64,000 nucleotides of DNA from Naegleria gruberi. Taxonomy: Eukaryota. A program made the translations under genes and the position numbers. Under the pieces are notes generated by a model. That model was not told where the DNA came from. It made no database searches and saw only the letters and a list, made by a program, of their open reading frames with translations. Location of the stretch: assembly GCA_000004985.1 (NCBI GenBank), contig GG738851.1, one strand, 5' to 3'. Position 1 is the first letter of the stretch. Each line of letters starts with the position of its first letter. This document shows positions 1 through 64,000 of the stretch, one piece after another.

Positions 1-98
1 TCCAACTTCTATTTAAGGTGATATAGTTGATAAGTATTATGTTATCAATTTAAAAACAATTTCATATTCAGTACCAATACCGATCAAGTAACAAAAAA

Positions 99-1376
99 AT
101 GAAAGTCAACCAATCTCTACTGGTGAAAGCAAGTATTTTACTTGTCTTGTCACTCTCATTCATTCATGCACAGTGGGGAATTCCATTTGGAAGTGGTTTT
201 GGAGGTTTTCCTGGTGGTCAACAACCATATGGAGGTTTTGGAGGTAATCCATTTTCAACTGGTGGTCAACAACCATATGGTGGTTTAGGTGGTTTAGGTG
301 GATTAGGTTCAACAGGTAGTCCATTCTCTTTCGATCAACCTTATTCATCACCTTTTGGAAGTAATATTGGTCAAAATTATCCAAACTATGGTGGTTATGG
401 TCAAAATCCTTATCAAAACCAAAATTATCCAAATTATGGTGGTTATGGTCAAAATCAACCAAATAACAACAATAATAATCAAAATAATATGAAATTGAGA
501 TTTGCTGGTCAAGTTTATGGTTACAACCCATTCTATTATGTTGCAAATTTGGTTGCTGTTGATTTAGAATACATTTCACACTTTGCTACTGCTTTAACTA
601 ATACTGGTTATCAAGGATATAATCCATTCTATGATCCAATTAATGGAATGAACATGATTGGTAATCAAAATCAACAACAACAACAACAACAACAAAAACA
701 AAATCAACCAGCAACAGCCACAACAACTAATCCTTCCTCAACAACAACAACAACAGGTGGTGGTTCTTCTAATACAGGTGGTTCAAGTCAAGCTGATACT
801 CAAAAAGCCAATCAAGAAGCTCTTGCTTTGGTCTTTGCTAAGGAAGCTCAAATTCACGTTTCACACTTGGTTAAACAACAAGATTCATATGGTCCTAAGG
901 GTGTTGGTTCTGTCACAACTCAATTGGTTGATTCTGCTGATAAATTGGTTACTGCTGCCAATGCTAAGAAATGGAATGATTACCAACAAGAATATAACAA
1001 TTTGAATAGTGGTTTGAATAAGATTTCATACTATGGAATGCAACAAAATGTTCCTTCATATAATCAAATTCCATCTTCATTCCAACCACCAAATTGGCCA
1101 AATCAAAACCAACAACAAGGTGCTGCTGGTTCAGATGCAAACTCTGGTAATGTAAAGGGATCATCATTCTTCCCATTTTTAGGTAACAATGGTCAATTCA
1201 CAATGCCACAAGCTCCTCAAGCTCCAACAGTTCCAGAAATTCCACAACAATTCGCCAACATGCAACAACAAGTTCCAAAACAATTTTCATTCCCTGACAT
1301 GCCTCAAATGCCTCAAATTCCTCAAATGCAACAAATTCCACAAGTTGTTAATCAACAACAACAAAAGACATACTAA
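99..1376 (+). CDS. Secreted low-complexity Gly/Gln/Pro/Asn-rich protein
   Basis: N-terminal signal peptide (MKVNQSLLVKASILLVLSLSFIHA). Repeated GGFGG / QQPYGG / NYPNYGGYGQN motifs. Long open frame in AT-rich DNA. Confidence 0.6.
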   Translation: MKVNQSLLVKASILLVLSLSFIHAQWGIPFGSGFGGFPGGQQPYGGFGGNPFSTGGQQPYGGLGGLGGLGSTGSPFSFDQPYSSPFGSNIGQNYPNYGGYGQNPYQNQNYPNYGGYGQNQPNNNNNNQNNMKLRFAGQVYGYNPFYYVANLVAVDLEYISHFATALTNTGYQGYNPFYDPINGMNMIGNQNQQQQQQQQKQNQPATATTTNPSSTTTTTGGGSSNTGGSSQADTQKANQEALALVFAKEAQIHVSHLVKQQDSYGPKGVGSVTTQLVDSADKLVTAANAKKWNDYQQEYNNLNSGLNKISYYGMQQNVPSYNQIPSSFQPPNWPNQNQQQGAAGSDANSGNVKGSSFFPFLGNNGQFTMPQAPQAPTVPEIPQQFANMQQQVPKQFSFPDMPQMPQIPQMQQIPQVVNQQQQKTY

Positions 1377-1411
1377 GTAGAAGGCATATAGTGTTTTATT
1401 TTGTAAATAAA

Positions 1412-1936
1412 TTATTGTTTTAATTTTTCATTCAAGAATTCCTTAATTTCATCAACTTTCCAATGACTCACCAAGTGAGATTCTTCACTTCCATCCTTTC
1501 TCTTCATAGTTAAAGTTGGCATAATAGCTTGTCTTTGAGCAGTATTTAAATGATTGAATTTCTTAACATCATTATTGATAAAGCCTTCAATTTCTGGGAA
1601 TGATCTTATATTACAATAACAGAAATACAAAGTTCCACTAACAAATTCCTTTTCATCACTAGATTGAGAATTTAGAGAATTATCTGTAGAAATTGATTCT
1701 TGACAACATTGATTGCAATTTTCAATAATTGATTTTTCGCTCATAAATAAAGAAAATTCCTTGCAAGTAGAACAAGCTAATTCCGATGATTTATATCCTA
1801 GATTTTCACATTCTTGAGCACTTAATTTTTGTTGATGAGATAAAGTAATACAGAATGCCATCATTACGACCATCATCATCATCATGACGATCATTGAAAG
1901 AAGGCTTGTTTGCTTCCGATAGGAATTTAAAATCAT
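1412..1936 (-). CDS. Sep15/SelM-family thioredoxin-like ER protein (15-kDa selenoprotein homologue, Cys form)
   Basis: Cys-rich N-terminal domain CENLGY..LACSTCKEF....CNQCCQE resembles the UGGT-binding domain of Sep15. The redox motif LYFCYCNIRSFPEIEGF aligns with human LEVCGUKLGRFPQVQAF. The C-terminus ..HLVSHWKVDEIKEFLNEKL aligns with ..LSILKWNTDSVEEFLSEKL. There is no in-frame TGA, so Cys replaces Sec. Confidence 0.7.
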   Translation of the reverse strand: MILNSYRKQTSLLSMIVMMMMMVVMMAFCITLSHQQKLSAQECENLGYKSSELACSTCKEFSLFMSEKSIIENCNQCCQESISTDNSLNSQSSDEKEFVSGTLYFCYCNIRSFPEIEGFINNDVKKFNHLNTAQRQAIMPTLTMKRKDGSEESHLVSHWKVDEIKEFLNEKLKQ

Positions 1937-2150
1937 TTTTTTTTTAAAATTTTAAACAAACCCTACATTTTTTTTTAAAATTTAATAAAAATTACAAAAA
2001 TTCTGCCTTTAATTTCGTAATTACTTCTCTAATCCCTCCCATTAAATTTCATAATTATTGTAACATCAATTATGGTTGTAATGGATTTTGTACACTTTCA
2101 CATTAAGTTACAACAGAGAAGAATAATCCAATTGGTCAATTGGAATTGAC

Positions 2151-3347
2151 GTGTTTATGGATCACAAACAAATCAAAAAAAAAATGTTAGAATACGATTA
2201 TTCATCAGCAGTAGAAAATGGTGTTTTGAGATATCTTGAAATCAAATACCGTGATCATAAAGTAGCTCTATTGAACAGCAAGGGATCATATGGTAAAATA
2301 TATAAAATTACTAACACGAATGATCAAACAAAGATAAAGGCTTTAAAAGTAATGAGAGATGTTGACAATTTTGATATTCATCATTCTCTAGAAGAAGGTA
2401 CTAGAATGTTAAAATATTCACATTTAAATTGTAATATTGCAAAAGTATTTGATGTTTTTATTTTGTATCCTCAAGAGGCAGAACGTATTATGGGTTTAGA
2501 TGAAAGTGGTCAGCCACCATTTCAACACAAGCATCTATGTATTGAAATGGAATATTATGAGAATGGTTCTCTTGATTCTGTATTCAAGAGTAATCAAGAT
2601 CCAAGTAGGGATTCTAAACCCAAACTAACAAGTTCAATTTTGAAACAAATATTGAAACAAATTACTTTGGCTTTGAAGCACGTTCAAGAGTACGATCACA
2701 TCATTCACAATGATATTAAACCTGATAATATTCTAGTTGGTAATATAGAACAACAGGTTGATAATGATCAAATCATTGATATTCAAGTATATTTGAGTGA
2801 TTTTGGTTTAGCTATAACACCTAGTGAATCACCTGCATCAAACTACAATCTCAAAAAGCCATTCTATCCATATGAAGAAATACCATCTAAAAGTGCTGAT
2901 ATTTTTGCTTTATCAGTTAGTTTATATGACTTGACAACTAAACAATTAACAGCACAACAAGATAGAAGTCTCAGAAATGTACAATGTGATGATGAAACAA
3001 TTAGAATGAATTATCATAATGCTGGTATATCAGATGATCAATTAATTAATGTTTTAATATCAATGATGAATAAGGATGCATCGAAACGACCAACATGTGA
3101 TCAAATATTAGATGGCATTGGAGTTACCTATGAAAAAACATTGTTTGTAAAGAGATTTGAAGCTAAAACCAATTCAAAGAAAACCTCATGGCTCATTTAT
3201 TGTTTGATAGCTCTCTTGTTTTGCTTGGCAGCTTACTTCTGTTATCCATATTTGGAGGCAGGACTATTAAAACAGAAATCTAAAAACATGGATTTGGGTA
3301 AGGAGCTTATCCTAAATTCCATTGAAAGTCCAAAAGAAGATGTGTGA
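2151..3347 (+). CDS. Ser/Thr protein kinase with a C-terminal transmembrane anchor
   Basis: Catalytic loop HNDIKPDNILVG and DFG motif (LSDFGLA). C-terminal hydrophobic helix WLIYCLIALLFCLAAYFCYPYL. A GTAAGG donor near 3298 might splice into the downstream repeat ORF (see findings). Confidence 0.75.
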   Translation: MFMDHKQIKKKMLEYDYSSAVENGVLRYLEIKYRDHKVALLNSKGSYGKIYKITNTNDQTKIKALKVMRDVDNFDIHHSLEEGTRMLKYSHLNCNIAKVFDVFILYPQEAERIMGLDESGQPPFQHKHLCIEMEYYENGSLDSVFKSNQDPSRDSKPKLTSSILKQILKQITLALKHVQEYDHIIHNDIKPDNILVGNIEQQVDNDQIIDIQVYLSDFGLAITPSESPASNYNLKKPFYPYEEIPSKSADIFALSVSLYDLTTKQLTAQQDRSLRNVQCDDETIRMNYHNAGISDDQLINVLISMMNKDASKRPTCDQILDGIGVTYEKTLFVKRFEAKTNSKKTSWLIYCLIALLFCLAAYFCYPYLEAGLLKQKSKNMDLGKELILNSIESPKEDV

Positions 3348-3636
3348 GAAAGGCACAGTTTTAAGAATAGAGAATGGAAATAATTTAGAACCAATTGTTA
3401 CCGAAAGTGGAGAACAACTTACAGGAATAGATAAAGAAATAGTTGACAAAGTTGCAATTGTGGTGGACAAAGGTAAAGATATAGTTGATGCTATTAATAA
3501 TGGTAAAAAAGAGGTTGAGAAAGCGGTGGACAAAGGTAAAGAAATAGTTGATGCTATTAAGAATGGTAAAAAAGAGGTTGAGAAAGTGGTGAATAAGGGT
3601 AAAAAAATAATTGAGGATTTATTTAAAAAACTTTGA
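3322..3636 (+). CDS. Small Lys/Glu-rich ORF built from 22-aa tandem repeats (KGKDIVDAINNGKKEVEKAVD x2.4); a separate gene or the 3' exon of the upstream kinase
   Basis: A 66-nt DNA tandem repeat (~3465-3620) encodes an amphipathic repeat. The frame is +1 relative to the kinase. A possible 73-nt GTAAGG..AATAG intron (3298-3370) would fuse them in frame. Confidence 0.3.
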   Translation: MKVQKKMCEKGTVLRIENGNNLEPIVTESGEQLTGIDKEIVDKVAIVVDKGKDIVDAINNGKKEVEKAVDKGKEIVDAIKNGKKEVEKVVNKGKKIIEDLFKKL

Positions 3637-3789
3637 ATCATCATTTGGAATCATCTTACCACTTCTTTAAAACTAGCAATCATCATCCCTGGATGGTGGG
3701 TGTTAGCTTGGTAAAAAATTGATTTATAATCTTAAATTTACAATATTAGATAATATTGATAGAGTATCAAAAATAGCAATATTGACTTG

Positions 3790-5412
3790 TTAATTTATTT
3801 TCCATCTTGTAATTTTACCATTACTCTGTAAAACAAATAAATATTTTGAATCTCTTGAAAATATACACTCTCTCACTAACTCTGATGAATGATGTAGAAT
3901 AGCACATGGTCTTGAATAGAATGATAATCCAACATGTTCAAATGAAAATAATTCAACACGTCCATCATGTAATGGTCTAGCTAAATATTTATCACTAATT
4001 GCCATTTTTAACCACCAAAAATATGATTGACTTCCTTTAAATCTGTGAATAATTGAAATTTCATCCTCCTCTGAATTTACATTAAATCCACTTTGTTCAG
4101 TAACACTATCAGGTTTCCAAACAATAACTGAATCACCTGGATCATTAGTAGATGATTCAGCACTATTTGTTTTTGATAAAACTACATCTCCCAAAAATAG
4201 ACATGAATCCACATATCCTCTATGATATAAATAAACACTTCCAGATTTAATAATTGGTAATTTAAGTGTTTGAATATCTGTATTACATGTACAATTTTTA
4301 GTAAATATTTCAATCTTTTCATTATTTAAATTTAAATTATTAATATTCAAATTATTATTATTATTTAAATTATTATTATTATTAATATTTAAATTATTAT
4401 TATTTAAATTATTATTATTTAAATTATTATTATTATTTAAATTATTTAAATTATTATTTTTATAATTTTCTAATTGATAATATCTTTTTTGAAAATTAAT
4501 ATAATTATAAACATGATAATCAATTTCAAATATTCTACAAGTATTATCCATAGCACCACTAACAAAATAATTTCCATTTTGATGAAATGATAAACTAATA
4601 ATTCCAGCTAAATGACTTTGAAAAATTGCAACAGTTTCAAAATTTAAATTTAAATCCCATAAACGAATTGAATGATCATTACTTCCAGTTAATACTAAAC
4701 CATTCATTTTAGGATGAAAACAAATACAATTAACACTATTTCCATGTCCATTTAAATTTCCAATTAAATTAGTTTTAACTAAATTTTCATTTGAAATTTC
4801 AATTTCATATAAAGAAACAAATTGTGCAGATCCACACACTGCTAAAATATATTTATCATTCCATTTAGACCATCTAATACAATAATATTCAATTTGTTTT
4901 TGTTCATTTTCAATAATATGAATAATTTTACTCTTTTCATTTTCAAATTTCCAAATATAAATTGAACTTCCTTGAACATTGGCATAAATATTTAAATATT
5001 TAATATGCATATCAATTGAATAGGCTTCTAATGGTGAATATTTACCATATCTAACACATTCATCAAATTTAAATTTATTTTCAAATCCTAAACTTGTTTC
5101 AATAGTAGTAGTAGTATTATGGAAATTATTATTATTAGATGATGATGAATTATTTGATGAATTATTTGATGAATTATTAGAATACCATTCTTGTTGATAA
5201 TCTTCAATTTTATCATAATGTTTAATAGTAGTAGTAGTAGTAGTAGTAATTATTGATGATGATGAATTATTTGCATTCCGATGATTAATTTCATCATCAA
5301 TATCACTACCACTACTACTATTACTATCATTGTCATTTTGTTGTTGTTGTGATTGTTTACGACGTTGTCGAGTGGTGGAACGATTTAATGGCGTTCTTGT
5401 TGGTTTTTTCAT
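3790..5412 (-). CDS. WD40-repeat protein with poly-Asn/Thr low-complexity regions
   Basis: WD repeats (..HSIRLWDLN.., ..GAMDNTCRIFEI.., ..GSNDHSI..). An internal LNNNNN repeat tract is encoded at 4320-4460. Confidence 0.75.
   Translation of the reverse strand: MKKPTRTPLNRSTTRQRRKQSQQQQNDNDSNSSSGSDIDDEINHRNANNSSSSIITTTTTTTIKHYDKIEDYQQEWYSNNSSNNSSNNSSSSNNNNFHNTTTTIETSLGFENKFKFDECVRYGKYSPLEAYSIDMHIKYLNIYANVQGSSIYIWKFENEKSKIIHIIENEQKQIEYYCIRWSKWNDKYILAVCGSAQFVSLYEIEISNENLVKTNLIGNLNGHGNSVNCICFHPKMNGLVLTGSNDHSIRLWDLNLNFETVAIFQSHLAGIISLSFHQNGNYFVSGAMDNTCRIFEIDYHVYNYINFQKRYYQLENYKNNNLNNLNNNNNLNNNNLNNNNLNINNNNNLNNNNNLNINNLNLNNEKIEIFTKNCTCNTDIQTLKLPIIKSGSVYLYHRGYVDSCLFLGDVVLSKTNSAESSTNDPGDSVIVWKPDSVTEQSGFNVNSEEDEISIIHRFKGSQSYFWWLKMAISDKYLARPLHDGRVELFSFEHVGLSFYSRPCAILHHSSELVRECIFSRDSKYLFVLQSNGKITRWKIN
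4320..4460. repeat. AAT/ATT-rich microsatellite-like tract inside a CDS (encodes LNNNNN repeats on the minus strand)
   Basis: Direct reading shows repeated aattattatt/atttaaatt units. This is typical dictyostelid coding poly-Asn. Confidence 0.8.
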
Positions 5413-5887
5413 TTTTTTGTAAAATGTTCTTTTTTAAATAATTTAAACTTTTTTACATAAATGGAAGGAATTTGATGTTAAATATTATGAATTTATTTAA
5501 TACAGAAAGATATTATTTAATAATAATTATTTACAATAATTTTATCATTTTGAAAAATTGAATTGTTTATATGCTATTTTTTTACAATTTTTAATAATTT
5601 TTCATTATTAATTCTTTCAAAAAAGGCAACTGGTAATATTTTAGATTTTTATACTTATTATAGTCTTGTTGAAACGTTATTGGTTTTTGTAAAATTACTC
5701 TCGTTTCTAATTTGGTGCAATAAACTAGGCCTTTAGACCCAGAATAATTTTTTATTAATTTAAATAAATATAAATATGAACACAATTCAATCATTAATGT
5801 TTTGTAAAGTATAGTTATTATTTTAACTACATTACAAAACATTAATGATTGAATCGGCTCACATTAGTCTCAACTATCAGCTGAAAT

Positions 5888-6565
5888 TTAATCAGCTGAT
5901 GGTATAAAATTGAGACAAATTGCATTAGGAATAGTTTTAGATGTTTTTTCAATGAGTGATTGTTTGTTATTGTAAACTTTCCATGAATTTGACCTTGTGT
6001 CTAGTAATACATTATTTTCAGTAGCACAAATTTGAGTAAACTTTTCAGTGTGATGAGTTAGTTTTCTTAATTCTTGATTAAATCCAATATAGAAAGTATC
6101 ATCATTTAGAAATGAATGAACATTAGTATTGTAAATCTGTGGAGGTATCATATCAGTTACTATGAGTTTGTTTAAACCAGTTTCGAATAGAATTACCAAG
6201 TGACCAATCCCTTCAGTCTTGTTATAATCACAATGTTTAAAGAGTGGGAATAAACTGACTGTTCTCTGTGATGTATTGAAGAAGAATTCCATTGGAAATG
6301 TATCATTACCAACAACAAGATTCGAATCTAATTTCTTCTCAAAATATTCGAAATCCTCCAAATTACTTAAAGGAATTTCAATAGGATTAGAAATATCATT
6401 ACAAACCAACAACCTTCTTTGATCAATTTCTACTGAACAATAAGATTTAAAATGTTCACATGCGAAACCTTTTGGAATGGTTATTTGTGGTTGAGTAGTT
6501 TGACCTTGTCCAGTCTCTGACCAATAAAATTCGAGATCAAATTCATAACTGTCATTAGAAGACAT
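5888..6565 (-). CDS. Hypothetical protein (225 aa)
   Basis: Long ORF with normal composition. No recognisable motif. Confidence 0.5.
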   Translation of the reverse strand: MSSNDSYEFDLEFYWSETGQGQTTQPQITIPKGFACEHFKSYCSVEIDQRRLLVCNDISNPIEIPLSNLEDFEYFEKKLDSNLVVGNDTFPMEFFFNTSQRTVSLFPLFKHCDYNKTEGIGHLVILFETGLNKLIVTDMIPPQIYNTNVHSFLNDDTFYIGFNQELRKLTHHTEKFTQICATENNVLLDTRSNSWKVYNNKQSLIEKTSKTIPNAICLNFIPSAD

Positions 6566-6832
6566 TCGCTGATAATTTTAGATATTGGTTGTTGGGATTT
6601 GTGTTGGTTTGAGGAAGAATTCTTCACCGTATTTTTTTTTCTTCTTGAAAATCGGTCACGTTCCGTTTAATTACCGATTCTATTATTGATTATTACCCAA
6701 AAGAACAACTTGCGTGTCTCGAAATTCTGTTTGCTTTAGATTTTCATAAAAGTCTAAAGTTAAATTTCAGATAAGCTAATCAACATGGAAAAGCTCAAAT
6801 TATCAACTCTATCATAAAATCAAAATTTCACA

Positions 6833-6913
6833 CGCAGACTGCAGGATTCGAACCTACGAAGGTTTCCCCAACAGATTTCAAGTCTGTCGCCTTAACCACT
6901 CGGCCAAGTCTGC
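6833..6913 (-). tRNA. tRNA-Ser (anticodon UGA), class II with a long variable arm
   Basis: Reverse complement is GCAGACTTGGCCGAGTGGTTAAGGCGACAGACTTGAAATCTGTTGGGGAAACCTTCGTAGGTTCGAATCCTGCAGTCTGCG. Acceptor stem is GCAGACT/AGTCTGC. Anticodon loop is CTTGAAA. T-loop is GTTCGAATC. Confidence 0.85.
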
Positions 6914-6916
6914 TAC

Positions 6917-6966
6917 NNNNNNNNNNNNNNNNNNNNNNNNNNNNNNNNNNNNNNNNNNNNNNNNNN
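6917..6966. other. Assembly gap (run of 50 N)
   Basis: Literal N run in the sequence. Confidence 0.95.
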
Positions 6967-7197
6967 AACATAACAACACCCTTCCACATTATTTTCACAT
7001 AAACAACCATTAAACCTGATAATGTTTCAAACAATAACATTACAACCTCAAGCTTCCGAAGATATTCAGTATTGGCTGCCTAGACTTACGCTTGTTTCTA
7101 TTTGATATCCAAAGCGCAGGTGACAATGTAACCTGGTTAAATTTCAGAGCTAATAAACCTACGCTACTGAGTTTTGATATAACATCAAAATTTCACA

Positions 7198-7278
7198 CGC
7201 AGACTGCAGGATTCGAACCTACGAAGGTTTCCCCAACAGATTTCAAGTCTGTCGCCTTAACCACTCGGCCAAGTCTGC
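7198..7278 (-). tRNA. tRNA-Ser (anticodon UGA), second identical copy
   Basis: Identical 81-nt sequence to the copy at 6833-6913. About 20 nt of flank (caaaatttcacacgc) is also shared. Confidence 0.85.
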
Positions 7279-7767
7279 TACGTTGACACCTTCAAATCAC
7301 GATTTCATGTATTTTCATATCAGAAAAGCCACTAATCCACTTTGGTGATCCGATTGGTTTTTGTAAACTGAAACTCAGTGCCCAAAAACTAACGGTCTGA
7401 AAAAAAAACCTTGGAAATTCTCACCTTCATCTCTGCACTTTCAAAAATCAGCGCATCAATAATAACCAAACAAGACGCCAAATCTTTTGCTCACACCAAT
7501 TTGTACGTAATTATTTCACCTTTACAATTCAATTCGACAATTATAATTTCACTTATCCAAAAAATTGAATTCAATAACCAAACGTGTATGAATATTATTA
7601 TTATTATATTAACACTCTTCATAACAATGTAATGATATTCTTCTTCAACTGTTTGGTCATTCCATTACTTCACCTTCAACAATTTTCATAACATTTTCTC
7701 ATCACCATTAACATTAAACTGTCTATTATCATCATCAATATAATATTAGATAACACTGATTTAAAAA

Positions 7768-8040
7768 ATGTCATCATTATCCAATGATAATTATAATGTT
7801 GATGTTGTTGTTGATGATGAAGTAACAACTCCTACCATTATTTTAACTCCTTCAAGTTCGGAGAATCTTTTATCTCCTGTTGCTGCTGCTGCTTCTTCTT
7901 CAGATAATAATAATAGTAGAATTAATTCACCACAACAATATTCCACAACAAAACGTTCTACAATGCACAGATCTCGTCCATTCAATCCTAATTCTATTAC
8001 CTATAAAGTACTTCATGACATTGCAATGAACACACTCTGA
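7768..8040 (+). CDS. Small Ser/Asn-rich ORF; possibly the 5' exon or upstream ORF of the following aminotransferase-like gene
   Basis: Open frame with low-complexity composition. No homology recognised. Confidence 0.25.
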   Translation: MSSLSNDNYNVDVVVDDEVTTPTIILTPSSSENLLSPVAAAASSSDNNNSRINSPQQYSTTKRSTMHRSRPFNPNSITYKVLHDIAMNTL

Positions 8041-8182
8041 TAATAATGACAACAATAACAACAATAACATTGATAATAATGATTTAGCCATTGACAATAA
8101 TATTCATAATATTAATAACATTAATAATAATATTAATAATAATAATATTAATAATAATAATAACAAGGTATTAAATAAGAAA

Positions 8183-10564
8183 ATGCAAGATTGGATGAAT
8201 GAAAAGATATCACTCATAACAAGTATACATGATAATATAGTAGGAGGTGAAGCAGTATTAAAATCACCATTTTCAAAGAATCGTTATGTTCCAATTACTT
8301 ATTGTGATTATATTGCATCTGGTAAACCATTGAAATTTATTGAAGATTATTTATTTGAACAAGTATTACCTACCTATGCTAATACACATACTACTACTTC
8401 ATTCACTGGTTATCAAACTACTCATTTTAGAGAAGATGCTAGACAAATCATTGCACAATCTGTTAATGCTAAATTAGTTAATTCTAATCAATCTAATCAT
8501 TCAAATCAATCAAATGAATGTAATAATGTATCATCATTACCATCATCATTTGAATCATCAACATGTTCACTTTGTAAATTTTCCAAATTACCAAGTGAAA
8601 GACAAGTAACAGATGAAGATTGTGATGTTGTTCTATTTGAAGGTAGTGGTAGTACAAGTGCTATTAATACACTAGTTCATTGTTTAGGTGTTAGAGAGAG
8701 AGTATTATTAGCATTATCTACAAATAATGAAAATGAAATTCCAATTGTTTTCATTTCATGTGCTGAACATCATTCTAATATTTTACCATGGAGAGAAAGT
8801 GGTGCAATTGTTATTCAAATAAGTGAAGATAGATATGGTAATATTAATTTAAAACATTTAGAACAATGTTTAATTAAATATTCTTCTAATAATAATAATT
8901 TTAATAATTTAAATAATAATTCTAATAATAATAATTTAAATAATAATAATATAAAAAATAAGAGATTATTAATTGGATCATTTACAGCAGCATCTAATGT
9001 AACAGGTGTAATTTCAGATTGTGATTCAATATGTAAATTGTGTCATTTAAATGGAGCATTATGTTTTTTTGATTATGCAGCAAGTGCACCCTATGTTTCA
9101 ATTAATGTAAATCCATCCAATGATCCAATCTATCATAAGGATGCTATATTTATTTCACCTCATAAATTTGTAGGTGGACCAAGTACACCTGGTGTTTTAA
9201 TTGCAAAGAGAAAATTATTTAAAAATGCAGTTCCAACACGACCAGGTGGTGGTACTGTTTATTTTGTTGATGATAGAAATCATTCATATACAACTTCAAT
9301 TGAAGAGAGAGAAGAAGGAGGTACACCTGATATTATTGGATCTATTAGATGTGCATTAGTATTTAAATTAAAAGATACTGTTGGTCCTTCTTTAATTTCT
9401 AAATTAGAAGATGCTTATAGAGATAGAGCATTTGAAACATGGTCAAATAATTTAAATTTAATCATTTTAGGACCAGGTAGAGAATCAATTGAAAAGGGTG
9501 GTGTTAAAAAATTAGCATTCTTTTCATTTCTAGTTAAACATGGTAATAGTTTTTTACATCATTCATTTGTTTCATTATTATTAAATGATTTATTTGGTGT
9601 ACAAACTAGAGGTGGATGTTCATGTGCTGGTCCACTTGGTATGGAAATACTTGGTATTACACATGAAAAGGCAATTGAATTAGAAACTGCTTTAATGGAA
9701 TCTTATGAAACACCAATTTCATTAACACATTTAAAACCTGGTTGGACAAGATTGAATTTAAATTATTTTTTTGATGATGAAACTGTTGATTTTGTTGTAA
9801 AGGCAGTTGATTTTGTTGCAACACATGGTTGGAAATTCTTACCCTATTATATTTTTAATGAAAAGAGTAATGAATGGATGCATAGAACATTTGATATCAA
9901 TTCAACTGATAATTTATCATCAATTCATGAAGATTTTACAAACTTTTTACAACAACATCGTAAAAAATTAACAGATGTTACTTTTGAAAATGGTAAATTA
10001 CAATTTTTAGATCATTCAAGTGAATTACATGATATGGAACCTAATACTATTCATAATTATTCAGATATATTGGAGGATGCTGAAAGATTATTAACACAAT
10101 CTATTGAATTATTTACACAAGAAAGAGCACCTTTCCAATTATCATATGAACATGAAATTTATAGATTATTTGGTGATGAAAAGTTTAAATTTGCAAAGAA
10201 ATATGGTCATTTGAGATGGTATTTATTACCTTCTCAAGTTTTGGCTGAAATTAGAAATGAAAATATTTTAAATACTACTACTACCATTTCAACAATTACC
10301 ATTTCAACAAATACTTTTAATAATTCAAATGAATTAAGAGAAGAAACAAATTATCTTGTTAAACCTAAGGTATATCCAACTAGTCAAGAATATGTTGATG
10401 AAAAATTAATGAATCAATGTACCTATTCAAGTGGACAACAACATTCCAATAATACAAATTCTGCACAATTTAAATGTCCATTTATGAGTTGTAAATGGTG
10501 GATATTATCAGGTGCTGTTATTGGTTCTGTTACTGCTTTATCTTTATATTTAAATAGGAAATAA
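8183..10564 (+). CDS. PLP-dependent aminotransferase class-V (cysteine-desulfurase-like fold) protein with Asn-rich insert and C-terminal TM helix
   Basis: Motif FISPHKFVGGPSTPGVLIAKRKL (the PLP-lysine HK context of the NifS/class-V fold). TPDIIGSIR and GGCSCAGP segments. Hydrophobic C-terminal WWILSGAVIGSVTALSLYL. Confidence 0.7.
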   Translation: MQDWMNEKISLITSIHDNIVGGEAVLKSPFSKNRYVPITYCDYIASGKPLKFIEDYLFEQVLPTYANTHTTTSFTGYQTTHFREDARQIIAQSVNAKLVNSNQSNHSNQSNECNNVSSLPSSFESSTCSLCKFSKLPSERQVTDEDCDVVLFEGSGSTSAINTLVHCLGVRERVLLALSTNNENEIPIVFISCAEHHSNILPWRESGAIVIQISEDRYGNINLKHLEQCLIKYSSNNNNFNNLNNNSNNNNLNNNNIKNKRLLIGSFTAASNVTGVISDCDSICKLCHLNGALCFFDYAASAPYVSINVNPSNDPIYHKDAIFISPHKFVGGPSTPGVLIAKRKLFKNAVPTRPGGGTVYFVDDRNHSYTTSIEEREEGGTPDIIGSIRCALVFKLKDTVGPSLISKLEDAYRDRAFETWSNNLNLIILGPGRESIEKGGVKKLAFFSFLVKHGNSFLHHSFVSLLLNDLFGVQTRGGCSCAGPLGMEILGITHEKAIELETALMESYETPISLTHLKPGWTRLNLNYFFDDETVDFVVKAVDFVATHGWKFLPYYIFNEKSNEWMHRTFDINSTDNLSSIHEDFTNFLQQHRKKLTDVTFENGKLQFLDHSSELHDMEPNTIHNYSDILEDAERLLTQSIELFTQERAPFQLSYEHEIYRLFGDEKFKFAKKYGHLRWYLLPSQVLAEIRNENILNTTTTISTITISTNTFNNSNELREETNYLVKPKVYPTSQEYVDEKLMNQCTYSSGQQHSNNTNSAQFKCPFMSCKWWILSGAVIGSVTALSLYLNRK

Positions 10565-10582
10565 AACTTTATTCGAACCAAT

Positions 10583-13500
10583 TCAGTCTAGTACAATCAC
10601 TTGATCTAGAGTCAGAGTGGTTAAAAACTCGGTGCACTTATTAGTTTTGGCAGGAAAGTCACATTTGATGCTACAATATTCTTGAACCTTAGTGTTATAC
10701 CGATAAAGGTACGTTAAAAATTTGCGTGGTTTCATAATATTCAATTCATTTAGTGCACTGTCTAATTCATCATCTATCATTTCTGGAGTTGTATCAAGAG
10801 TGCAAATAAATTCACAAACTGATCTGACAGTTTTACATTCTTGCATAAAATATGGAATATTTTCAATTTTAAATGGATTATTTCTCGTTCCAAGAGTTAT
10901 TTCTGTAATGTTGGGTGTAAAATTTAAAAATAAATCTGTTAATGATTCTGATGAAATATTAATTAAATTCAATTTAGGACAATGTTTCAATTCTAATGTG
11001 GTAATATTACATTGATTCATTGATATTGAATAGACTTGTTCTAATTGAGTACAATTATTTAAGACTAAATGTTTCAATTTAGAAAAACAATTAATAATTT
11101 GTGGAGAATTTTCATCTGGTTGATAATTTCCAAACAATCTAATATCACATCCACTAATATTTAAATATTTCAAATTTTTACAATATTTTCCAATATTTTG
11201 AATAGAGTCTTGATTAATATTATTTAAAGTTAAATTTGTAATATGGTTATTAACATTAGTAGGAATACTATTATACTCAGGTATAAAATGCCTATCATTA
11301 ACTTGATTCAATTCTTGTTGGATTATTAAAAGTTGTGATAAAATATCATTTGATTTCATTCTTTCAAGTGGATTTTTTGTAATTAGATTTTTCAATAAAT
11401 TTATAATTGAATCTGATAAATGGTTAGGTACAATATCTGATTGTTTAATCATCCATTCAATATGTTTATGTATTATATCATTAGAATTATTTGCTATCAT
11501 TATAGAAGAGAATGGTTTACCATCAATCATTAAAACGTTATACTTATTATTACATAACATTTCAAATATTATACATCCTAAACTATATGAATCTAAACAA
11601 TTTCCAAATCTTGTTGCAGTTCCTATTGATAATTCAGATTCTGGTGATCTATATAATAAAGTTCCAATACCATCTAATGTAATAGTATTATTAAAAGTTA
11701 ACTTTGAATGTTCAAAATCACATATTTTAAGAATATCATTATCAAATACTAATATATTTTCTAATTTTAAATCTTGATGGATGATGTTATTGTCATGGAT
11801 TGCTATAATTCCACTAGTAATTTGAATAAAATAATTTAATAACTTGTCTATTGTTTTATCAAAAATAAAAAAATTAGTATACCAATATGTACGTAAATCA
11901 CAAATAGCTATTGGCATTATAATATAATACACTCTATTATTCTCAAGTCCAAATTGTAAATATTCTATAACATTATCAGATTTAATTGATTGAATAGTTT
12001 CACATCTATCAATAAAATCTTGTTCATTAGTAGGAACATCTACCAACTTTTTCACTTTCAATTCATTATTATATTCCACTATTGATACTTTTGCATTTAA
12101 ATATTTGATTATTGGAAATTTACTTTGATATTCAGAAGATATATTTAAATCTTCTTTTTTAATAATTTCTTCACTTCCTTCAATTTTATATTCACCTAAA
12201 TGTTTAAGCATATTTTCATGCTTTACTTCAATTTCATTTGATTTATCAATTAGAGTGGATAGATTTTTATCTTTAAATATGACAGCACAATGGTTTTTAA
12301 TATTCTGTAACGATTCACCTTTGACATCCCAATTATTGTGAGATCTTTTTGTATCTTTATAAAAAACTGTAATAACTAACTCATCTGATAGGGGAGTACC
12401 TGTTGTTTTAGGAATAATTTTTGTATTATTATTTGATTCTTGATTAGATGTTAATAGTTTTGATTGCAATTCAGGATATATAACATTATTGGTTTCTCCA
12501 TTTTTTAGAGTAATAACTTCATTAAATGTAGGTTCTGTAAATGTAATATTTGTATTATTTAATATATTTAATGTATTATTTAAATTTTCATAATCATGTA
12601 TTGATTTATAATAAATTGCATTGTAAACATGTACAGCTTTACAATTATTATCTAAATTATATGCTAAATTAATACATTCTTTAAATTTATGATAATCTCC
12701 ACATTGAATATATAATTGTGCACCCATAATATATAAACCTGTACATGGATACTTGATAATTAAATTATTATATAAATAAATAGCATTTTCAATACTTCCT
12801 GAATTAAAATATGAAATAAATTTAGAAAATTCTGAATAAGCACAATCTTCATTTTCTAATATATTTAAATTTATATTCAATTCATTTTCATTAATTTCAC
12901 CATTCAAATATTTGATAATATTTAAAATAATATTTTTATAATAAAAACAATTCATACGTTTCATAGAGTCTATGTGAATCATTCTATTAATACATTTAAT
13001 TAATATATTTTTAATTTCTTTTTCACATTCAACATATCTATTAATTAATTTTTCAATTTGGTTATGTAATTCATTTTCATCTTTTTTAGTTTTACAAGGT
13101 AGTACTATTTTAGAAATATTGCAATTAGTTAGTAATGTTAATAAAATACATCCTAATGAATATGTATCACTTGTTATATCATTGTTATGTGATTCATTTG
13201 TTTCAAATACCTCAGGTGCTATATATTCAAAATTTAATGAAAAATCTACAAATTTTAATTCATCATTTTCCATTAATACAATATTATTAGGATTTAAATT
13301 TGTTATTACAATATTCTTATTATGAAATGATTGTACTAAATTAAGTATTTTAGTAAAAATACTAAGTTTTTCAATAATAGTTTTAGAATTAGTATTATAA
13401 ATGTAATCTACAAGTGATCTGAATTCCATAACATCAAAACTAATCTCATCAGTTCTAACACATTCTAATTTTCTAATGTTAGACTGAAAGTTAACTCTTT

Positions 13501-14581
13501 TTAAAAACTTAAGTGTTTCTTTTGATAAAATGTTTTCAATAATTCCTACTACAACATTTTTTTTTCTACTTGTATCATATACTAGAAATGTAAAGTAATA
13601 ACAATAACCAATAAATGAAATAATTTCAAATCCATATTTGTTCAAAATACTTGAATAAATATTATTCCATGATATTGTCTCTATGTTTCCAAATTTTTGA
13701 ACAACTTCTAATACAAATTCTCTATCTTTTTTGAGTGAATCATCAACATATTCAAATGCATTACCATTGTGTTTAACAGTTTCTAATATAATTTCTCTAT
13801 CTTTTTTAAATAATTCATGTACATCTTTTAATTCATCATTCACTTCTCTATTATTAAAAAATGATAATTTTTCAAAATAATTTTCATTCGAAAGTATAAT
13901 TAAAAAATCTATTAATTGGTCATCTAATATTTTCAATTGTTCATAATCTTTTCTTATTAATTCTGTTTCATTTGAAAATGATTTTCTGGTTGTAATTTCA
14001 TATATTACTATTGATAAAGCTTTCATAACATCACTAAGCAATTGAAAATAGTATGATTGTTCAATTGATATAAAATTACTAGTATCATTTAACATAACTG
14101 TAATTGTTTCTTCTTCTCTATTAAATTCTTTAACAATAATATTATTTTTAATTAATTTAGAATTATCATACTTATTATTATTATAAATTAATTTATCATT
14201 ATCATAAATATATTTTAATACATTAGATACTTGTTTTAATATTTGTTTAATTATTTTTGCTGATGGAATTTCATCTTTAAAAAAATTAAATAATGTACTT
14301 TTACAATACTCAGTTTCAATACATTTATAATATTCATCATTAATAACTAATTTAAATATATCATATACTCTTGCTATGTTATAATGTGATGATCTATTAG
14401 ATATTGTTTTTTTTAATTCATCATAATCATATACAAAATCATAATATTTTTCAACTTGTAATGACTTGATAGTATTATCTGTTTTGGATGAAATTTTAAA
14501 TAAATTATTTTCAGAACATTCTATTGTACAAGAAGAATATCTTGGAAGATTCCGAATAGCTGTCAATATATTTTCTGACAT
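10583..14581 (-). CDS. Large protein with two kinase-like (probably pseudokinase) domains and a C-terminal leucine-rich-repeat region
   Basis: Second kinase-like domain has HQDLKLENILVF...ICDFEHSK (HRD->HQD, DFG->DFE), ..LYRSPE.., ..YSLGCIIFEML. An upstream kinase-like region (..NIVITNLNPNNIVL..FVDFSLNFEYIAPEV..YSLGCILLTLL) lacks the catalytic Asp. LRR-like C-terminus (LKYLNISGCD.., LKHLVLNNCTQLE.., LELKHCPKLNLINIS). Confidence 0.8.
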   Translation of the reverse strand: MSENILTAIRNLPRYSSCTIECSENNLFKISSKTDNTIKSLQVEKYYDFVYDYDELKKTISNRSSHYNIARVYDIFKLVINDEYYKCIETEYCKSTLFNFFKDEIPSAKIIKQILKQVSNVLKYIYDNDKLIYNNNKYDNSKLIKNNIIVKEFNREEETITVMLNDTSNFISIEQSYYFQLLSDVMKALSIVIYEITTRKSFSNETELIRKDYEQLKILDDQLIDFLIILSNENYFEKLSFFNNREVNDELKDVHELFKKDREIILETVKHNGNAFEYVDDSLKKDREFVLEVVQKFGNIETISWNNIYSSILNKYGFEIISFIGYCYYFTFLVYDTSRKKNVVVGIIENILSKETLKFLKRVNFQSNIRKLECVRTDEISFDVMEFRSLVDYIYNTNSKTIIEKLSIFTKILNLVQSFHNKNIVITNLNPNNIVLMENDELKFVDFSLNFEYIAPEVFETNESHNNDITSDTYSLGCILLTLLTNCNISKIVLPCKTKKDENELHNQIEKLINRYVECEKEIKNILIKCINRMIHIDSMKRMNCFYYKNIILNIIKYLNGEINENELNINLNILENEDCAYSEFSKFISYFNSGSIENAIYLYNNLIIKYPCTGLYIMGAQLYIQCGDYHKFKECINLAYNLDNNCKAVHVYNAIYYKSIHDYENLNNTLNILNNTNITFTEPTFNEVITLKNGETNNVIYPELQSKLLTSNQESNNNTKIIPKTTGTPLSDELVITVFYKDTKRSHNNWDVKGESLQNIKNHCAVIFKDKNLSTLIDKSNEIEVKHENMLKHLGEYKIEGSEEIIKKEDLNISSEYQSKFPIIKYLNAKVSIVEYNNELKVKKLVDVPTNEQDFIDRCETIQSIKSDNVIEYLQFGLENNRVYYIIMPIAICDLRTYWYTNFFIFDKTIDKLLNYFIQITSGIIAIHDNNIIHQDLKLENILVFDNDILKICDFEHSKLTFNNTITLDGIGTLLYRSPESELSIGTATRFGNCLDSYSLGCIIFEMLCNNKYNVLMIDGKPFSSIMIANNSNDIIHKHIEWMIKQSDIVPNHLSDSIINLLKNLITKNPLERMKSNDILSQLLIIQQELNQVNDRHFIPEYNSIPTNVNNHITNLTLNNINQDSIQNIGKYCKNLKYLNISGCDIRLFGNYQPDENSPQIINCFSKLKHLVLNNCTQLEQVYSISMNQCNITTLELKHCPKLNLINISSESLTDLFLNFTPNITEITLGTRNNPFKIENIPYFMQECKTVRSVCEFICTLDTTPEMIDDELDSALNELNIMKPRKFLTYLYRYNTKVQEYCSIKCDFPAKTNKCTEFLTTLTLDQVIVLD

Positions 14582-15872
14582 TTTTTTTAAAGTGGGGAAT
14601 CAAAACGTGACGCAAGAAAATGTTAAATTTAAAGGACATGACAACAATCCTCTGAAACCCAAACGTGAAAAAGTTATTTTTGGAACGTGAAAACTGTTCT
14701 AAAAGTTGTTGAGGTATTGTAATTAAAATTGATTCAGATAATTGTAATTTGTAATTGTTTTGATTGTGAGTTTACAAAAGTCTAACATTAATTCGAAAGG
14801 AATGGACGAATCTAATGTTACAAAATAACTCACCTCTCCCATAATCTTTTCCAATCCTTTAATCTTTTTCATTATTTGTTAAATTTTGGAATGATTTGAG
14901 TTCAACAAGAATGAAAGAATTAATCTATATTGATTATAAAAAGTTGAAAGAGGAGAGCCATATTACATCACTAATTAATGATCCATGGTTTTGTTTATTT
15001 TCCCTTTCTTTTAAAGTTTCATTATAAGATTTATGAACATGTTGTTTGTAATACTTTGGAAAATCTTGTGAAAAGATGATAATGTGAAATAGAAGATGTT
15101 CAATCTTTGGAGTTTTACCACTTTTGATTGGATGATATTTAAAATAAGTTTAAGATATGAAGAATCATCATTGTTACTGACAGCAGGAATAGCTTTGAGA
15201 AATCTTGTATGAATCATGAACATGATCACAATTGACGAAACTAACTTCGAAACGATCATGTTCATTCTCATCCTTAATCTTCTTGGGAATAAGTTATTGG
15301 CAATTCCAATTGTCTTTCATTGCATTATTTTTGCAAAGATGATGTCTTGTTAGCTGGAATTTCAAGTTTTAAGGTAACATAAGGAAGAAGATCATTGGGA
15401 ATAGTAGTGTCTTGAACATCTTCTTCCGTTGATGGTAGAATAGGAAATAATATCTTCTCTTTTACGTATTTTTTTTGAATTAAGATTTGAATCCTTAGCC
15501 ATCTTTTGTTGTATATAATGGAAAGTTTGATCAATTATTGAAGCAGGAATCAGATAGGAAACATATGACATAGATAGTAGAAGTTTCGAAATGATTGGAC
15601 GATGACCAATCCTTAATTTCCAAAGCCAATGTATTGCGTGTTTTGAATGAATTTAATTTCAAAAAACCTTAATAAAAAGAGCATCATAGTACAGCTCCCC
15701 ATCAGTTATTCAAAGGAAAATTCGACACTGTGGGATCTGATTAAATTTATGTTGTTTGAATTGAAAATGTTTAACTTTGATTTAAAGAAATTATATTGAA
15801 TATGCAATGGAAGAAAAGAATAGGAAATTGAAAGAATTTTAATACTATTAAAGGCAAGAAGTCACCTATTAT

Positions 15873-17285
15873 TTGATCATCAAACTAATGTGTTCTTCAG
15901 AATTGAATTGTAAAATATGCTCTGGATGTTGTTGTATTATTAAAATAGATTTTAAAAAAATGTTAACATTCATTCTCTCACTCACAATTCCCTTGTTAAT
16001 TATTGTATATTTATTTAAAGACAAATTATTAGGAGGAGGTGGTGATGGTTCTATTGATAAAACCAATAATAATAATACAACAATAACAAGTGATGATCAA
16101 TCTTTTAATAATACAACAACATTAACATCAGGAAAGAAAAAGGCTTCTTCAAACACTCAACATCATACAACAACAACAAATAATGAAAAGATTCAAGATT
16201 CCAATTTAATAGTAGAAGCATCAACATTAAAAAAGAAAGTACAATATCAAATAACTAATGATGATGTATTAGATTTATCAGTATCTAGAAATTATACAGC
16301 TATATTAAAAAAATCAGAGAAAACTATTCGTATCTATAAGAATGAATTACTTGTTAAAGATAATAAGAAATTTTATGATATTGAAATTGGAAATGTTAAT
16401 GATTATGGTACTTCAATAGCATTAACAGAAGAAGGTGATTTATTAGCTGTATCAATTGATTATGATAATTTTATTAAAATATTTAAATTAAATATTAATA
16501 ATACAAATAATACAAATAATTCAATAATTATAGATAAACCAATACAATTACCATCTGAAAAGAAAATGATAAAATCAATGAAATTTTCATCTAATGGTAA
16601 ATATTTATTTGCTCAATTAGAAGGATGTGATGATATTTCAATTTATAATTTAAATAATTATCAAGTTGAAAAAATTAAAACAGGTCAATTAGAAAATTAC
16701 ATGTTTTCTTTAACTGAATCATTTTTATGTATTGCTGGTTTTGCTTCTATTATTAAAATTTATAAAATATTAAATGATTCAAATTCAAATTCAAATACTT
16801 CAAATGAAAAGAAAAAGAAAGATCATCATCATATAAATCATATAAGTAAAGGTAATACATCTAATTGTATTAAATATAGAGAATTAAGTGGATGTAAAAG
16901 TAGTGTTATTCAAGTAGATAATTATAAAAATTTAATATTAGCAACAACATTAAAAGATGAAATTATTAGATTATTTGATATTGATGAAAATGAACATTAT
17001 ATTTTATCTGAATTAAATATTAATCAATTAACTAATAATAATAATATTTCTAATTTTAAACAAGTATTTATTTGTAATGAAAATATATATTGTGGTATTG
17101 GTTTAAATAATGAAATTGTATTTTTTGAAAGAAGTGAAAAATCATTTAAATTAATACATTTAATTAAACATACTTGTTTACAAAATACTAATATTTTAAA
17201 GGCTTGTTTAAATCCAAAAAGAAAAGTTTTAATTACTTGTTCATCGGATGGTTATTTAAGAATGTGGAAAGTACCTTTAAATTAA
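15873..17285 (+). CDS. Membrane-anchored WD40-like repeat protein
   Basis: N-terminal hydrophobic segment MLTFILSLTIPLLIIVYLF. The true ATG is probably at ~15958. C-terminal WD-like repeat ..LITCSSDGYLRMWKVP. Asn/Thr-rich linkers. Confidence 0.55.
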   Translation: MIIKLMCSSELNCKICSGCCCIIKIDFKKMLTFILSLTIPLLIIVYLFKDKLLGGGGDGSIDKTNNNNTTITSDDQSFNNTTTLTSGKKKASSNTQHHTTTTNNEKIQDSNLIVEASTLKKKVQYQITNDDVLDLSVSRNYTAILKKSEKTIRIYKNELLVKDNKKFYDIEIGNVNDYGTSIALTEEGDLLAVSIDYDNFIKIFKLNINNTNNTNNSIIIDKPIQLPSEKKMIKSMKFSSNGKYLFAQLEGCDDISIYNLNNYQVEKIKTGQLENYMFSLTESFLCIAGFASIIKIYKILNDSNSNSNTSNEKKKKDHHHINHISKGNTSNCIKYRELSGCKSSVIQVDNYKNLILATTLKDEIIRLFDIDENEHYILSELNINQLTNNNNISNFKQVFICNENIYCGIGLNNEIVFFERSEKSFKLIHLIKHTCLQNTNILKACLNPKRKVLITCSSDGYLRMWKVPLN

Positions 17286-17417
17286 TAAATTTAATTCTTT
17301 TATTTTATTTAATTATTTATTTATTATTATCTATTATTTAATTATTATTTTTAAATGTCAAGTATCATCAATGCATCCATCATCATATTAAAATATTTTA
17401 AAAAAAAATAACAAAAA

Positions 17418-18050
17418 ATGATTAGAATAAATGATGATGAAGAACAATTATATGAACCACTCGGAAATAATCAATTTCAATCAAATGATGATCATCAATA
17501 TACAAATAGTAGAATTAAAAATTTAAAAATTAAAATTGAATATTTTATAATGAATAATATTTTATTTATTACTCAATTTTTAATTGGTATTATTTCTACT
17601 ATTTTATATTCTATGATTATTTATATTTTATATTATAATAATTATGTAAATATTAATAGTGAATCATCAGATATAAATAATATTAATTTAACATTTATAT
17701 TTTTATTATTAATTAATCCATTAGTAATATTTACATCAACATTTAGTTATTATTATTTTAAAATATTATTATTACAATTTATTATTTTATTTATTTATTT
17801 AATTATGGTTGTGTTTAATATTTATTTTGGAGTTAATATTTTTAATTTTAGTAATTTATTATTGGATTTTATTCTAATTTTAATGATAATTGTTGAAATA
17901 TTGTCACTTTTAATAAATTGTAAAATGGTTTGGAATTTGAAATATTTACAACAACCATCAACAGTCCAACAATCATTACAAGACAATACAGAAAGCTCAC
18001 AAACAGTAGATAAAGAAACCTCATTTGAGTCACAAGATCAATCCAAATAA
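17418..18050 (+). CDS. Hypothetical multi-pass membrane protein (Ile/Leu/Phe-rich)
   Basis: 210-aa ORF with about 4 predicted hydrophobic helices. It could also be a chance ORF in AT-rich DNA. Confidence 0.4.
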   Translation: MIRINDDEEQLYEPLGNNQFQSNDDHQYTNSRIKNLKIKIEYFIMNNILFITQFLIGIISTILYSMIIYILYYNNYVNINSESSDINNINLTFIFLLLINPLVIFTSTFSYYYFKILLLQFIILFIYLIMVVFNIYFGVNIFNFSNLLLDFILILMIIVEILSLLINCKMVWNLKYLQQPSTVQQSLQDNTESSQTVDKETSFESQDQSK

Positions 18051-18059
18051 AAAATGAAA

Positions 18060-20280
18060 TTTACTTATATAAGAACATACAGAGCTATCGTTATTGAAAA
18101 TGCCAAAACCATTGATTGTCGGCATTCTTAGTATTATTGGTATTCGTTTTCTACCAAACTGAAGTAGGAAACACAGTGTTCAACTGTAAACCCACCAATG
18201 AATATCTTATCTGGTACGGATTAAAAACAGTAGAACAGAAGCATTCTCAAAACATTTCCAAACAATAAGCTTGTTTCATACGATACACTGGAGTCTTCAT
18301 TACTCTGTAAACTTGGCTTCTGTTTTGGCAGTAATTACGTTACGGTCTGTATTTTGAAAGTTAATTGATAAATACATAACTTGGTTTGTTAGTATTTTTT
18401 GAAGCATCAAAGAACAAGAACACCAAGTTTAACTTTTTGTTTTTGATAGTTGTGTATTATCTCTACCTGCGTGGGATGTGTTGGTCTCATGTGGTGTATT
18501 TCATTTTTGCGTCTAAAACACAAAACGTGCCACTAGCACCGTAATCGAGTAATAAGTCTTATGTCCAATTTATTTTGGAGCAAATACTTTAAGTACTTGT
18601 GTTGAACAGATGATAGAGCTTAGGTTAACTACAAATACAGTAAAAGGCATCATACTTGGTAAGTATATATACTGGCACATGCTTTACTTGGATTCGATCA
18701 CAATGTTAAGTGTTATTACTAACCTAAGTGGTTATCAGTGTAACAATCCGAAACGCGTTCGACAAAGATTAAAAATGAACCATGTGATAGTAATGATGCA
18801 TATTTGAAGCTCATCTAATATTTGATGTTTCTTGAAAAGAGAATATTGTTTACTACGTCTTTAATATTTTAGTATAACTATATTTTATCATGTTTGTTCA
18901 TCGGTATATCTAATCACCAAACCGTACAGTTACTATCTAGTACTATATTGTATCAGCCACGTAACATAGTATTGGGGTTTTTAGATACGTGTTACTTGTT
19001 TTTCAGATTTCTTTTAGTTATTATTCCAATTTGCTTTCTCTCATTTTTTTGCTCTGACTTCTGTTCGATATCTTTTTCTGTTTCATTAAGCGTACACCAA
19101 AGATTGATTTCTTGAAAGGTTAACAAAAAGTCACGTTGATTCCATGCAGATGAATAAAAGTTATGAGTACGGTCAGTTTCGATCTGACGACCAGGATACT
19201 GTGTATCTAGACATGATCTTTTTTTTAGACACACTTCAAGAGCCTCCTTGCTCTCCCTCTGAGCTACATACTCAAAGCATTAAGTAAGAATTAGAATATT
19301 GAGAATGAATGAATTATTTGTGTGCAGTTTTATTTTGGTATTTTTTATAAAATCTAATTTTTGAGTTCAGTGCATGTTCTTTATTCTACAATCATTTACA
19401 ATAATCTGTTTAGTTGATTGACATGGTAAGTAATTTATTAATTATTCGATCTTTCAACAAGCACGTGAGTTATTCAAGTAGCAAATCAAGGATTCAAATT
19501 GGATCTGTCATTCAAATAATTAAGAATTCTTTTTAAATTTTAATAACATCTTGATGTAAGTTTAAGATATTTTCCAATTTGTTGAATTGGCAACAGTGAG
19601 AACTGTAGAATTGATGACCTGTCGTTTTGAATTGAAGCCATTGAGAAATTGTAATGTCTTAATGTCTGCTTGCTGCCCAACTCCAGTCAATCTTGTAGGT
19701 GTGAATTATTTATTGCCTAATTAAATCAGAAGATACCTCAAGACGGAAGGTAAAATGTGAGAAAGTACGGTTCACACTTCGGTAGCAATAACATTGAAAG
19801 ATAGTAACAATTGTAAAAGTAAGGCAAATCATTCCTTTCTTTATCCAAAACAAAAATCATCATACATGAAATAAATTAATGATAAAATATCACATGTTGA
19901 CAATTGTAAATATTATTGTAAAAGGTGTTTCAACTCTGTTAATATCAAATCAATTTAGTATTGTTACCAAACCTACTTTGGAAAATTAAAATAGAAGTCA
20001 AGATAAAAATGAACAAGTTTCCAATTTTTATTTTATTTCTCTCCTTCCAAAATGATAGTCATCATTATCACTTTGAATTTTTTAAAGAAGATTATCCACT
20101 TTGAAGATTCTCAACCTACCTCTAACATCCTAATCATCAAATGATTACTTGATCATCATCATTAGCTAGCTTACACATTGTCATCATCTCTTCACCCGAC
20201 TACTGCATTTTAAATAATTGAAGAAAATACAACAAATCAAAAAAAAAATCACAACACATTTAAAGCTGCTTCAAGTTTTA
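18060..20280. other. Intermediate-GC (~35-40%) non-coding island with no long ORF on either strand
   Basis: Composition departs visibly from the flanking ~85-90% AT intergenic DNA (e.g. gtggtgtatttcatttttgcgtctaaaacacaaaacgtgccactagcaccgtaatcgag). Only ORFs of 80 aa or less in all six frames. Confidence 0.5.
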
Positions 20281-20392
20281 TTTGATACTAGTCTATTTTT
20301 ATTGTGATCATTCCTATCATATTGTATTCATACAACAACCATCTATCCATCTAATCTTCTTAACAATCAAACAATCAAACAAAAACATAACA

Positions 20393-22234
20393 ATGAGTGC
20401 AACAACCAATCAATGGGCAAGATTATCAGGTGCTCAAGTGAGTAGTCAATTGAAAATTCCACAAGGTGATTATGCTAGACGTACTAAAATTGTAGCCACC
20501 ATTGGACCTAAAACACAAACAGTTGAAGCCTTGTGTAAATTAATTAAAGCAGGTGTAAATACAATTCGTATGAATTTCTCACATGGTAGTCATGATTTCC
20601 ATAAACAAACAGTTGTTAATACACGTATTGCAGCATCACAATGTGATAATGCCATTGTTGCATTAATGTTAGATACAAAAGGACCTGAAATTAGAACAGG
20701 TTTATTAGAACAGGAATTTAATCCTGATGGTATTGAAATTAAGACTGGTCAAATTATTGATTTCTATTGTTGTCAAAATACTGAAGAATATGCAAATTTA
20801 AAAGGAAAATATTTACCTAAAATTGATAATCAACAAGTTATGAATCATTTAAATAGTTTAAATACTATTGATATTTTAACTGCTAATTTAGTTAATCATC
20901 AACTTCAACTTCAACAACAACAACAAGACAATGATGGTAATAATAGCAATACTTCTAATACTACTTCTAATACTTCCAATACAAATAATGTAACAAATAA
21001 TACAGTTGATATTATAATGAATCAATTAATGGAACAAACCATTCCACCAACACAACATTCAACAACCTCAACAAAGAAATTGATTGATATTTCTTTTGAA
21101 CATTCACCAGTTTCAATTACAATTGATTATAAGAATATGTATAAAGTATTAAAGAGAGGAGATGAAATTCTAGTTGATGATGGTTTAATTGCATGTCGTG
21201 TCATTGAAATTGAAAAGACAATTATTCGATGTGTTGCATTGAATGGTGGATTAATTGGTGAAAAGAAGGGATGTAATTTACCAGGTGTTATTGTTGATTT
21301 ACCAGCATTAACTGAGAAGGATATTGGTGATTTGAAATTTGCAGTTCAACACAATGTTGATTTTATTGCTGCTTCTTTTATTAGAAAAGCACAAGATGTT
21401 TTAGATATTAGAAAATGTTTAGGATCACGTGGTCAGGAAATTAAAATTATTTCCAAAATTGAAAATCAAGAAGGATTAGATAATTTTGATTCAATTCTTC
21501 AAGTGAGTGATGGTATTATGGTTGCCAGAGGAGATATGGGTGTTGAAATTCCATTAGAACAAGTAACATTGGCACAAAAAATGATTATTGCCAAATGTAA
21601 TATTCATGGTAAACCTGTTATTACTGCAACACAAATGTTAGAATCAATGATTAAAAATCCGAGACCAACACGTGCCGAGGTGACAGATGTTGCTAATGCT
21701 GTATTTGATGGTACTGATAGTGTCATGTTATCAGGTGAAACTGCTAAGGGTGATTATCCTGTTGAAGCTGTTCAAACAATGTCACGTATTTGTACAACAA
21801 GTGAATGTTTATTAGATGAGAGAAAAACATTTAATATGATTAGAGATGCTGTTTTGGAATTGAAAGGTAAAATTTCAGTCACTGAAACTATTGCTTCAAG
21901 TGCTGTTAAAACTGCCAATGATGTTCAAGCTGGTTTAATTATTACAATCACTGAAACTGGTAATACTGCTAGATTAGTAAGCAAATATAGACCAAATCCA
22001 CCATGTATTGCTGTTACTCAAAATAAGTCAACTGCACGTCAATTAATGATTTCACGTAATGTTTTCCCTGTCGTTGTTGGTTCTGTCATTGGTACTGAAA
22101 CTGTTATTGCTCGTACCATTGAAAGTGCAAAGGAAAAGAAATATGTTGAAGAGGGTCAATACGTTGTTGTTACAAGTGGTCACATTGAAGGTGTTGCTGG
22201 TCAAACTAATATTTTAAAGGTTTTCACTGCTTAA
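20393..22234 (+). CDS. pyk: Pyruvate kinase
   Basis: IVATIGPKTQTVE..GVNTIRMNFSHGSHDFH..MLDTKGPEIRTG..KIENQEG..GIMVARGDMGVEIP..MLESMIKNPRPTRAEVTDVANAV..MLSGETAKGDYP. Real start is MSATTNQ at ~20393. The ORF-track start at 20282 is 5'UTR read-through. Confidence 0.9.
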   Translation: MSATTNQWARLSGAQVSSQLKIPQGDYARRTKIVATIGPKTQTVEALCKLIKAGVNTIRMNFSHGSHDFHKQTVVNTRIAASQCDNAIVALMLDTKGPEIRTGLLEQEFNPDGIEIKTGQIIDFYCCQNTEEYANLKGKYLPKIDNQQVMNHLNSLNTIDILTANLVNHQLQLQQQQQDNDGNNSNTSNTTSNTSNTNNVTNNTVDIIMNQLMEQTIPPTQHSTTSTKKLIDISFEHSPVSITIDYKNMYKVLKRGDEILVDDGLIACRVIEIEKTIIRCVALNGGLIGEKKGCNLPGVIVDLPALTEKDIGDLKFAVQHNVDFIAASFIRKAQDVLDIRKCLGSRGQEIKIISKIENQEGLDNFDSILQVSDGIMVARGDMGVEIPLEQVTLAQKMIIAKCNIHGKPVITATQMLESMIKNPRPTRAEVTDVANAVFDGTDSVMLSGETAKGDYPVEAVQTMSRICTTSECLLDERKTFNMIRDAVLELKGKISVTETIASSAVKTANDVQAGLIITITETGNTARLVSKYRPNPPCIAVTQNKSTARQLMISRNVFPVVVGSVIGTETVIARTIESAKEKKYVEEGQYVVVTSGHIEGVAGQTNILKVFTA

Positions 22235-22410
22235 TTGTATATTTATATTTAAATAATAATATGATATCATATGTATCATTCTATAGTAGATTTATATAAT
22301 AAATAATATTTGTAACAATTTTAATGTTCTACAAATATTATTGATTCATTTCATATAGGAGTTAATTTTATTAAGAGTTGAAAATCTCAATATGATACAA
22401 TTTAATTTAT

Positions 22411-23565
22411 TTAATAATTTGGATCTAAAGGATGAGTTTGTCTTTTTGAAGGAATATGAAACGTTGTATAATTTCCCTTCTTATCATCATGTAAAATATC
22501 TTGAACATAATTAATTTGTCTAAAATCTCTTCGTTGTATAGGAAAAGTGCTTGATAAGGCATGACCACAATTTCCTCTCGTTTCTAATAAAGGTTCTCTT
22601 GTCCAATTTGATTGTTTTGGTAAAGTAGCTGGTTTACTTCCTTCAATTTCACCAATTTCTCTTCCAATATTTGATTTTTCATAATCATAACGTGGAGAGA
22701 GGGGATTTGTTGATCTTCTTGTTGAAAATTTCCATTCATCATTAATATCCTTAACATTAATCTTGTCAATTTTATGTTTTTCTGGAATTCTCTTTTGATA
22801 ATCAGATCTATAAAAGCCTCGTACAGCAAAATCACCATAATCTTCTGGATGATTTATATCATCACATGTAATTGGATCTCTTGGAATTGAATTTTTCTTT
22901 CTTTCATTTGCTAATTTCTTATTTTCATCATAAATAATATCATCAACTTTTAATATATCTTTAGGTGGTCTCTTTTCAAATAATTCAAATTCAGGTGGTT
23001 TTCTAGTTGGTTGTCTTACACTTGGTAATTTATATATTGGATTTAATGGATTTAATTGTCTATTAAATATTACATTATTCTTTAATGGTTTGGATCCTTC
23101 TATATCATCATTATTTAAATTAAATGTATTCGTTTTATGTACTTGTTGAGGTATTAATTGTTGAGGTTTATCTATTGTTAATAATGAATAATCTTCCTTA
23201 TTAGTATATTGTTTAGATGATGATGAGGAAGAAGATATAGAAGAACGATTTGTATATTGTTGATGTTGTTTGGAATGGGTTAAAGTATTATTATTATTAG
23301 TTGTATCATTGGATCTTAAATTTGTTGTTGATGATGAAAATACTACCTCCGAAGGCTTTTGAGATAAATCTCTTCTAATGGCAAAGTCTGTTCTTGCAAA
23401 GGGTGATGTTGTTACCCTTAAACGTTCCGCTTTTAATGAAGCACTCTCTATTGTTGATAGATACATGCTAGAATGTAAATGAGTGGTGTGCTGTTGTTGT
23501 TGATAGTGAGGATTTGAACCTCCTCCACCACCACCAGCATTATTTCTAAAACTTGATGTTGCCAT
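22411..23565 (-). CDS. Low-complexity (Gly/Gln/Ser/Asn-rich) hypothetical protein
   Basis: 384-aa ORF. No recognisable domain. Confidence 0.5.
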   Translation of the reverse strand: MATSSFRNNAGGGGGGSNPHYQQQQHTTHLHSSMYLSTIESASLKAERLRVTTSPFARTDFAIRRDLSQKPSEVVFSSSTTNLRSNDTTNNNNTLTHSKQHQQYTNRSSISSSSSSSKQYTNKEDYSLLTIDKPQQLIPQQVHKTNTFNLNNDDIEGSKPLKNNVIFNRQLNPLNPIYKLPSVRQPTRKPPEFELFEKRPPKDILKVDDIIYDENKKLANERKKNSIPRDPITCDDINHPEDYGDFAVRGFYRSDYQKRIPEKHKIDKINVKDINDEWKFSTRRSTNPLSPRYDYEKSNIGREIGEIEGSKPATLPKQSNWTREPLLETRGNCGHALSSTFPIQRRDFRQINYVQDILHDDKKGNYTTFHIPSKRQTHPLDPNY

Positions 23566-23934
23566 TTTTTTAAGGCTTTATAAATTGGCGCTATGTTTTT
23601 TTACTACTTGTCGTTAAACGTTCTTTTTTTCAAATGCGTGTACTGTGGTGATGCTGGTGAGGATGGTGAAGAAGGCTATTGAGAGATTCCATCAATACAT
23701 TTCCATCTCAACAACATTATATCAGTTATTGCTGTTGTTGTTATTATTTACTGTAAATTTTAAATTCATCCTTATTCTTTTCAATGTAATAATATAATAA
23801 TATAATATATGTAATATAAATATAAAGTTTATTTAATGACTATGACTACTACTACCAGTACTGTAGTATTTGTATCAATTTAATAATAAAAATAATATTA
23901 TATATAATAATATTTAATAAATTAATAAATTAAA

Positions 23935-25104
23935 TTAATTATTTTTTGGTTTAACTTTAAAAGCATGAATATTTAAAGTAGAACAAACTTGATGAATGAC
24001 ATGATATGCCATATGAATATAACAAGTAATAATAAATAATAAACATGAATGCATTAAAATGATCATAATATTAGAATTATCATTAAAAATAAAACAAGTA
24101 ATTGATAATAATAGAGTAGGTAACATGATAATGAACCATGAAGGTGCTAATGCTCCACAAACTCTAGCAAATATTAATCTAGTTTGAATATAAGAAGCAC
24201 TTAGACCATAAATCATTGAAATTGAAATGAAATATGTTTTAACTAAATATGGAACATTAATAATAAATATAATATATAATAAACATGTAATTAAATATGA
24301 AATTAAACCCATCAATGCACCACTAACACCACCAATAACATACATTGTTCTATGTGATCTTTTACGTGTTGAATGTGATGCAAATTTTAAAACTGTTTTA
24401 ATATTATTAATTATAATTGATGCTCCTAATAATGTTGCAATTGTAATTATTAAATAATTAAATTGAATATTTAATATATTATTATTATTAATAATTGTAT
24501 TAGTTATATTATCAGTATTATTATTATTTGTAAATAATTTAAATAAATAATAATAAATAATATTATTATCATTTCTATAAATAGTAAAAACAACAGTTGA
24601 CCATGAAGATTGACCCATTATAAAAGTATAAAATAAAATAAAAATAGCAAACATGATAGCTTCAGTTGGAGAATTAAATTTACCAAATCTCATTTCATCT
24701 GTAACATAATCTTCCCAAATCATCATCATACTTGTCATGTAATATAAAATAATAACAATTATAGAATAATATGAATTACCTAAATCACATGAACTAACAA
24801 GTATAATACATTGAAAATATCCAATTAAAGCATCTAATCCATGATCAAATAATTCTCCTAATGCACTACTATTTTTAGTATTACGTGCATGTTTACCATC
24901 TATAGCATCCATTGTTTGATAATAAAATAAAAATATTCCATTTAATAAATATACAATTGATGGTACTTGATTTTCTAAATTTATATTATAATATATTAAT
25001 ATTATCCATCCTAATATTACTCCTAAAAAACCTAATAATGTTACCGTATTAGGTGCTACATTATTAGGTATTAATTTAGCACAATATTCCCAATATGGTT
25101 GCAT
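23935..25104 (-). CDS. Choline/ethanolamine phosphotransferase (CDP-alcohol phosphatidyltransferase family)
   Basis: Signature DAIDGKHARNTKNSSALGELFDHGLDA (D-G-x2-A-R...G-x3-D-x3-D). N-terminus ..LLGFLGVILGWI resembles CHPT1/CEPT1. Multiple TM helices. Confidence 0.8.
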   Translation of the reverse strand: MQPYWEYCAKLIPNNVAPNTVTLLGFLGVILGWIILIYYNINLENQVPSIVYLLNGIFLFYYQTMDAIDGKHARNTKNSSALGELFDHGLDALIGYFQCIILVSSCDLGNSYYSIIVIILYYMTSMMMIWEDYVTDEMRFGKFNSPTEAIMFAIFILFYTFIMGQSSWSTVVFTIYRNDNNIIYYYLFKLFTNNNNTDNITNTIINNNNILNIQFNYLIITIATLLGASIIINNIKTVLKFASHSTRKRSHRTMYVIGGVSGALMGLISYLITCLLYIIFIINVPYLVKTYFISISMIYGLSASYIQTRLIFARVCGALAPSWFIIMLPTLLLSITCFIFNDNSNIMIILMHSCLLFIITCYIHMAYHVIHQVCSTLNIHAFKVKPKNN

Positions 25105-25698
25105 GTCTATATTTTAATTTTATATTATTAGATTATTAGATTATATATTAGATTAGATTGATTATAGATTGGATTGATTAGATTAAATGATGATTTAATT
25201 GTTATTATTATTATTATTATTAAAATATTAAAACTTACAATAAGATAAAATAGAAGCATCACCACTTTTATATTTATAATTTTTAAGTGATTCTTTAGCT
25301 TCTTCTGTTAAATAGGGATATTCATAAAATACCATTCTATAAGAAGATTATTGTTAACAGAATAAATGATCAATAGAATTGAGAGAGAGGCAATTATAAT
25401 ACGTCTGGTACAAGTGATTGCTGTATTTTTTTTTGAATTTTGAAAAATTGTTGTTCAGCAAGAATGATTCTTTTATGATTAGTTAATCAATGGGATTGAT
25501 TTCAAGTTCATACTGTTCTTCTCATTGTGATGTTGGTGATAGGAAAAATTGTTGTTGTTTAAAAATAATTTCATGTTCTTTCTGCTGAGCAGAAGGTTAC
25601 CAACACGTAGGCAAAAGAAGGAAAAATTTCCTAGGGAAATATTATGCAACCAGTGATTGTTCAAATAATAATTTTCCTAGAATTCAAACCCCAAAAGA

Positions 25699-25772
25699 TG
25701 CCTCCCTTGGGAATCGAACCCAAGACCTCTGTCTTACTAGGACAGCGCTACTGCCAACTGAGCTAGGAAGGC
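25699..25772 (-). tRNA. tRNA-Thr (anticodon AGU)
   Basis: Reverse complement is GCCTTCCTAGCTCAGTTGGCAGTAGCGCTGTCCTAGTAAGACAGAGGTCTTGGGTTCGATTCCCAAGGGAGGC(A). Acceptor GCCTTCC/GGGAGGC. Anticodon stem CTGTC/GACAG with loop CTAGTAA. T-arm CTTGG-GTTCGATTC-CCAAG. The D-stem has one mismatch. Confidence 0.7.
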
Positions 25773-26392
25773 TTGTGATTTTTTATTCCTTTTATCTGTT
25801 AAATTACCAACCTATTTTTGATCATACTTGAAACCTTTTTACTTTCTAAATGCATTTAGCTTATCACTTCACCTTCAACTTTATCAGCCACATTCATAAA
25901 CATGTTTTTCCAACCTCCAATGTTAGAAAGTCACCCTATAGATTCCCAATGGATTAGATTGACAGATATTTTTCATTGTAAAGCAACGCTGCAGTTTAAA
26001 AATAAATAGAAAAAAATATTTTTAGCCCTCTATCTTTAGAACAAGGCCATCAAGCAGCTTCAACGTTGAAAAACCGTTACTCTCTAGCCTCTCTAGCAAG
26101 AAACCAACGCTATTATTAGCAACATCTTTTCAAATTCTATTATTACCAAATAATTTGATCTCATCACCCGATTCACACAATTGTTTGAATAATACTTCTT
26201 CTTCATCTCTACATTGTTACATTCAGCCTTCCGATATATTATTTATTAATTAATCACTGATATTTACTACTATATCATCAAATATATATTACTCTACCAT
26301 TACTACTATCAAATAACAATAATAACAACAATCAATTAATATCAAATAACAAGTAATAACAAGTAATAAGAACATTCAATTTTAATAACAAA

Positions 26393-27664
26393 ATGGGTAG
26401 AAAGAAAATATCAATTCAACCAATTACTGATGAACGTAATCGTCATGTAACATTTAACAAACGTAAACAAGGCTTAATTAAAAAGGCTATGGAATTATCA
26501 ATTCTATGTCATTGTCAAATATCTCTAGTGATATTTAATTCAGAAAATCAATTATTTGAATATTGTAGTACAGATCCTAGATCTATTCTTCAAAGATATT
26601 GTCAAGTTGCTCATTTACCTCATGAAAGATTAACTAATACTGAATATACTAAATTTGATAAGACTGGAAATATTCCAACAGGAAGTAGTGATTTAGGTGA
26701 AGATGTTAATGTAGCAAGTCAATTATCTGATTCAAATACTTCAACAACTGGTCAATCAAATATTATTGCTGCTACTGCTGCCACTTCTTCTTCTTCAATT
26801 GCTGTTGCTGCCACTCCAGAAAAGGATGAAAAGAAGAAAAAGTCAACCTCAAAGAAGAAGAAACCATCTTCATCAGGTAAGAAGAGAAGTCATGATGATG
26901 TTGATTCATCAGATGATAATACTCAACCAATGGTATCAAGTAGTAATTCTGCTCTTCCTGTATCTGTTAATAATGGTCAACCTAAACCACCACCACTCAC
27001 AATTCCATCTCTTCCAATTTCCTCATCTGCACTTACTGATCCAGGTCAAATGACTCCTTCAACATTAATTAATAATGTATTTGGTGATGATTTTGCCAAT
27101 GATATCACTCCTCTTACACCTGGTATCTCTGCAGAAATTAATAAGGTAGTTCAAAATGCAACCAATCACACAAGTGTATACGATGCTGTAGCATTGAAAC
27201 ATTCTGAAAGTCAAGTTTCTGTCACAACAACAAGTAGTGCAAATCAAGAAGTTGAATCTCCATCAACCAAGAAGAGAAAGACTTCAAAGGCTCCTGCTTC
27301 ACTCACCATTACTGTTCCTCAAAATCAAGGAAAGGTACCACTCAAAAGAATTGATAGTAATTTAGAGTCTGCTGCAAGCTCTTCGACGATAGAACAACAA
27401 AATGAATTTGCTCTTCCACCCAAATTGAAGTCTTCAGAACAACACCAACAAGAAAGTGCTCATCCAACAACCACTGGTGCAACTCCAAGCTCAGTATATG
27501 CTCTCGATACCAAGACTCCTCTCTCATCATTGCTTAATTCAAACTTTTTCGATACGAGTACGACACCAACAAGTTTGGGCGTTTCTTGGGATCTTCCTTC
27601 TCCTTACACGGTTTTAAAGGAAAATCAAGCAAAACTTGAAAAGAGCAACAAGGATAAGATCTAA
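26393..27664 (+). CDS. MADS-box transcription factor, MEF2 type
   Basis: N-terminus [58 protein letters not shown] matches the MEF2 MADS + MEF2 box ([43 protein letters not shown]). Ser/Thr/Pro-rich activation region follows. Confidence 0.85.
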
Positions 27665-27845
27665 TGAGCCCAATCTCTCCATCAAATAATTAAAACTTTT
27701 GTACATATAAACAACAACAATTTGTAATAAATACCTCTCATAATTTAAATTAAATATTTAAATTAAATATTCAAATGCCCGTGGCAATTTTATGGATTTT
27801 GAAACCCTTTTATTCTAATACAAAGTGTAACCAATTATTATTAAT

Positions 27846-28492
27846 TTAGTTATCGAAGGATGGAGCACGGTAAGTAGATGGATCTCTTCTTGGGTGAGTA
27901 TCTTGGATACCTCTAACTTGTTGTTCTGGAACAACCTTTGTGATAGAGTTATAACGAGCTTCATACCATTTTCTGTGTTTAGCAAGACAAGTAGTCCACT
28001 TGTAGAAGTGCTTGTTACATTGAGACCATTGCAACATGGTGGCGTTACTCTTACCGAGAGCTAATCATCACGATCACGAAAATTAATTATTATTTTGTAT
28101 TTTTCATCATACTTACTTTCATCAGCACAGTCATCCAAGAACATGTTCAAGACGTGAGCCTTGCAAGGAGCAGCTGGTGCCATGTGTAAAACAGCCTTGA
28201 ATTGAGATGGATCGTTTCTCAAGATTTCTTGTTCGTCCTTTGTGATTTCGAAATCCTTTGAGTCCAAAGGCTTGCCGAAGATGTCCAAAATTTGTTCATT
28301 TGAAAGGTATCCTTCCTTTGTTCTATTCAAGATATCAGCGTTTGGAACGTTGGTTCTATCACTTGGTAACTTAGCATCCTTAGTCTTGGTCAAAGGGTGA
28401 TAGAATGATTGTTCAGTGAAGTAACCAGCTTCGTTCAATTCCTTTCCTAAGTTGTTGAGGAGGGTTTGTTTAACAGTGGACATTTTTTGCAA
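27846..28492 (-). CDS. Small CHCH-domain (twin Cx9-11C) protein, probably a mitochondrial IMS/respiratory-complex accessory subunit; 2 exons
   Basis: Exon 1 (28492..~28128) ends ..DDCADE at a GTAAGTATG donor. A ~65-nt intron ends at ..GATTAG (~28062). Exon 2 continues TLGKSNATMLQWSQCNKHFYKWTTCLAKHRKWYEARY. The two motifs C-x11-C and C-x9-C form a CHCH fold. Confidence 0.6.
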
Positions 28493-29017
28493 TTTTTTTA
28501 AAATTGTACTTTGCTTAAAATATTTCCATTTTTAAGCCGTGTTTAAAGTCAACCATTTACAAACGGCTGTCTTGAAGGCGGTCTCTGATAGAATAAAATT
28601 ACGCCTCTTTTAGAAGTCAAATAATTATTTAATTCTCCAAATGGTTTCATAGAATTGACTATGATGAGCACTTTAATATTATTTAATAATATTTTGTAAA
28701 AATTATTATTGATGATGATGATGATGATGATAATTGGATAAGCAGAGAGAATCTTGTTTTACCGTGGCATGTTATCATCTGGTGGTACTATTCAAAAAGT
28801 TCATTAAAACAACAATCATTAATTCTCAATCATCATATCAATCTCTTCCCAATAATAACAAAAGTCCATCTTCATCACCATAGATTTTAACATCCTCCTA
28901 ATGCTATCTATTCTACCAACAACATCTTTTCTATGAAAATATGACTTCAAATAAAATACTGAAGAAAAAAGGCTTGTTCAATTAAAATTGAATTTAAAAT
29001 TGACTTGAAAAAAAAAA

Positions 29018-32000
29018 ATGTCTTCTAGTGGAGGAGGTGGTGGAGGCCTTCCTTCCGAACAACAAATCAACAAGGAACATAAAGCTAGAAGAGCAGGTAA
29101 TAAATTTAAAAAGAGAGAAGTTCAAAGAAAGAAGAAATTAGGTGTTTCTGAGGAACAACAAAAAGGTGATTATGTAAATAATCGTGCCAATACAGTTGGT
29201 AAAGGAAATGCTTTTGCAAGAGATTTAAAATATAAATTAGATAAATTTGAATCTAAATTACATGCACCAATAGTATCAAGAATATATGGAGAAGGACCAC
29301 CTAAAATGGTTGCTGTTGTTGGACCACCTAAATCTGGTAAAACAACATTAATTACAAGTCTTGTTAAACAATATACTAAACAAACATTAACAGAAGTGAC
29401 AGGACCAATTACAGTAAGAACAGGAAAATCAAGAACAACATTTTTTGAATGTCCAAATGAAATTAATGCAATGATTGATATGGCTAAAACAGCAGATTTA
29501 GTTTTATTATTAATTGATGCTTCTTATGGATTTGAAATGGAAAATTTTGAATTTTTAAACATGTTACAAGTTCATGGTATGACTAGAGTGATGGGTGTTT
29601 TAACACATTTGGATTTAATTAAAAAAGCAAGAACAGTTAGAAAATTGAAAAAGAAATTAAAGCATCGATTTTGGACAGAAGTATGTGATGGTGCTAAATT
29701 ATTTTACCTTTCAGGTTTAAGAGGAGGATTATATACACCACGTGAAACAATTAATTTAAGTCGTTTCATTTCAATTATTAAACCTAGACCTATAAAATGG
29801 AGAACAACACATCCTTGTGTTGTAGTTGATAGATTTGAAGATGTAACTGATCCACAATTAATTGAAGAAAATTCTAAAATTGAAAGACATGTTTGTTTAT
29901 ATGGTTATGTTAGAAATACTTTCCTTAGAAAGGGAACTCCAATTCATATTCCAGGTTGTGGTGATTTTACTTTAAATAATATTACTACTTTAGAAGATCC
30001 ACTTCCACCAAAACCAAAAGAAAAACAACGTTCAAAATTAGACAAATTCAAAGGTTTATATGGTCCAATGAGTAATTTAGGTTCAGTTTTTTATGATAAG
30101 GATAATGTTTATATTGATATTTCAAATAATGAATCATTGAATGAAAATAATCGTCATGGTGGAATTGATCAAGCTGAAGAATTATTATTAACACGTAAAG
30201 GAAAGGATATTTCATCTGAAAAGAGAGAAGAAAGAAAACATCAAGCTGAAGAAACTTCAAAGATTGTTAAATCTCTCATTGAACAATCTGATATTAATTT
30301 AGATGAGAAAATTTCAAATCAACAAGTTAAATTATTCTCTGGTGCTAAATCTGCTCTCATTGCAAAGAAATCTTCAACCATTGTACCTTCATCCCTTAAT
30401 AATAATAACAATAATATGGAAGATGATGATGATGAAGATGAAATTGATGAAGAGTTTGATGAAGATATGGATGAAGAAGAATTCCTTCGTAAATATATTG
30501 ATAATGAAGCTGAAGAAGATGATGAAGATGATGATGAAATGTCTGATGATGAAGATTCAAAGTTCCATAGAAAGAGAAGAGGTATTGCTAAATTAATGGG
30601 AGATGATGAAGATAATGATGATGAAATTTATGCAGAGGCTCTTAATACATCAACAAAATCTTCTAAAAAGAAGGAGAATATCGTTTATGATGATTCCGAT
30701 GAAGAAGATGATGATTTAGATGAAAATACAAGAAAAATCATTAGAGCTGGTGATGATGATGAAGAATATTTTGAACCTAGAAAATTAAAAGTTAATGAAT
30801 CAACTGGTCAATTTGAAATTGAAGGTAATGAAGAAGAGGAATTATCTGATTTGGAAGAAGAAGATGGAACAGGTTCAGCTGCAAACAAGTGGAAAGAAGG
30901 AATGGAAGAAAGAGCTAGCAGTCAATTTTATGATGCCACTATTAGTTTACAACAATTGGTTTATGGTGAACAAGAAGAAGAAGAAGAAGATGATGGAGAA
31001 GCCAATCAAAATGATGATGATGAAGAAGAACAAGTTCAACAACAAAAGAATGATTTGGATGATATTTTCAACTTTAAGAAACAAATTACAGAAAAGAAGA
31101 AGAAATTAAATGTTGATCGTTTGAAGGTTGATTTTGTTGATAGAACTAGAACTCAAATTGAACCAACAGAAATTAAACATGATTGGGAAGATGCTGAATT
31201 TAGAGAAACAATTCGTAACAAGTTTGTTACAGGTGATTGGTCATCAAGAAGAGATGCTAATAATAAGCCAATTGCTTCTAAGAAATCAAAGAATGTTGAA
31301 AAAGATGAAGAAGAACAAGATGAAATGGAAGATGATGAAATTCAACAAGATGATGAAAATGATGACATTCTTGATGAATTACAAAAGAAGAGAATGGAAA
31401 AGAAGAAATCTTTTGATGCTCAATTTGATGAAAAGAAATCAAGTGATAAGAAAGAAGGTTCTGCAGGAGTAGAGGAAGAAGAAGAAGATCCAATTACAAC
31501 TATTGAAAAACTCAAGAAGAAACTTCGTGAAGATGATCCACAAATGATTTTAAATAAGACTGAATTCCAAAATTTAACAAGAGAACAACGTGAAGAAATT
31601 GAAGGTATTTCACCTGGATCTTATGTTAGACTTGAAATTAATTCATTCCCAACAGAATTTATTGAAAATGTTAATTTTAAAAATCCAATCATTGTTGGTG
31701 GTATGCATCCAGAAGAGTGTCGTATGGGTTTAATCAAGATGAGAATGAAGAGACATCGTTGGTATCCAAGAACACTTAAAAATAAGGATCCACTTGTATT
31801 TAGTATTGGTTGGAGAAGATTTCAATCCATTCCAACTTATTGTATGCAAGATGATAATGGTAGACATCGTCAAATTAAGTATACACCTGAATATATGCAT
31901 TGTATTGCAGCAATTTATGGACCATTTGTACCACAAAATACAGGTGTTATTGCATTCCAAACATTGAGTGAAAAAGTTGATACATTTAGAGTTTCAGCTA

Positions 32001-32869
32001 CTGGTTATGTTATGGAAATGGATCAAGATTTTTCAATTGTAAAGAAATTGAAATTACTTGGTTATCCAAAAATAGTTCATAAGAATACTTGTATTGTTAC
32101 TAAAATGTTTACAAGTGATTTGGAAGTTGCAAAATATGAAGGTGCTTCTCTGAGAACTGTCAGTGGTTTAAGAGGAAGTGTTAAAAAACCATTTAGAGGA
32201 GATAAAGCATCACCTGGTGATTTTAGAGCAACTTTTGAAGATAAACTCATTCGTGGTGATATTATCTTTTTAAGATGTTGGTATGCTTTAGAATTGGAAC
32301 GTTTCTATAATCCAGTTTATAATCATTTAACAAAGAAATGGTATGGTATGAGAACAGTTTCACAATTAAGAAAGTTAAAACATCTTCCAATTCCAGTTAA
32401 AGAAGATTCACTTTATAAGGCAATTAATTCAAGATCAACAGCAGGTCATGATGCTCATTTTGTTCCAAAACCTAAATTATTGAAACAATTACCATTCTCT
32501 GAACAACGAAAGAAAGTTGTTCAAGTTACAGGTTTAACAAATAATCTTAATGATTTCATTGCAGAAGATGCTCCAATTCATGAATTAACAACTGCATTAA
32601 TGAGTGATAAGGAAGTTGAAAGAGCAAATATGCTTCGTAAATTGAAAGCAATTAATTCTGAAAGAGAAAAGAAGAATTCAATTAATGAATTGAAATTAAA
32701 GATGAAACAAATGAAACATCAAGTTCAAGAAGAAAGAGCTAAGAGTAAATCAAAGAAATCAACAATGAAGAGAAGAGCTGTCATGAAGGAATTGAGTCGT
32801 GTAAAGAAGGCTAAATATTTTGTTAATGAAGAAGGTGGTGCTGGTGCTGGTGGTTCTGCTGATAAATAA
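29018..32869 (+). CDS. bms1: Ribosome biogenesis protein BMS1 (GTPase)
   Basis: P-loop VAVVGPPKSGKTTLI. BMS1/TSR1 core ..CVVVDRFEDVTDPQLIEEN..VCLYGYVRN..GDFTL. Long acidic Asp/Glu stretches. Conserved C-terminal region ..FQSIPTYCMQDDNGRHR..FRATFEDKLIRGDIIFLRCWY. Confidence 0.9.
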   Translation: MSSSGGGGGGLPSEQQINKEHKARRAGNKFKKREVQRKKKLGVSEEQQKGDYVNNRANTVGKGNAFARDLKYKLDKFESKLHAPIVSRIYGEGPPKMVAVVGPPKSGKTTLITSLVKQYTKQTLTEVTGPITVRTGKSRTTFFECPNEINAMIDMAKTADLVLLLIDASYGFEMENFEFLNMLQVHGMTRVMGVLTHLDLIKKARTVRKLKKKLKHRFWTEVCDGAKLFYLSGLRGGLYTPRETINLSRFISIIKPRPIKWRTTHPCVVVDRFEDVTDPQLIEENSKIERHVCLYGYVRNTFLRKGTPIHIPGCGDFTLNNITTLEDPLPPKPKEKQRSKLDKFKGLYGPMSNLGSVFYDKDNVYIDISNNESLNENNRHGGIDQAEELLLTRKGKDISSEKREERKHQAEETSKIVKSLIEQSDINLDEKISNQQVKLFSGAKSALIAKKSSTIVPSSLNNNNNNMEDDDDEDEIDEEFDEDMDEEEFLRKYIDNEAEEDDEDDDEMSDDEDSKFHRKRRGIAKLMGDDEDNDDEIYAEALNTSTKSSKKKENIVYDDSDEEDDDLDENTRKIIRAGDDDEEYFEPRKLKVNESTGQFEIEGNEEEELSDLEEEDGTGSAANKWKEGMEERASSQFYDATISLQQLVYGEQEEEEEDDGEANQNDDDEEEQVQQQKNDLDDIFNFKKQITEKKKKLNVDRLKVDFVDRTRTQIEPTEIKHDWEDAEFRETIRNKFVTGDWSSRRDANNKPIASKKSKNVEKDEEEQDEMEDDEIQQDDENDDILDELQKKRMEKKKSFDAQFDEKKSSDKKEGSAGVEEEEEDPITTIEKLKKKLREDDPQMILNKTEFQNLTREQREEIEGISPGSYVRLEINSFPTEFIENVNFKNPIIVGGMHPEECRMGLIKMRMKRHRWYPRTLKNKDPLVFSIGWRRFQSIPTYCMQDDNGRHRQIKYTPEYMHCIAAIYGPFVPQNTGVIAFQTLSEKVDTFRVSATGYVMEMDQDFSIVKKLKLLGYPKIVHKNTCIVTKMFTSDLEVAKYEGASLRTVSGLRGSVKKPFRGDKASPGDFRATFEDKLIRGDIIFLRCWYALELERFYNPVYNHLTKKWYGMRTVSQLRKLKHLPIPVKEDSLYKAINSRSTAGHDAHFVPKPKLLKQLPFSEQRKKVVQVTGLTNNLNDFIAEDAPIHELTTALMSDKEVERANMLRKLKAINSEREKKNSINELKLKMKQMKHQVQEERAKSKSKKSTMKRRAVMKELSRVKKAKYFVNEEGGAGAGGSADK

Positions 32870-33047
32870 TTTATCCCTAATAATAATAAATTGTATATAA
32901 AAAAGTTTAAAAAAGAATCTTAATATGTTTGTTCATGGTACATAGAGTATTATTGGATGGAGGAGACATCACGATGAGTATTTACATTTATCATTTCCCA
33001 TCAAAGAAAATTCCCTCGTTTTTTAACCGTTATCACTCAAAATAAAA

Positions 33048-36000
33048 ATGAACCACCAACACACCAATAAACAGAGGCAATACTCATCCAATGGAGGAGA
33101 CCTTAATTTGCCTGAATATTTGACTAGAGTAACATCACCTTCATCATCAGATAATGGATATGAATCATCATATCAACAACAACAACAACAATCGGAATAT
33201 GATAATAATATTTCAAGCCTTTCTAATCAAGCCTCAACATCATATCAAAATACAAACATGAGTTTAAATGAAGTCTACAGAATTCCTGGATTAAATTATT
33301 CAAATCTATCATTTAAACCTCAAGGATATTCATCCAATGAAACTAATCAAATTAATGATATTTCCACTCTCTTCAAATCAACTTCATCGAAAGGAGTTTT
33401 CAAGATTGTTGGTAGGGTAAGACCTCTCAATAAATCTTCATATATAGTTAGTGATACAAATAGAATAATGGAAATTGGGGAAGATCATAAAACAGTTCTA
33501 ATTGGAAAGTATTTGAATAAGGCAAATTCATCATCAACTTCTTTTCAATTTACATTTGATAGAATTTTTGATGAATTTGCAAATCAATCAATGTTTTATT
33601 CAAGTTGTGGTTATCCTTTATTTAAGAGTTTTGTTGGAGGAGTTAACGCAAATATTATAACATATGGTCAAGTAAGTAGTAATAATACTCTATTATTGAA
33701 TTGTTACAATTGTGATATGATAAATAGACTAGATCAGGAAAGAGTTATGCACTTGAAGGAATTGGAGATGATGAAAGAAGAGGATTAATACCAAGATTTG
33801 TTGAGGATGTTTTTAAATTCATGTACACTTATGGACAAGGACAAGGTGTTTACAATGCTAAATTTACATTATCAGTTTCTTTTGTACAAATTTACAATGA
33901 CAATATCACAGATTTACTATCAAGTAATAATAGTAAGGGATTAAAAGTTGCTGATGAAAAAACTAAAACTGTCATATTGGGAATGAAGAAACATGTATTG
34001 AAAGAACCAAAAGATATTTTCACTGTTTTAAAATATGCAAAACAGAACAGATCTGTTACATCTGGAATGAAACCACCTGATCTTCACACTAGAAGTCATT
34101 CAATTTTAACTTTATATTTGGATCAGAATTGGCCTCAACTCATATCAGCAAGTTCCTCATCTGTAGATATTCAAACTCATTCAATTTCAAGTAGAGTCAC
34201 TTTTGTAGAGTTGGCTGGTTCTGAAAAGGCAAGAGAATTTTCACAAGCGATGAATAATACACCAAATGCAACTAACGAAGAAGGATCAAAAATTGCCAAA
34301 ACTTTTAATGCTCTAGCTGCAGTAACATCAGGAATTGGTAAATTATTGAATGCATCACCAATATCCAACGTATCATTGAATAGTTCAACACTCTCTAGTC
34401 AGAGTAATAGTTCAACACCAAGCAAATATTATGTTCCATATAGAGATTCAAAATTAACTCACATTCTACGAGATACAATGAGAGAAGATACATTTAACTT
34501 ATTTATTACATGTTTATATCCTCTTCCTGATAATTACACTGAAATATTGGCAAGTGCCAAGTACAGTTCAAGATTAAGACAATCCTTAATTTCCAACAAT
34601 CCATATATTAATAATGAAAACACAAGTGTGTTATCAAATGTACACAGATTCCCATCACCACTCAAAAATTCAAACTCTGTTACAAATTCTCCCTCTAAGA
34701 AAGTTTCATTCAATTCAAGACCGAATCAAAATAATCATGTAAATATTAATCAAGATGATAGTGATGAGGAAATTATTAGACCTGTCTCTAATTCACTTCC
34801 ACAATTGAATAATAGTAATGAAATTTCTACAAGGCAGAATTCTATCAATTCAAAATCTTTAACTAATTCAGACTTTGAAGATGAAGACGGAATTCTTGAA
34901 TCTTATAAGGAAGAAAAGGAAAATGTCAACTTGGAATCGGAAGAGTTGAGACAAATTCTCAACATTGAATCTCTAACAAGAAAGAACTTTCAAAAGAATA
35001 TTGAGCGTTTAGAAGAGGAATTGGTTAAAACTGATGAGGAAAGAAATCATTTAAGATCAAAAGTCATGGAAATGAGTGAAAAAATTCAAGAATTATCAGA
35101 ACAAAATATGAAACTCAATGAAAATTGTACTCTTTCAAAAGTTGATTTTGAAAAGCTGTCAGACCAAAAAGCAGCGTTGGAAGAAGAAATGGAAAAAAGT
35201 AGAAAGTATATTGCACAGTTATCAAAGGAAAATACTAAATTGAATGAACAAGTTGTTAATGGAAGGGATAAATACATTTCAACAGTAGCAAAGAATCAGA
35301 TAGAAGCTCTGCAAATTGAAAATAATGAACTAAAATTGAAACAACAAGGAAATGAAACAAAGGCTGCTAAGGAGTTACAACAACAAGTTGAGAGTTTAAA
35401 GAATGAAATCAAATTGAAAGATGTTTCCTTCTCTGAATTGTTAGATCAATTAAAGGAAATGAAACAGAGAAATAATAACTTGAGTGGTGAATTGGAGAAG
35501 AAACAAGAACTGTTTGATCAAACCATAAAAGAGAATGAAGATTTAAGAGTTGAAGTTGAGGGTCTATCAAGTTCAGTTGAAGCTAAAGAATCTGAAGTTG
35601 AAGAAATGTATCAACAAATTGATCAATTACCAAAATTGAATTATGAACTGCAAAGACTAGATAGAACTGTTCAACAACTTTCTCAACAAAATCAAGAATT
35701 ACAATCTAGATTAGAAGAATATCAATCAGTTGCTAGAAATGAACATTCAAAACTTGTTGAAGAAAGAAATGAATTTGAACAAGCTCTTAAAAAACTTTCC
35801 AATGAACTTGAACGTGAAAAGAAGGAGAAGGAAAGATTGAGAGAAGAAGTAATTCAACTCAATTCAAAGGTTTCCTCATCCAATTCTTCCAATCAGACAG
35901 AAATTTCCAAGAGAGATGAAACAATTAAAATGCTAAAGAATGATTTGGAATTGAGTAAGAGATCAGCAGAGAAAACCATCAATGATTTGAAGAATAATAT

Positions 36001-38209
36001 TGGACATGATTTGGAAGAGAGAACAAGAATGAGTTCTGAAATTCATGCAGTTAGTGCTAAAAAGCTTGAACTTGAAGTTGATCTTAAAAAGATACAATCA
36101 CAATTCACTCTACTAAAGAAGGAGAATGAAGATAAGTCCAAACAACTTAAAACACTATCTGATGAAGTGGTGAATCTTAATTTAGATAAGAATAAGAGTG
36201 AATCTGAAATGAAGAATCAAATTAGCACATTGAAAGAAAACTTGAATGAACAACAAAAACAATCAGAATTAACCATCTATCAACTCAGAGAGGAAAACAA
36301 ATCTCTATCAATTAGAGTTAATTCTCTTAAAGAAACAAATAATACTCGCTCATCACAATTAGAAGAAGTATTATTTGCTAAAAAGACGCTTGAAGAGCAA
36401 ATGAGTAAACTTGTTCAATCATGTGGAATTGATTCAAAACTTGGATTAGATTCAGAAATTGAAAGGAGGGTTGAAAATTCAATTAGACTTGCATCACTTG
36501 AAAAACAAGCACTTCATCGAAAGAATGAAATTGATCAACTTGGTATTGAAATTGAACAAAAAGATTTGGAAATTGAAAAATTGAAAAAAGATTTCTATGA
36601 AAATAGACTTGAAATTCAAACATTGAGAAATTCAACAGAAGAATATGAATATACTATTACAACTTTAAAGACTAATTTGAATCAATGTTGTGAAGATAGA
36701 AGAAATTTGAGAGAGGAAAATATTCAACTCCTTTCTTCAAATGATAAGAAGGAAGATTTAATTAGAAAATTAAAACATGATATTGAAGTATCCAAGATGG
36801 AAATTAATTCTATTAAATCAGAGAAGGAAAATATTCAATTAATGCTTAAAAAGACCATTAATAACACAAGTGGTGTACATGATGATTTATCACAAACTAA
36901 ATTTGAATTATTAGAACTTGCTAGAGAACGTGATACATTTGAAATGCAATATTTGAGTAGTGAAAAGAAGATTAAGGGATTGGAAGATGAAATTGATGCA
37001 AAACAAGTTCAAATTTCAGATCTCAAATATCAAATTGAAATTGAAAAGAGAGAAAATAATAATCCACTGTTAGAAGAATCAATTAAAAGATTAACAGAAG
37101 AAAATAAGAATATTTCAAAACAATGTTCAGAATTGAAAGTTGAAAAGGAAACACTTGTACAAGAAAAGAAAGTTTCAGATGCACAATCAAATCATTACAA
37201 GACTCTTCATAATGATTCATTGAAATTAATTGATGATTTAAAGAGAGAATATGAATCAAGATGTAGAGAATTATCAGATTGTAAAGATGAATTAGAACAT
37301 TTAAGAATTCAATTAGAAGAAAAACAAAAATCTTTACAAAAAGCAAAAGAATTGAATTTAGAAAATGAACAATTGGTTGAAACAAAATCTGATGAAATTC
37401 AATATCTTAAAATTTGTTTAGAAGATTCTTCAATGAAATTGAGAGAATATATTGAAAAATGTCAAACACTTGAATCAACCATTGAAAGATTAGAAAAACA
37501 AATTCAACATTCTCAAGATGAATCATCAACCTATAGAAATGGTTTAGAAAAGAAGGAAAGTGAAAATAATGAACTTTTTATGAGATTTAAAATGTTAGAA
37601 ATTGATAGAGATAATTTAAAGAAACAATTAGAAAATACTCAACAAGAATTAACAGAAATTGAAAATTCATATTTGGAATTGAGATCAAGTCAAGAAAATT
37701 TAACAAATTCACTTGAAAAATCACAAGAAGAAATTAAAAAATTGCATGAAGAAAAGAAATTAATTGAAAATCAATTACAACAAGTTCAAGATAACATTTC
37801 AGAAATGTCAGAACAAATTCAAAAAGATCAAGATGAAAGAGAAATGTTCATTTCTCGAATGATTAAATTTGAAAGAACAATTCAAGTATTAACAAAAGAA
37901 AAACAACAAATTGAATTGAAATTAGAAAAGGAAACGAATCAATTCATTGAAAAATTATCAAAGATTGAAAAACAAGAAATAACAATGAAAGAATATCAAA
38001 TTGCAATTGAACAATTAGAACAAGGTAACAAATCACTTCAACAAACAATAACAGAAATGACAAGACAAGTTATTCAATTAGAAGAAGAAAAGAGAAAATC
38101 AAGTAGAACTTTAAATGATATTGAATCTGAATTGGAACGTGTTAAAAAAGCATATGAAAAAACTTCAAGAGAATTGAAATCAATGGTAAATTCATTTGTT
38201 TATCAATAA
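33048..38209 (+). CDS. Kinesin-like protein: N-terminal motor, ~1100-aa coiled-coil tail; 2 exons
   Basis: Exon 1 ..FKIVGRVRP..FTFDRIFDE..ANIITYGQ ends at a GTAAGT donor (~33672). A ~56-nt intron ends at AAATAG (~33727). Exon 2 continues TRSGKSYALEG..RGLIPRF (P-loop GQTRSGKS). Switch II VELAGSEKA, SKLTHILRD. The tail is heptad-rich and Glu/Lys/Leu-rich. Confidence 0.85.
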
Positions 38210-38270
38210 ATATCATCATCATTTTAAATATATTAATACGAGTTAAATATGTTAGATTATTAATAAAAAA

Positions 38271-38927
38271 ATGAATAAAGAAAGTGATTCACTTCATCAG
38301 GAAGAGGAAGAAAATAAGACATTATCGGAAGTTGTACAACAACAACAACAACAACAAGATCATAATAATAGTGATAGTGATAGTGAAGAAGAGGAAAATT
38401 ATGAAGAATTAGGATATACACAAATAAATAATGAAGAATTTAATTATAACGAAGATGACGATGATGAATGTACAATAGATAAAGAAATTACGGAAAAAGA
38501 AGAATTAACATTTGATGATTTTGATACTGATTTTGAAAAAGCCTTGGCATTTGTTTTACAAAATAATCAATCAAATACAAATAATATTAATAATACTAAT
38601 CATACTAATAATAATAATAATAACACGAATGGAAAGAAGAAAAAGATTAAAATAACATTGGGAGCACTTGATCCAACACTTAAAATTCAATATTTAAATA
38701 ATAATGAAAACAATACATCACCATCAGATTATTCAATTAGTAACAATGATGATGATGAGGAGGAGAGAATTAATTCATCCTCATCAGATATAATATTAGA
38801 TTCTGAAAAAGTAAATTCCATAAAGAATATTATTAAAGATATTGAATTGGCTCCACCAAAAGATTTAAAATGGTTTTCAGAAGATGATTGGTTAATTAAA
38901 TTAAAGAAATTAAAAGATCAAGAGTAA
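38271..38927 (+). CDS. Acidic Asn/Asp/Glu-rich hypothetical protein
   Basis: 218-aa ORF. No recognised domain. Confidence 0.45.
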   Translation: MNKESDSLHQEEEENKTLSEVVQQQQQQQDHNNSDSDSEEEENYEELGYTQINNEEFNYNEDDDDECTIDKEITEKEELTFDDFDTDFEKALAFVLQNNQSNTNNINNTNHTNNNNNNTNGKKKKIKITLGALDPTLKIQYLNNNENNTSPSDYSISNNDDDEEERINSSSSDIILDSEKVNSIKNIIKDIELAPPKDLKWFSEDDWLIKLKKLKDQE

Positions 38928-39053
38928 ATTATTTTGTAAAATATTTTGTAAAGTATTTTGTAACATCGATCACTAATTAATGATATTGAACCATAATTAA
39001 TTTCTATAATTAAAAATTGATGATATATTTTTCTTTAATTAATTAAAAAAAAA

Positions 39054-40145
39054 ATGAATCAAGATGAATGGAGGGAAATTATTAAATATTTAGAACCCAT
39101 TGATTTATTTACTTCTCTTTCATCAATTTGTAAATCTTTACAATATATTATTGAAGAATGTTGTGTTTTATTTGATGATATTGCAAATGGAAGTTGTTGT
39201 ATTTCATTCCGACCTATTTTAAATATTTCTAATGATAATACTATTTTAAATATTTCTAATGATAATACTAATTACAATAGTATTAGTGAAAATAATAATG
39301 ATAATAATAATAATAATTCTATAGAATATGTTAGAATAATGGGAAATATAAATTATTTTACAAATTTATATTTATTAAAATTAGGAATTAAATTAGGAAA
39401 TATTAATCCTACCTCATTATCAGATCAAAATGATATTGATTTAATATTAAATGAATATCAATGTAATTTATTAGAATTTTATAGAAATAAATTATTAAAA
39501 ATTAATTATCCAATTGAAATACATCCACCAAGTGATTATTTATTAAGATATATAACATTGGGTGATCTTGGAATTGGAAAATCAACCTATCATAATATTA
39601 TTAGAAATGGAAAGTTTGAAATTTATAAAAATATTGGAATTGATTTTTGTATAAAAACATGTACATTACCTATAAATGGATTATTAATTAAACATCAAAT
39701 ATGGGATACAAGTGGAGAAGAGAGATTTTATAGAAATAAATCAAGTTACATAAATAGATTATTAAGATTTAAACAATTATTTATTTATTGTTTTTCAATG
39801 AACAATGAAGAGAGTTTTAATAATTTAAATGATTGGTTTGAACCAATTAAGGAAATTAAAGGAAGACATTTAGAATTAATTATTGGATTACATTCTTATT
39901 ATTATGAAAATTATGTTAATAATGATATTAAGAATAATGTAAATGTACAAATAGTTAATGCTATTAAAAAGGCATATTCATTAAGGAAATCAGTATTTGT
40001 TGAAGTCAATTCAAAAATAATGTTAAATATTTTTGCTCCAATTTGGTATTTACAATTAAAGTATGCCTATTTTATGGATTTATCTAAATTAATTTATATA
40101 TTACCTTCTAAAACTGAAACAAAAAAGAATTGTTTATTACAATAA
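39054..40145 (+). CDS. F-box-like protein with a degenerate Rab/Ras-like small-GTPase domain
   Basis: N-terminal F-box-like WREIIKYLEPIDLFTSLSSICKSLQYII. G1 LGDLGIGKST. Switch II WDTSGEERF (Gln->Glu relative to DTAGQE). The NKxD motif is not evident. Confidence 0.6.
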   Translation: MNQDEWREIIKYLEPIDLFTSLSSICKSLQYIIEECCVLFDDIANGSCCISFRPILNISNDNTILNISNDNTNYNSISENNNDNNNNNSIEYVRIMGNINYFTNLYLLKLGIKLGNINPTSLSDQNDIDLILNEYQCNLLEFYRNKLLKINYPIEIHPPSDYLLRYITLGDLGIGKSTYHNIIRNGKFEIYKNIGIDFCIKTCTLPINGLLIKHQIWDTSGEERFYRNKSSYINRLLRFKQLFIYCFSMNNEESFNNLNDWFEPIKEIKGRHLELIIGLHSYYYENYVNNDIKNNVNVQIVNAIKKAYSLRKSVFVEVNSKIMLNIFAPIWYLQLKYAYFMDLSKLIYILPSKTETKKNCLLQ

Positions 40146-40226
40146 TATTGTAAACTTGATAATTTTTTAATAAATTTTTTAAATATTTTGCTTTCAAATT
40201 CAATTATTATCAAATAAATAAATTCT

Positions 40227-41336
40227 TTATAACCAAGGTTTCAAAGTTTCCAAAGTCTTTTCATATAATTTAGTTCCATATTCAGGATCATAACTTTCAG
40301 CATTACTCTTTGCAAGATTACAATGACAAAAATATTTTCCAGAAACTCTTTCCAATTCCTTAGCACAAGAAACATAGATTTGATTAATAGCACCTTCAAT
40401 AGGTGTGAGAGCAACAAGACTAATACCCCAATTGAAAACATAATTGAATGGGAACCAAATATTTGAACCAATATTTGTAGAAACAATACCTGGATGAATA
40501 ACATTAATTGAAACACTACCACCTAATCCTTCCTTTTTCAATAACTTATCAAAATGATAAGTGAACATGATTTGAGCCATTTTAGATTGAGTATAACCAT
40601 GGAATGGATTGTAAGGTCTCTTTTTAAAATCAGGATCTTCCAAATCAACATGACCAGTTTGATGAGCTTCAGATGCAACAAAAACAATTCTACTATCTGG
40701 TCCATTTTCAGCCAAATTATTCTTTAACAATAATGTTAAGAGAACATGAGCCAAATAATTACATCCATATTGAGTTTCATGTCCTTCCTTTGTTAAACCA
40801 TATGGTGGTGTCATTATTCCAGCATTAGCAATGAGACACTTGACCTTATATTGTTGATTAATCTTTTCAGCAAATGATTTGACACTACTCAATGAATTCA
40901 AATCCAATGAAAGGAATTTCAAAATTACTTTTGAGTTTTTCTTATTCAATTCTTGTTGAATTTTGTTTAATGCTTCGGTTCCTCTTTCTTCAGATCGACA
41001 AGCTAAAATTACATTAAAACCAAATTCACAGGCCAGTGTTTTGGCAGTTTCATAACCAATACCAGAATTGGCACCTGTAATAATATAAAATTGATCAGCC
41101 TCTGGTTTAACAAGTTCAATTTTATGAGAAATCATTTCTTCTAAAGTGGACATGAGTGGTTTAATTTTAACTCCGAAAAATGGTACCAATGACTTTATTT
41201 TAGTAAGTAGCTCCAATTCACAAACTAATAAATAAAGTCCATAAAAACAGAAATAAAAGAATTCATACACCATCAATAAACGTTGAATAAGAGATGATGA
41301 TGATGAGGATGATGAAGTGGATGTCCAGTCGCTCAT
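40227..41336 (-). CDS. Short-chain dehydrogenase/reductase (retinol-dehydrogenase/WWOX-like) with N-terminal TM helix
   Basis: Rossmann motif ITGANSGIGYETAKTL. NAG motif IANAGI. Catalytic YTQSK (YxxxK). Confidence 0.8.
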   Translation of the reverse strand: MSDWTSTSSSSSSSSLIQRLLMVYEFFYFCFYGLYLLVCELELLTKIKSLVPFFGVKIKPLMSTLEEMISHKIELVKPEADQFYIITGANSGIGYETAKTLACEFGFNVILACRSEERGTEALNKIQQELNKKNSKVILKFLSLDLNSLSSVKSFAEKINQQYKVKCLIANAGIMTPPYGLTKEGHETQYGCNYLAHVLLTLLLKNNLAENGPDSRIVFVASEAHQTGHVDLEDPDFKKRPYNPFHGYTQSKMAQIMFTYHFDKLLKKEGLGGSVSINVIHPGIVSTNIGSNIWFPFNYVFNWGISLVALTPIEGAINQIYVSCAKELERVSGKYFCHCNLAKSNAESYDPEYGTKLYEKTLETLKPWL

Positions 41337-41557
41337 TTTTTTTCAAGTTGTTTTTTCATGAAGGCTTGTTGACAGAGAGGTGTTATTGAATCAGTCGGCA
41401 AATGTTTGGTTCGGAAAACGTTCTCAATAGTGTGTTTCAATATAAACAACTCATCAAATATTACAAAATGTTTAATACTCTCCAGAATGAAGGCTTTGTT
41501 TTCAACATTTTGAATTTGCATTTAATAAAATTTTATTTTAATTAATATTTAAAAAAA

Positions 41558-42229
41558 ATGCCACCAAGAGGAAGAGGTAGAGGAGGTGCTGCTCCAATGG
41601 GCAGAATTCCTTCTTCGGGAGGAGCTGCTTCACAACAACAAGAAGGAAGTGGTACTGCTGCTAATGCAGGTGAAGAACAAGCAAAGAAACCACAAATTTT
41701 AACTCCTTATCAAGCTATGCAAAGAAAGGCTCTTTTGATTCCTCCTCTTTATCCCGAAGTTAAGATTCATAAATGTAAACCAATCTCTGATGCTCTACAT
41801 GTTATGATTGAACAAATGAGAAATTCAAGAGGAAGAATTAGAAACTCTCCATACTATGTTGACTCACAACATTGTGAAGCTTGTTTGGATGAAAAAAAGG
41901 ATCCACTCATGCAAAGTCTTGGTATAAAAACTGGCTATTTCCCAAGCGAAATAGTTGTCAGACCAAACAAGAAGCGTCTCATGATGCTCTATAAGAGATT
42001 TAATTCTGGAAGTGATGAAGCCAATGTACAACGATTGGAAAAGCTCTTCAAACAAAAAAAGGATGATGACGATGAAGACGATGATGATGACGAAAATGGT
42101 GATATTCTTGCTGAGGATGAGGAATCCGATGGAGGAGATGCCTATGATGCATTCGAAAACTTTGACGATGATGAAGATTACTTGGATGAAGAAGAAGTTG
42201 GAGATGGAGATGAAGGACCAACTATGTAA
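41558..42229 (+). CDS. RGG-box N-terminus / poly-acidic C-terminus nuclear protein, possibly an RNA polymerase III RPC7/RPC31-like subunit
   Basis: MPPRGRGRGGAAP at the N-terminus. C-terminal DDDDEDDDDDENGD..DDDEDYLDEEE. Same overall architecture as RPC31. Core similarity is weak and judged by eye only. Confidence 0.35.
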   Translation: MPPRGRGRGGAAPMGRIPSSGGAASQQQEGSGTAANAGEEQAKKPQILTPYQAMQRKALLIPPLYPEVKIHKCKPISDALHVMIEQMRNSRGRIRNSPYYVDSQHCEACLDEKKDPLMQSLGIKTGYFPSEIVVRPNKKRLMMLYKRFNSGSDEANVQRLEKLFKQKKDDDDEDDDDDENGDILAEDEESDGGDAYDAFENFDDDEDYLDEEEVGDGDEGPTM

Positions 42230-42611
42230 ACCCAACTTTCTAATATGGCTGAATTTTTGACACAACTTGAAGCAATATTTGAAAGAGCATAACAATATCC
42301 GAATTGAAAGAACATCCATTGTTGCACACACCAATTTCCTTCCTGATGTATTTGCACCAAAACAATAAGATGCAACAAACAGATAGGCAACATCTCATTA
42401 TCAAATGTGATTAATAAATCTATCTCTTTATGAAAGGAAGTGAGAGTTGTAAATGTTATGAACATTTCAGTAGTAACTGAGCACCAAAATAATGTTATAA
42501 ATCATCCTCTTTACGTCTCGTTAAAAGTTTTGGTGGGAAATCTTGATTGTGTACGACAGATAATTCTCTCTCTGCACTGCAACACACCTCATTCATCCAA
42601 AGGAAAACAAA

Positions 42612-45108
42612 AATGAGCAGCAGCACCACTAGTAAGGGAACAACTAAAAGGTTTTCTTCTACAAGCAGCCAGAAGGCTTCTTCAGGAGCATTGGCAACAG
42701 CTGGTAGTGGTGCAAGACCAGGCTCTCAACAAGTGGGAAGTTCAAAGAAGAGAATTCCTTCATCATCTGGTAGTACAAGCTCAACTAAAAGTAAGAGGAA
42801 ATTATCTAGTGGTTCAACTCCTTCCAGGGATAATAAAACACAAAATTATTCCTTCTCAGATCAGGGAATGTATAGTACAGTCTCCCTTAAAAACGAGAAG
42901 GCTGTACTATTAAATGATGAGGAAATGATTAGCGAGTTTGAAAAACAAAAAAGAAGGTAAGGATTTGCATTGATGAGCAATGAGCTTATATATATGAAAA
43001 GATTGGAACGATTGGCTTTTGTGATGAAGTTACCTTTCATTGATGTAGAATACTTTTTTAATGCATACGGAAGTGAATACAATATATATAATCTTCATCA
43101 ACTTTCAATGGTTGTAGACCTTTTGGAAAATCACAAGTTAAAAACAATACAAGTAACGGAAGCCATTTGGGAAAGAGAGGATGTTCTTGACAAGCTTCAT
43201 TGTCTTGTTGAGGAATATAATGCTGTAAAGGATTCAAATCCTGGTTTAATTCTTGTAGCACAAAAGGAAGCACTCATACTGCAAAAAGATATTCAGAAAA
43301 AGGGGTTGAAGATTGTTGAACTAATTGACAAGTGGAGGAAAGACCTTAGTCTTGATTATCCTTTTAGGTTTATGGAATATACTAATTATCTTATCAAAAT
43401 GAGATATGATTTGGAATTTGTTGATAATAGCGACCTCTCTCATTACATTTTCCCTTTCAGAGGTCATCCATTACTTGCAAATGTTCCAAGTCTGTATTAT
43501 GAAAATATTGAAAAGTTGTTAGAGGTTCCTGATAAGAAGAATCCATCACTTTCAGCAACTGTAACATATCCACTCACTAAAAAGAAGTTAAAACTTGCTG
43601 ATAAGGCAATGAATGCAGAAAGAAAGTTAAACAAGTACGAGGCTATTATTTTGAGAGAGGAAGATAATGAAAGGACGATCAAACAATTCTTATTTACTCT
43701 CATCAAAAAAGGAAAATTTATTACAGTACTGAATGTTTCAGAAGGAGAATTTGAACTCACTCCTGAACAGCAGCAAAAGATTAAGGGAATTTTCAACCAG
43801 AGCCCAGAATATGTCATTTCCTATTTCAATCTTCATGCAAGAGTAAATCTTGAACCTCAATTTCCAGAGAAGAAACCAGAGCCATCGACACCTAAATCAT
43901 CAGAAAAAACAATCCAAAACGATGTTGTTATAATAGGGAGTGTCATTGCTCCAACTCCTAAAGCAGTTTCAAATGGCCAAGTTTTCCTTACAGAGGAGGA
44001 AGATGATGAGCTAGATGATGAGAACAGACTCGGAATTAACAATGAAAAGGGGTATGCATCCGACATTACAGACGATATTGAATTTGAAATTATTGAAAAG
44101 AAACAGGATCAAAATAATTCTAAAAATTATGATGGATCAGGGGAAGAAACAGAAGAAGAAAATGCTTACAAGAAACAAACTGTCTTGAAAGAATATCATA
44201 CTGAATTGGAAGCAACTCACCAACATCATGAACCATTGGAAAATCAAAATCCTTTATCTCTTAATGATTCACTCGATGAAAAGAAATTCCAAAACCCATA
44301 CCAACATGATGAAAATCGAGATGAAGAAGAGGAAGAAAACGAAGAAGAGGAAAGGGAGGAAAACACATTTGGATACTCCAATCCTTACGAGGATGAGGAA
44401 CCACACAAATACCAACATGAAGGAGAGGTTCATGAAGGAGATAAGCGTGATGAAGAAGGTAATGATTTTTCGCGTGTTTATGGTCTAGATAACATTGAGG
44501 CACCGAACGAAAATCATACAAATGAAGATCTCAACATTGTGGATAATGTACATTTGGAAACAGAATATCCTGAGAATCATGAAGTTGTTCATGCTACATC
44601 CGTGGAAACTCCAATACTTGGTGATATAATGGAACCAAATCTAGAGGTTTGTCCTCCTTCCCCTAAATACCATGAAGAACCAACCCAAATTCATGATGAA
44701 TTATCTCACAAAGAACCTGAAAACCATTCGACGGTTCCTCCATTGTCAACTAATCTTGAAGAACCATCAAATGAAACTGCCGAGGATTCATATAATGTAA
44801 ATTCATTCGAAACACCAAGAGATTTTGATAACTTTTCCAATCCTTACGGGGATGAGGAAGATTCGCAAAAACAGAGCTCTGGATCAATTCATCTCAGTAC
44901 ACCTGTTTTAAAGGGTGATTTACATATAGGTACACCCCTTATGCAGGCCAATATTCATTTTGGAGATCCATTAGTAGTAGCTGCTGGTAGCTCTAAAGAT
45001 AAGGATAGTAAGAAATCAAAACACAAACGAAGTGGGTCGAATTCTAGCAGTAGTAGTAGTAGTTCTGGATCCGATTTCTCAGATTTTGGATCTGATTTTT
45101 CTGATTAA
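42612..45108 (+). CDS. Hypothetical protein with Ser-rich N-terminus and acidic C-terminal region; 2 exons
   Basis: Exon 1 (MSSSTTSKG... to ..EFEKQKR) ends at a GTAAGG donor (~42957). A ~45-nt intron ends at ..TGAAAAG (~43001). Exon 2 is LERLAFVMKLPF... through the SSSSSS C-terminus. This region is noticeably less AT-rich than its neighbours. Confidence 0.55.
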
Positions 45109-45423
45109 ATAAACAATGCAATCATTCTCATGAATAAGGTGGAATTGTTCTTTTAATAATCAACCGTTCCTTTTTATTCCCCAATTGATTGAATGCTTTT
45201 TGCTTGTAGTCTTGTTGCCATAAAGGTAGAATTACAAAGAATGAACAAGTTCAAACAATTTGCGGCAAGAAACAAAGTAGGAACAACACATCAAAAAAGT
45301 TCCTGTTGAACTATTTTCTAAAAATACTTGAATTGTTATTTTACAGTTAAATAGTTGAAGATTGAAAAATCTTTTTTCAATGGAAATTCAAACAAAACAA
45401 CAAGAAAAAACAACTTAACAATC

Positions 45424-45885
45424 ATGCAATTATTCGTCAAGACACTCACTGGTAAAACCATCACATTGGAAGTTGAATCTAATGATTCAATTGAAAATGT
45501 TAAAAGAAAGGTTCAAGATAAGGAAGGAATTCCACCAGAACAACAAAGACTCATCTATGCCGGTAAACAATTGGAAGATGGCAGAACTATTAATGATTAT
45601 AACATTCAAAAAGACTCCACACTTCATTTGGTATTGAGATTGCGAGGAGGAATGCAACTTTTTGTAAAAACATTGACAGGAAACACAATTACTATTGAAA
45701 TGGAATCAAATGATACTGTTGAGAATATGAAACAAAAGATATTTGATAAGGAAGGTATCCCTTCAGATCAACAACGATTGATTTATGCAGGAAAACAATT
45801 GGAAGATGGAAGAACTATTAGTGATTACAATCTTCAAAAGGATTCAACTGTGCATTTAGTATTGAGATTAAGAGGAGGTTGTTAA
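45424..45885 (+). CDS. Divergent di-ubiquitin (two ubiquitin-like repeats, C-terminal GG followed by an extra Cys)
   Basis: Repeat 1 is [76 protein letters not shown], about 10 substitutions from ubiquitin. Repeat 2 is more divergent (K11N, I44?, etc.). The ORF-track start at 45355 is probably UTR. Confidence 0.8.
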
Positions 45886-46045
45886 ATAATAAGAATGCAA
45901 AATCGAAACGATGTAATAATATTGTAAATAAAACCAGAATCAATTTCGATTTGACATAAAATATCAAACCAAAATTTGATGTACATTTTAGTATTATTTC
46001 AATAAACATATTTCTAACTCCAATGTTTGACTTATTTTTCTTCAA

Positions 46046-48274
46046 TTATCTTTTCTTTACAGGGGGAAAATTTGGAGGAAGAGGATATTCAATTACAGAG
46101 CCAATATTTACAAACTTGAATGGCGTTCCTAGAACTGCCTGGTTACTTGTTGTTTTCTTTGGTTGAACAGTTGCAGTAGTAGTAGTGGTACTATTGGTTG
46201 GATTCTCACTTATTGCACAACATTTTCCATTAACATGATGATACTCGCTCGTTTTGTAAAATCTTCCTCTACAAAAGGAAAAGTAAATGTCCTTTGTAAA
46301 TTTTTCATTTCCAAGAATTTGATAGAGTTGGAGATTATCCAATTCATCGTCTGAATAACCTCTATCTCTTAAATCAATACCAGTTTGATTGGCTGCTTCT
46401 CTCATAGATGTAGTGAGTAATTTTTCCCACAAGAGTTGACTAAAATTCTCTTGCAAATGACTGAAAATACATTCCCCTAATACTTTTCTATCTGCAGAAA
46501 GTTTGTAATTATTTAACATTTTCATTGCCGTTGAATTATTTGGTGATGAGGAGGTTGAATTTTCAACAACTGGACTTGAGATTACAACAACTGGTTCAGT
46601 TTCCAAGTCAATGCTCTTCATTCCTTCATGATAGAGTTTACGCAAGGTACCTGTGGTGTCGCTTTGAATGAGAATTGATGCAATTCTCTTCATTTCTCTT
46701 TCACTGCCACAAATGAAATGTCTAGTGCTGATAGATGCTGCACAATTTTCTGTAAAATCGTTTCGTTTCTTTGTATTCATATCTTTAATGTATCCATCTT
46801 TAACTTTTCTAGAGTAGAATGTTGGTGCCTGGTTCACTTGAAGAACAAGCAAACAGAGCTCTTCATTGAATACTCTTTGATCTACTGAACATTTTTGTAA
46901 ATGTATTCCTGTAATTGAAGAATAATCAATTTCCATACTGAGTATTGTACTATTTTTCAATCTTTCAATCTCATTCTCTAAATATTGAGAACATGAATTG
47001 GTAGAAGCAATTGCTTTGGTAAGAATGGAAAGGTATTTGTCTCTCTCCTCCTCATCATGGAAATTATTGTGATAAGAAGGTAAGAAGGTAAAGAATCTAT
47101 AGTAAATCTTTCTGAAAAGTGGTGAAATTTTGATTCTAAATTGACCATCATAACAAGGACAAGGAGACCATGAACCAATGAGTAATCTTCTAATAGTAGC
47201 TCCTTCTGTCTTGTATTCTCTATACTTCTCCCTATCGTGACCATTGGAAAAATTGATATTATTTTCTGGATCGTTTGAGTCAAAGTCATAATCCTCTGAA
47301 TCCAAATTATTGGTATCAAAACTTTCACAAAATGGAATGTCAGATTCCTCTTCAAAATCTTTCTTTCTCCTCTTTTTTGAATTTATCACAAACTTGGCAC
47401 ATCTAACAAGTTCTTTATCCTCAAGAATATCTTCCTTAACATCTTGTTTCTCCTTTGGAATAAATCTCATTGTAATTATTTTCTTTAAATATTCAACACT
47501 TGGACAAATTTTGAAATCTGACTCACCATAGAATGAATAAGTTTCTGGTCTAATGTTGGATCTCGGATTATCACCCTGTCTTCTTAACCTTTGAAGAACG
47601 AGTAATCTTCTGGTATCTTGTCCAAGTGGATTTAAAACATTAATCATTAAGGAATAGTAAATGGTACTCTCTTCACAAACAGAGTCATAGGCCAATAATC
47701 TAATCTTTGATTGTAAAATACTCATAAATGTATTATTGTCAATGAGATTGTCGTAATATCCAGTTGGAAAATCACTTTTGAAAAACTTGTTCCAATCCAT
47801 AGGTTCTCCAATTGGATATTCTCCACTATCATCACGTTTCTTCTTTTCAACAAGTCCTTTTTCTTCCCGTTCTTGAAATTCTACCAGACCATGCACCATC
47901 TTATCATAAACAGGATCTAAATCATCATCATCATCCTTTACTTTCTTATTCCTTTTCAAACCTTCATTACTTGATTCTCCTTTTTCTTCCGAATAGACTT
48001 TCATCATGGTTACCAACATTTGTTGTAAATATTCGGGTGGCATTTCACTGAGTGTACTTGAAAGCCATTCAGTTTGTTGTTGAGTGGGTCCACCCTCTTG
48101 AAAATCATACATATAGGAAGGAATTGATTCATCCTTTATTTCTTGTTGTGAATCATATGATGATGATGATTGTTGTTGTTGTGTGGAGGAAGAGGCAGAT
48201 GTTTTTTTTTGTTTTTGCTGCTGTTTCTTGTTTTTGCCCATTTTTTTTAAATTTATTTTGTATAACGATAACAT
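46046..48274 (-). CDS. Hypothetical 742-aa protein (Gln/Ser-rich N-terminus, conserved-looking Cys/His-containing core)
   Basis: Long clean ORF. No domain assignable by eye. Confidence 0.6.
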   Translation of the reverse strand: MLSLYKINLKKMGKNKKQQQKQKKTSASSSTQQQQSSSSYDSQQEIKDESIPSYMYDFQEGGPTQQQTEWLSSTLSEMPPEYLQQMLVTMMKVYSEEKGESSNEGLKRNKKVKDDDDDLDPVYDKMVHGLVEFQEREEKGLVEKKKRDDSGEYPIGEPMDWNKFFKSDFPTGYYDNLIDNNTFMSILQSKIRLLAYDSVCEESTIYYSLMINVLNPLGQDTRRLLVLQRLRRQGDNPRSNIRPETYSFYGESDFKICPSVEYLKKIITMRFIPKEKQDVKEDILEDKELVRCAKFVINSKKRRKKDFEEESDIPFCESFDTNNLDSEDYDFDSNDPENNINFSNGHDREKYREYKTEGATIRRLLIGSWSPCPCYDGQFRIKISPLFRKIYYRFFTFLPSYHNNFHDEEERDKYLSILTKAIASTNSCSQYLENEIERLKNSTILSMEIDYSSITGIHLQKCSVDQRVFNEELCLLVLQVNQAPTFYSRKVKDGYIKDMNTKKRNDFTENCAASISTRHFICGSEREMKRIASILIQSDTTGTLRKLYHEGMKSIDLETEPVVVISSPVVENSTSSSPNNSTAMKMLNNYKLSADRKVLGECIFSHLQENFSQLLWEKLLTTSMREAANQTGIDLRDRGYSDDELDNLQLYQILGNEKFTKDIYFSFCRGRFYKTSEYHHVNGKCCAISENPTNSTTTTTATVQPKKTTSNQAVLGTPFKFVNIGSVIEYPLPPNFPPVKKR

Positions 48275-48360
48275 TGGATATTTAATGTTAAATATTGATT
48301 TAAATATTTAATTTTAAATAGTATTACAATAAAATTTAAATATATTTAAAAAAAAATAGA

Positions 48361-48819
48361 ATGGTCAGAATTACAGATGCAACCACAAAGGAGATTATGA
48401 GGGATACTAGACTGGAGAGCCTAATTAAAAAATTAGTACAGGAAGTATTCAGATTTGGTTTTTCATTTGCCACTGGAGCCTTTGGTTGTTTTCTCATACA
48501 ATTCGGAGTAAGAAGGCTTGTTATGATGAATAATACAACAATAACAACAATTGAAAATATGGAACAATATGAAGAATTATCATCACCATCAAATAATACA
48601 AATAATAGTAATAATAGTAATCATAATAATATAAATAATAATAATACTACTAGATGTAAAATTATGAAATGGTTGATGAAATTATTATACAATAATATTA
48701 AAATTATTTCAAAATTAATGAATGGAGGAATTATTGGAGTGGGGTTGTGGATTGTTTGTCAACCTTTGATTGTGGAAATGAGAAATTTAAATCAAAATGT
48801 TATTTATTATGTTAATTAA
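48361..48819 (+). CDS. Small two-TM hypothetical membrane protein with Asn-rich loop
   Basis: Hydrophobic Gly-rich segments GFSFATGAFGCFLIQFG and GGIIGVGLWIVCQPLIV. Confidence 0.4.
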   Translation: MVRITDATTKEIMRDTRLESLIKKLVQEVFRFGFSFATGAFGCFLIQFGVRRLVMMNNTTITTIENMEQYEELSSPSNNTNNSNNSNHNNINNNNTTRCKIMKWLMKLLYNNIKIISKLMNGGIIGVGLWIVCQPLIVEMRNLNQNVIYYVN

Positions 48820-48939
48820 TAAGCTTCTATCAAATACTAACCAAAAAGTGAATAATTATCATTTTGTGGAGATTTAAATCAAGAATTTCTAATCTCTGCA
48901 AACTCTAATTGACAAAACCAATTACTTTAATGAAAAAAA

Positions 48940-49752
48940 ATGCAAATTGATGAAAATAACCTCCATCTCAAAGATGCACTCGTGATATACTCTGAAAAAG
49001 GTGGAATTAATAGAATTATGGAAAAGCTAAACCGATTCTTCAATAATTATGATCAGAGTAGATCATTATTTCGGAAATTGGACACCGTTCAAGAGCAGGT
49101 ATTGAATGAGAAGAATCTTATGGATTATTTAAACAATTATCAAATTATTTTCATCAGTTTATTTGCAGGATATAACAATTCTATATGGAAAAGAGAAATG
49201 CTGATTAATTTATGGTATTTGGTAAAGAGAGGGAAATTAATGGTTGTCTTCTTGAGATCAAGTTTATCAAAAGTAGCCATAGAATTGGAAGTGTCGAGGG
49301 ATAATCTAAAGAATATTGTTTGGAAATTATTTGATTTTATGGAAGGAGAGAAGATTATGTTACAACGTGAAAATATTATAAAGCTTAAAAGTAGCAGTTT
49401 GGATACGTTTCTAGAATCCTTTGAAAACAAAGAGGATGATAATCTAAACATTGTTTCACTTTCAGATCCTTATGTATGTGGAATTGATAAATCACATTTG
49501 GTCAACCCAAATGATTGGATTTTTTTAGGAAAACAAATTGAAGGAGAGAAAGTTTGTTGGATGATTCACAAGTCAAAAAAGATCATGTTCATTCCATTTT
49601 ATGGATGTTCTAATGGAAATGAAAATCAAACCAATTTAATATTTAGTGCTTTGAAATATCTAATGTTTGAACATTTGGAAATTTCACTTTTGCAAAGAAA
49701 TTTAAATGCCAATCGGAAAATATTATCAGATATACTCATTAATTTGCACTAA
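48940..49752 (+). CDS. Hypothetical protein (270 aa)
   Basis: ORF with moderately complex composition. No motif recognised. Confidence 0.45.
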   Translation: MQIDENNLHLKDALVIYSEKGGINRIMEKLNRFFNNYDQSRSLFRKLDTVQEQVLNEKNLMDYLNNYQIIFISLFAGYNNSIWKREMLINLWYLVKRGKLMVVFLRSSLSKVAIELEVSRDNLKNIVWKLFDFMEGEKIMLQRENIIKLKSSSLDTFLESFENKEDDNLNIVSLSDPYVCGIDKSHLVNPNDWIFLGKQIEGEKVCWMIHKSKKIMFIPFYGCSNGNENQTNLIFSALKYLMFEHLEISLLQRNLNANRKILSDILINLH

Positions 49753-50058
49753 AGTTGTAAGATTTGATAGTGTTAAATCACTTCGAATATTTGTAATACA
49801 AGAAATATTTAAATCTACCCAAACTCTCTTTTTCACTCAGTCAAATATCATTAACGGTCCAATTTACCTCTATCACCTAAATAATGAACAGGTCAATTTC
49901 ATATTAACTTGTTTGCAACCTGGAGCATCAACTCAATTATATTTGGATTTGCAAAGTTCCAAGATTATTTTTTTGTAAAGAGTTCATTTAACGTTGTTGG
50001 GAGTGAACAATCAGAACTACATTATTAAAATATTAATCTACATGAGAAACACAAACTA

Positions 50059-50355
50059 ATGAATAAAAGGTTTAGCATTGCGATGAGAAAATTAAACAAT
50101 AACAAGAATAAAAAAAGAATGCAAATACAAGTGAGAACTCTCTCAGGTGGTGCTACCAAGTTTGATGTAGAAGTTTCCGATAAGCTCATCTATTTGAAGA
50201 AGCTTATTCAGGAAAAGATTGGAGTTACCATTCCACAACAAAGATTAGTTATGAATGGAAAAATTCTTCCTGATGATTCATCTGTGAATGATGTAGGATT
50301 GAAGAGTGGTGATATAATTCAACTCATTCTCCAATTGAAAGGAGGTTCTTTGTAA
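50059..50355 (+). CDS. Small ubiquitin-like domain protein ending ..LKGGSL
   Basis: Core MQIQVRTLSGGATKFDVEVSDKLIYLKKLIQEKIGVTIPQQRLVMNGKILPDDSSVNDVGLKSGDIIQLILQLKGG has a beta-grasp ubiquitin pattern. The likely true start is the ATG at ~50119. Confidence 0.6.
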   Translation: MNKRFSIAMRKLNNNKNKKRMQIQVRTLSGGATKFDVEVSDKLIYLKKLIQEKIGVTIPQQRLVMNGKILPDDSSVNDVGLKSGDIIQLILQLKGGSL

Positions 50356-50913
50356 ACAAATGAAACAAAATGAAATATTGGAATACTAGGTTATCTTTAT
50401 CTCAGATTTTGTCAAAACAAAAGCTTCAATAAATAACAAGTTATCTTCAATTTAGTTTTGGCTTTTAAAAACGCAAAATTATATAACCTCTATCAACCAG
50501 GGCTCCATCCATTTTTTCAAATATTGGAAACCAATCAATACAGAAAGTCCAATATTTTCTATAAAGATTCTCCCAAGTATCCCAGTGGAAATGCCAATTG
50601 AAAAGGAAGTTTTAAGTGAACTACCTAATGTTGGTAAAACACTCTTTATGCTTAGAGTGTATGGACATTCTCTGATTTGAATAGACAACTCTATCTGTCC
50701 CATTTCAGAATCAGTTACTGAAGTTTTGATGATCAAATTGTGGTCAAAACGAACACTTGGTACCCATCAGAAGAAGAAATACCAAATAGCCACTATTTTC
50801 ACTTTATCTTGTTCATCATTGTGTTTTGTCATCATGTAAAATTACTTGATTCAAAAAACAATAATGTGTTGGATTTCGAAATCAATTCCCTATCCAAGCA
50901 AGTGAGGATAAAA

Positions 50914-52157
50914 TTAATTTATGAAAGAGATATCTGAAAAGTTTTGGATTCTTTCTTTCAAATTATTGATGAAATAGTCGAGGCCTTTGGTGGATTTTAG
51001 CTTTCTAATTTCAATGAGGTATAGTTCAGTATTTTCAAGAATTAAGAGGGTGTCCTCATTGATTTCACAAATGAACTTGGCATCCAATTTTTCAAATGTT
51101 GATTCTAGTTTTTTCGGTACCTTATATTTGATGCGTTCTCCTTCTTCTTCGTCGTATTCATAAATAGTTGTTCCCCCATTGTAATACAGTATGAGGAAAT
51201 TATTATAGTTTGGAATACCTCTGTATTTACCTCTCAAAGTAATGCACCTTGAATGGAAAGTATGTCCATCTGAGTGAATCAAATTTCTAACTGAATTTTC
51301 CCACTTGTTTCTATTAAAATCAAAGTGATACATATCAGTAACGTATTTGGACATAGTATAACCACCAAATATTGTCAAATAATCCTTAGAAGCGTCAGTA
51401 TTCAGAGAAAGAACTGTCAAGGATGGAATATCATGTGAATAGTTCAAAAGTTGCCATTCATTAGTTTCCAAATCCAACTCATAAAAATCCTTCAAATAAT
51501 CTCCATGATATCCTCCAAAAACATAGAACTTTCCTCTAGAAGGAGCATAACAACCAGAACATCCACACCTAGGTGTAGGAGCAGTTCCTGTTGTTTCAAT
51601 TTCAGTCCATTCCCTAGAAGCCAAATCAAATTTCCAAAAATCATTCAAATATGTATTTCCAAATCCTCCAAACAAGTAGACACATTGATTTTGTTTATCA
51701 TAGGACAAACAAGGAAATTCTCTTGCTGGTGGCCTTTCATCAACTCTTATTTCCTCCCATTTCAGTTGTAATGTATTTTCAGTGTCCAAGTCATTTGTTG
51801 ACAAGTCACGTAGTTGTCTATCAGTAAATGATGAAATAATATTAGAAAGTTTCAAAAATTGAACATGCTCTAAAAAATCACCACCTCCCGAAATTGATCC
51901 TGAATATATATAATCATTATAGAAATAATATTAATCAATTTAAATTCATGTGATTATTATTTAAACAAACCTCCGAAAACAAACAATGTTGGACAATGTG
52001 TTAATACATTTTCAGATCCAAGAAAAACAGGATGATAATTATCTTGTACTATTAAATTGTGTTGAAAGGAGGAATACCATGTTGTTTCAAACAATTTTTC
52101 TTTTGGGGATGGTTTAGTAATGCTGGTAGCAATTTTCTTGTTCTTTTTCCTTCCCAT
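50914..52157 (-). CDS. Kelch-repeat protein; 2 exons
   Basis: Exon 1 (52157..~51970) ends ..PTLFVFGG at a GTTTGT donor. A ~67-nt intron follows. Exon 2 continues SISGGGDF.. and carries Kelch motifs (YLFGGFGNTYLNDFWKFD, FYVFGGYHGDYLKDFYELD, LTIFGGYT). Confidence 0.7.
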
Positions 52158-52518
52158 TTTTTTTTGTAAATTCGATGAAATTTACAACCCATGAACTTGG
52201 GTGATTTTCAGAATAGTTTCACAGTTCTATAACATTAGAAACACTTGGATATGCTAATATTTATGATAGAGTTTATCAAAAAGTGGATATTATATTACCA
52301 TTGATAATGGATTAGCTTTCAAAATTGGAGAATCTTATAGAATAAGGCAAATTATTGGTAGCTCATCAAGACAAAGAGATGGTTAGATTGGCAATTATCA
52401 ATTTAAATAAATTGACAGAATTTGATTTTTGGAAGATTGTAATGGCAACTTCTTGAATCATTAAACTAAGCTAAAATATAATCCCTATCCTTCAAAGCTC
52501 AATTTTAAAAATCTCATC

Positions 52519-53199
52519 TTAAAAGTATTGATCTTCCCACAATTTAATTGTAGAAATTTCCTCATAATAATCATAAAATTCTGAAAACCTTGATAAATGT
52601 CTTTCCCAATGTCTCTCATAGAACGTTTCGTGGTTTGCTATTTTGTGTCCCTCTGCATTCACTTCATAATATGAAGTTTCAACCTTTGCCTCCTTTCCTT
52701 GATTACTGATATTGAGAATTCTCTCAGTGTAATCTCTTATATCCAACATTGAATAAATTGAAGGACCTCTCTTAATGGACTTGCTTACATTTTGACTAAC
52801 ATTTACAAATACTGAATATTCATTATTGAGTGGTTCTTTTTTCTGAGCTATTACCAAATAAATGTAAATAAAATCAAGATACTCATTAGTGTTTCCTCCA
52901 AATTGAAGAGAAAAAACAGAATAGTTTGAATATGTGTTTGTGTCCTCTAATGAAAACCCTCTAGTATTGAGGGCTTTTGTAAAATTAATGAGATAACTTG
53001 CATGAAAACTATTTCCTGAATAAGGTGTGATTGATGGACTTGTTGCAACATGACCTGTTCGTACATAATGAATGATTCCATGATTAGAGACTAAATATAA
53101 ACAATCTGGAGTTGTTATGACAACTAGATCCATACCAACATGTTCCCATCCAGGAACAGAAAGAGAGCCTTCACAGTTATGAGTCGTATTAGTCATCAT
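52519..53199 (-). CDS. Hypothetical protein (226 aa); may be the C-terminal part of the upstream F-box gene
   Basis: ORF whose ATG overlaps the stop of the upstream ORF (TAATG). Confidence 0.45.
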   Translation of the reverse strand: MMTNTTHNCEGSLSVPGWEHVGMDLVVITTPDCLYLVSNHGIIHYVRTGHVATSPSITPYSGNSFHASYLINFTKALNTRGFSLEDTNTYSNYSVFSLQFGGNTNEYLDFIYIYLVIAQKKEPLNNEYSVFVNVSQNVSKSIKRGPSIYSMLDIRDYTERILNISNQGKEAKVETSYYEVNAEGHKIANHETFYERHWERHLSRFSEFYDYYEEISTIKLWEDQYF

Positions 53200-54047
53200 T
53201 AGACACTGTTCTTTGACAAGAATTCTCCTTTAAGATTATCACATACAAGGTATTTCTTCAAGTTGAAACCACCTGTAGTATACGCACAAAGAACATATAG
53301 ACAATAAATGTTAACATCTGGTTGTTTTGGATCAATATTCAACATTTTTCTATGTTCTGAACTCATTAATGGATGAAATGTGAGAGCCATGCTTGAAATT
53401 CTCACATTCTCTCCAATCCTGAACTCTTTCAATAAACACTCATTGTCAACTGAGGAATAGAAAGATATTGAGGAATTTTTTGTATCAGAAACTGCAACCA
53501 AAAATTGGCAACATGAAGCAATGGAACCTTGAAACATTTTTGGAATTGAATTGGCTTGAGATAACTTTCTAATTGCCATATGAGGATTTCGATTAGAAGC
53601 CACCAATGGACAATAACAACCCAATGTCATGTATCTCTTCTTGAATAATTTAGTACTAACAACCTTCTTTTTATGTTTCAATACTTTTCCAATAATTTCT
53701 CCACTCGAAAACAATTCACATTCAAATTGATTGTAAAGATTATAATAAGGAGCAGTTCCCATCCATTCAGAATATTGACCTGACAAATCCAAAACTTCTG
53801 CCATCCTATTCATATAAACAATCTTATCAACTATTTTGCAAAATGATGAATTATGAAGAGGTTGCAAATTCCTATTCCACTTTTTATCGGAGCTTTCTGC
53901 AAAGAATGTTCGATACCAATCTCTGCAGACGCGAGAACAAGATCCGTACAGTGTTTTTAGATCATCAATGTGATAGAAAATTATGAGAAGAGCGTATGGG
54001 TCAAGTTGAAGTGTTGTTGACATTTTTTTAAAGTTATTAAAGTTCAT
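53199..54047 (-). CDS. F-box-like domain protein
   Basis: N-terminus LDPYALLIIFYHIDDLKTLYGSCSRVCRDWYRTF (F-box-like). Confidence 0.5.
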   Translation of the reverse strand: MNFNNFKKMSTTLQLDPYALLIIFYHIDDLKTLYGSCSRVCRDWYRTFFAESSDKKWNRNLQPLHNSSFCKIVDKIVYMNRMAEVLDLSGQYSEWMGTAPYYNLYNQFECELFSSGEIIGKVLKHKKKVVSTKLFKKRYMTLGCYCPLVASNRNPHMAIRKLSQANSIPKMFQGSIASCCQFLVAVSDTKNSSISFYSSVDNECLLKEFRIGENVRISSMALTFHPLMSSEHRKMLNIDPKQPDVNIYCLYVLCAYTTGGFNLKKYLVCDNLKGEFLSKNSV

Positions 54048-54774
54048 GGAAGTGTTGTTGTGGATTTCTCTTGGGTTGATTGATTTATTTACCCGCCATT
54101 GTTATTAAGGGAAAATTCTTTAAGACAGGAATCAGTAACTTTAACAACAGAACCAACAATAGCAATAATCAGCAGTTACAAATACTGATTTGACAGAAAC
54201 GGTAACTTGAAAGCGACAAGTGGATTACATTATCTGAAACATTATCTGAAAGAAATGACTCTGTTAAAGTATTGGAAATGGCAATTCATTATCATTACAA
54301 ATTAAATCACTATTCTGAATCATCATTTCTTCAGATTGATCTTTAATTACAAACAACAGTATTTTTCATGAACACTTCTTTGTAAATTAACAAATCAAAG
54401 AATCCTATCAAAAACGATACCCTATGCCACTGTTTTTGATAGAATAAAAAAATCCCTAAAATTTCGCGATTTTCCATATTAAATTGAGCGAATGCGTTCC
54501 AACAAAGAGGGACCAAAGCTTCAATCATTTTGCCCGGTGCTGATTTTTTATTGCACCTCATGGTTTCTTCTTTCATTAAACATTAAATAGTAAAAGAGAA
54601 TCGTTTATAAATAATAGTTGTAAAGTGTTGAAGCTGCAGTGTTTGGTATACAATATATAGTGGTGTGCTATTATATTGAGCGGTGCTGAATTGATTTTTC
54701 AAGCATAATAATTTGTCGCTTTGAAAAGGATTAATAAAGCTAATAAATCGCGAATAACAAATACACAAAAAAAA

Positions 54775-57700
54775 ATGCTCAAGTCCCAACTCTTAAAATC
54801 TGCCGGCAAGAATTCAACATCAGTCGCCAAGCAAGTATTTTCTGCCAAGTCGAAGAAGCAAACTGCTCAATTGATGCAAGGTTTGAACTCACAAAGAAAC
54901 TTGAGCAGTTCTTTTGTTACAAAGTCAACCCCATCCGACAGTTTTGCTTGGGTTGGTTCTAATTCTCAATATCTGGAAGAACTCGAACTTCAATGGAGAG
55001 CAAATCCATCAAGCGTACCAGTTGAATGGCAAACATATTTTGCTTCCCTTCCAGAAGTAGGATCATCAAGTGCTACTTTCCAAAGTGAATCATCTGGTTC
55101 CTCTAGCTTAAGTAGTCAAGCAGGTGCTCAAGGAGAAATTATTTCTCTCATTAGAGCCTTCCAAGTTTTTGGTCATCACGTAAGCAAATTAGACCCTTTG
55201 GGAAAGTATTCCGCTGATCTTGACTTCCAAGATATTCCTCAATTGGTTTGTATTTTGTTATTTAATTTAATAATTAATTTAAATAATTAAATTCATAACA
55301 ATAATTTAATGATGATGAAAATTTAACAATGGAATAATAGCATATTGAAAATTACCCACACCTCTGCAAGATGGACCCAAATACCCCAATTACTCTCTCC
55401 CAAGATTTGATCAAGGGTTTCCTCTCTTCATCAAATCCTCCACAAAATACACAATGGACATTAAAAACTTTGTTGGATAGACTCCAAGAAACATATTGCG
55501 GAACTATCGGATATGAATACATGCATATTAACAATAGAGATGTTTGCAATTGGTTAAGAGAAAGAATTGAAACAGCAACCAATGTAGATTTAACAGAAAA
55601 CGAAAAGAAAGTACTTTACGAAAGATTGACTTACAGTCATATGTTTGAAGATTATTTGGCAAACAAATTCCCAACAACAAAGAGATTTGGTTTGGAAGGT
55701 TGTGAATCATTGATTCCAGGTCTTAAGAGTATGATTGATACATCATCATCATTGGGTGTTGACAGTTTTGTTGTTGGTATGCCTCACAGAGGTCGTTTGA
55801 ATGTTTTGGCCAACGTTATGAGAAAGCCATTGGCTCAAATTTTCAGAGAATTCTTAGGAAAGACTGAAAACAAGTTGGGTTCCGGAGATGTTAAATATCA
55901 CTTGGGTACCTCAACAAAGCGTCACCTTCCTTTCACAAATAAGGAAGTTGAACTTTCACTTGTTCCTAATCCATCCCATCTTGAAGCTGTTAACCCAGTT
56001 GTTGAAGGAAAAGTTAAAGCTAAGCAAGTTCTTATGGGTGACAATAATAGAGAAAAAGTTTTACCAGTCTTACTTCACGGTGATGCTGCTTTTGCTGGAC
56101 AAGGTGTTATTTATGAAACTATGGGATTGAGTCAATTGGATGAATATGGAACTGGTGGTACTATTCACGTTGTTGTCAACAACCAAATCGGTTTCACTAC
56201 CAATCCAAGAAGTTCTAGATCTACTTCTTACTGTACAGATATCGCTAAATTCCTTAATGCTCCAGTTTTCCACGTCAATGCTGATGATCCAAATGCTGTT
56301 GTCAAGGTCTGTAAATTGGCTGCTGAATATAGACAACAATATCACGGAGATGTTGTCATTGATATTGTCTGTTATCGTAAGAGAGGTCACAATGAATTGG
56401 ATGAACCAATGTTCACTCAACCTCTCATGTATCAAGCTATTGCTAAACAAGAACCAGTTATTAGCAAGTATCGTAAACAACTTTTGAAGGAAGGCATTGT
56501 CAATGAAGAACACCTCAAGCAAGTTGACGAACAAGTTAAGAATGTTTTCGATGTTGAATTTGCTAGAGCTAAGACCGATGAAAAGTTGGATGTTACTGGT
56601 GAAGTTTGGTATTTGCAAGGAAGTAAGTGGGATAGAATGAAGACTCCACACGATTACTCTCCAATCAGATCTACTGGTATTCCAATGGAAGTTTTGAAGA
56701 CTCTTGGTAAACAAGTTTCTACTCTTCCAGAAAATGATAACTTTAAGCCACACAAGGGTATTGCTCGTGTCTATAATCAAAGATCTCAAATGATTGAATC
56801 TGGTGAAGGTTTGGATTGGGGTATGGGTGAAACTCTTGCTTATGCTACACTTTTGAATGAAGGTTATCATGTCAGAATCAGTGGTCAAGATGTTGAAAGA
56901 GGTACTTTCTCACACAGACATGCTGTTGTCACTGATCAAGAATCTGAAAAGAGATACATTCCACTCAAGACTATCTCAAATACTGCTCAATTTACTGTTG
57001 CTAACTCTAGTTTGAGTGAATTTGGTGTTCTTGGTTTCGAATACGGTTATTCTATGGAATCACCAAATCAACTCGTTATTTGGGAAGGTCAATTCGGTGA
57101 CTTTGCTAACGGTGCTTCAATTATCGTTGATCAATTCATTTCTTGTGCTGAACAAAAGTGGATGAGATCATCTGGTCTCACTCTTCTCCTTCCTCATGGT
57201 TATGAAGGTCAAGGTCCAGAACACAGTAACGCCAGAATGGAACGTTATTTGCAACTCTGTGACGAAGATGATGAAACTCTCCCAGAAAAGGATTCAAGCA
57301 AGACTCTCCAAATTCAAAAAGCTAACATGCAAGTTGTCAATTGTACCACCCCAGCCAATTTCTTCCACGTTTTGAGAAGACAATTGCACCGTGATTTCAG
57401 AAAGCCATTGGTTGTTTTCACACCTAAGAGTTTGCTCAGATTGAAGGAAGCTGCTTCATCCTTGTCTGAATTTGCTGCTGGTACTTCATTCAAGCAAGTT
57501 ATTGATGATGAAACTGGTGCCATCACTGATCCAAAGAAGGTCAAGAGAGTTGTTTTCTGTTCTGGTAAGGTTTATTATGATCTCCTCAGTGCTAGAACTA
57601 CACAAAATGTTGCTCTTGTTCGTGTTGAACAATTGGCTCCTTTCCCATTCCATAGAGTTATTGAAATCGCTGAAAAGTATCCAAATGCTGAATATGTTTG

Positions 57701-57902
57701 GTGTCAAGAAGAACCAAAGAACTATGGTGGTTGGTCACACGTTTATCCAAGATTCAAGACCTGTCTTAAGAACACAACTGAAAAGATTAAGCATCACGAT
57801 ATAAGGTTCGTTGGCAGAAAAATTTCAGCATCGCCTGCCACAGGGTATGCTTCAAAACATAATGAAGAGCAAAGAGAAATTGTTACTCAAGCTTTGAACT
57901 GA
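54775..57902 (+). CDS. ogdh: 2-oxoglutarate dehydrogenase E1 component, mitochondrial; 2 exons
   Basis: Exon 1 (ATG ~54775 to ..DIPQL ~55245) has a presequence-like N-terminus and IRAFQVFGHHVSKLDPLG. A GTTTGT donor starts a ~125-nt AT-rich intron ending CTGCAAG (~55370). Exon 2 carries ..RFGLEGCESLIPGLK..GMPHRGRLNVLANVMRKPLAQIFREF..YHGDVVIDIVCYRKRGHNELDEP... The ORF-track start at 54721 is a TTG. Confidence 0.9.
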
Positions 57903-58215
57903 TTGATTTGTTGAGAAAATGATTAAATAACAATTTTAACAATTTTAATAATTTTTGAAGAAATCATGTAGCACTGTTCCACTTCCTTAGTCGTGACCTG
58001 GAATTATGGAACTGAGCTAAGTACCTATGTTTCCTCTCTCTTTATAACTTGATTCCTGAAAAATGTTAACGAATACTACTAGAAGTTAATGGTGTTTTAT
58101 TGAGGTGAAGAGAATAATGTTTTTACTTGAAATTAGGAAAACTTTTTACTAACAGTTACACAATTAGAAAATATTTTTAATACAAATTACATATACAAAT
58201 ATTAATTACATAAAA

Positions 58216-59729
58216 TTATTTAGAAAAGTCAAAATCATCAAAAGACTTGTTTTCATCCTTGCTAACACCAATAGCAAAACTGTCGTGAGCACGTTCGGAA
58301 GTAAATTCTGTGTCAACATATTTGGTATCGTTACCATCATGCAATTGTGGTTTGAATGGAGCAGAAATACCCTTACTATAGAGGTTATCCCAGTTAATAT
58401 TCTTAAAGAATGGATGTGCTCGGATTTCAGCTCCATCTGATGGGCCACCTCCTAAACGTTTATATTCTTCTCTGTCTAATAAACCTTTAAGAAGAGATTG
58501 TGCATCAGCTGGAACACTACTTGGGAATTTGAGTGGGGCCTTCAAAATTAATTCATACATTTCATTAATATTTTCAGAGTAGAATGGTGGCAAACCAACA
58601 ATCATTTCATACAAGAGAATACCGAGAGACCACCAATCGACAGCCTTACCGTGTCCTTGTCCCTTCAAGATTTCTGGAGCTAAATATTCAGGAGTACTAT
58701 TAATGTTAAAAATGTTTAAAATCATTTCAATCAACATACCCACAGAATGTATAAGTTGGAGTATTATTTCCCATAGATGTCTTGGCCAATCCAAAATCTG
58801 TTAAAACAGCATAACCATCACCATCAAGAACAACATTTTCAGGCTTCAAATCTCTGTAAATAATATCATTCTTGTGCAAATGTTCAATAGCCATAACAAT
58901 TTGAGCAGCATAGAATTTAGCACGTTCAACATCAAATTTAGTTTCTTCTCTCAAGTGGAAGAATAATTCACCACCTGGTAAATAATCTAATACTAAATAC
59001 AACTTTTCTTCAGTTTGGAAAGCATAATGCAAAGAAACAATGAATGGGTGATCAATACTTTGCAAAATTTTCTTTTCAGCAAGGGTATGTGACACCATGT
59101 TTTCCTTGATGATCATATCCTTTCTAAGAACTTTCATGGCATAGACTCTAGAAGCACCCTTTTGTTTAACCTTCATAACTTTACCGAATGAACCTCTTCC
59201 GACAACTAACCAAATAATTAAAAAACAAAGCTTTGTGTTTTTACATACCTGTAAGTAATTCAAAATCGTTCAAGGAAACCTTAACATCTGACGATTTGTT
59301 ACCAATAGTAATTTGTTCCAAAGATTTAGCCTTAAGAATTTCCTCCTTGAATTCTTCCAATCCTTCCTTATCAGATGATGGATTATAATTCATAGCTTTG
59401 TTCAATTCTTTCATCCAAACTTGGAACTCTGTTTCATTTTCCGCACTAATTTCATAAACTCTGGCCAAGTTTTTACCTCTAAGTTTAAAGCTCATAGGCT
59501 TTGTTTCATCAATTTCAACTTTAGCTCCTTGGATATTGATAAAACCTGTTGGCTTGAGCTCACCTTGTTTCTTGAAGTAGAAAAGAAGCTTTCCTCTCAA
59601 TTCAAACCATCTTCCTGTTATCATCATGGTGATCAATATTATTAAATTAAAATTTTAATACTTACTCTTGTAGGTTTTAATTTTACCTCCCTTCTTCTTT
59701 AAATATCCAGAGAAGTCTGGCTTTTCCAT
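58216..59729 (-). CDS. Akt/PKB-like AGC protein kinase with N-terminal PH domain; 4 exons
   Basis: Exon 1 ~59729-59666 (MEKPDFSGYLKKKGGKIKTYK). Intron ~51 nt (GTAAGT). Exon 2 ~59614-59249 (RWFELRGK.. PH domain). Intron 43 nt (GTATGT..GGTTAG). Exon 3 ~59205-58740 (VVGRGSFGKV..YRDLKPENV..TDFGLAK..TFCG). Intron 43 nt (GTATGT..TTAATAG). Exon 4 ~58696-58216 (TPEYLAPE..FPHF-like..FDDFDFSK, AGC C-terminal hydrophobic motif). Exon lengths sum to 459 codons. Confidence 0.85.
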
Positions 59730-60408
59730 AGGATTAACCTGTGTATACAAAATAGATCAATGATTTTGTTGTTTCCGTAAATAAAACCTCTCTTTTCCCT
59801 TGTCTACATACCTCCATTTTATTCTTCTTGTTGTTGTATAAATTGCTGTGGGGAGCAATACGAAATTTTTTTACAAAGTGCTGTGATGGTGATCTCTCTC
59901 TGAGCAACCTTCTTGAATACGTTGGACATCTCTGCTGAGGATGAGCATTTTTGGAAAAGAGTACCTTTAATACGAACAATGAAGGGTTGTAAAGGGATGT
60001 CATACACTTGCAACCAGACATCTTGCAAACTACAATTATTATTACATTGCCATTGATTGTTGTTGATTATCAAATGTTTTAAATTTGCCTTTCATTGTAT
60101 TATCCTTCAAGTTAGTTTGGAATTTTGTGTTTGAGGGAAGATACAAGCTGAGATAATTATAAATCTCTAAGGGCGATTGTTCATAATAAGGATATATTTG
60201 AACAAATAGACTCATATGTGGAGTTATGATTAAGGCAATGCAGTTGGAGGGTGCTCTTTATTCTGGAAGATTCAATCTCTAACTGCTGCTTGCTAAAGAG
60301 AAAAAATAGGAGAGTTTTTTATTAAGGCAAACAATAGACCTTGAATTCGCTCTCATGAACAATTGGTGTTTCGCATTAAGGGTGTTACTTCCCTCTCATG
60401 TGGAATAA

Positions 60409-61701
60409 TTAGACGGTTTTATAAGGATCAAATTCGATCGAGGTATTGGAGTTTCCGAAATATTGCTTGCTGTGGCTTTCAATCATTTTGGAAAGCATTT
60501 TGACACTGCCCATGATACCGGACTTGCTTATTGGTTGTAAGAAACTTTCATTATTCAAAATTCTTTCGGTTTGATACGAGTCGTCCTTCTTAAAAACTGG
60601 CAATGTTTCAATTTCCTCACTTTTCTCATGAACTTTTTTGGAATAATTGGACATGATAACTGGGAATAAAGACAAAAGTGAGAGGCAAATAAGGAATATG
60701 ATGGTTTTTGGTTGATAAATGTCATTCACACTTTTCAATTCTGAAAGAATTAATCCAGCATGAACAGTTATATAATTAAATGGAATCATTCCTATAAATA
60801 CAGAATATGTTTGTTCAGCAGCAGAAATACCAAGAACAGGTCCAGCAATATTTACAAACCAGTTTGGTGTCAGTGGAAATAATCTTAATGAAATTAAAAA
60901 CCAAACCATTTTAAAACCTCCTAGTTTTCTATTCCTATTCATTAAGGAAGATAGTTTTGAAATTTTTGTTCTGAACCATTCGAAACTCAATAGAAAATCC
61001 TTTCCACTAAAATACCACAATACATGACAAAGAACAGCTCCAATAGTATTTAAAACTGTGCAAATAAATGTTCCATAAAAAGTTCCCATCAAAGCACCAG
61101 ATATTATATTCAAAAATATTGTTCTGAATAGAAATACATATTTGTTAAATATGATGGAAATAAATTAGTAAAAATTAGCACACTTTCCACTTACCCTGGT
61201 ACACAACAAATTTGATTCTTTTGAAGGATCATTCCTAATATTTCATTATTAATTACTTACAAATAAATATAAACAACAAAAAAGGCAGAATAATTCAAAC
61301 GAATGCTTGTCAGCTTCCTCACTCTTGAGTATTTCATAATCCTTCTTAAGATCATCCAAAGTCCATACCATTTTAATATTTAGTTTTGAATGGAGTGGAA
61401 TATAAAAGTATAATACAAAACATAAATTCAAAATTGACACTAGTGGTATTAATAATAATCTCCGATAAGACTTTTTGTATTGTTTTGATGAAGAAATAAT
61501 TTCCTCCTCATCAAAATTGTTCTCCCTATGATTCATTGATGAATAATTTAGTGTCGGAACAAAATCTGTTGTTGTTAATTTATCATGGTGTAGCCTCTGA
61601 TTATTGTTGGTATTATTAAATTCTTCTTCCGATCCTCCTACCACATAATTATTGATTCGATGTGTTGTTGTCGTAGTATTCAAAGATGTTGGAAATTTCA
61701 T
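60409..61701 (-). CDS. TMEM41/Tvp38/DedA-family membrane protein; 3 exons including a 23-nt microexon
   Basis: Exon 1 (61701..~61261) ends ..CCLYLF at a GTAAGT donor. A 43-nt intron follows. Microexon ~61193-61217 (aatcaaatttgttgtgtaccagg = NQICCVPG) is followed by a GTAAGT donor and a ~69-nt intron. Exon 3 (~61123..60409) reads TIFLNIISGALMGTF...LRLFPLTPNWFVNIAGPVLGI. Joined, this gives LYLF-NQICCVPG-TIFLNIISGALMG, aligning with human TMEM41B [25 protein letters not shown]. Confidence 0.8.
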
Positions 61702-62174
61702 TTTTTATCAGTTGTCTTAACAAAATTTGTATTAGAGTTCATAAGGAACACTGAATCGTACAAATAACATTATCCATGGTCAACACTATCAAGTTAGCAT
61801 TCTTTGTTAATGAGAAACGGTCAAAGAGCTCGAAACAAGATCGATTGATTTCAAGGATTTGTGAATTTTTATGCTTCCTAGAGCAAGTCATCACCCAACT
61901 TTCAAGATAATGAATACACAAACGAATTGCAACATCATTGGATAAAAACATCTGAATGATTGCACAAACTAGATTGCCTTTCAAATTCACTTCATGTCGT
62001 TGTGTGATTGAAAAAAATGGAAATGATTATCATGTGAAATGCTTATTTAACCCTTACAATAGAATACCAATTTGATGATACTTTAGCTTTAATTATCACC
62101 TCTAACTATTACTTTTATACTAATAAATATATTCGCCATTAGTACTAAGCCTTAGTGAAACTTCATCATAAAAA

Positions 62175-63940
62175 ATGGATCCAATTAGCCAAGAAACTCA
62201 AGCAGAGATTTCTTCGGATGCTGTTGCTACTGATAATGTTACTATAAATGAGGAGCAGCCTCAACTTGTAGTGAGTGTTCCACCAACAATAACAATCAGT
62301 ACAGAGAATAACGATGTTGAGGTTATTAGTAACAACAATGAGCAAGGAAGCGTACCGAGTTCTCCAACGCTACTAGTAGAAGTCTCATCTTCGTCAAACA
62401 CTCCAACAATTTCAACTTCTGATGCTATGAACGTTTTGGTTGCAACTTCCACAGGCAACATGGCCTCAATTGCATCATCAATGACGAGACAACTAACAGA
62501 GAAAAGTATAGGTAAGATTTTTATTGAATTTGAAATCCTTAATCTTCTTTATCAGAGGAAGATTCAAATGAAGCAACTTGTGTGGATATGGAAACATCTA
62601 CATTCGTTGATGATTATTCATCTGGCGATGAAGATGATCAAAACAAAAAGAAAAAGAAAGATGATCCTAAAAAGTTTAACCTTGACGGAATTAATACAAT
62701 GAAAGGAATCATAATGGAAGAATGGAAAAAGTTTGGTTTTGCTGCTCAAACAAAACGAGATGCTGAAATGTGGGCACAAACACTTCAATTTCCTGGAGTT
62801 CCCGAAAGAGGAGAGGTTCTTAGAAGATTATTTTCTGTGTTTAGATGGGGTGGATTGTGTTTTAGACATAAGGCAATTGCATTTGATAAAAAGAAGAGTG
62901 ATGACGATTCAGATTTTGTTTGGAAAAATTGGTATGATGTTGGATGGCCTATTTGTACAGCTATTTCTCATGGTGGTAGAGTAATTATTCAATTACCTAA
63001 GAAAACAGGATCCGACAGAACATATGATTATTCATTTTGGAATTGGATCATTACAGGATCTAAAACAGGGGATGTTGCAAAGCATGTGACAACAGGAACA
63101 TCTGGAGACCATTGTATAAAGCGAGGAAAGATAATATTCAAGAGATTGAGTGCTACGCATGGTATTGATTTTGAAGAAAATGAGTTACCTCTCATGGATG
63201 GAACAAGGAAGGTATTAATTGAACAAAAAACCACAGGTTTCAGTTTGAGAGACACCAAAATGTTAAGATCAGTTGAATATACATTGAAACATCACAGACA
63301 TTGGGGAATGAATATTCCAATTGGTGGTGAAGGGCAAACCTTACTTACAGGAAGTAAATCTTATGCAAATGGATCCAATGGCCATTTATACATTTATCAC
63401 ATGGCACCAAAAACTGACTCTTATGGTGGTATTATGCTTGGGTTAGAAGGAAGCGAATATGGTAAATATGATATGTGTGGTGAATACCACGGTGTGAGTG
63501 CCAAGTCAAGTGCATTCTCACCCACACTCGGTTTCAAATGGCATTCCAAGGAACATCTAGATTTGACAACAGTGAAAGGCCCAGGTAAATATGATTGTAT
63601 GTTTGTGGATTTGTCATATGGTTGGGATTTTATTGTTGAAAAGTATGAAAACGAATGGAAGGATGATATGGTCAAGCAAACATCATTACCTAATCCAAAC
63701 CATCCACAGTTTACAGAAATTTCAACAAAACTCAATCTTTCTCCAAAATTTATTTCATCCATTGTAAATTTGAGAAACACTGAGAGAGGAAGAAAATGGA
63801 AATCACTTGTAGACAAACGATTAGAAAAGACAAGTAATAATTTTAAGGACAAAATTACAATATCAAAGAAGAAAACCAAGTTTTACAATTTTACAACAAC
63901 CCGAGCAGCAATCTCCTTCGCCAATTTATACGGGCAATAA
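62175..63940 (+). CDS. Protein with Ser/Thr-rich N-terminus and a ~400-aa C-terminal domain of unknown family (possible toxin/enzyme-like fold); 2 exons
   Basis: Exon 1 (62175..~62510, ..TEKSI) ends at a GTAAGA donor. A ~50-nt intron ends TTTATCAG (~62561). Exon 2 is EEDSNEATCVDMETSTFVDDY... through the stop at 63940. The C-terminal domain is Gly/His/Trp/Cys-rich (..WYDVGWPICTAISHGGRVIIQLP.., ..HRHWGMNIPIGGEGQ.., ..HMAPKTDSYGGIMLGLEGSEYGKYDMCGEYHG..). Confidence 0.55.
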
Positions 63941-64000
63941 ACTAAACACATTTTGGAAAAGTATTAATAATGATTGGAAATTGAAAAGAATTGTACAACC

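What the first reader, a model, noticed from the sequence alone, without database searches (positions are those of the whole stretch)
58216..61701. Recurring class of ultra-short 43-46-nt introns, plus a 23-nt microexon in the TMEM41/Tvp38 gene
Four independent genes here need introns of 43, 43, 43 and ~45 nt to keep conserved domains in frame. The Akt-like kinase has two of them (GTATGT...AG). The TMEM41 gene has one (GTAAGT...AAAAG). The acidic-tail gene at ~42957-43001 has one. A few tens of nucleotides is short even for an intron-poor, AT-rich genome. In the TMEM41 gene, the conserved KQTFAIPG loop of the DedA fold is encoded by a stand-alone 23-nt microexon (NQICCVPG) flanked by GTAAGT donors. 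An ORF-only annotation would miss this exon and truncate or fuse the protein. A tight intron-length mode near 43 nt may point to a distinct species or a minimal-intron class worth characterising.
Basis: partly seen in the sequence, partly recalled or inferred. Interest (0 to 1): 0.5.

Follow-up and report, generated by a model that had tools for sequence, protein, structure and literature searches.

The report
Ordinary short introns, one conserved microexon
The window is Naegleria gruberi DNA; the 43-45-nt interruptions are this amoeba's ordinary short spliceosomal introns, most already in the reference annotation, and the 23-nt exon in the TMEM41-like gene is real and conserved across the genus but matters only for gene annotation.

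Summary
All four short introns exist at the stated places (43, 43, 43 and 45 nt, GT...AG), and removing them gives uninterrupted proteins.

The window is Naegleria gruberi NEG-M. My spliced kinase model (introns 73/51/43/43) equals XP_002681209.1 exactly. The acidic-tail model (45-nt intron) equals XP_002681069.1. So three of the four introns are already annotated.

The 23-nt exon (61217-61195, minus strand; NQICCVPG) is real:
- Skipping it shifts the frame.
- It is conserved in N. lovaniensis and two metagenomic Naegleria, while the flanking introns diverge.
- It aligns to the near-invariant KQTFAIPG motif in 151 family members.

The "special class / distinct species" reading is not supported. 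Fourteen modelled introns in the window span 41-132 nt (median 53.5), with a pile-up at the 41-45 floor. This is a normal minimal-intron distribution. Willaertia magna has 38-46-nt introns at the same or nearby sites. The short introns share no sequence.

One possibly new point: I could not retrieve any N. gruberi protein for the TMEM41-like locus, so the reference proteome may lack this gene. ORF-only callers do split it in two. Interest is low.

The parts
58216..59817 (-). PH-domain AGC (Akt-like) kinase gene with five coding exons. The spliced product is 463 aa and equals XP_002681209.1 (N. gruberi NEG-M).
   Evidence: Exact sequence look-up. Pfam PH 64.9 bits and Pkinase 239 bits, both full-length. 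Orthologues: N. lovaniensis 88%, Willaertia 75% identity.
59206..59248 (-). Kinase intron 3: 43 nt, GTATGT...GGTTAG, phase 1, between ...FELLT and VVGRGSFG.
   Evidence: The same site carries a 115-nt intron in N. lovaniensis, 134 nt in L003 and 39 nt in Willaertia. It is part of the RefSeq model.
58697..58739 (-). Kinase intron 4: 43 nt, GTATGT...TTAATAG, phase 2, inside TFCG|TPEYLAPE.
   Evidence: N. lovaniensis and L003 have no intron here and read straight through the same peptide. Willaertia has a 45-nt intron 8 nt downstream. It is part of the RefSeq model.
59615..59665 (-). Kinase intron 2: 51 nt, GTAAGT...ATAACAG.
   Evidence: The same site carries 202 nt in N. lovaniensis, 218 nt in L003 and 45 nt in Willaertia.
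59739..59811 (-). Kinase intron 1: 73 nt, GTATGT...ACACAG. It follows a first coding exon of only ATGGAG.
   Evidence: It is required for the exact match to XP_002681209.1. A two-codon first exon is also implied by the Willaertia and N. lovaniensis models.
60409..61701 (-). TMEM41/Tvp38-type (VTT domain) membrane protein gene with three exons. The spliced product is 392 aa.
   Evidence: Pfam VTT_dom 35.6 bits (cut-off 33.9), residues 153-278. Orthologues: N. lovaniensis 54%, Willaertia 50% identity. The neighbouring kinase gene is conserved in three other loci.
61218..61260 (-). TMEM41-like intron 1: 43 nt, GTAAGT...TCAAAAG, phase 0.
   Evidence: Read-through hits TAA after three codons. The same site carries 43 nt in L004, 45 nt in L003, 50 nt in N. 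lovaniensis and 45 nt in Willaertia.
61195..61217 (-). 23-nt microexon AATCAAATTTGTTGTGTACCAGG. It encodes N-Q-I-C-C-V-P plus the first two bases of G.
   Evidence: Omitting it shifts the frame. 16 of 23 columns are invariant across five taxa, against splice-site bases only in the flanking introns. It aligns to KQTFAIPG in 151 homologues. The annotated N. lovaniensis and Willaertia proteins contain the peptide.
61124..61194 (-). TMEM41-like intron 2: 71 nt, GTAAGT...CTATTCAG, phase 2.
   Evidence: The same site carries 40 nt in L004, 49 nt in L003 and 62 nt in N. lovaniensis. In Willaertia the intron (38 nt) lies 22 nt further downstream, which gives a 45-nt exon.
42957..43001 (+). 45-nt intron (GTAAGG...GAAAAG, phase 2) in the acidic-tail gene (CDS 42614-45108).
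   Evidence: The spliced 816-aa product equals XP_002681069.1 / NAEGRDRAFT_63605 at 100% identity and coverage.
62512..62555 (+). 44-nt intron (GTAAGA...TTTATCAG) in the Ntox11-domain gene (CDS 62175-63940). This is a further member of the same short-length group.
   Evidence: The spliced 573-aa product equals XP_002681073.1. Pfam Ntox11 E = 5e-36. Homology to L003 and L001 reaches within one codon of the acceptor.

Best explanation
**What it is.** The window is nuclear DNA of Naegleria gruberi NEG-M. The 43-45-nt segments are ordinary U2-type GT-AG spliceosomal introns that sit at the lower end of this genome's intron-length distribution.

**How the short lengths arise (inferred, not shown).** Such short introns are most likely recognised as whole units (intron definition). 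Their lengths pile up just above the minimum spacing the spliceosome needs between the 5' splice site, the branch site and the 3' splice site.

**The microexon (sequence evidence shown; splicing itself not observed).** In the TMEM41/Tvp38-type gene, two such introns (43 and 71 nt) lie 23 nt apart. The stretch between them is a constitutive microexon. It supplies the start of the VTT domain, the Q...PG motif. This arrangement is conserved across the genus Naegleria.

**Overall.** None of this is a separate intron class. It is the normal gene architecture of this lineage.
For: **Organism and prior annotation.**
- The spliced acidic-tail protein equals XP_002681069.1 at 100%.
- The spliced kinase (introns 73/51/43/43) equals XP_002681209.1, the 56-nt-intron model equals XP_002681204.1, and the 44-nt-intron model equals XP_002681073.1.
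- A metagenome contig is 99.78% identical to the window.

**Canonical signals.** All 14 modelled introns are GT...AG, with 12-32% G+C. Donors are GTAAGT or GTATGT in 10, GTTTGT in 2, and GTAAGG and GTAAGA in one each.

**Continuous distribution.** Lengths are 41, 43, 43, 43, 44, 45, 51, 56, 56, 71, 71, 73, 95 and 132 nt; the median is 53.5.

**Clade-wide pattern.**
- Willaertia introns in the two orthologous genes are 38, 39, 45, 45, 45 and about 43 nt.
- The Willaertia P4-ATPase gene call leaves 46 nt of non-coding sequence (coordinates).
- The published median for N. lovaniensis is 80 bp (PMC6125883).
- N. fowleri read mapping used a 30-bp minimum intron "based on an assessment of predicted genes" (PMC8296547).

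**Microexon.**

**No shared sequence.** The mean pairwise alignment score among the short introns is -3.0, against -2.7 +/- 0.8 for shuffles.
Against: - I could examine no transcript data, so splicing at the TMEM41-like junctions is inferred from frame, homology and conservation.
- The census covers only 14 introns in 64 kb. One of them, the 41-nt candidate at 53206-53246, rests on joining two ORFs alone.
- The published mean intron length for the N. gruberi annotation is 203 bp (PMC8296547), far above the local mean of 62 nt. Either this window is unrepresentative or the genome-wide mean is pulled up by long, possibly mispredicted, introns.
- Intron definition and a steric length floor are general knowledge about short introns. 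They were not tested here.
Confidence: 0.9

Rival explanations
1. One reading: the ~43-nt introns form a discrete minimal-intron class with its own constraints, or they mark an unusual or undescribed species.
For: Six of 14 local introns fall within 41-45 nt and three are exactly 43 nt. Nothing is shorter than 41 nt in N. gruberi, or than 38 nt in Willaertia, which suggests a sharp floor.
Against: - The species is the sequenced reference strain.
- Lengths run on continuously through 51, 56, 71, 73, 95 and 132 nt.
- The same intron site can be 43 nt in N. gruberi and 115-134 nt in N. lovaniensis and L003, so length is not tied to the site.
- The short introns share no sequence.
- A narrow peak at the short end is the usual shape of intron-length distributions (PMC6157073).
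Confidence: 0.07
2. The 23-nt exon is not used. The locus would then be a pseudogene or two separate small genes, and the apparent motif a coincidence.
For: My 392-aa model and 13 alternative models for this locus are all absent from the protein collection. No N. gruberi protein was returned for this locus.
Against: - The 23 nt are conserved with mostly synonymous or conservative changes in four other taxa, while the flanking introns diverge.
- The peptide fills columns that are occupied in at least 146 of 151 homologues, with near-invariant Q, P and G.
- Both flanking exons score as coding and align to orthologues along their whole length.
- The annotated N. lovaniensis and Willaertia proteins include the peptide.
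Confidence: 0.03
3. The short introns are copies of a mobile intron family (introner-like elements) that spread recently.
For: Similar lengths in several unrelated genes.
Against: - Pairwise similarity among the short introns is no higher than for shuffled sequences.
- The sites are shared with Willaertia and other Naegleria, so the introns are old.
Confidence: 0.01

Closest known systems
Annotated gene models of Naegleria gruberi NEG-M (JGI/RefSeq: XP_002681209.1, XP_002681069.1, XP_002681073.1, XP_002681204.1)
   Same: The exon-intron structures are identical for the kinase (73/51/43/43 nt), the acidic-tail gene (45 nt), the Ntox11-like gene (44 nt) and NAEGRDRAFT_78490 (56 nt).
   Different: I could retrieve no N. 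gruberi protein that matches the TMEM41-like locus. Whether the reference annotation has this gene, with or without the microexon, remains open.
Minimal (short-peak) introns of compact eukaryotic genomes. From my own knowledge, the short peak lies near 45-60 nt in Caenorhabditis elegans, fission yeast and many fungi.
   Same: Canonical GT-AG introns, A+T-rich, with a narrow peak just above a lower length limit and a long right tail. This is the general shape described for more than 1000 genomes in PMC6157073.
   Different: The N. gruberi floor seen here (41-45 nt) is only slightly lower. It is not exceptional, since validated GT-AG introns reach 30 bp (PMC4675715).
Truly tiny intron systems, from my own knowledge: Paramecium (about 20-30 nt), the Bigelowiella nucleomorph (18-21 nt) and Stentor (about 15 nt)
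   Same: A tight length mode and A+T-rich introns.
   Different: Those are two to three times shorter and nearly uniform in length. The Naegleria introns vary from 41 to at least 132 nt within 64 kb.
Conserved coding microexons of animals and plants (exons of about 30 nt or less that encode parts of conserved domains)
   Same: A very short constitutive exon (23 nt) that encodes a conserved domain motif. It is conserved across a genus and is routinely missed by simple gene callers.
   Different: It is flanked by very short introns (43 and 71 nt), not long ones. Nothing indicates regulated inclusion. In Willaertia the exon is 45 nt because the downstream intron sits elsewhere.
Orthologous TMEM41/Tvp38-type genes of N. 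lovaniensis (C9374_004226) and Willaertia magna (ABK040_008210)
   Same: Same gene neighbourhood (the kinase lies next door), same first intron site, and the same NQIxCxPG peptide.
   Different: Intron lengths differ: 50 and 62 nt in N. lovaniensis, 45 and 38 nt in Willaertia. Willaertia's second intron is shifted by 22 nt and the gene has a third intron of about 43 nt. The N. lovaniensis model carries an extra 74-nt 'intron' that appears to compensate for a 1-nt difference.

Membership tests
U2-type GT-AG spliceosomal introns | GT at the 5' end and AG at the 3' end, with a GTRNGT-like donor | tested here: met
   All four introns, and all 14 in the window census, start with GT and end with AG. 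Donors are GTAAGT, GTATGT, GTAAGG, GTAAGA or GTTTGT.
U2-type GT-AG spliceosomal introns | Removal restores one continuous reading frame through conserved protein domains | tested here: met
   Pfam matches are continuous across the junctions for PH, Pkinase, VTT_dom and Kinesin. Several products equal RefSeq proteins exactly.
U2-type GT-AG spliceosomal introns | Intron position shared with orthologues | tested here: met
   Kinase introns 2 and 3 and TMEM41-like intron 1 lie at identical sites in up to four other taxa. Kinase intron 4 and TMEM41-like intron 2 are shifted in Willaertia.
U2-type GT-AG spliceosomal introns | Spliced junctions observed in RNA | not testable with these tools
   No transcript data were available. 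A scan of metagenome contigs for the spliced junction found nothing.
Microexon (coding exon of about 30 nt or less) | An exon of 30 nt or less, bounded by an acceptor and a donor, needed for the frame | tested here: met
   The exon is 23 nt, preceded by ...AAAAG and followed by GTAAGT. Omitting it shifts the frame.
Microexon (coding exon of about 30 nt or less) | Conserved as coding sequence in relatives | tested here: met
   16 of 23 columns are invariant in five taxa, and the flanking introns are unalignable apart from splice sites.
VTT-domain / DedA superfamily (TMEM41, Tvp38, VMP1; Pfam PF09335) | Match to the VTT_dom profile above the curated cut-off | tested here: met
   35.6 bits against a cut-off of 33.9; residues 153-278 match profile positions 1-121 of 123. 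The match begins inside the microexon-encoded VPG.
VTT-domain / DedA superfamily (TMEM41, Tvp38, VMP1; Pfam PF09335) | Conserved [KL]Q[TA]F[AS]IPG motif ahead of the LN..(A/S)G..(F/Y)G stretch | tested here: met
   In N. gruberi the motif is NQICCVPG-TIFLNIISGALMG. The Q, P, G, N and G columns are near-invariant in 151 sequences. That this segment forms a re-entrant loop was not tested; no structure was predicted and no solved homologue exists.
Akt/PKB-like AGC kinase | N-terminal PH domain, then a kinase domain, then an AGC C-terminal tail | tested here: met
   PH at residues 6-96 and Pkinase at 140-396. The tail ends in FDDFDF, an acidic variant of the hydrophobic motif (read from the sequence). 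Orthology to animal Akt specifically was not tested.
Introner-like (mobile) intron family | Sequence similarity among intron copies | tested here: not met
   The mean pairwise score of seven short introns is -3.0, against -2.7 +/- 0.8 for shuffles.

The most novel reading that the evidence does not exclude
The 23-nt microexon may have caused the TMEM41/Tvp38-type gene to be missing or broken in the N. gruberi reference proteome. In addition, Naegleria and Willaertia may show real intron relocation: the sites differ by 22 nt in this gene and by 8 nt in the kinase gene. A lineage-wide length floor of about 38-45 nt would have been relaxed two- to four-fold in the N. lovaniensis lineage. That would make these amoebae a small natural system for studying minimal-intron constraints and intron sliding.
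Probability: 0.3. Interest if true: 0.25.

Novelty: new member of a known kind. Interest (0 to 1): 0.12.

Why it matters
The practical value is for annotation. A conserved membrane-lipid/autophagy-family gene (TMEM41/Tvp38 type) in a model free-living amoeba can only be assembled if a 23-nt exon is recognised. ORF-based calling on metagenomic Naegleria contigs demonstrably splits it into two fragments. Gene finders for heteroloboseans therefore need to allow introns down to about 38 nt and exons down to about 20 nt. Beyond that, the finding reports normal gene structure in a sequenced organism and opens no new biological question.

Tried and rejected
- **Exact look-ups of two single-exon ORFs and of the N. 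gruberi kinase protein in the contig index**. Nothing was on record, so I could not read the reference gene table around the TMEM41-like locus.
- **Fourteen candidate protein models for the TMEM41-like locus**: with the microexon, without it using every plausible in-frame GT..AG alternative, ORF-only versions, and alternative start codons. None is in the collection. The annotation status is therefore undetermined rather than shown to be absent.
- **Scan of metagenome contigs for the spliced microexon/exon-3 junction**. No hits, so no transcript-level support was obtained. A scan for microexon plus donor gave one chance match, L007, which is unrelated.
- **Automatic intron enumeration by ORF joining**. 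It was too noisy on its own. I used it only to nominate junctions, which I then checked one by one. A donor pattern limited to GT[AG] missed the GTTTGT donors in OGDH and the kelch-like gene; these were found by eye.
- **Handing the spliced protein to the all-representatives search**.
- **Solved-structure search for the TMEM41-like protein**. No homologue was found.
- **Published median or mode of N. gruberi intron length.** I found only means: 203 bp for N. gruberi and 126-144 bp for N. fowleri (PMC8296547), plus a median of 80 bp for N. lovaniensis (PMC6125883). The supplement of PMC6142364 did not give the N. gruberi row in the parts I read.
- **Region 18100-20260**. I examined it for a multi-exon gene because it holds several GTAAGT hexamers. 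No convincing coding frames were seen.
Full report
**1. What is in the sequence**

On the minus strand between 58216 and 59817 lies a gene for a PH-domain AGC kinase. Its coding sequence is interrupted four times:

| Kinase intron | Coordinates | Length | Ends |
|---|---|---|---|
| 1 | 59811-59739 | 73 nt | GTATGT..CACAG |
| 2 | 59665-59615 | 51 nt | GTAAGT..AACAG |
| 3 | 59248-59206 | 43 nt | GTATGT..GTTAG |
| 4 | 58739-58697 | 43 nt | GTATGT..AATAG |

Splicing gives an open 458/463-aa protein. It has full-length Pfam PH and Pkinase matches.

Upstream on the same strand, at 60409-61701, lies a VTT-domain (TMEM41/Tvp38-type) gene:
- exon 1: 61701-61261
- intron: 61260-61218 (43 nt)
- exon 2: 61217-61195 (23 nt)
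- intron: 61194-61124 (71 nt)
- exon 3: 61123-60409

The spliced product is 392 aa with no internal stop. Leaving out the 23 nt shifts the frame and produces many stops.

On the plus strand, a 45-nt GTAAGG..AAAAG segment at 42957-43001 joins two ORFs of an acidic, low-complexity protein.

One slip: the four listed introns lie in three genes, not four.

**2. The organism, and what is already annotated**

- The best protein matches for the TMEM41-like gene are Naegleria lovaniensis (54%) and Willaertia magna (50%).
- The spliced acidic-tail protein is 100% identical over all 816 residues to XP_002681069.1 of Naegleria gruberi.
- Exact-sequence look-ups show that my 463-aa kinase model equals XP_002681209.1 (N. 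gruberi strain NEG-M).
- A 193-aa model with a 56-nt intron (28061-28116) equals XP_002681204.1.
- A 573-aa Ntox11-domain model with a 44-nt intron (62512-62555) equals XP_002681073.1.
- A metagenome contig (L005) is 99.78% identical to the kinase region.

So the window is N. gruberi NEG-M. The two 43-nt kinase introns and the 45-nt intron are already part of the public annotation.

**3. The microexon**

Four orthologous loci were recovered: L001 (N. lovaniensis), L002 (Willaertia magna), and L003 and L004 (metagenomic Naegleria). In L001-L003 the TMEM41-like gene is followed by the kinase gene, as in the window. L004 is too short to show this.

- In L001, L003 and L004 the same 23-nt exon is present, bounded by AG and GT. 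The flanking introns are 50/62, 45/49 and 43/40 nt.
- In a five-way DNA alignment, 16 of the 23 exon columns are invariant. In the upstream intron, only 10 of 43 positions are invariant, and 8 of those are the GTAAGT and AG splice signals.
- Willaertia keeps the first intron site, but its second intron lies 22 nt further downstream, so its exon is 45 nt.
- The annotated N. lovaniensis and Willaertia proteins contain NQISCMPG and NQIFCVPG.
- I aligned the N. gruberi product with 150 family members found by an exhaustive profile-free search started from the Willaertia protein. The octapeptide occupies columns with at most 5 gaps in 151 sequences. It lines up with the consensus KQTFAIPG: Q in 141, F in 124, P in 148 and G in 145 of 151.
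- The Pfam VTT_dom match starts at residue 153, inside the microexon-encoded VPG.

The exon is therefore real, required and old within the genus.

On the metagenome contigs, exon 1 and exon 3 were called as two separate ORFs, and the second starts at MGTFYG/MGSFYG.

**4. Is there a special ~43-nt intron class?**

I modelled every intron I could support in the 64-kb window.

| Support | Intron lengths (nt) |
|---|---|
| Exact identity of the product to a RefSeq protein | 73, 51, 43, 43, 56, 44, 45 |
| Cross-species conservation | 43, 71 |
| Uninterrupted Pfam Kinesin match across the junction | 56 |
| Continuity of conserved motifs | 95 (OGDH, GTTTGT donor); 132 (CDP-alcohol phosphatidyltransferase) |
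| ORF joining with a kelch-like FGG motif | 71 (GTTTGT donor) |
| ORF joining only | 41 |

- The sorted lengths are 41, 43, 43, 43, 44, 45, 51, 56, 56, 71, 71, 73, 95 and 132 nt. The median is 53.5 and the mean 62. G+C content is 12-32%.
- This is one continuous, right-skewed distribution with a pile-up at its floor. It does not show two populations.
- The floor is shared with Willaertia, whose introns in the two orthologous genes are 38, 39, 45, 45, 45 and about 43 nt. Its P4-ATPase gene call leaves 46 nt of non-coding sequence (coordinates).
- Length is not a property of the site. Kinase introns 2 and 3 are 51 and 43 nt in N. gruberi, but 202 and 115 nt in N. lovaniensis and 218 and 134 nt in L003.
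- The short introns share no sequence beyond splice sites. That excludes a mobile intron family.
- GTAWGT hexamers are rarer in the window than in shuffles (33 against 51 +/- 7). Ten of the 33 are donors of modelled introns.

Literature context:
- N. lovaniensis introns have a median of 80 bp (PMC6125883).
- The N. fowleri authors set a 30-bp minimum intron "based on an assessment of predicted genes", and report mean intron lengths of 126-144 bp for N. fowleri and 203 bp for N. gruberi (PMC8296547).
- Narrow short-end peaks are the rule across more than 1000 genomes (PMC6157073).
- Validated GT-AG introns go down to 30 bp (PMC4675715).
- From my own knowledge, ciliates and nucleomorphs have introns of 15-30 nt. 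"Ultra-short" therefore overstates 43 nt.

**5. Mechanism**

*Shown:* canonical GT-AG boundaries, frame restoration, domain continuity, conservation of sites, and conservation of the microexon.

*Inferred from general knowledge of splicing:*
- Introns this short are recognised across the intron.
- Lengths accumulate just above the minimum distance needed to fit the 5' splice site, the branch site and the 3' splice site.
- A 23-nt exon is tolerable because each flanking intron is defined on its own, so the exon does not need to be defined across its length.

*Not tested:* branch-site usage (only loose TTAAT/TTAAC-like candidates were seen) and any regulated skipping.

**6. What may be new**

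- No N. gruberi protein was returned for the TMEM41-like locus by the homology search.
- My model and 13 alternatives for this locus are absent from the collection.
- By accession order (D2V466 kinase, D2V468 Ntox11-like), an entry D2V467 probably lies between them. This is an inference.
- So the reference proteome may lack or mis-model this gene. That is at most an annotation fix.

**7. Verdict**

The short introns are already known. The microexon is a new instance of a known kind of feature. Interest is low.

Noticed in passing
window 61124-61194 and 58697-58739; L002 6472-6509 and 8384-8428: Two introns lie at nearby but different sites in Willaertia and Naegleria. The second TMEM41-like intron is 22 nt further downstream (phase 0 instead of phase 2). 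The kinase FCG|TPEY intron is 8 nt further downstream (phase 1 instead of phase 2). N. lovaniensis and L003 lack the kinase intron altogether. Possible causes are intron sliding or independent gain and loss.
   Followed up: partly
L001 6611-6733 (N. lovaniensis PYSW02000020.1): The annotated N. lovaniensis TMEM41-like protein (P0001) lacks about 21 conserved residues. The model removes a 74-nt 'intron' (L001 6659-6732), apparently to bypass a 1-nt difference in a T run (TTTG there, TTTTG in L003). This is probably an assembly or annotation error.
   Followed up: partly
window 59812-59817: The first coding exon of the kinase contributes only ATGGAG (two codons) before a 73-nt intron. The Willaertia and N. 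lovaniensis models also place just two residues before their first intron.
   Followed up: partly
window 55246-55340 and 51900-51970: Two introns use a GTTTGT donor: OGDH (95 nt) and a kelch-like gene (71 nt). In OGDH, a competing in-frame GTAAGC donor at 55180 would delete the conserved VSKLDPLGK... segment. Neither my 1010-aa OGDH model nor the alternative is in the protein collection.
   Followed up: partly
window 52519-54047 (minus strand): Two ORFs abut at 53199. A 41-nt GTATGT...AACAG segment (53246-53206) would join them into a 495-aa protein with no Pfam match. Neither the two ORFs nor the joined model is in the collection, so the true structure is unknown.
   Followed up: partly
window 6833-6913, 7198-7278, 25699-25772 (all minus strand): Two tRNA-Ser(UGA) genes with equal scores lie 365 nt apart, and there is one tRNA-Thr(AGU) gene.
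   Followed up: no
window 18100-20260: About 2.1 kb has no convincing reading frame on the plus strand. Its G+C (about 0.31) is higher than the very A+T-rich spacers nearby, and it holds several GTAAGT hexamers. Its nature is unknown; it could be non-coding RNA, a decayed element or a gene with many small exons.
   Followed up: partly
whole window: The donor-like hexamer GTAWGT is under-represented: 33 occurrences on both strands against 51 +/- 7 in dinucleotide-preserving shuffles. About a third of the occurrences are donors of modelled introns.
   Followed up: no
window 45355-45885 and 50029-50352 (plus strand): One ORF encodes two divergent ubiquitin repeats, each ending in LRLRGG. A separate ORF is ubiquitin-like and ends in LQLKGG.
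   Followed up: no
L005 (ENA ERZ929261, run ERR1078381), 4407 nt: A metagenome contig is 99.78% identical to window 58100-59914. That sample therefore contained N. gruberi or a very close strain. An ORF caller split the kinase there into three fragments at the introns.
   Followed up: partly

Follow-up and report, generated by a model that had tools for sequence, protein, structure and literature searches.

What is encoded at positions 62175-63940 of a 64,000-nucleotide stretch of Naegleria gruberi contig GG738851.1 (the whole of which is referred to here as the window), and what might the product do for the amoeba? The initial annotation of this DNA had reported a 452-aa protein with a conserved-looking C-terminal domain that could not be placed in any family, and had proposed either a horizontally acquired domain or a lineage-specific family as its source. 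The open reading frame itself and all four peptide blocks quoted from it were recovered in place. Taken as a whole, the locus is likely to represent a native gene for a probably catalytic, intracellular protein of the Ntox11 family.

Gene model and genomic setting

The 452 residues described earlier correspond to a mechanical GTG-to-stop ORF (62582..63940), while the real product consists of 573 aa and is encoded by two exons. Exon 1 (62175..62511, plus strand) begins with Met1, breaks off after the first position of codon 113 and encodes an acidic, Ser/Thr-rich and poorly conserved N-terminal region, and exon 2 (62556..63940, plus strand) includes the TAA stop codon at 63938-63940. The two exons lie in different frames and are separated by a 44-nt intron with GT..AG borders (GTAAGA...TATCAG; 62512..62555, plus strand), the removal of which restores the frame; the unspliced ORF starting from the ATG at 62175 stops at 62702. 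The spliced coding sequence of 1722 nt yields a 573-aa product identical over its full length (100%) to an NCBI/UniProt entry named 'predicted protein [Naegleria gruberi]', and tblastn placed aa 1-112 of this NCBI protein at 62175-62510 and aa 113-573 in exon 2, in both cases with 100% identity. The N. fowleri orthologue can be aligned from just 5' of the exon junction onwards and across it, and the N-termini of the two proteins are alike in length. That the locus is a genuine spliced N. gruberi gene is, with regard to both its identity and its family membership, almost certain.

The gene on the plus strand is arranged head-to-head with a divergent multi-exon gene on the minus strand encoding a VTT-PH-protein-kinase, and a gene for the 2-oxoglutarate dehydrogenase E1 component (OGDH) is located farther upstream. 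From this head-to-head layout, the intergenic region between the end of the VTT-PH-kinase ORF (61701) and the Ntox11 ATG (62175), which comprises positions 61702..62174, is presumed to serve as promoter. No further Ntox11 copy was found within the 64-kb window.

Domain assignment and conserved residues

The domain that the initial annotation could not assign turned out to belong to a curated family, Pfam PF15521 (Ntox11, 'Novel toxin 11'). The match covers aa 200-488 (62816..63682, plus strand) and profile positions 9-280 of 294, with E = 5.1e-36 and a score of 125 bits relative to a gathering cutoff of 25 bits. Membership in PF15521 is borne out by this score, by the family motifs and by the arrangement of an alpha/beta part followed by a beta-rich part, and both the near full-length HMM match and this layout are shared with the Ntox11 archetypes (PMC3482391). 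Ntox11 is the sole significant Pfam domain in the 573-aa protein, and searches of NCBIfam and PADLOC with the same protein returned no match. A weak Pfam match to the cupin/ectoine synthase family (PF06339), in which a score above the gathering threshold and a double-stranded beta-helix would be expected, was not supported. The initial annotation had also reasoned that a match to a common housekeeping family would speak against its reading; none was encountered, Ntox11 being a curated but functionally uncharacterised family.

The definition of Ntox11 goes back to the catalogue of polymorphic toxins by Zhang, de Souza, Anantharaman, Iyer & Aravind (2012; PMC3482391), in which its phyletic pattern comprised several bacterial phyla with PVC-type secretion as well as 'eukaryotes: Trichoplax, Naegleria', and in which it was listed without an associated immunity protein. 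The occurrence of Ntox11 in Naegleria was thus published in 2012, and since both the protein and its Pfam annotation are public in NCBI/UniProt, the classification as such is already known.

In an HMM alignment of 164 representatives of the family, the conserved residues include five short blocks, all of them on the plus strand in N. gruberi. The first, S-H251-G-G-R254 (62966..62980), is the 'GxR' motif of Zhang et al., in which H251, G252 and R254 are kept in 97-99% of 151 representatives. It is followed by the 'RxxxoH' motif R309-L-S-A-T313-H314 (63143..63160; R309 96%, T313 90%, H314 98%), of which R309 and H314 are invariant in family alignment A1, and by H-H-R-H361-W-G-M-N365 (63290..63313; H361 87%, G363 88%, N365 89%), which contains a strand at 361-365 in the predicted structure. 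The remaining two are the strand G388-H389-L-Y391-I-Y393 in the 'GxxH' region (63380..63397; G385 100%, G388 99%, H389 97%, Y391 96%) and the 'GxE' motif G408-L-E410-G-S412-E (63440..63457; G408 95%, E410 99%, S412 83%). The family motif residues H361, G385..G388-H389, G408-x-E410, H424 and D464 are all found in the N. gruberi protein. Polar residues kept in at least 85% of the representatives are D181, W185, H251, R254, W276, R309, T313, H314, E335, H361, N365, H389, Y391, E410, H424, K440 and D464, and the N. gruberi protein retains every family-wide conserved polar residue, including S412 (83%). As judged from sequence, this conserved set would be compatible with the binding of a metal by His, Glu and Asp and of a phosphate or carboxylate group by Arg, Lys and Tyr.

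These data bear directly on the suggestion of catalytic Cys/His residues and of a toxin-type globular domain. The Ntox11 match and the conserved residues support a conserved globular domain shared with bacteria, and a catalytic role of the conserved His residues is plausible. However, no Cys is conserved family-wide in the same alignment, and C246 is replaced by Ala in most members, which makes a Cys/His pair unlikely and deprives the reported richness in Cys of its value as a sign of conservation.

Protein regions and predicted structure

The N-terminal region, from aa 1 to about 149, is acidic, Ser/Thr-rich and disordered; in accordance with the earlier description, aa 1-139 contain 17% Ser and 12% Thr, with a net charge of -23. 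Neither a signal peptide nor a transmembrane segment was detected by Kyte-Doolittle hydropathy analysis (best 19-residue mean 0.95), the N-terminus being hydrophilic. O-glycosylation of this region as a secreted, mucin-like N-terminus is therefore unlikely, and the absence of a hydrophobic N-terminus or transmembrane segment points to a cytoplasmic location. At the opposite end, aa 506-573 (63734..63937, plus strand) form a basic tail with a net charge of +12, for which a helical structure is predicted with low confidence. The remark 'Naegleria possibly secreted' in the 2012 catalogue (PMC3482391) is at odds with a cytoplasmic reading of the N. gruberi copy.

An AlphaFold2 model of aa 140-573, calculated from a 29-sequence alignment, reached a pLDDT of 84 and a pTM of 0.81. 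A second model, trimmed to the folded core at aa 150-505 (62666..63733, plus strand), was very confident (pLDDT 91.4, pTM 0.92). It shows three long helices at the N-terminal side, after which the chain becomes beta-rich and mainly antiparallel, with DSSP assigning helices within 155-210 and strands at 254-259, 314-324, 330-337, 361-365, 389-395, 403-410 and 461-464. The H251-G-G-R254 motif is positioned at the start of strand 254-259 in this model. Conserved positions alternate along the strands (361/363/365, 389/391/393 and 408/410/412), and therefore their side chains should line one face of the sheet, a clustering deduced from strand periodicity. We infer that such an alternating arrangement of conserved residues is the one expected of an enzyme active site.

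The predicted fold is without a solved relative as far as searches of the PDB reach. Foldseek comparison of the full model with the whole PDB gave nothing significant (best E = 0.55, TM <= 0.13), phmmer with the full-length protein against PDB sequences gave a chance match only (E = 0.44), and the family profile built from alignment A1 produced 0 matches to PDB sequences at E <= 10. These results agree with the description of Ntox11 as 'structurally uncharacterized' in the 2024 Legionella effector atlas (PMC11696984). Helix-grip proteins of the SRPBCC/START type recur among the sub-threshold structure matches, which are not significant and lend no support to an assignment.

Distribution and domain architectures of the family

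An exhaustive profile search for Ntox11 among 1.84 billion cluster representatives, each standing for a 50%-identity cluster, retrieved 1004 representatives at E <= 1e-3, 651 at E <= 1e-10 and 227 at E <= 1e-30. The named eukaryotic members are all heterolobosean and derive from N. fowleri, N. lovaniensis, Willaertia magna (two sequences), Percolomonas and Acrasis kona (two sequences). The orthologues from N. fowleri and Willaertia share 67% (in the aligned core) and 50% identity, respectively, with the N. gruberi protein and, together with the size of the family, confirm that the domain is conserved far beyond chance. Relatives are also present in bacteria, among them Acetobacteraceae/Roseomonas, Pararhodobacter, Planctomycetes, Myxococcales, Chlorobiota, Desulfobacterales, Nitrospirales and several filamentous cyanobacteria. 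Coxiellaceae and Rickettsiales, both of which live inside cells, carry Ntox11 as well, and on one contig from the Coxiellaceae its gene comes after a gene for an ankyrin-repeat protein. Viral contigs and phage records contained no Ntox11 relative, and plasmids contained essentially none, apart from a single weak match on a Streptomyces replicon.

Most members are stand-alone proteins, and one bacterial copy resides among housekeeping genes. In Symploca, the gene for a protein combining eCIS_core and Ntox11 has as neighbours those for another eCIS_core protein, for an AAA ATPase, for Pvc16 and for the sheath, which makes this a classical eCIS locus, and an eCIS_core+Ntox11 fusion was found in Limnospira too. 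Giant proteins of Sorangium contain four to six complete Ntox11 modules each. When the architectures of the best ~150 of the ~1000 family representatives were inspected, fusion of Ntox11 to PLD was found twice, in one case on a bacterial contig with a weak TssG-like match ~2 kb upstream, and fusion to two FYVE fingers was also found twice, one of these proteins being encoded on a bacterial contig that contains a TacA/GNAT toxin-antitoxin pair as well. The same set included three DEP+Ntox11 proteins, all in eukaryote-like sequences, and one protein with an anthrax-LF-type domain.

A distant relative of the domain has been reported from Legionella. The N-terminal 'cryptic' domain of the Legionella pneumophila effector VpdC/Lpg1426 was reported to have N. 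fowleri FDP41_009687, the orthologue of the gene studied here, as its closest homologue, with a sequence similarity of 16.2% (PMC11696984). This domain displays a conserved groove of Arg, Glu and Tyr residues, and Arg-to-Glu mutants were less toxic to yeast (PMC11696984). In VpdC, the domain is joined to a patatin phospholipase, and the C-terminus of the effector binds ubiquitin (PMC11696984; PMC9860323); the N. gruberi protein lacks both parts, and Pfam gave no patatin match in it.

Probable activity and site of action

The native two-exon gene would give rise to a 573-aa cytoplasmic protein in which a disordered N-terminus precedes an Ntox11 core of ~355 aa and a basic tail. The core is full-length and motif-complete, with a putative site to which some four His, two Arg, two Glu and one Tyr would contribute. 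Because this conserved site is intact and because the domain occupies the terminal 'toxin' position in bacterial cargo proteins, the N. gruberi protein is, as far as its sequence allows a judgment, probably an active intracellular enzyme.

The site of action is a matter of more speculative reasoning, in which the fusions point weakly to membranes inside the eukaryotic cell, with the head group of a phospholipid or phosphoinositide, or else a membrane-bound protein, as the target. Such an action is suggested by the partners of the domain, which are either phospholipases (PLD, and patatin in VpdC) or modules that target membranes and phosphoinositides (FYVE, DEP), by its carriers, among which are obligate intracellular bacteria and eCIS systems that lack immunity genes, and by the basic tail of the Naegleria protein. 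It is possible, by analogy with these proteins, that the enzyme acts in this way, and the proposal draws on a handful of fusions among the ~150 architectures inspected of ~1000 representatives. In Naegleria, the protein might accordingly serve the endomembrane or signalling biology of the amoeba itself and would not be a secreted toxin. A more far-reaching version, which we put forward still more tentatively, is that Ntox11 represents a new enzyme fold with undescribed chemistry, for example a modification of phosphoesters or lipid head groups based on His, Glu and Arg, which bacteria would inject for endomembrane remodelling and which heterolobosean amoebae, including N. fowleri, would have domesticated long ago as a multi-paralogue family for the control of endomembranes or signalling.

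The activity is of interest beyond this locus, as the highly conserved His/Arg/Glu site is common to roughly a thousand 50%-identity clusters, and the family extends from eCIS cargo and obligate intracellular bacteria to a Legionella effector and an old Naegleria gene family with a member in the genome of N. fowleri. Solving it would annotate many effectors together and could expose biology shared by amoebae and bacteria. What is new here is modest and consists of a high-confidence model without a PDB relative, the mapping of candidate catalytic residues on the N. gruberi gene, the fusions with FYVE, DEP and PLD, the conserved synteny and the multi-paralogue heterolobosean clade.

Alternative functions

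Among the alternatives, the one that survives best, although we consider it rather unlikely, is that Ntox11 is a nuclease, more precisely an RNase, which Naegleria would use for RNA turnover, in stress response, or to defend itself when bacteria or viruses have entered the cell. In the 2012 catalogue, a table heading suggests an RNase with uncertain metal dependence, nucleases predominate in polymorphic toxins (PMC3482391), and several invariant His residues together with Arg and Glu would fit phosphodiester cleavage of an RNase A-like or metal-dependent type. However, the placement in the catalogue amounts to a prior, as its authors call the catalysis of the remaining Ntox domains unclear (PMC3482391), and no immunity protein is associated with the domain. 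Moreover, no fusion with a nucleic-acid-binding domain was present among the best ~150 of ~1000 representatives, where the partners were PLD, FYVE, DEP, eCIS_core and the anthrax LF-type domain, and the PDB searches revealed no structural likeness to any solved nuclease.

It is considerably less probable that Naegleria employs the protein as an offensive toxin, secreted or delivered in order to kill host cells or the bacteria on which it preys. The name of the family, its bacterial use as injected cargo and the 2012 remark on secretion might suggest such a role, as might the fact that N. fowleri, which owns an orthologue, is a pathogen. Bacterial Ntox11 archetypes are C-terminal cargo behind a PVC-metallopeptidase/eCIS_core in eCIS loci. 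In contrast, the Pfam search of the N. gruberi protein found no releasing peptidase and no trafficking domain, be it eCIS_core, RHS or another of the kind that characterizes polymorphic and eCIS (PVC) toxins, and the gene is located on a eukaryotic chromosome, contains an intron, and encodes eukaryote-style disordered flanks around the domain. Neither an apparatus locus nor an adjacent immunity gene accompanies it, the neighbours being eukaryotic genes in both N. gruberi and N. fowleri. Likewise, the export signal expected of a secreted eukaryotic toxin was not seen in the hydropathy profile, in which the protein starts with a long, acidic and disordered N-terminus. Willaertia, Percolomonas and Acrasis, which are free-living and not pathogenic, have also kept the family, and related copies are fused to DEP, an intracellular signalling module. 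A role as a secreted toxin in Naegleria is hence unlikely, and an intracellular enzyme remains the preferred reading.

Slightly less probable again is a domain without catalysis that serves for binding or as a scaffold, for example with a helix-grip-like fold for a ligand or lipid, in which the conserved residues would have a role in binding. It could be prompted by the SRPBCC/START-type binders that were the best of the non-significant structure matches.

Evolutionary origin of the gene

The arguments for a native gene come from composition, gene structure, synteny and phylogeny. The initial annotation had named the gene as a candidate for horizontal transfer; its GC3 of 0.265 compared with 0.26-0.30 in the neighbouring genes provides no compositional signal of this kind, and its GC content matches that of the neighbours as well. 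The gene order OGDH / VTT-PH-kinase (minus strand) / Ntox11 (plus strand) is common to N. gruberi and N. fowleri. In a neighbour-joining tree, which was crude in that it was midpoint-rooted and carried no bootstrap support, all named heterolobosean sequences and the DEP-fused sequences came together in a single clade, within which three or more groups of paralogues could be told apart. The neighbour-like GC3, the intron, the synteny with N. fowleri and the heterolobosean clade together indicate native status, and in Heterolobosea Ntox11 thus appears, from sequence comparison, to be an old, vertically inherited multi-paralogue family.

That the gene came recently from a bacterium, or that the assembly is contaminated with bacterial DNA, could be imagined from the abundance of the domain in bacteria, including the amoeba-associated Coxiellaceae and Rickettsiales, but is effectively refuted by the spliceosomal-type intron required to hold the frame, by the GC3, synteny and clade just described, by the position of the gene within a 693-kb N. 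gruberi scaffold with eukaryotic genes around it, and by an identity of 28% to each of P0024 and P0022, two relatives whose bacterial origin was established from gene context or from a related genome locus.

The dictyostelid source assumed in the initial annotation was not upheld, as the target and four other ORFs of the window are exact matches to proteins of Naegleria gruberi NEG-M, a member of the Heterolobosea. A step in GC3 of the long ORFs at ~42 kb, from 0.07-0.22 in the first 42 kb of the window to 0.26-0.30 between 42 and 64 kb, had raised the suspicion that the window is chimeric; this was ruled out, since the ORFs within 1-42 kb correspond exactly to N. gruberi proteins recorded on a contig of 693,645 bp, a length identical to that of the contig recorded for the Ntox11 protein. 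It may have been the low GC3 of the first ~42 kb that led the initial annotation towards Dictyostelium.

The Ntox11 gene and its neighbour in Naegleria

The Ntox11 gene of N. gruberi (62175-63940, plus strand) lies head-to-head with a divergent multi-exon gene on the minus strand (58216-61701), which encodes PH and protein kinase domains alongside a VTT (DedA/TMEM41-like) membrane domain, an unusual, lipid-related architecture. The same head-to-head pairing was found in N. fowleri, where the counterpart of the VTT-PH-kinase gene is annotated as a single 922-aa protein. The two N. gruberi genes have a 473-bp intergenic region in common, through which they might possibly be co-regulated. A P4-ATPase flippase gene was also observed near the N. 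fowleri pair.

The N. fowleri Ntox11 orthologue (locus L031, 10001-11656) is annotated without an intron, its 1656 nt corresponding to 551 codons plus stop, whereas the reading frame of the N. gruberi gene requires a 44-nt intron (62512-62555). This difference indicates that an intron was gained or lost between the two species.

Relatives of Ntox11 outside Naegleria

In Acrasis kona, a 438-aa relative (P0041, KAL0488496.1) carries the source name 'polyketide synthase'. The Ntox11 profile match spans residues 43-414, nearly the whole protein, and the name is probably a misannotation.

Among the bacterial relatives, the giant myxobacterial proteins P0038 (Sorangium sp. So ce362, 7107 aa), P0053 and P0060 each contain four to six complete Ntox11 modules, which are spaced at roughly 560-1900 residues. 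Two further Ntox11 proteins, P0131 and P0138, bear two C-terminal FYVE zinc fingers. The gene for P0131 is located on a bacterial-looking contig (L029, 1944-3467) and is adjoined by a TacA/GNAT toxin-antitoxin pair. Since FYVE is a eukaryote-type PI3P-binding module, its presence on a bacterial protein suggests that P0131 is a host-directed effector. Some bacterial Ntox11 copies do not have the look of toxin cargo, as exemplified by a stand-alone gene (L001, 8944-10227) residing in a housekeeping neighbourhood with chorismate synthase, tyrosyl-tRNA synthetase and AnmK, in which genes for secretion or immunity are absent.

Codon composition of the window

The GC content at third codon positions (GC3) of long ORFs ranged from 0.07 to 0.22 in the first ~42 kb of the window (1-42000), compared to 0.26-0.30 in the last ~22 kb (42000-64000). 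A chimeric window was ruled out, since ORFs from 1-42 kb correspond to exact N. gruberi proteins and are located on a 693,645-bp contig, a length that is also recorded for the contig of the protein encoded at 62-64 kb. The difference in GC3 represents a marked shift in codon composition inside one scaffold. A 279-codon open frame on the minus strand (56073-56909) runs antisense to the gene for 2-oxoglutarate dehydrogenase E1. Its GC3 of 0.53 is very atypical, and this antisense frame is in all likelihood spurious.
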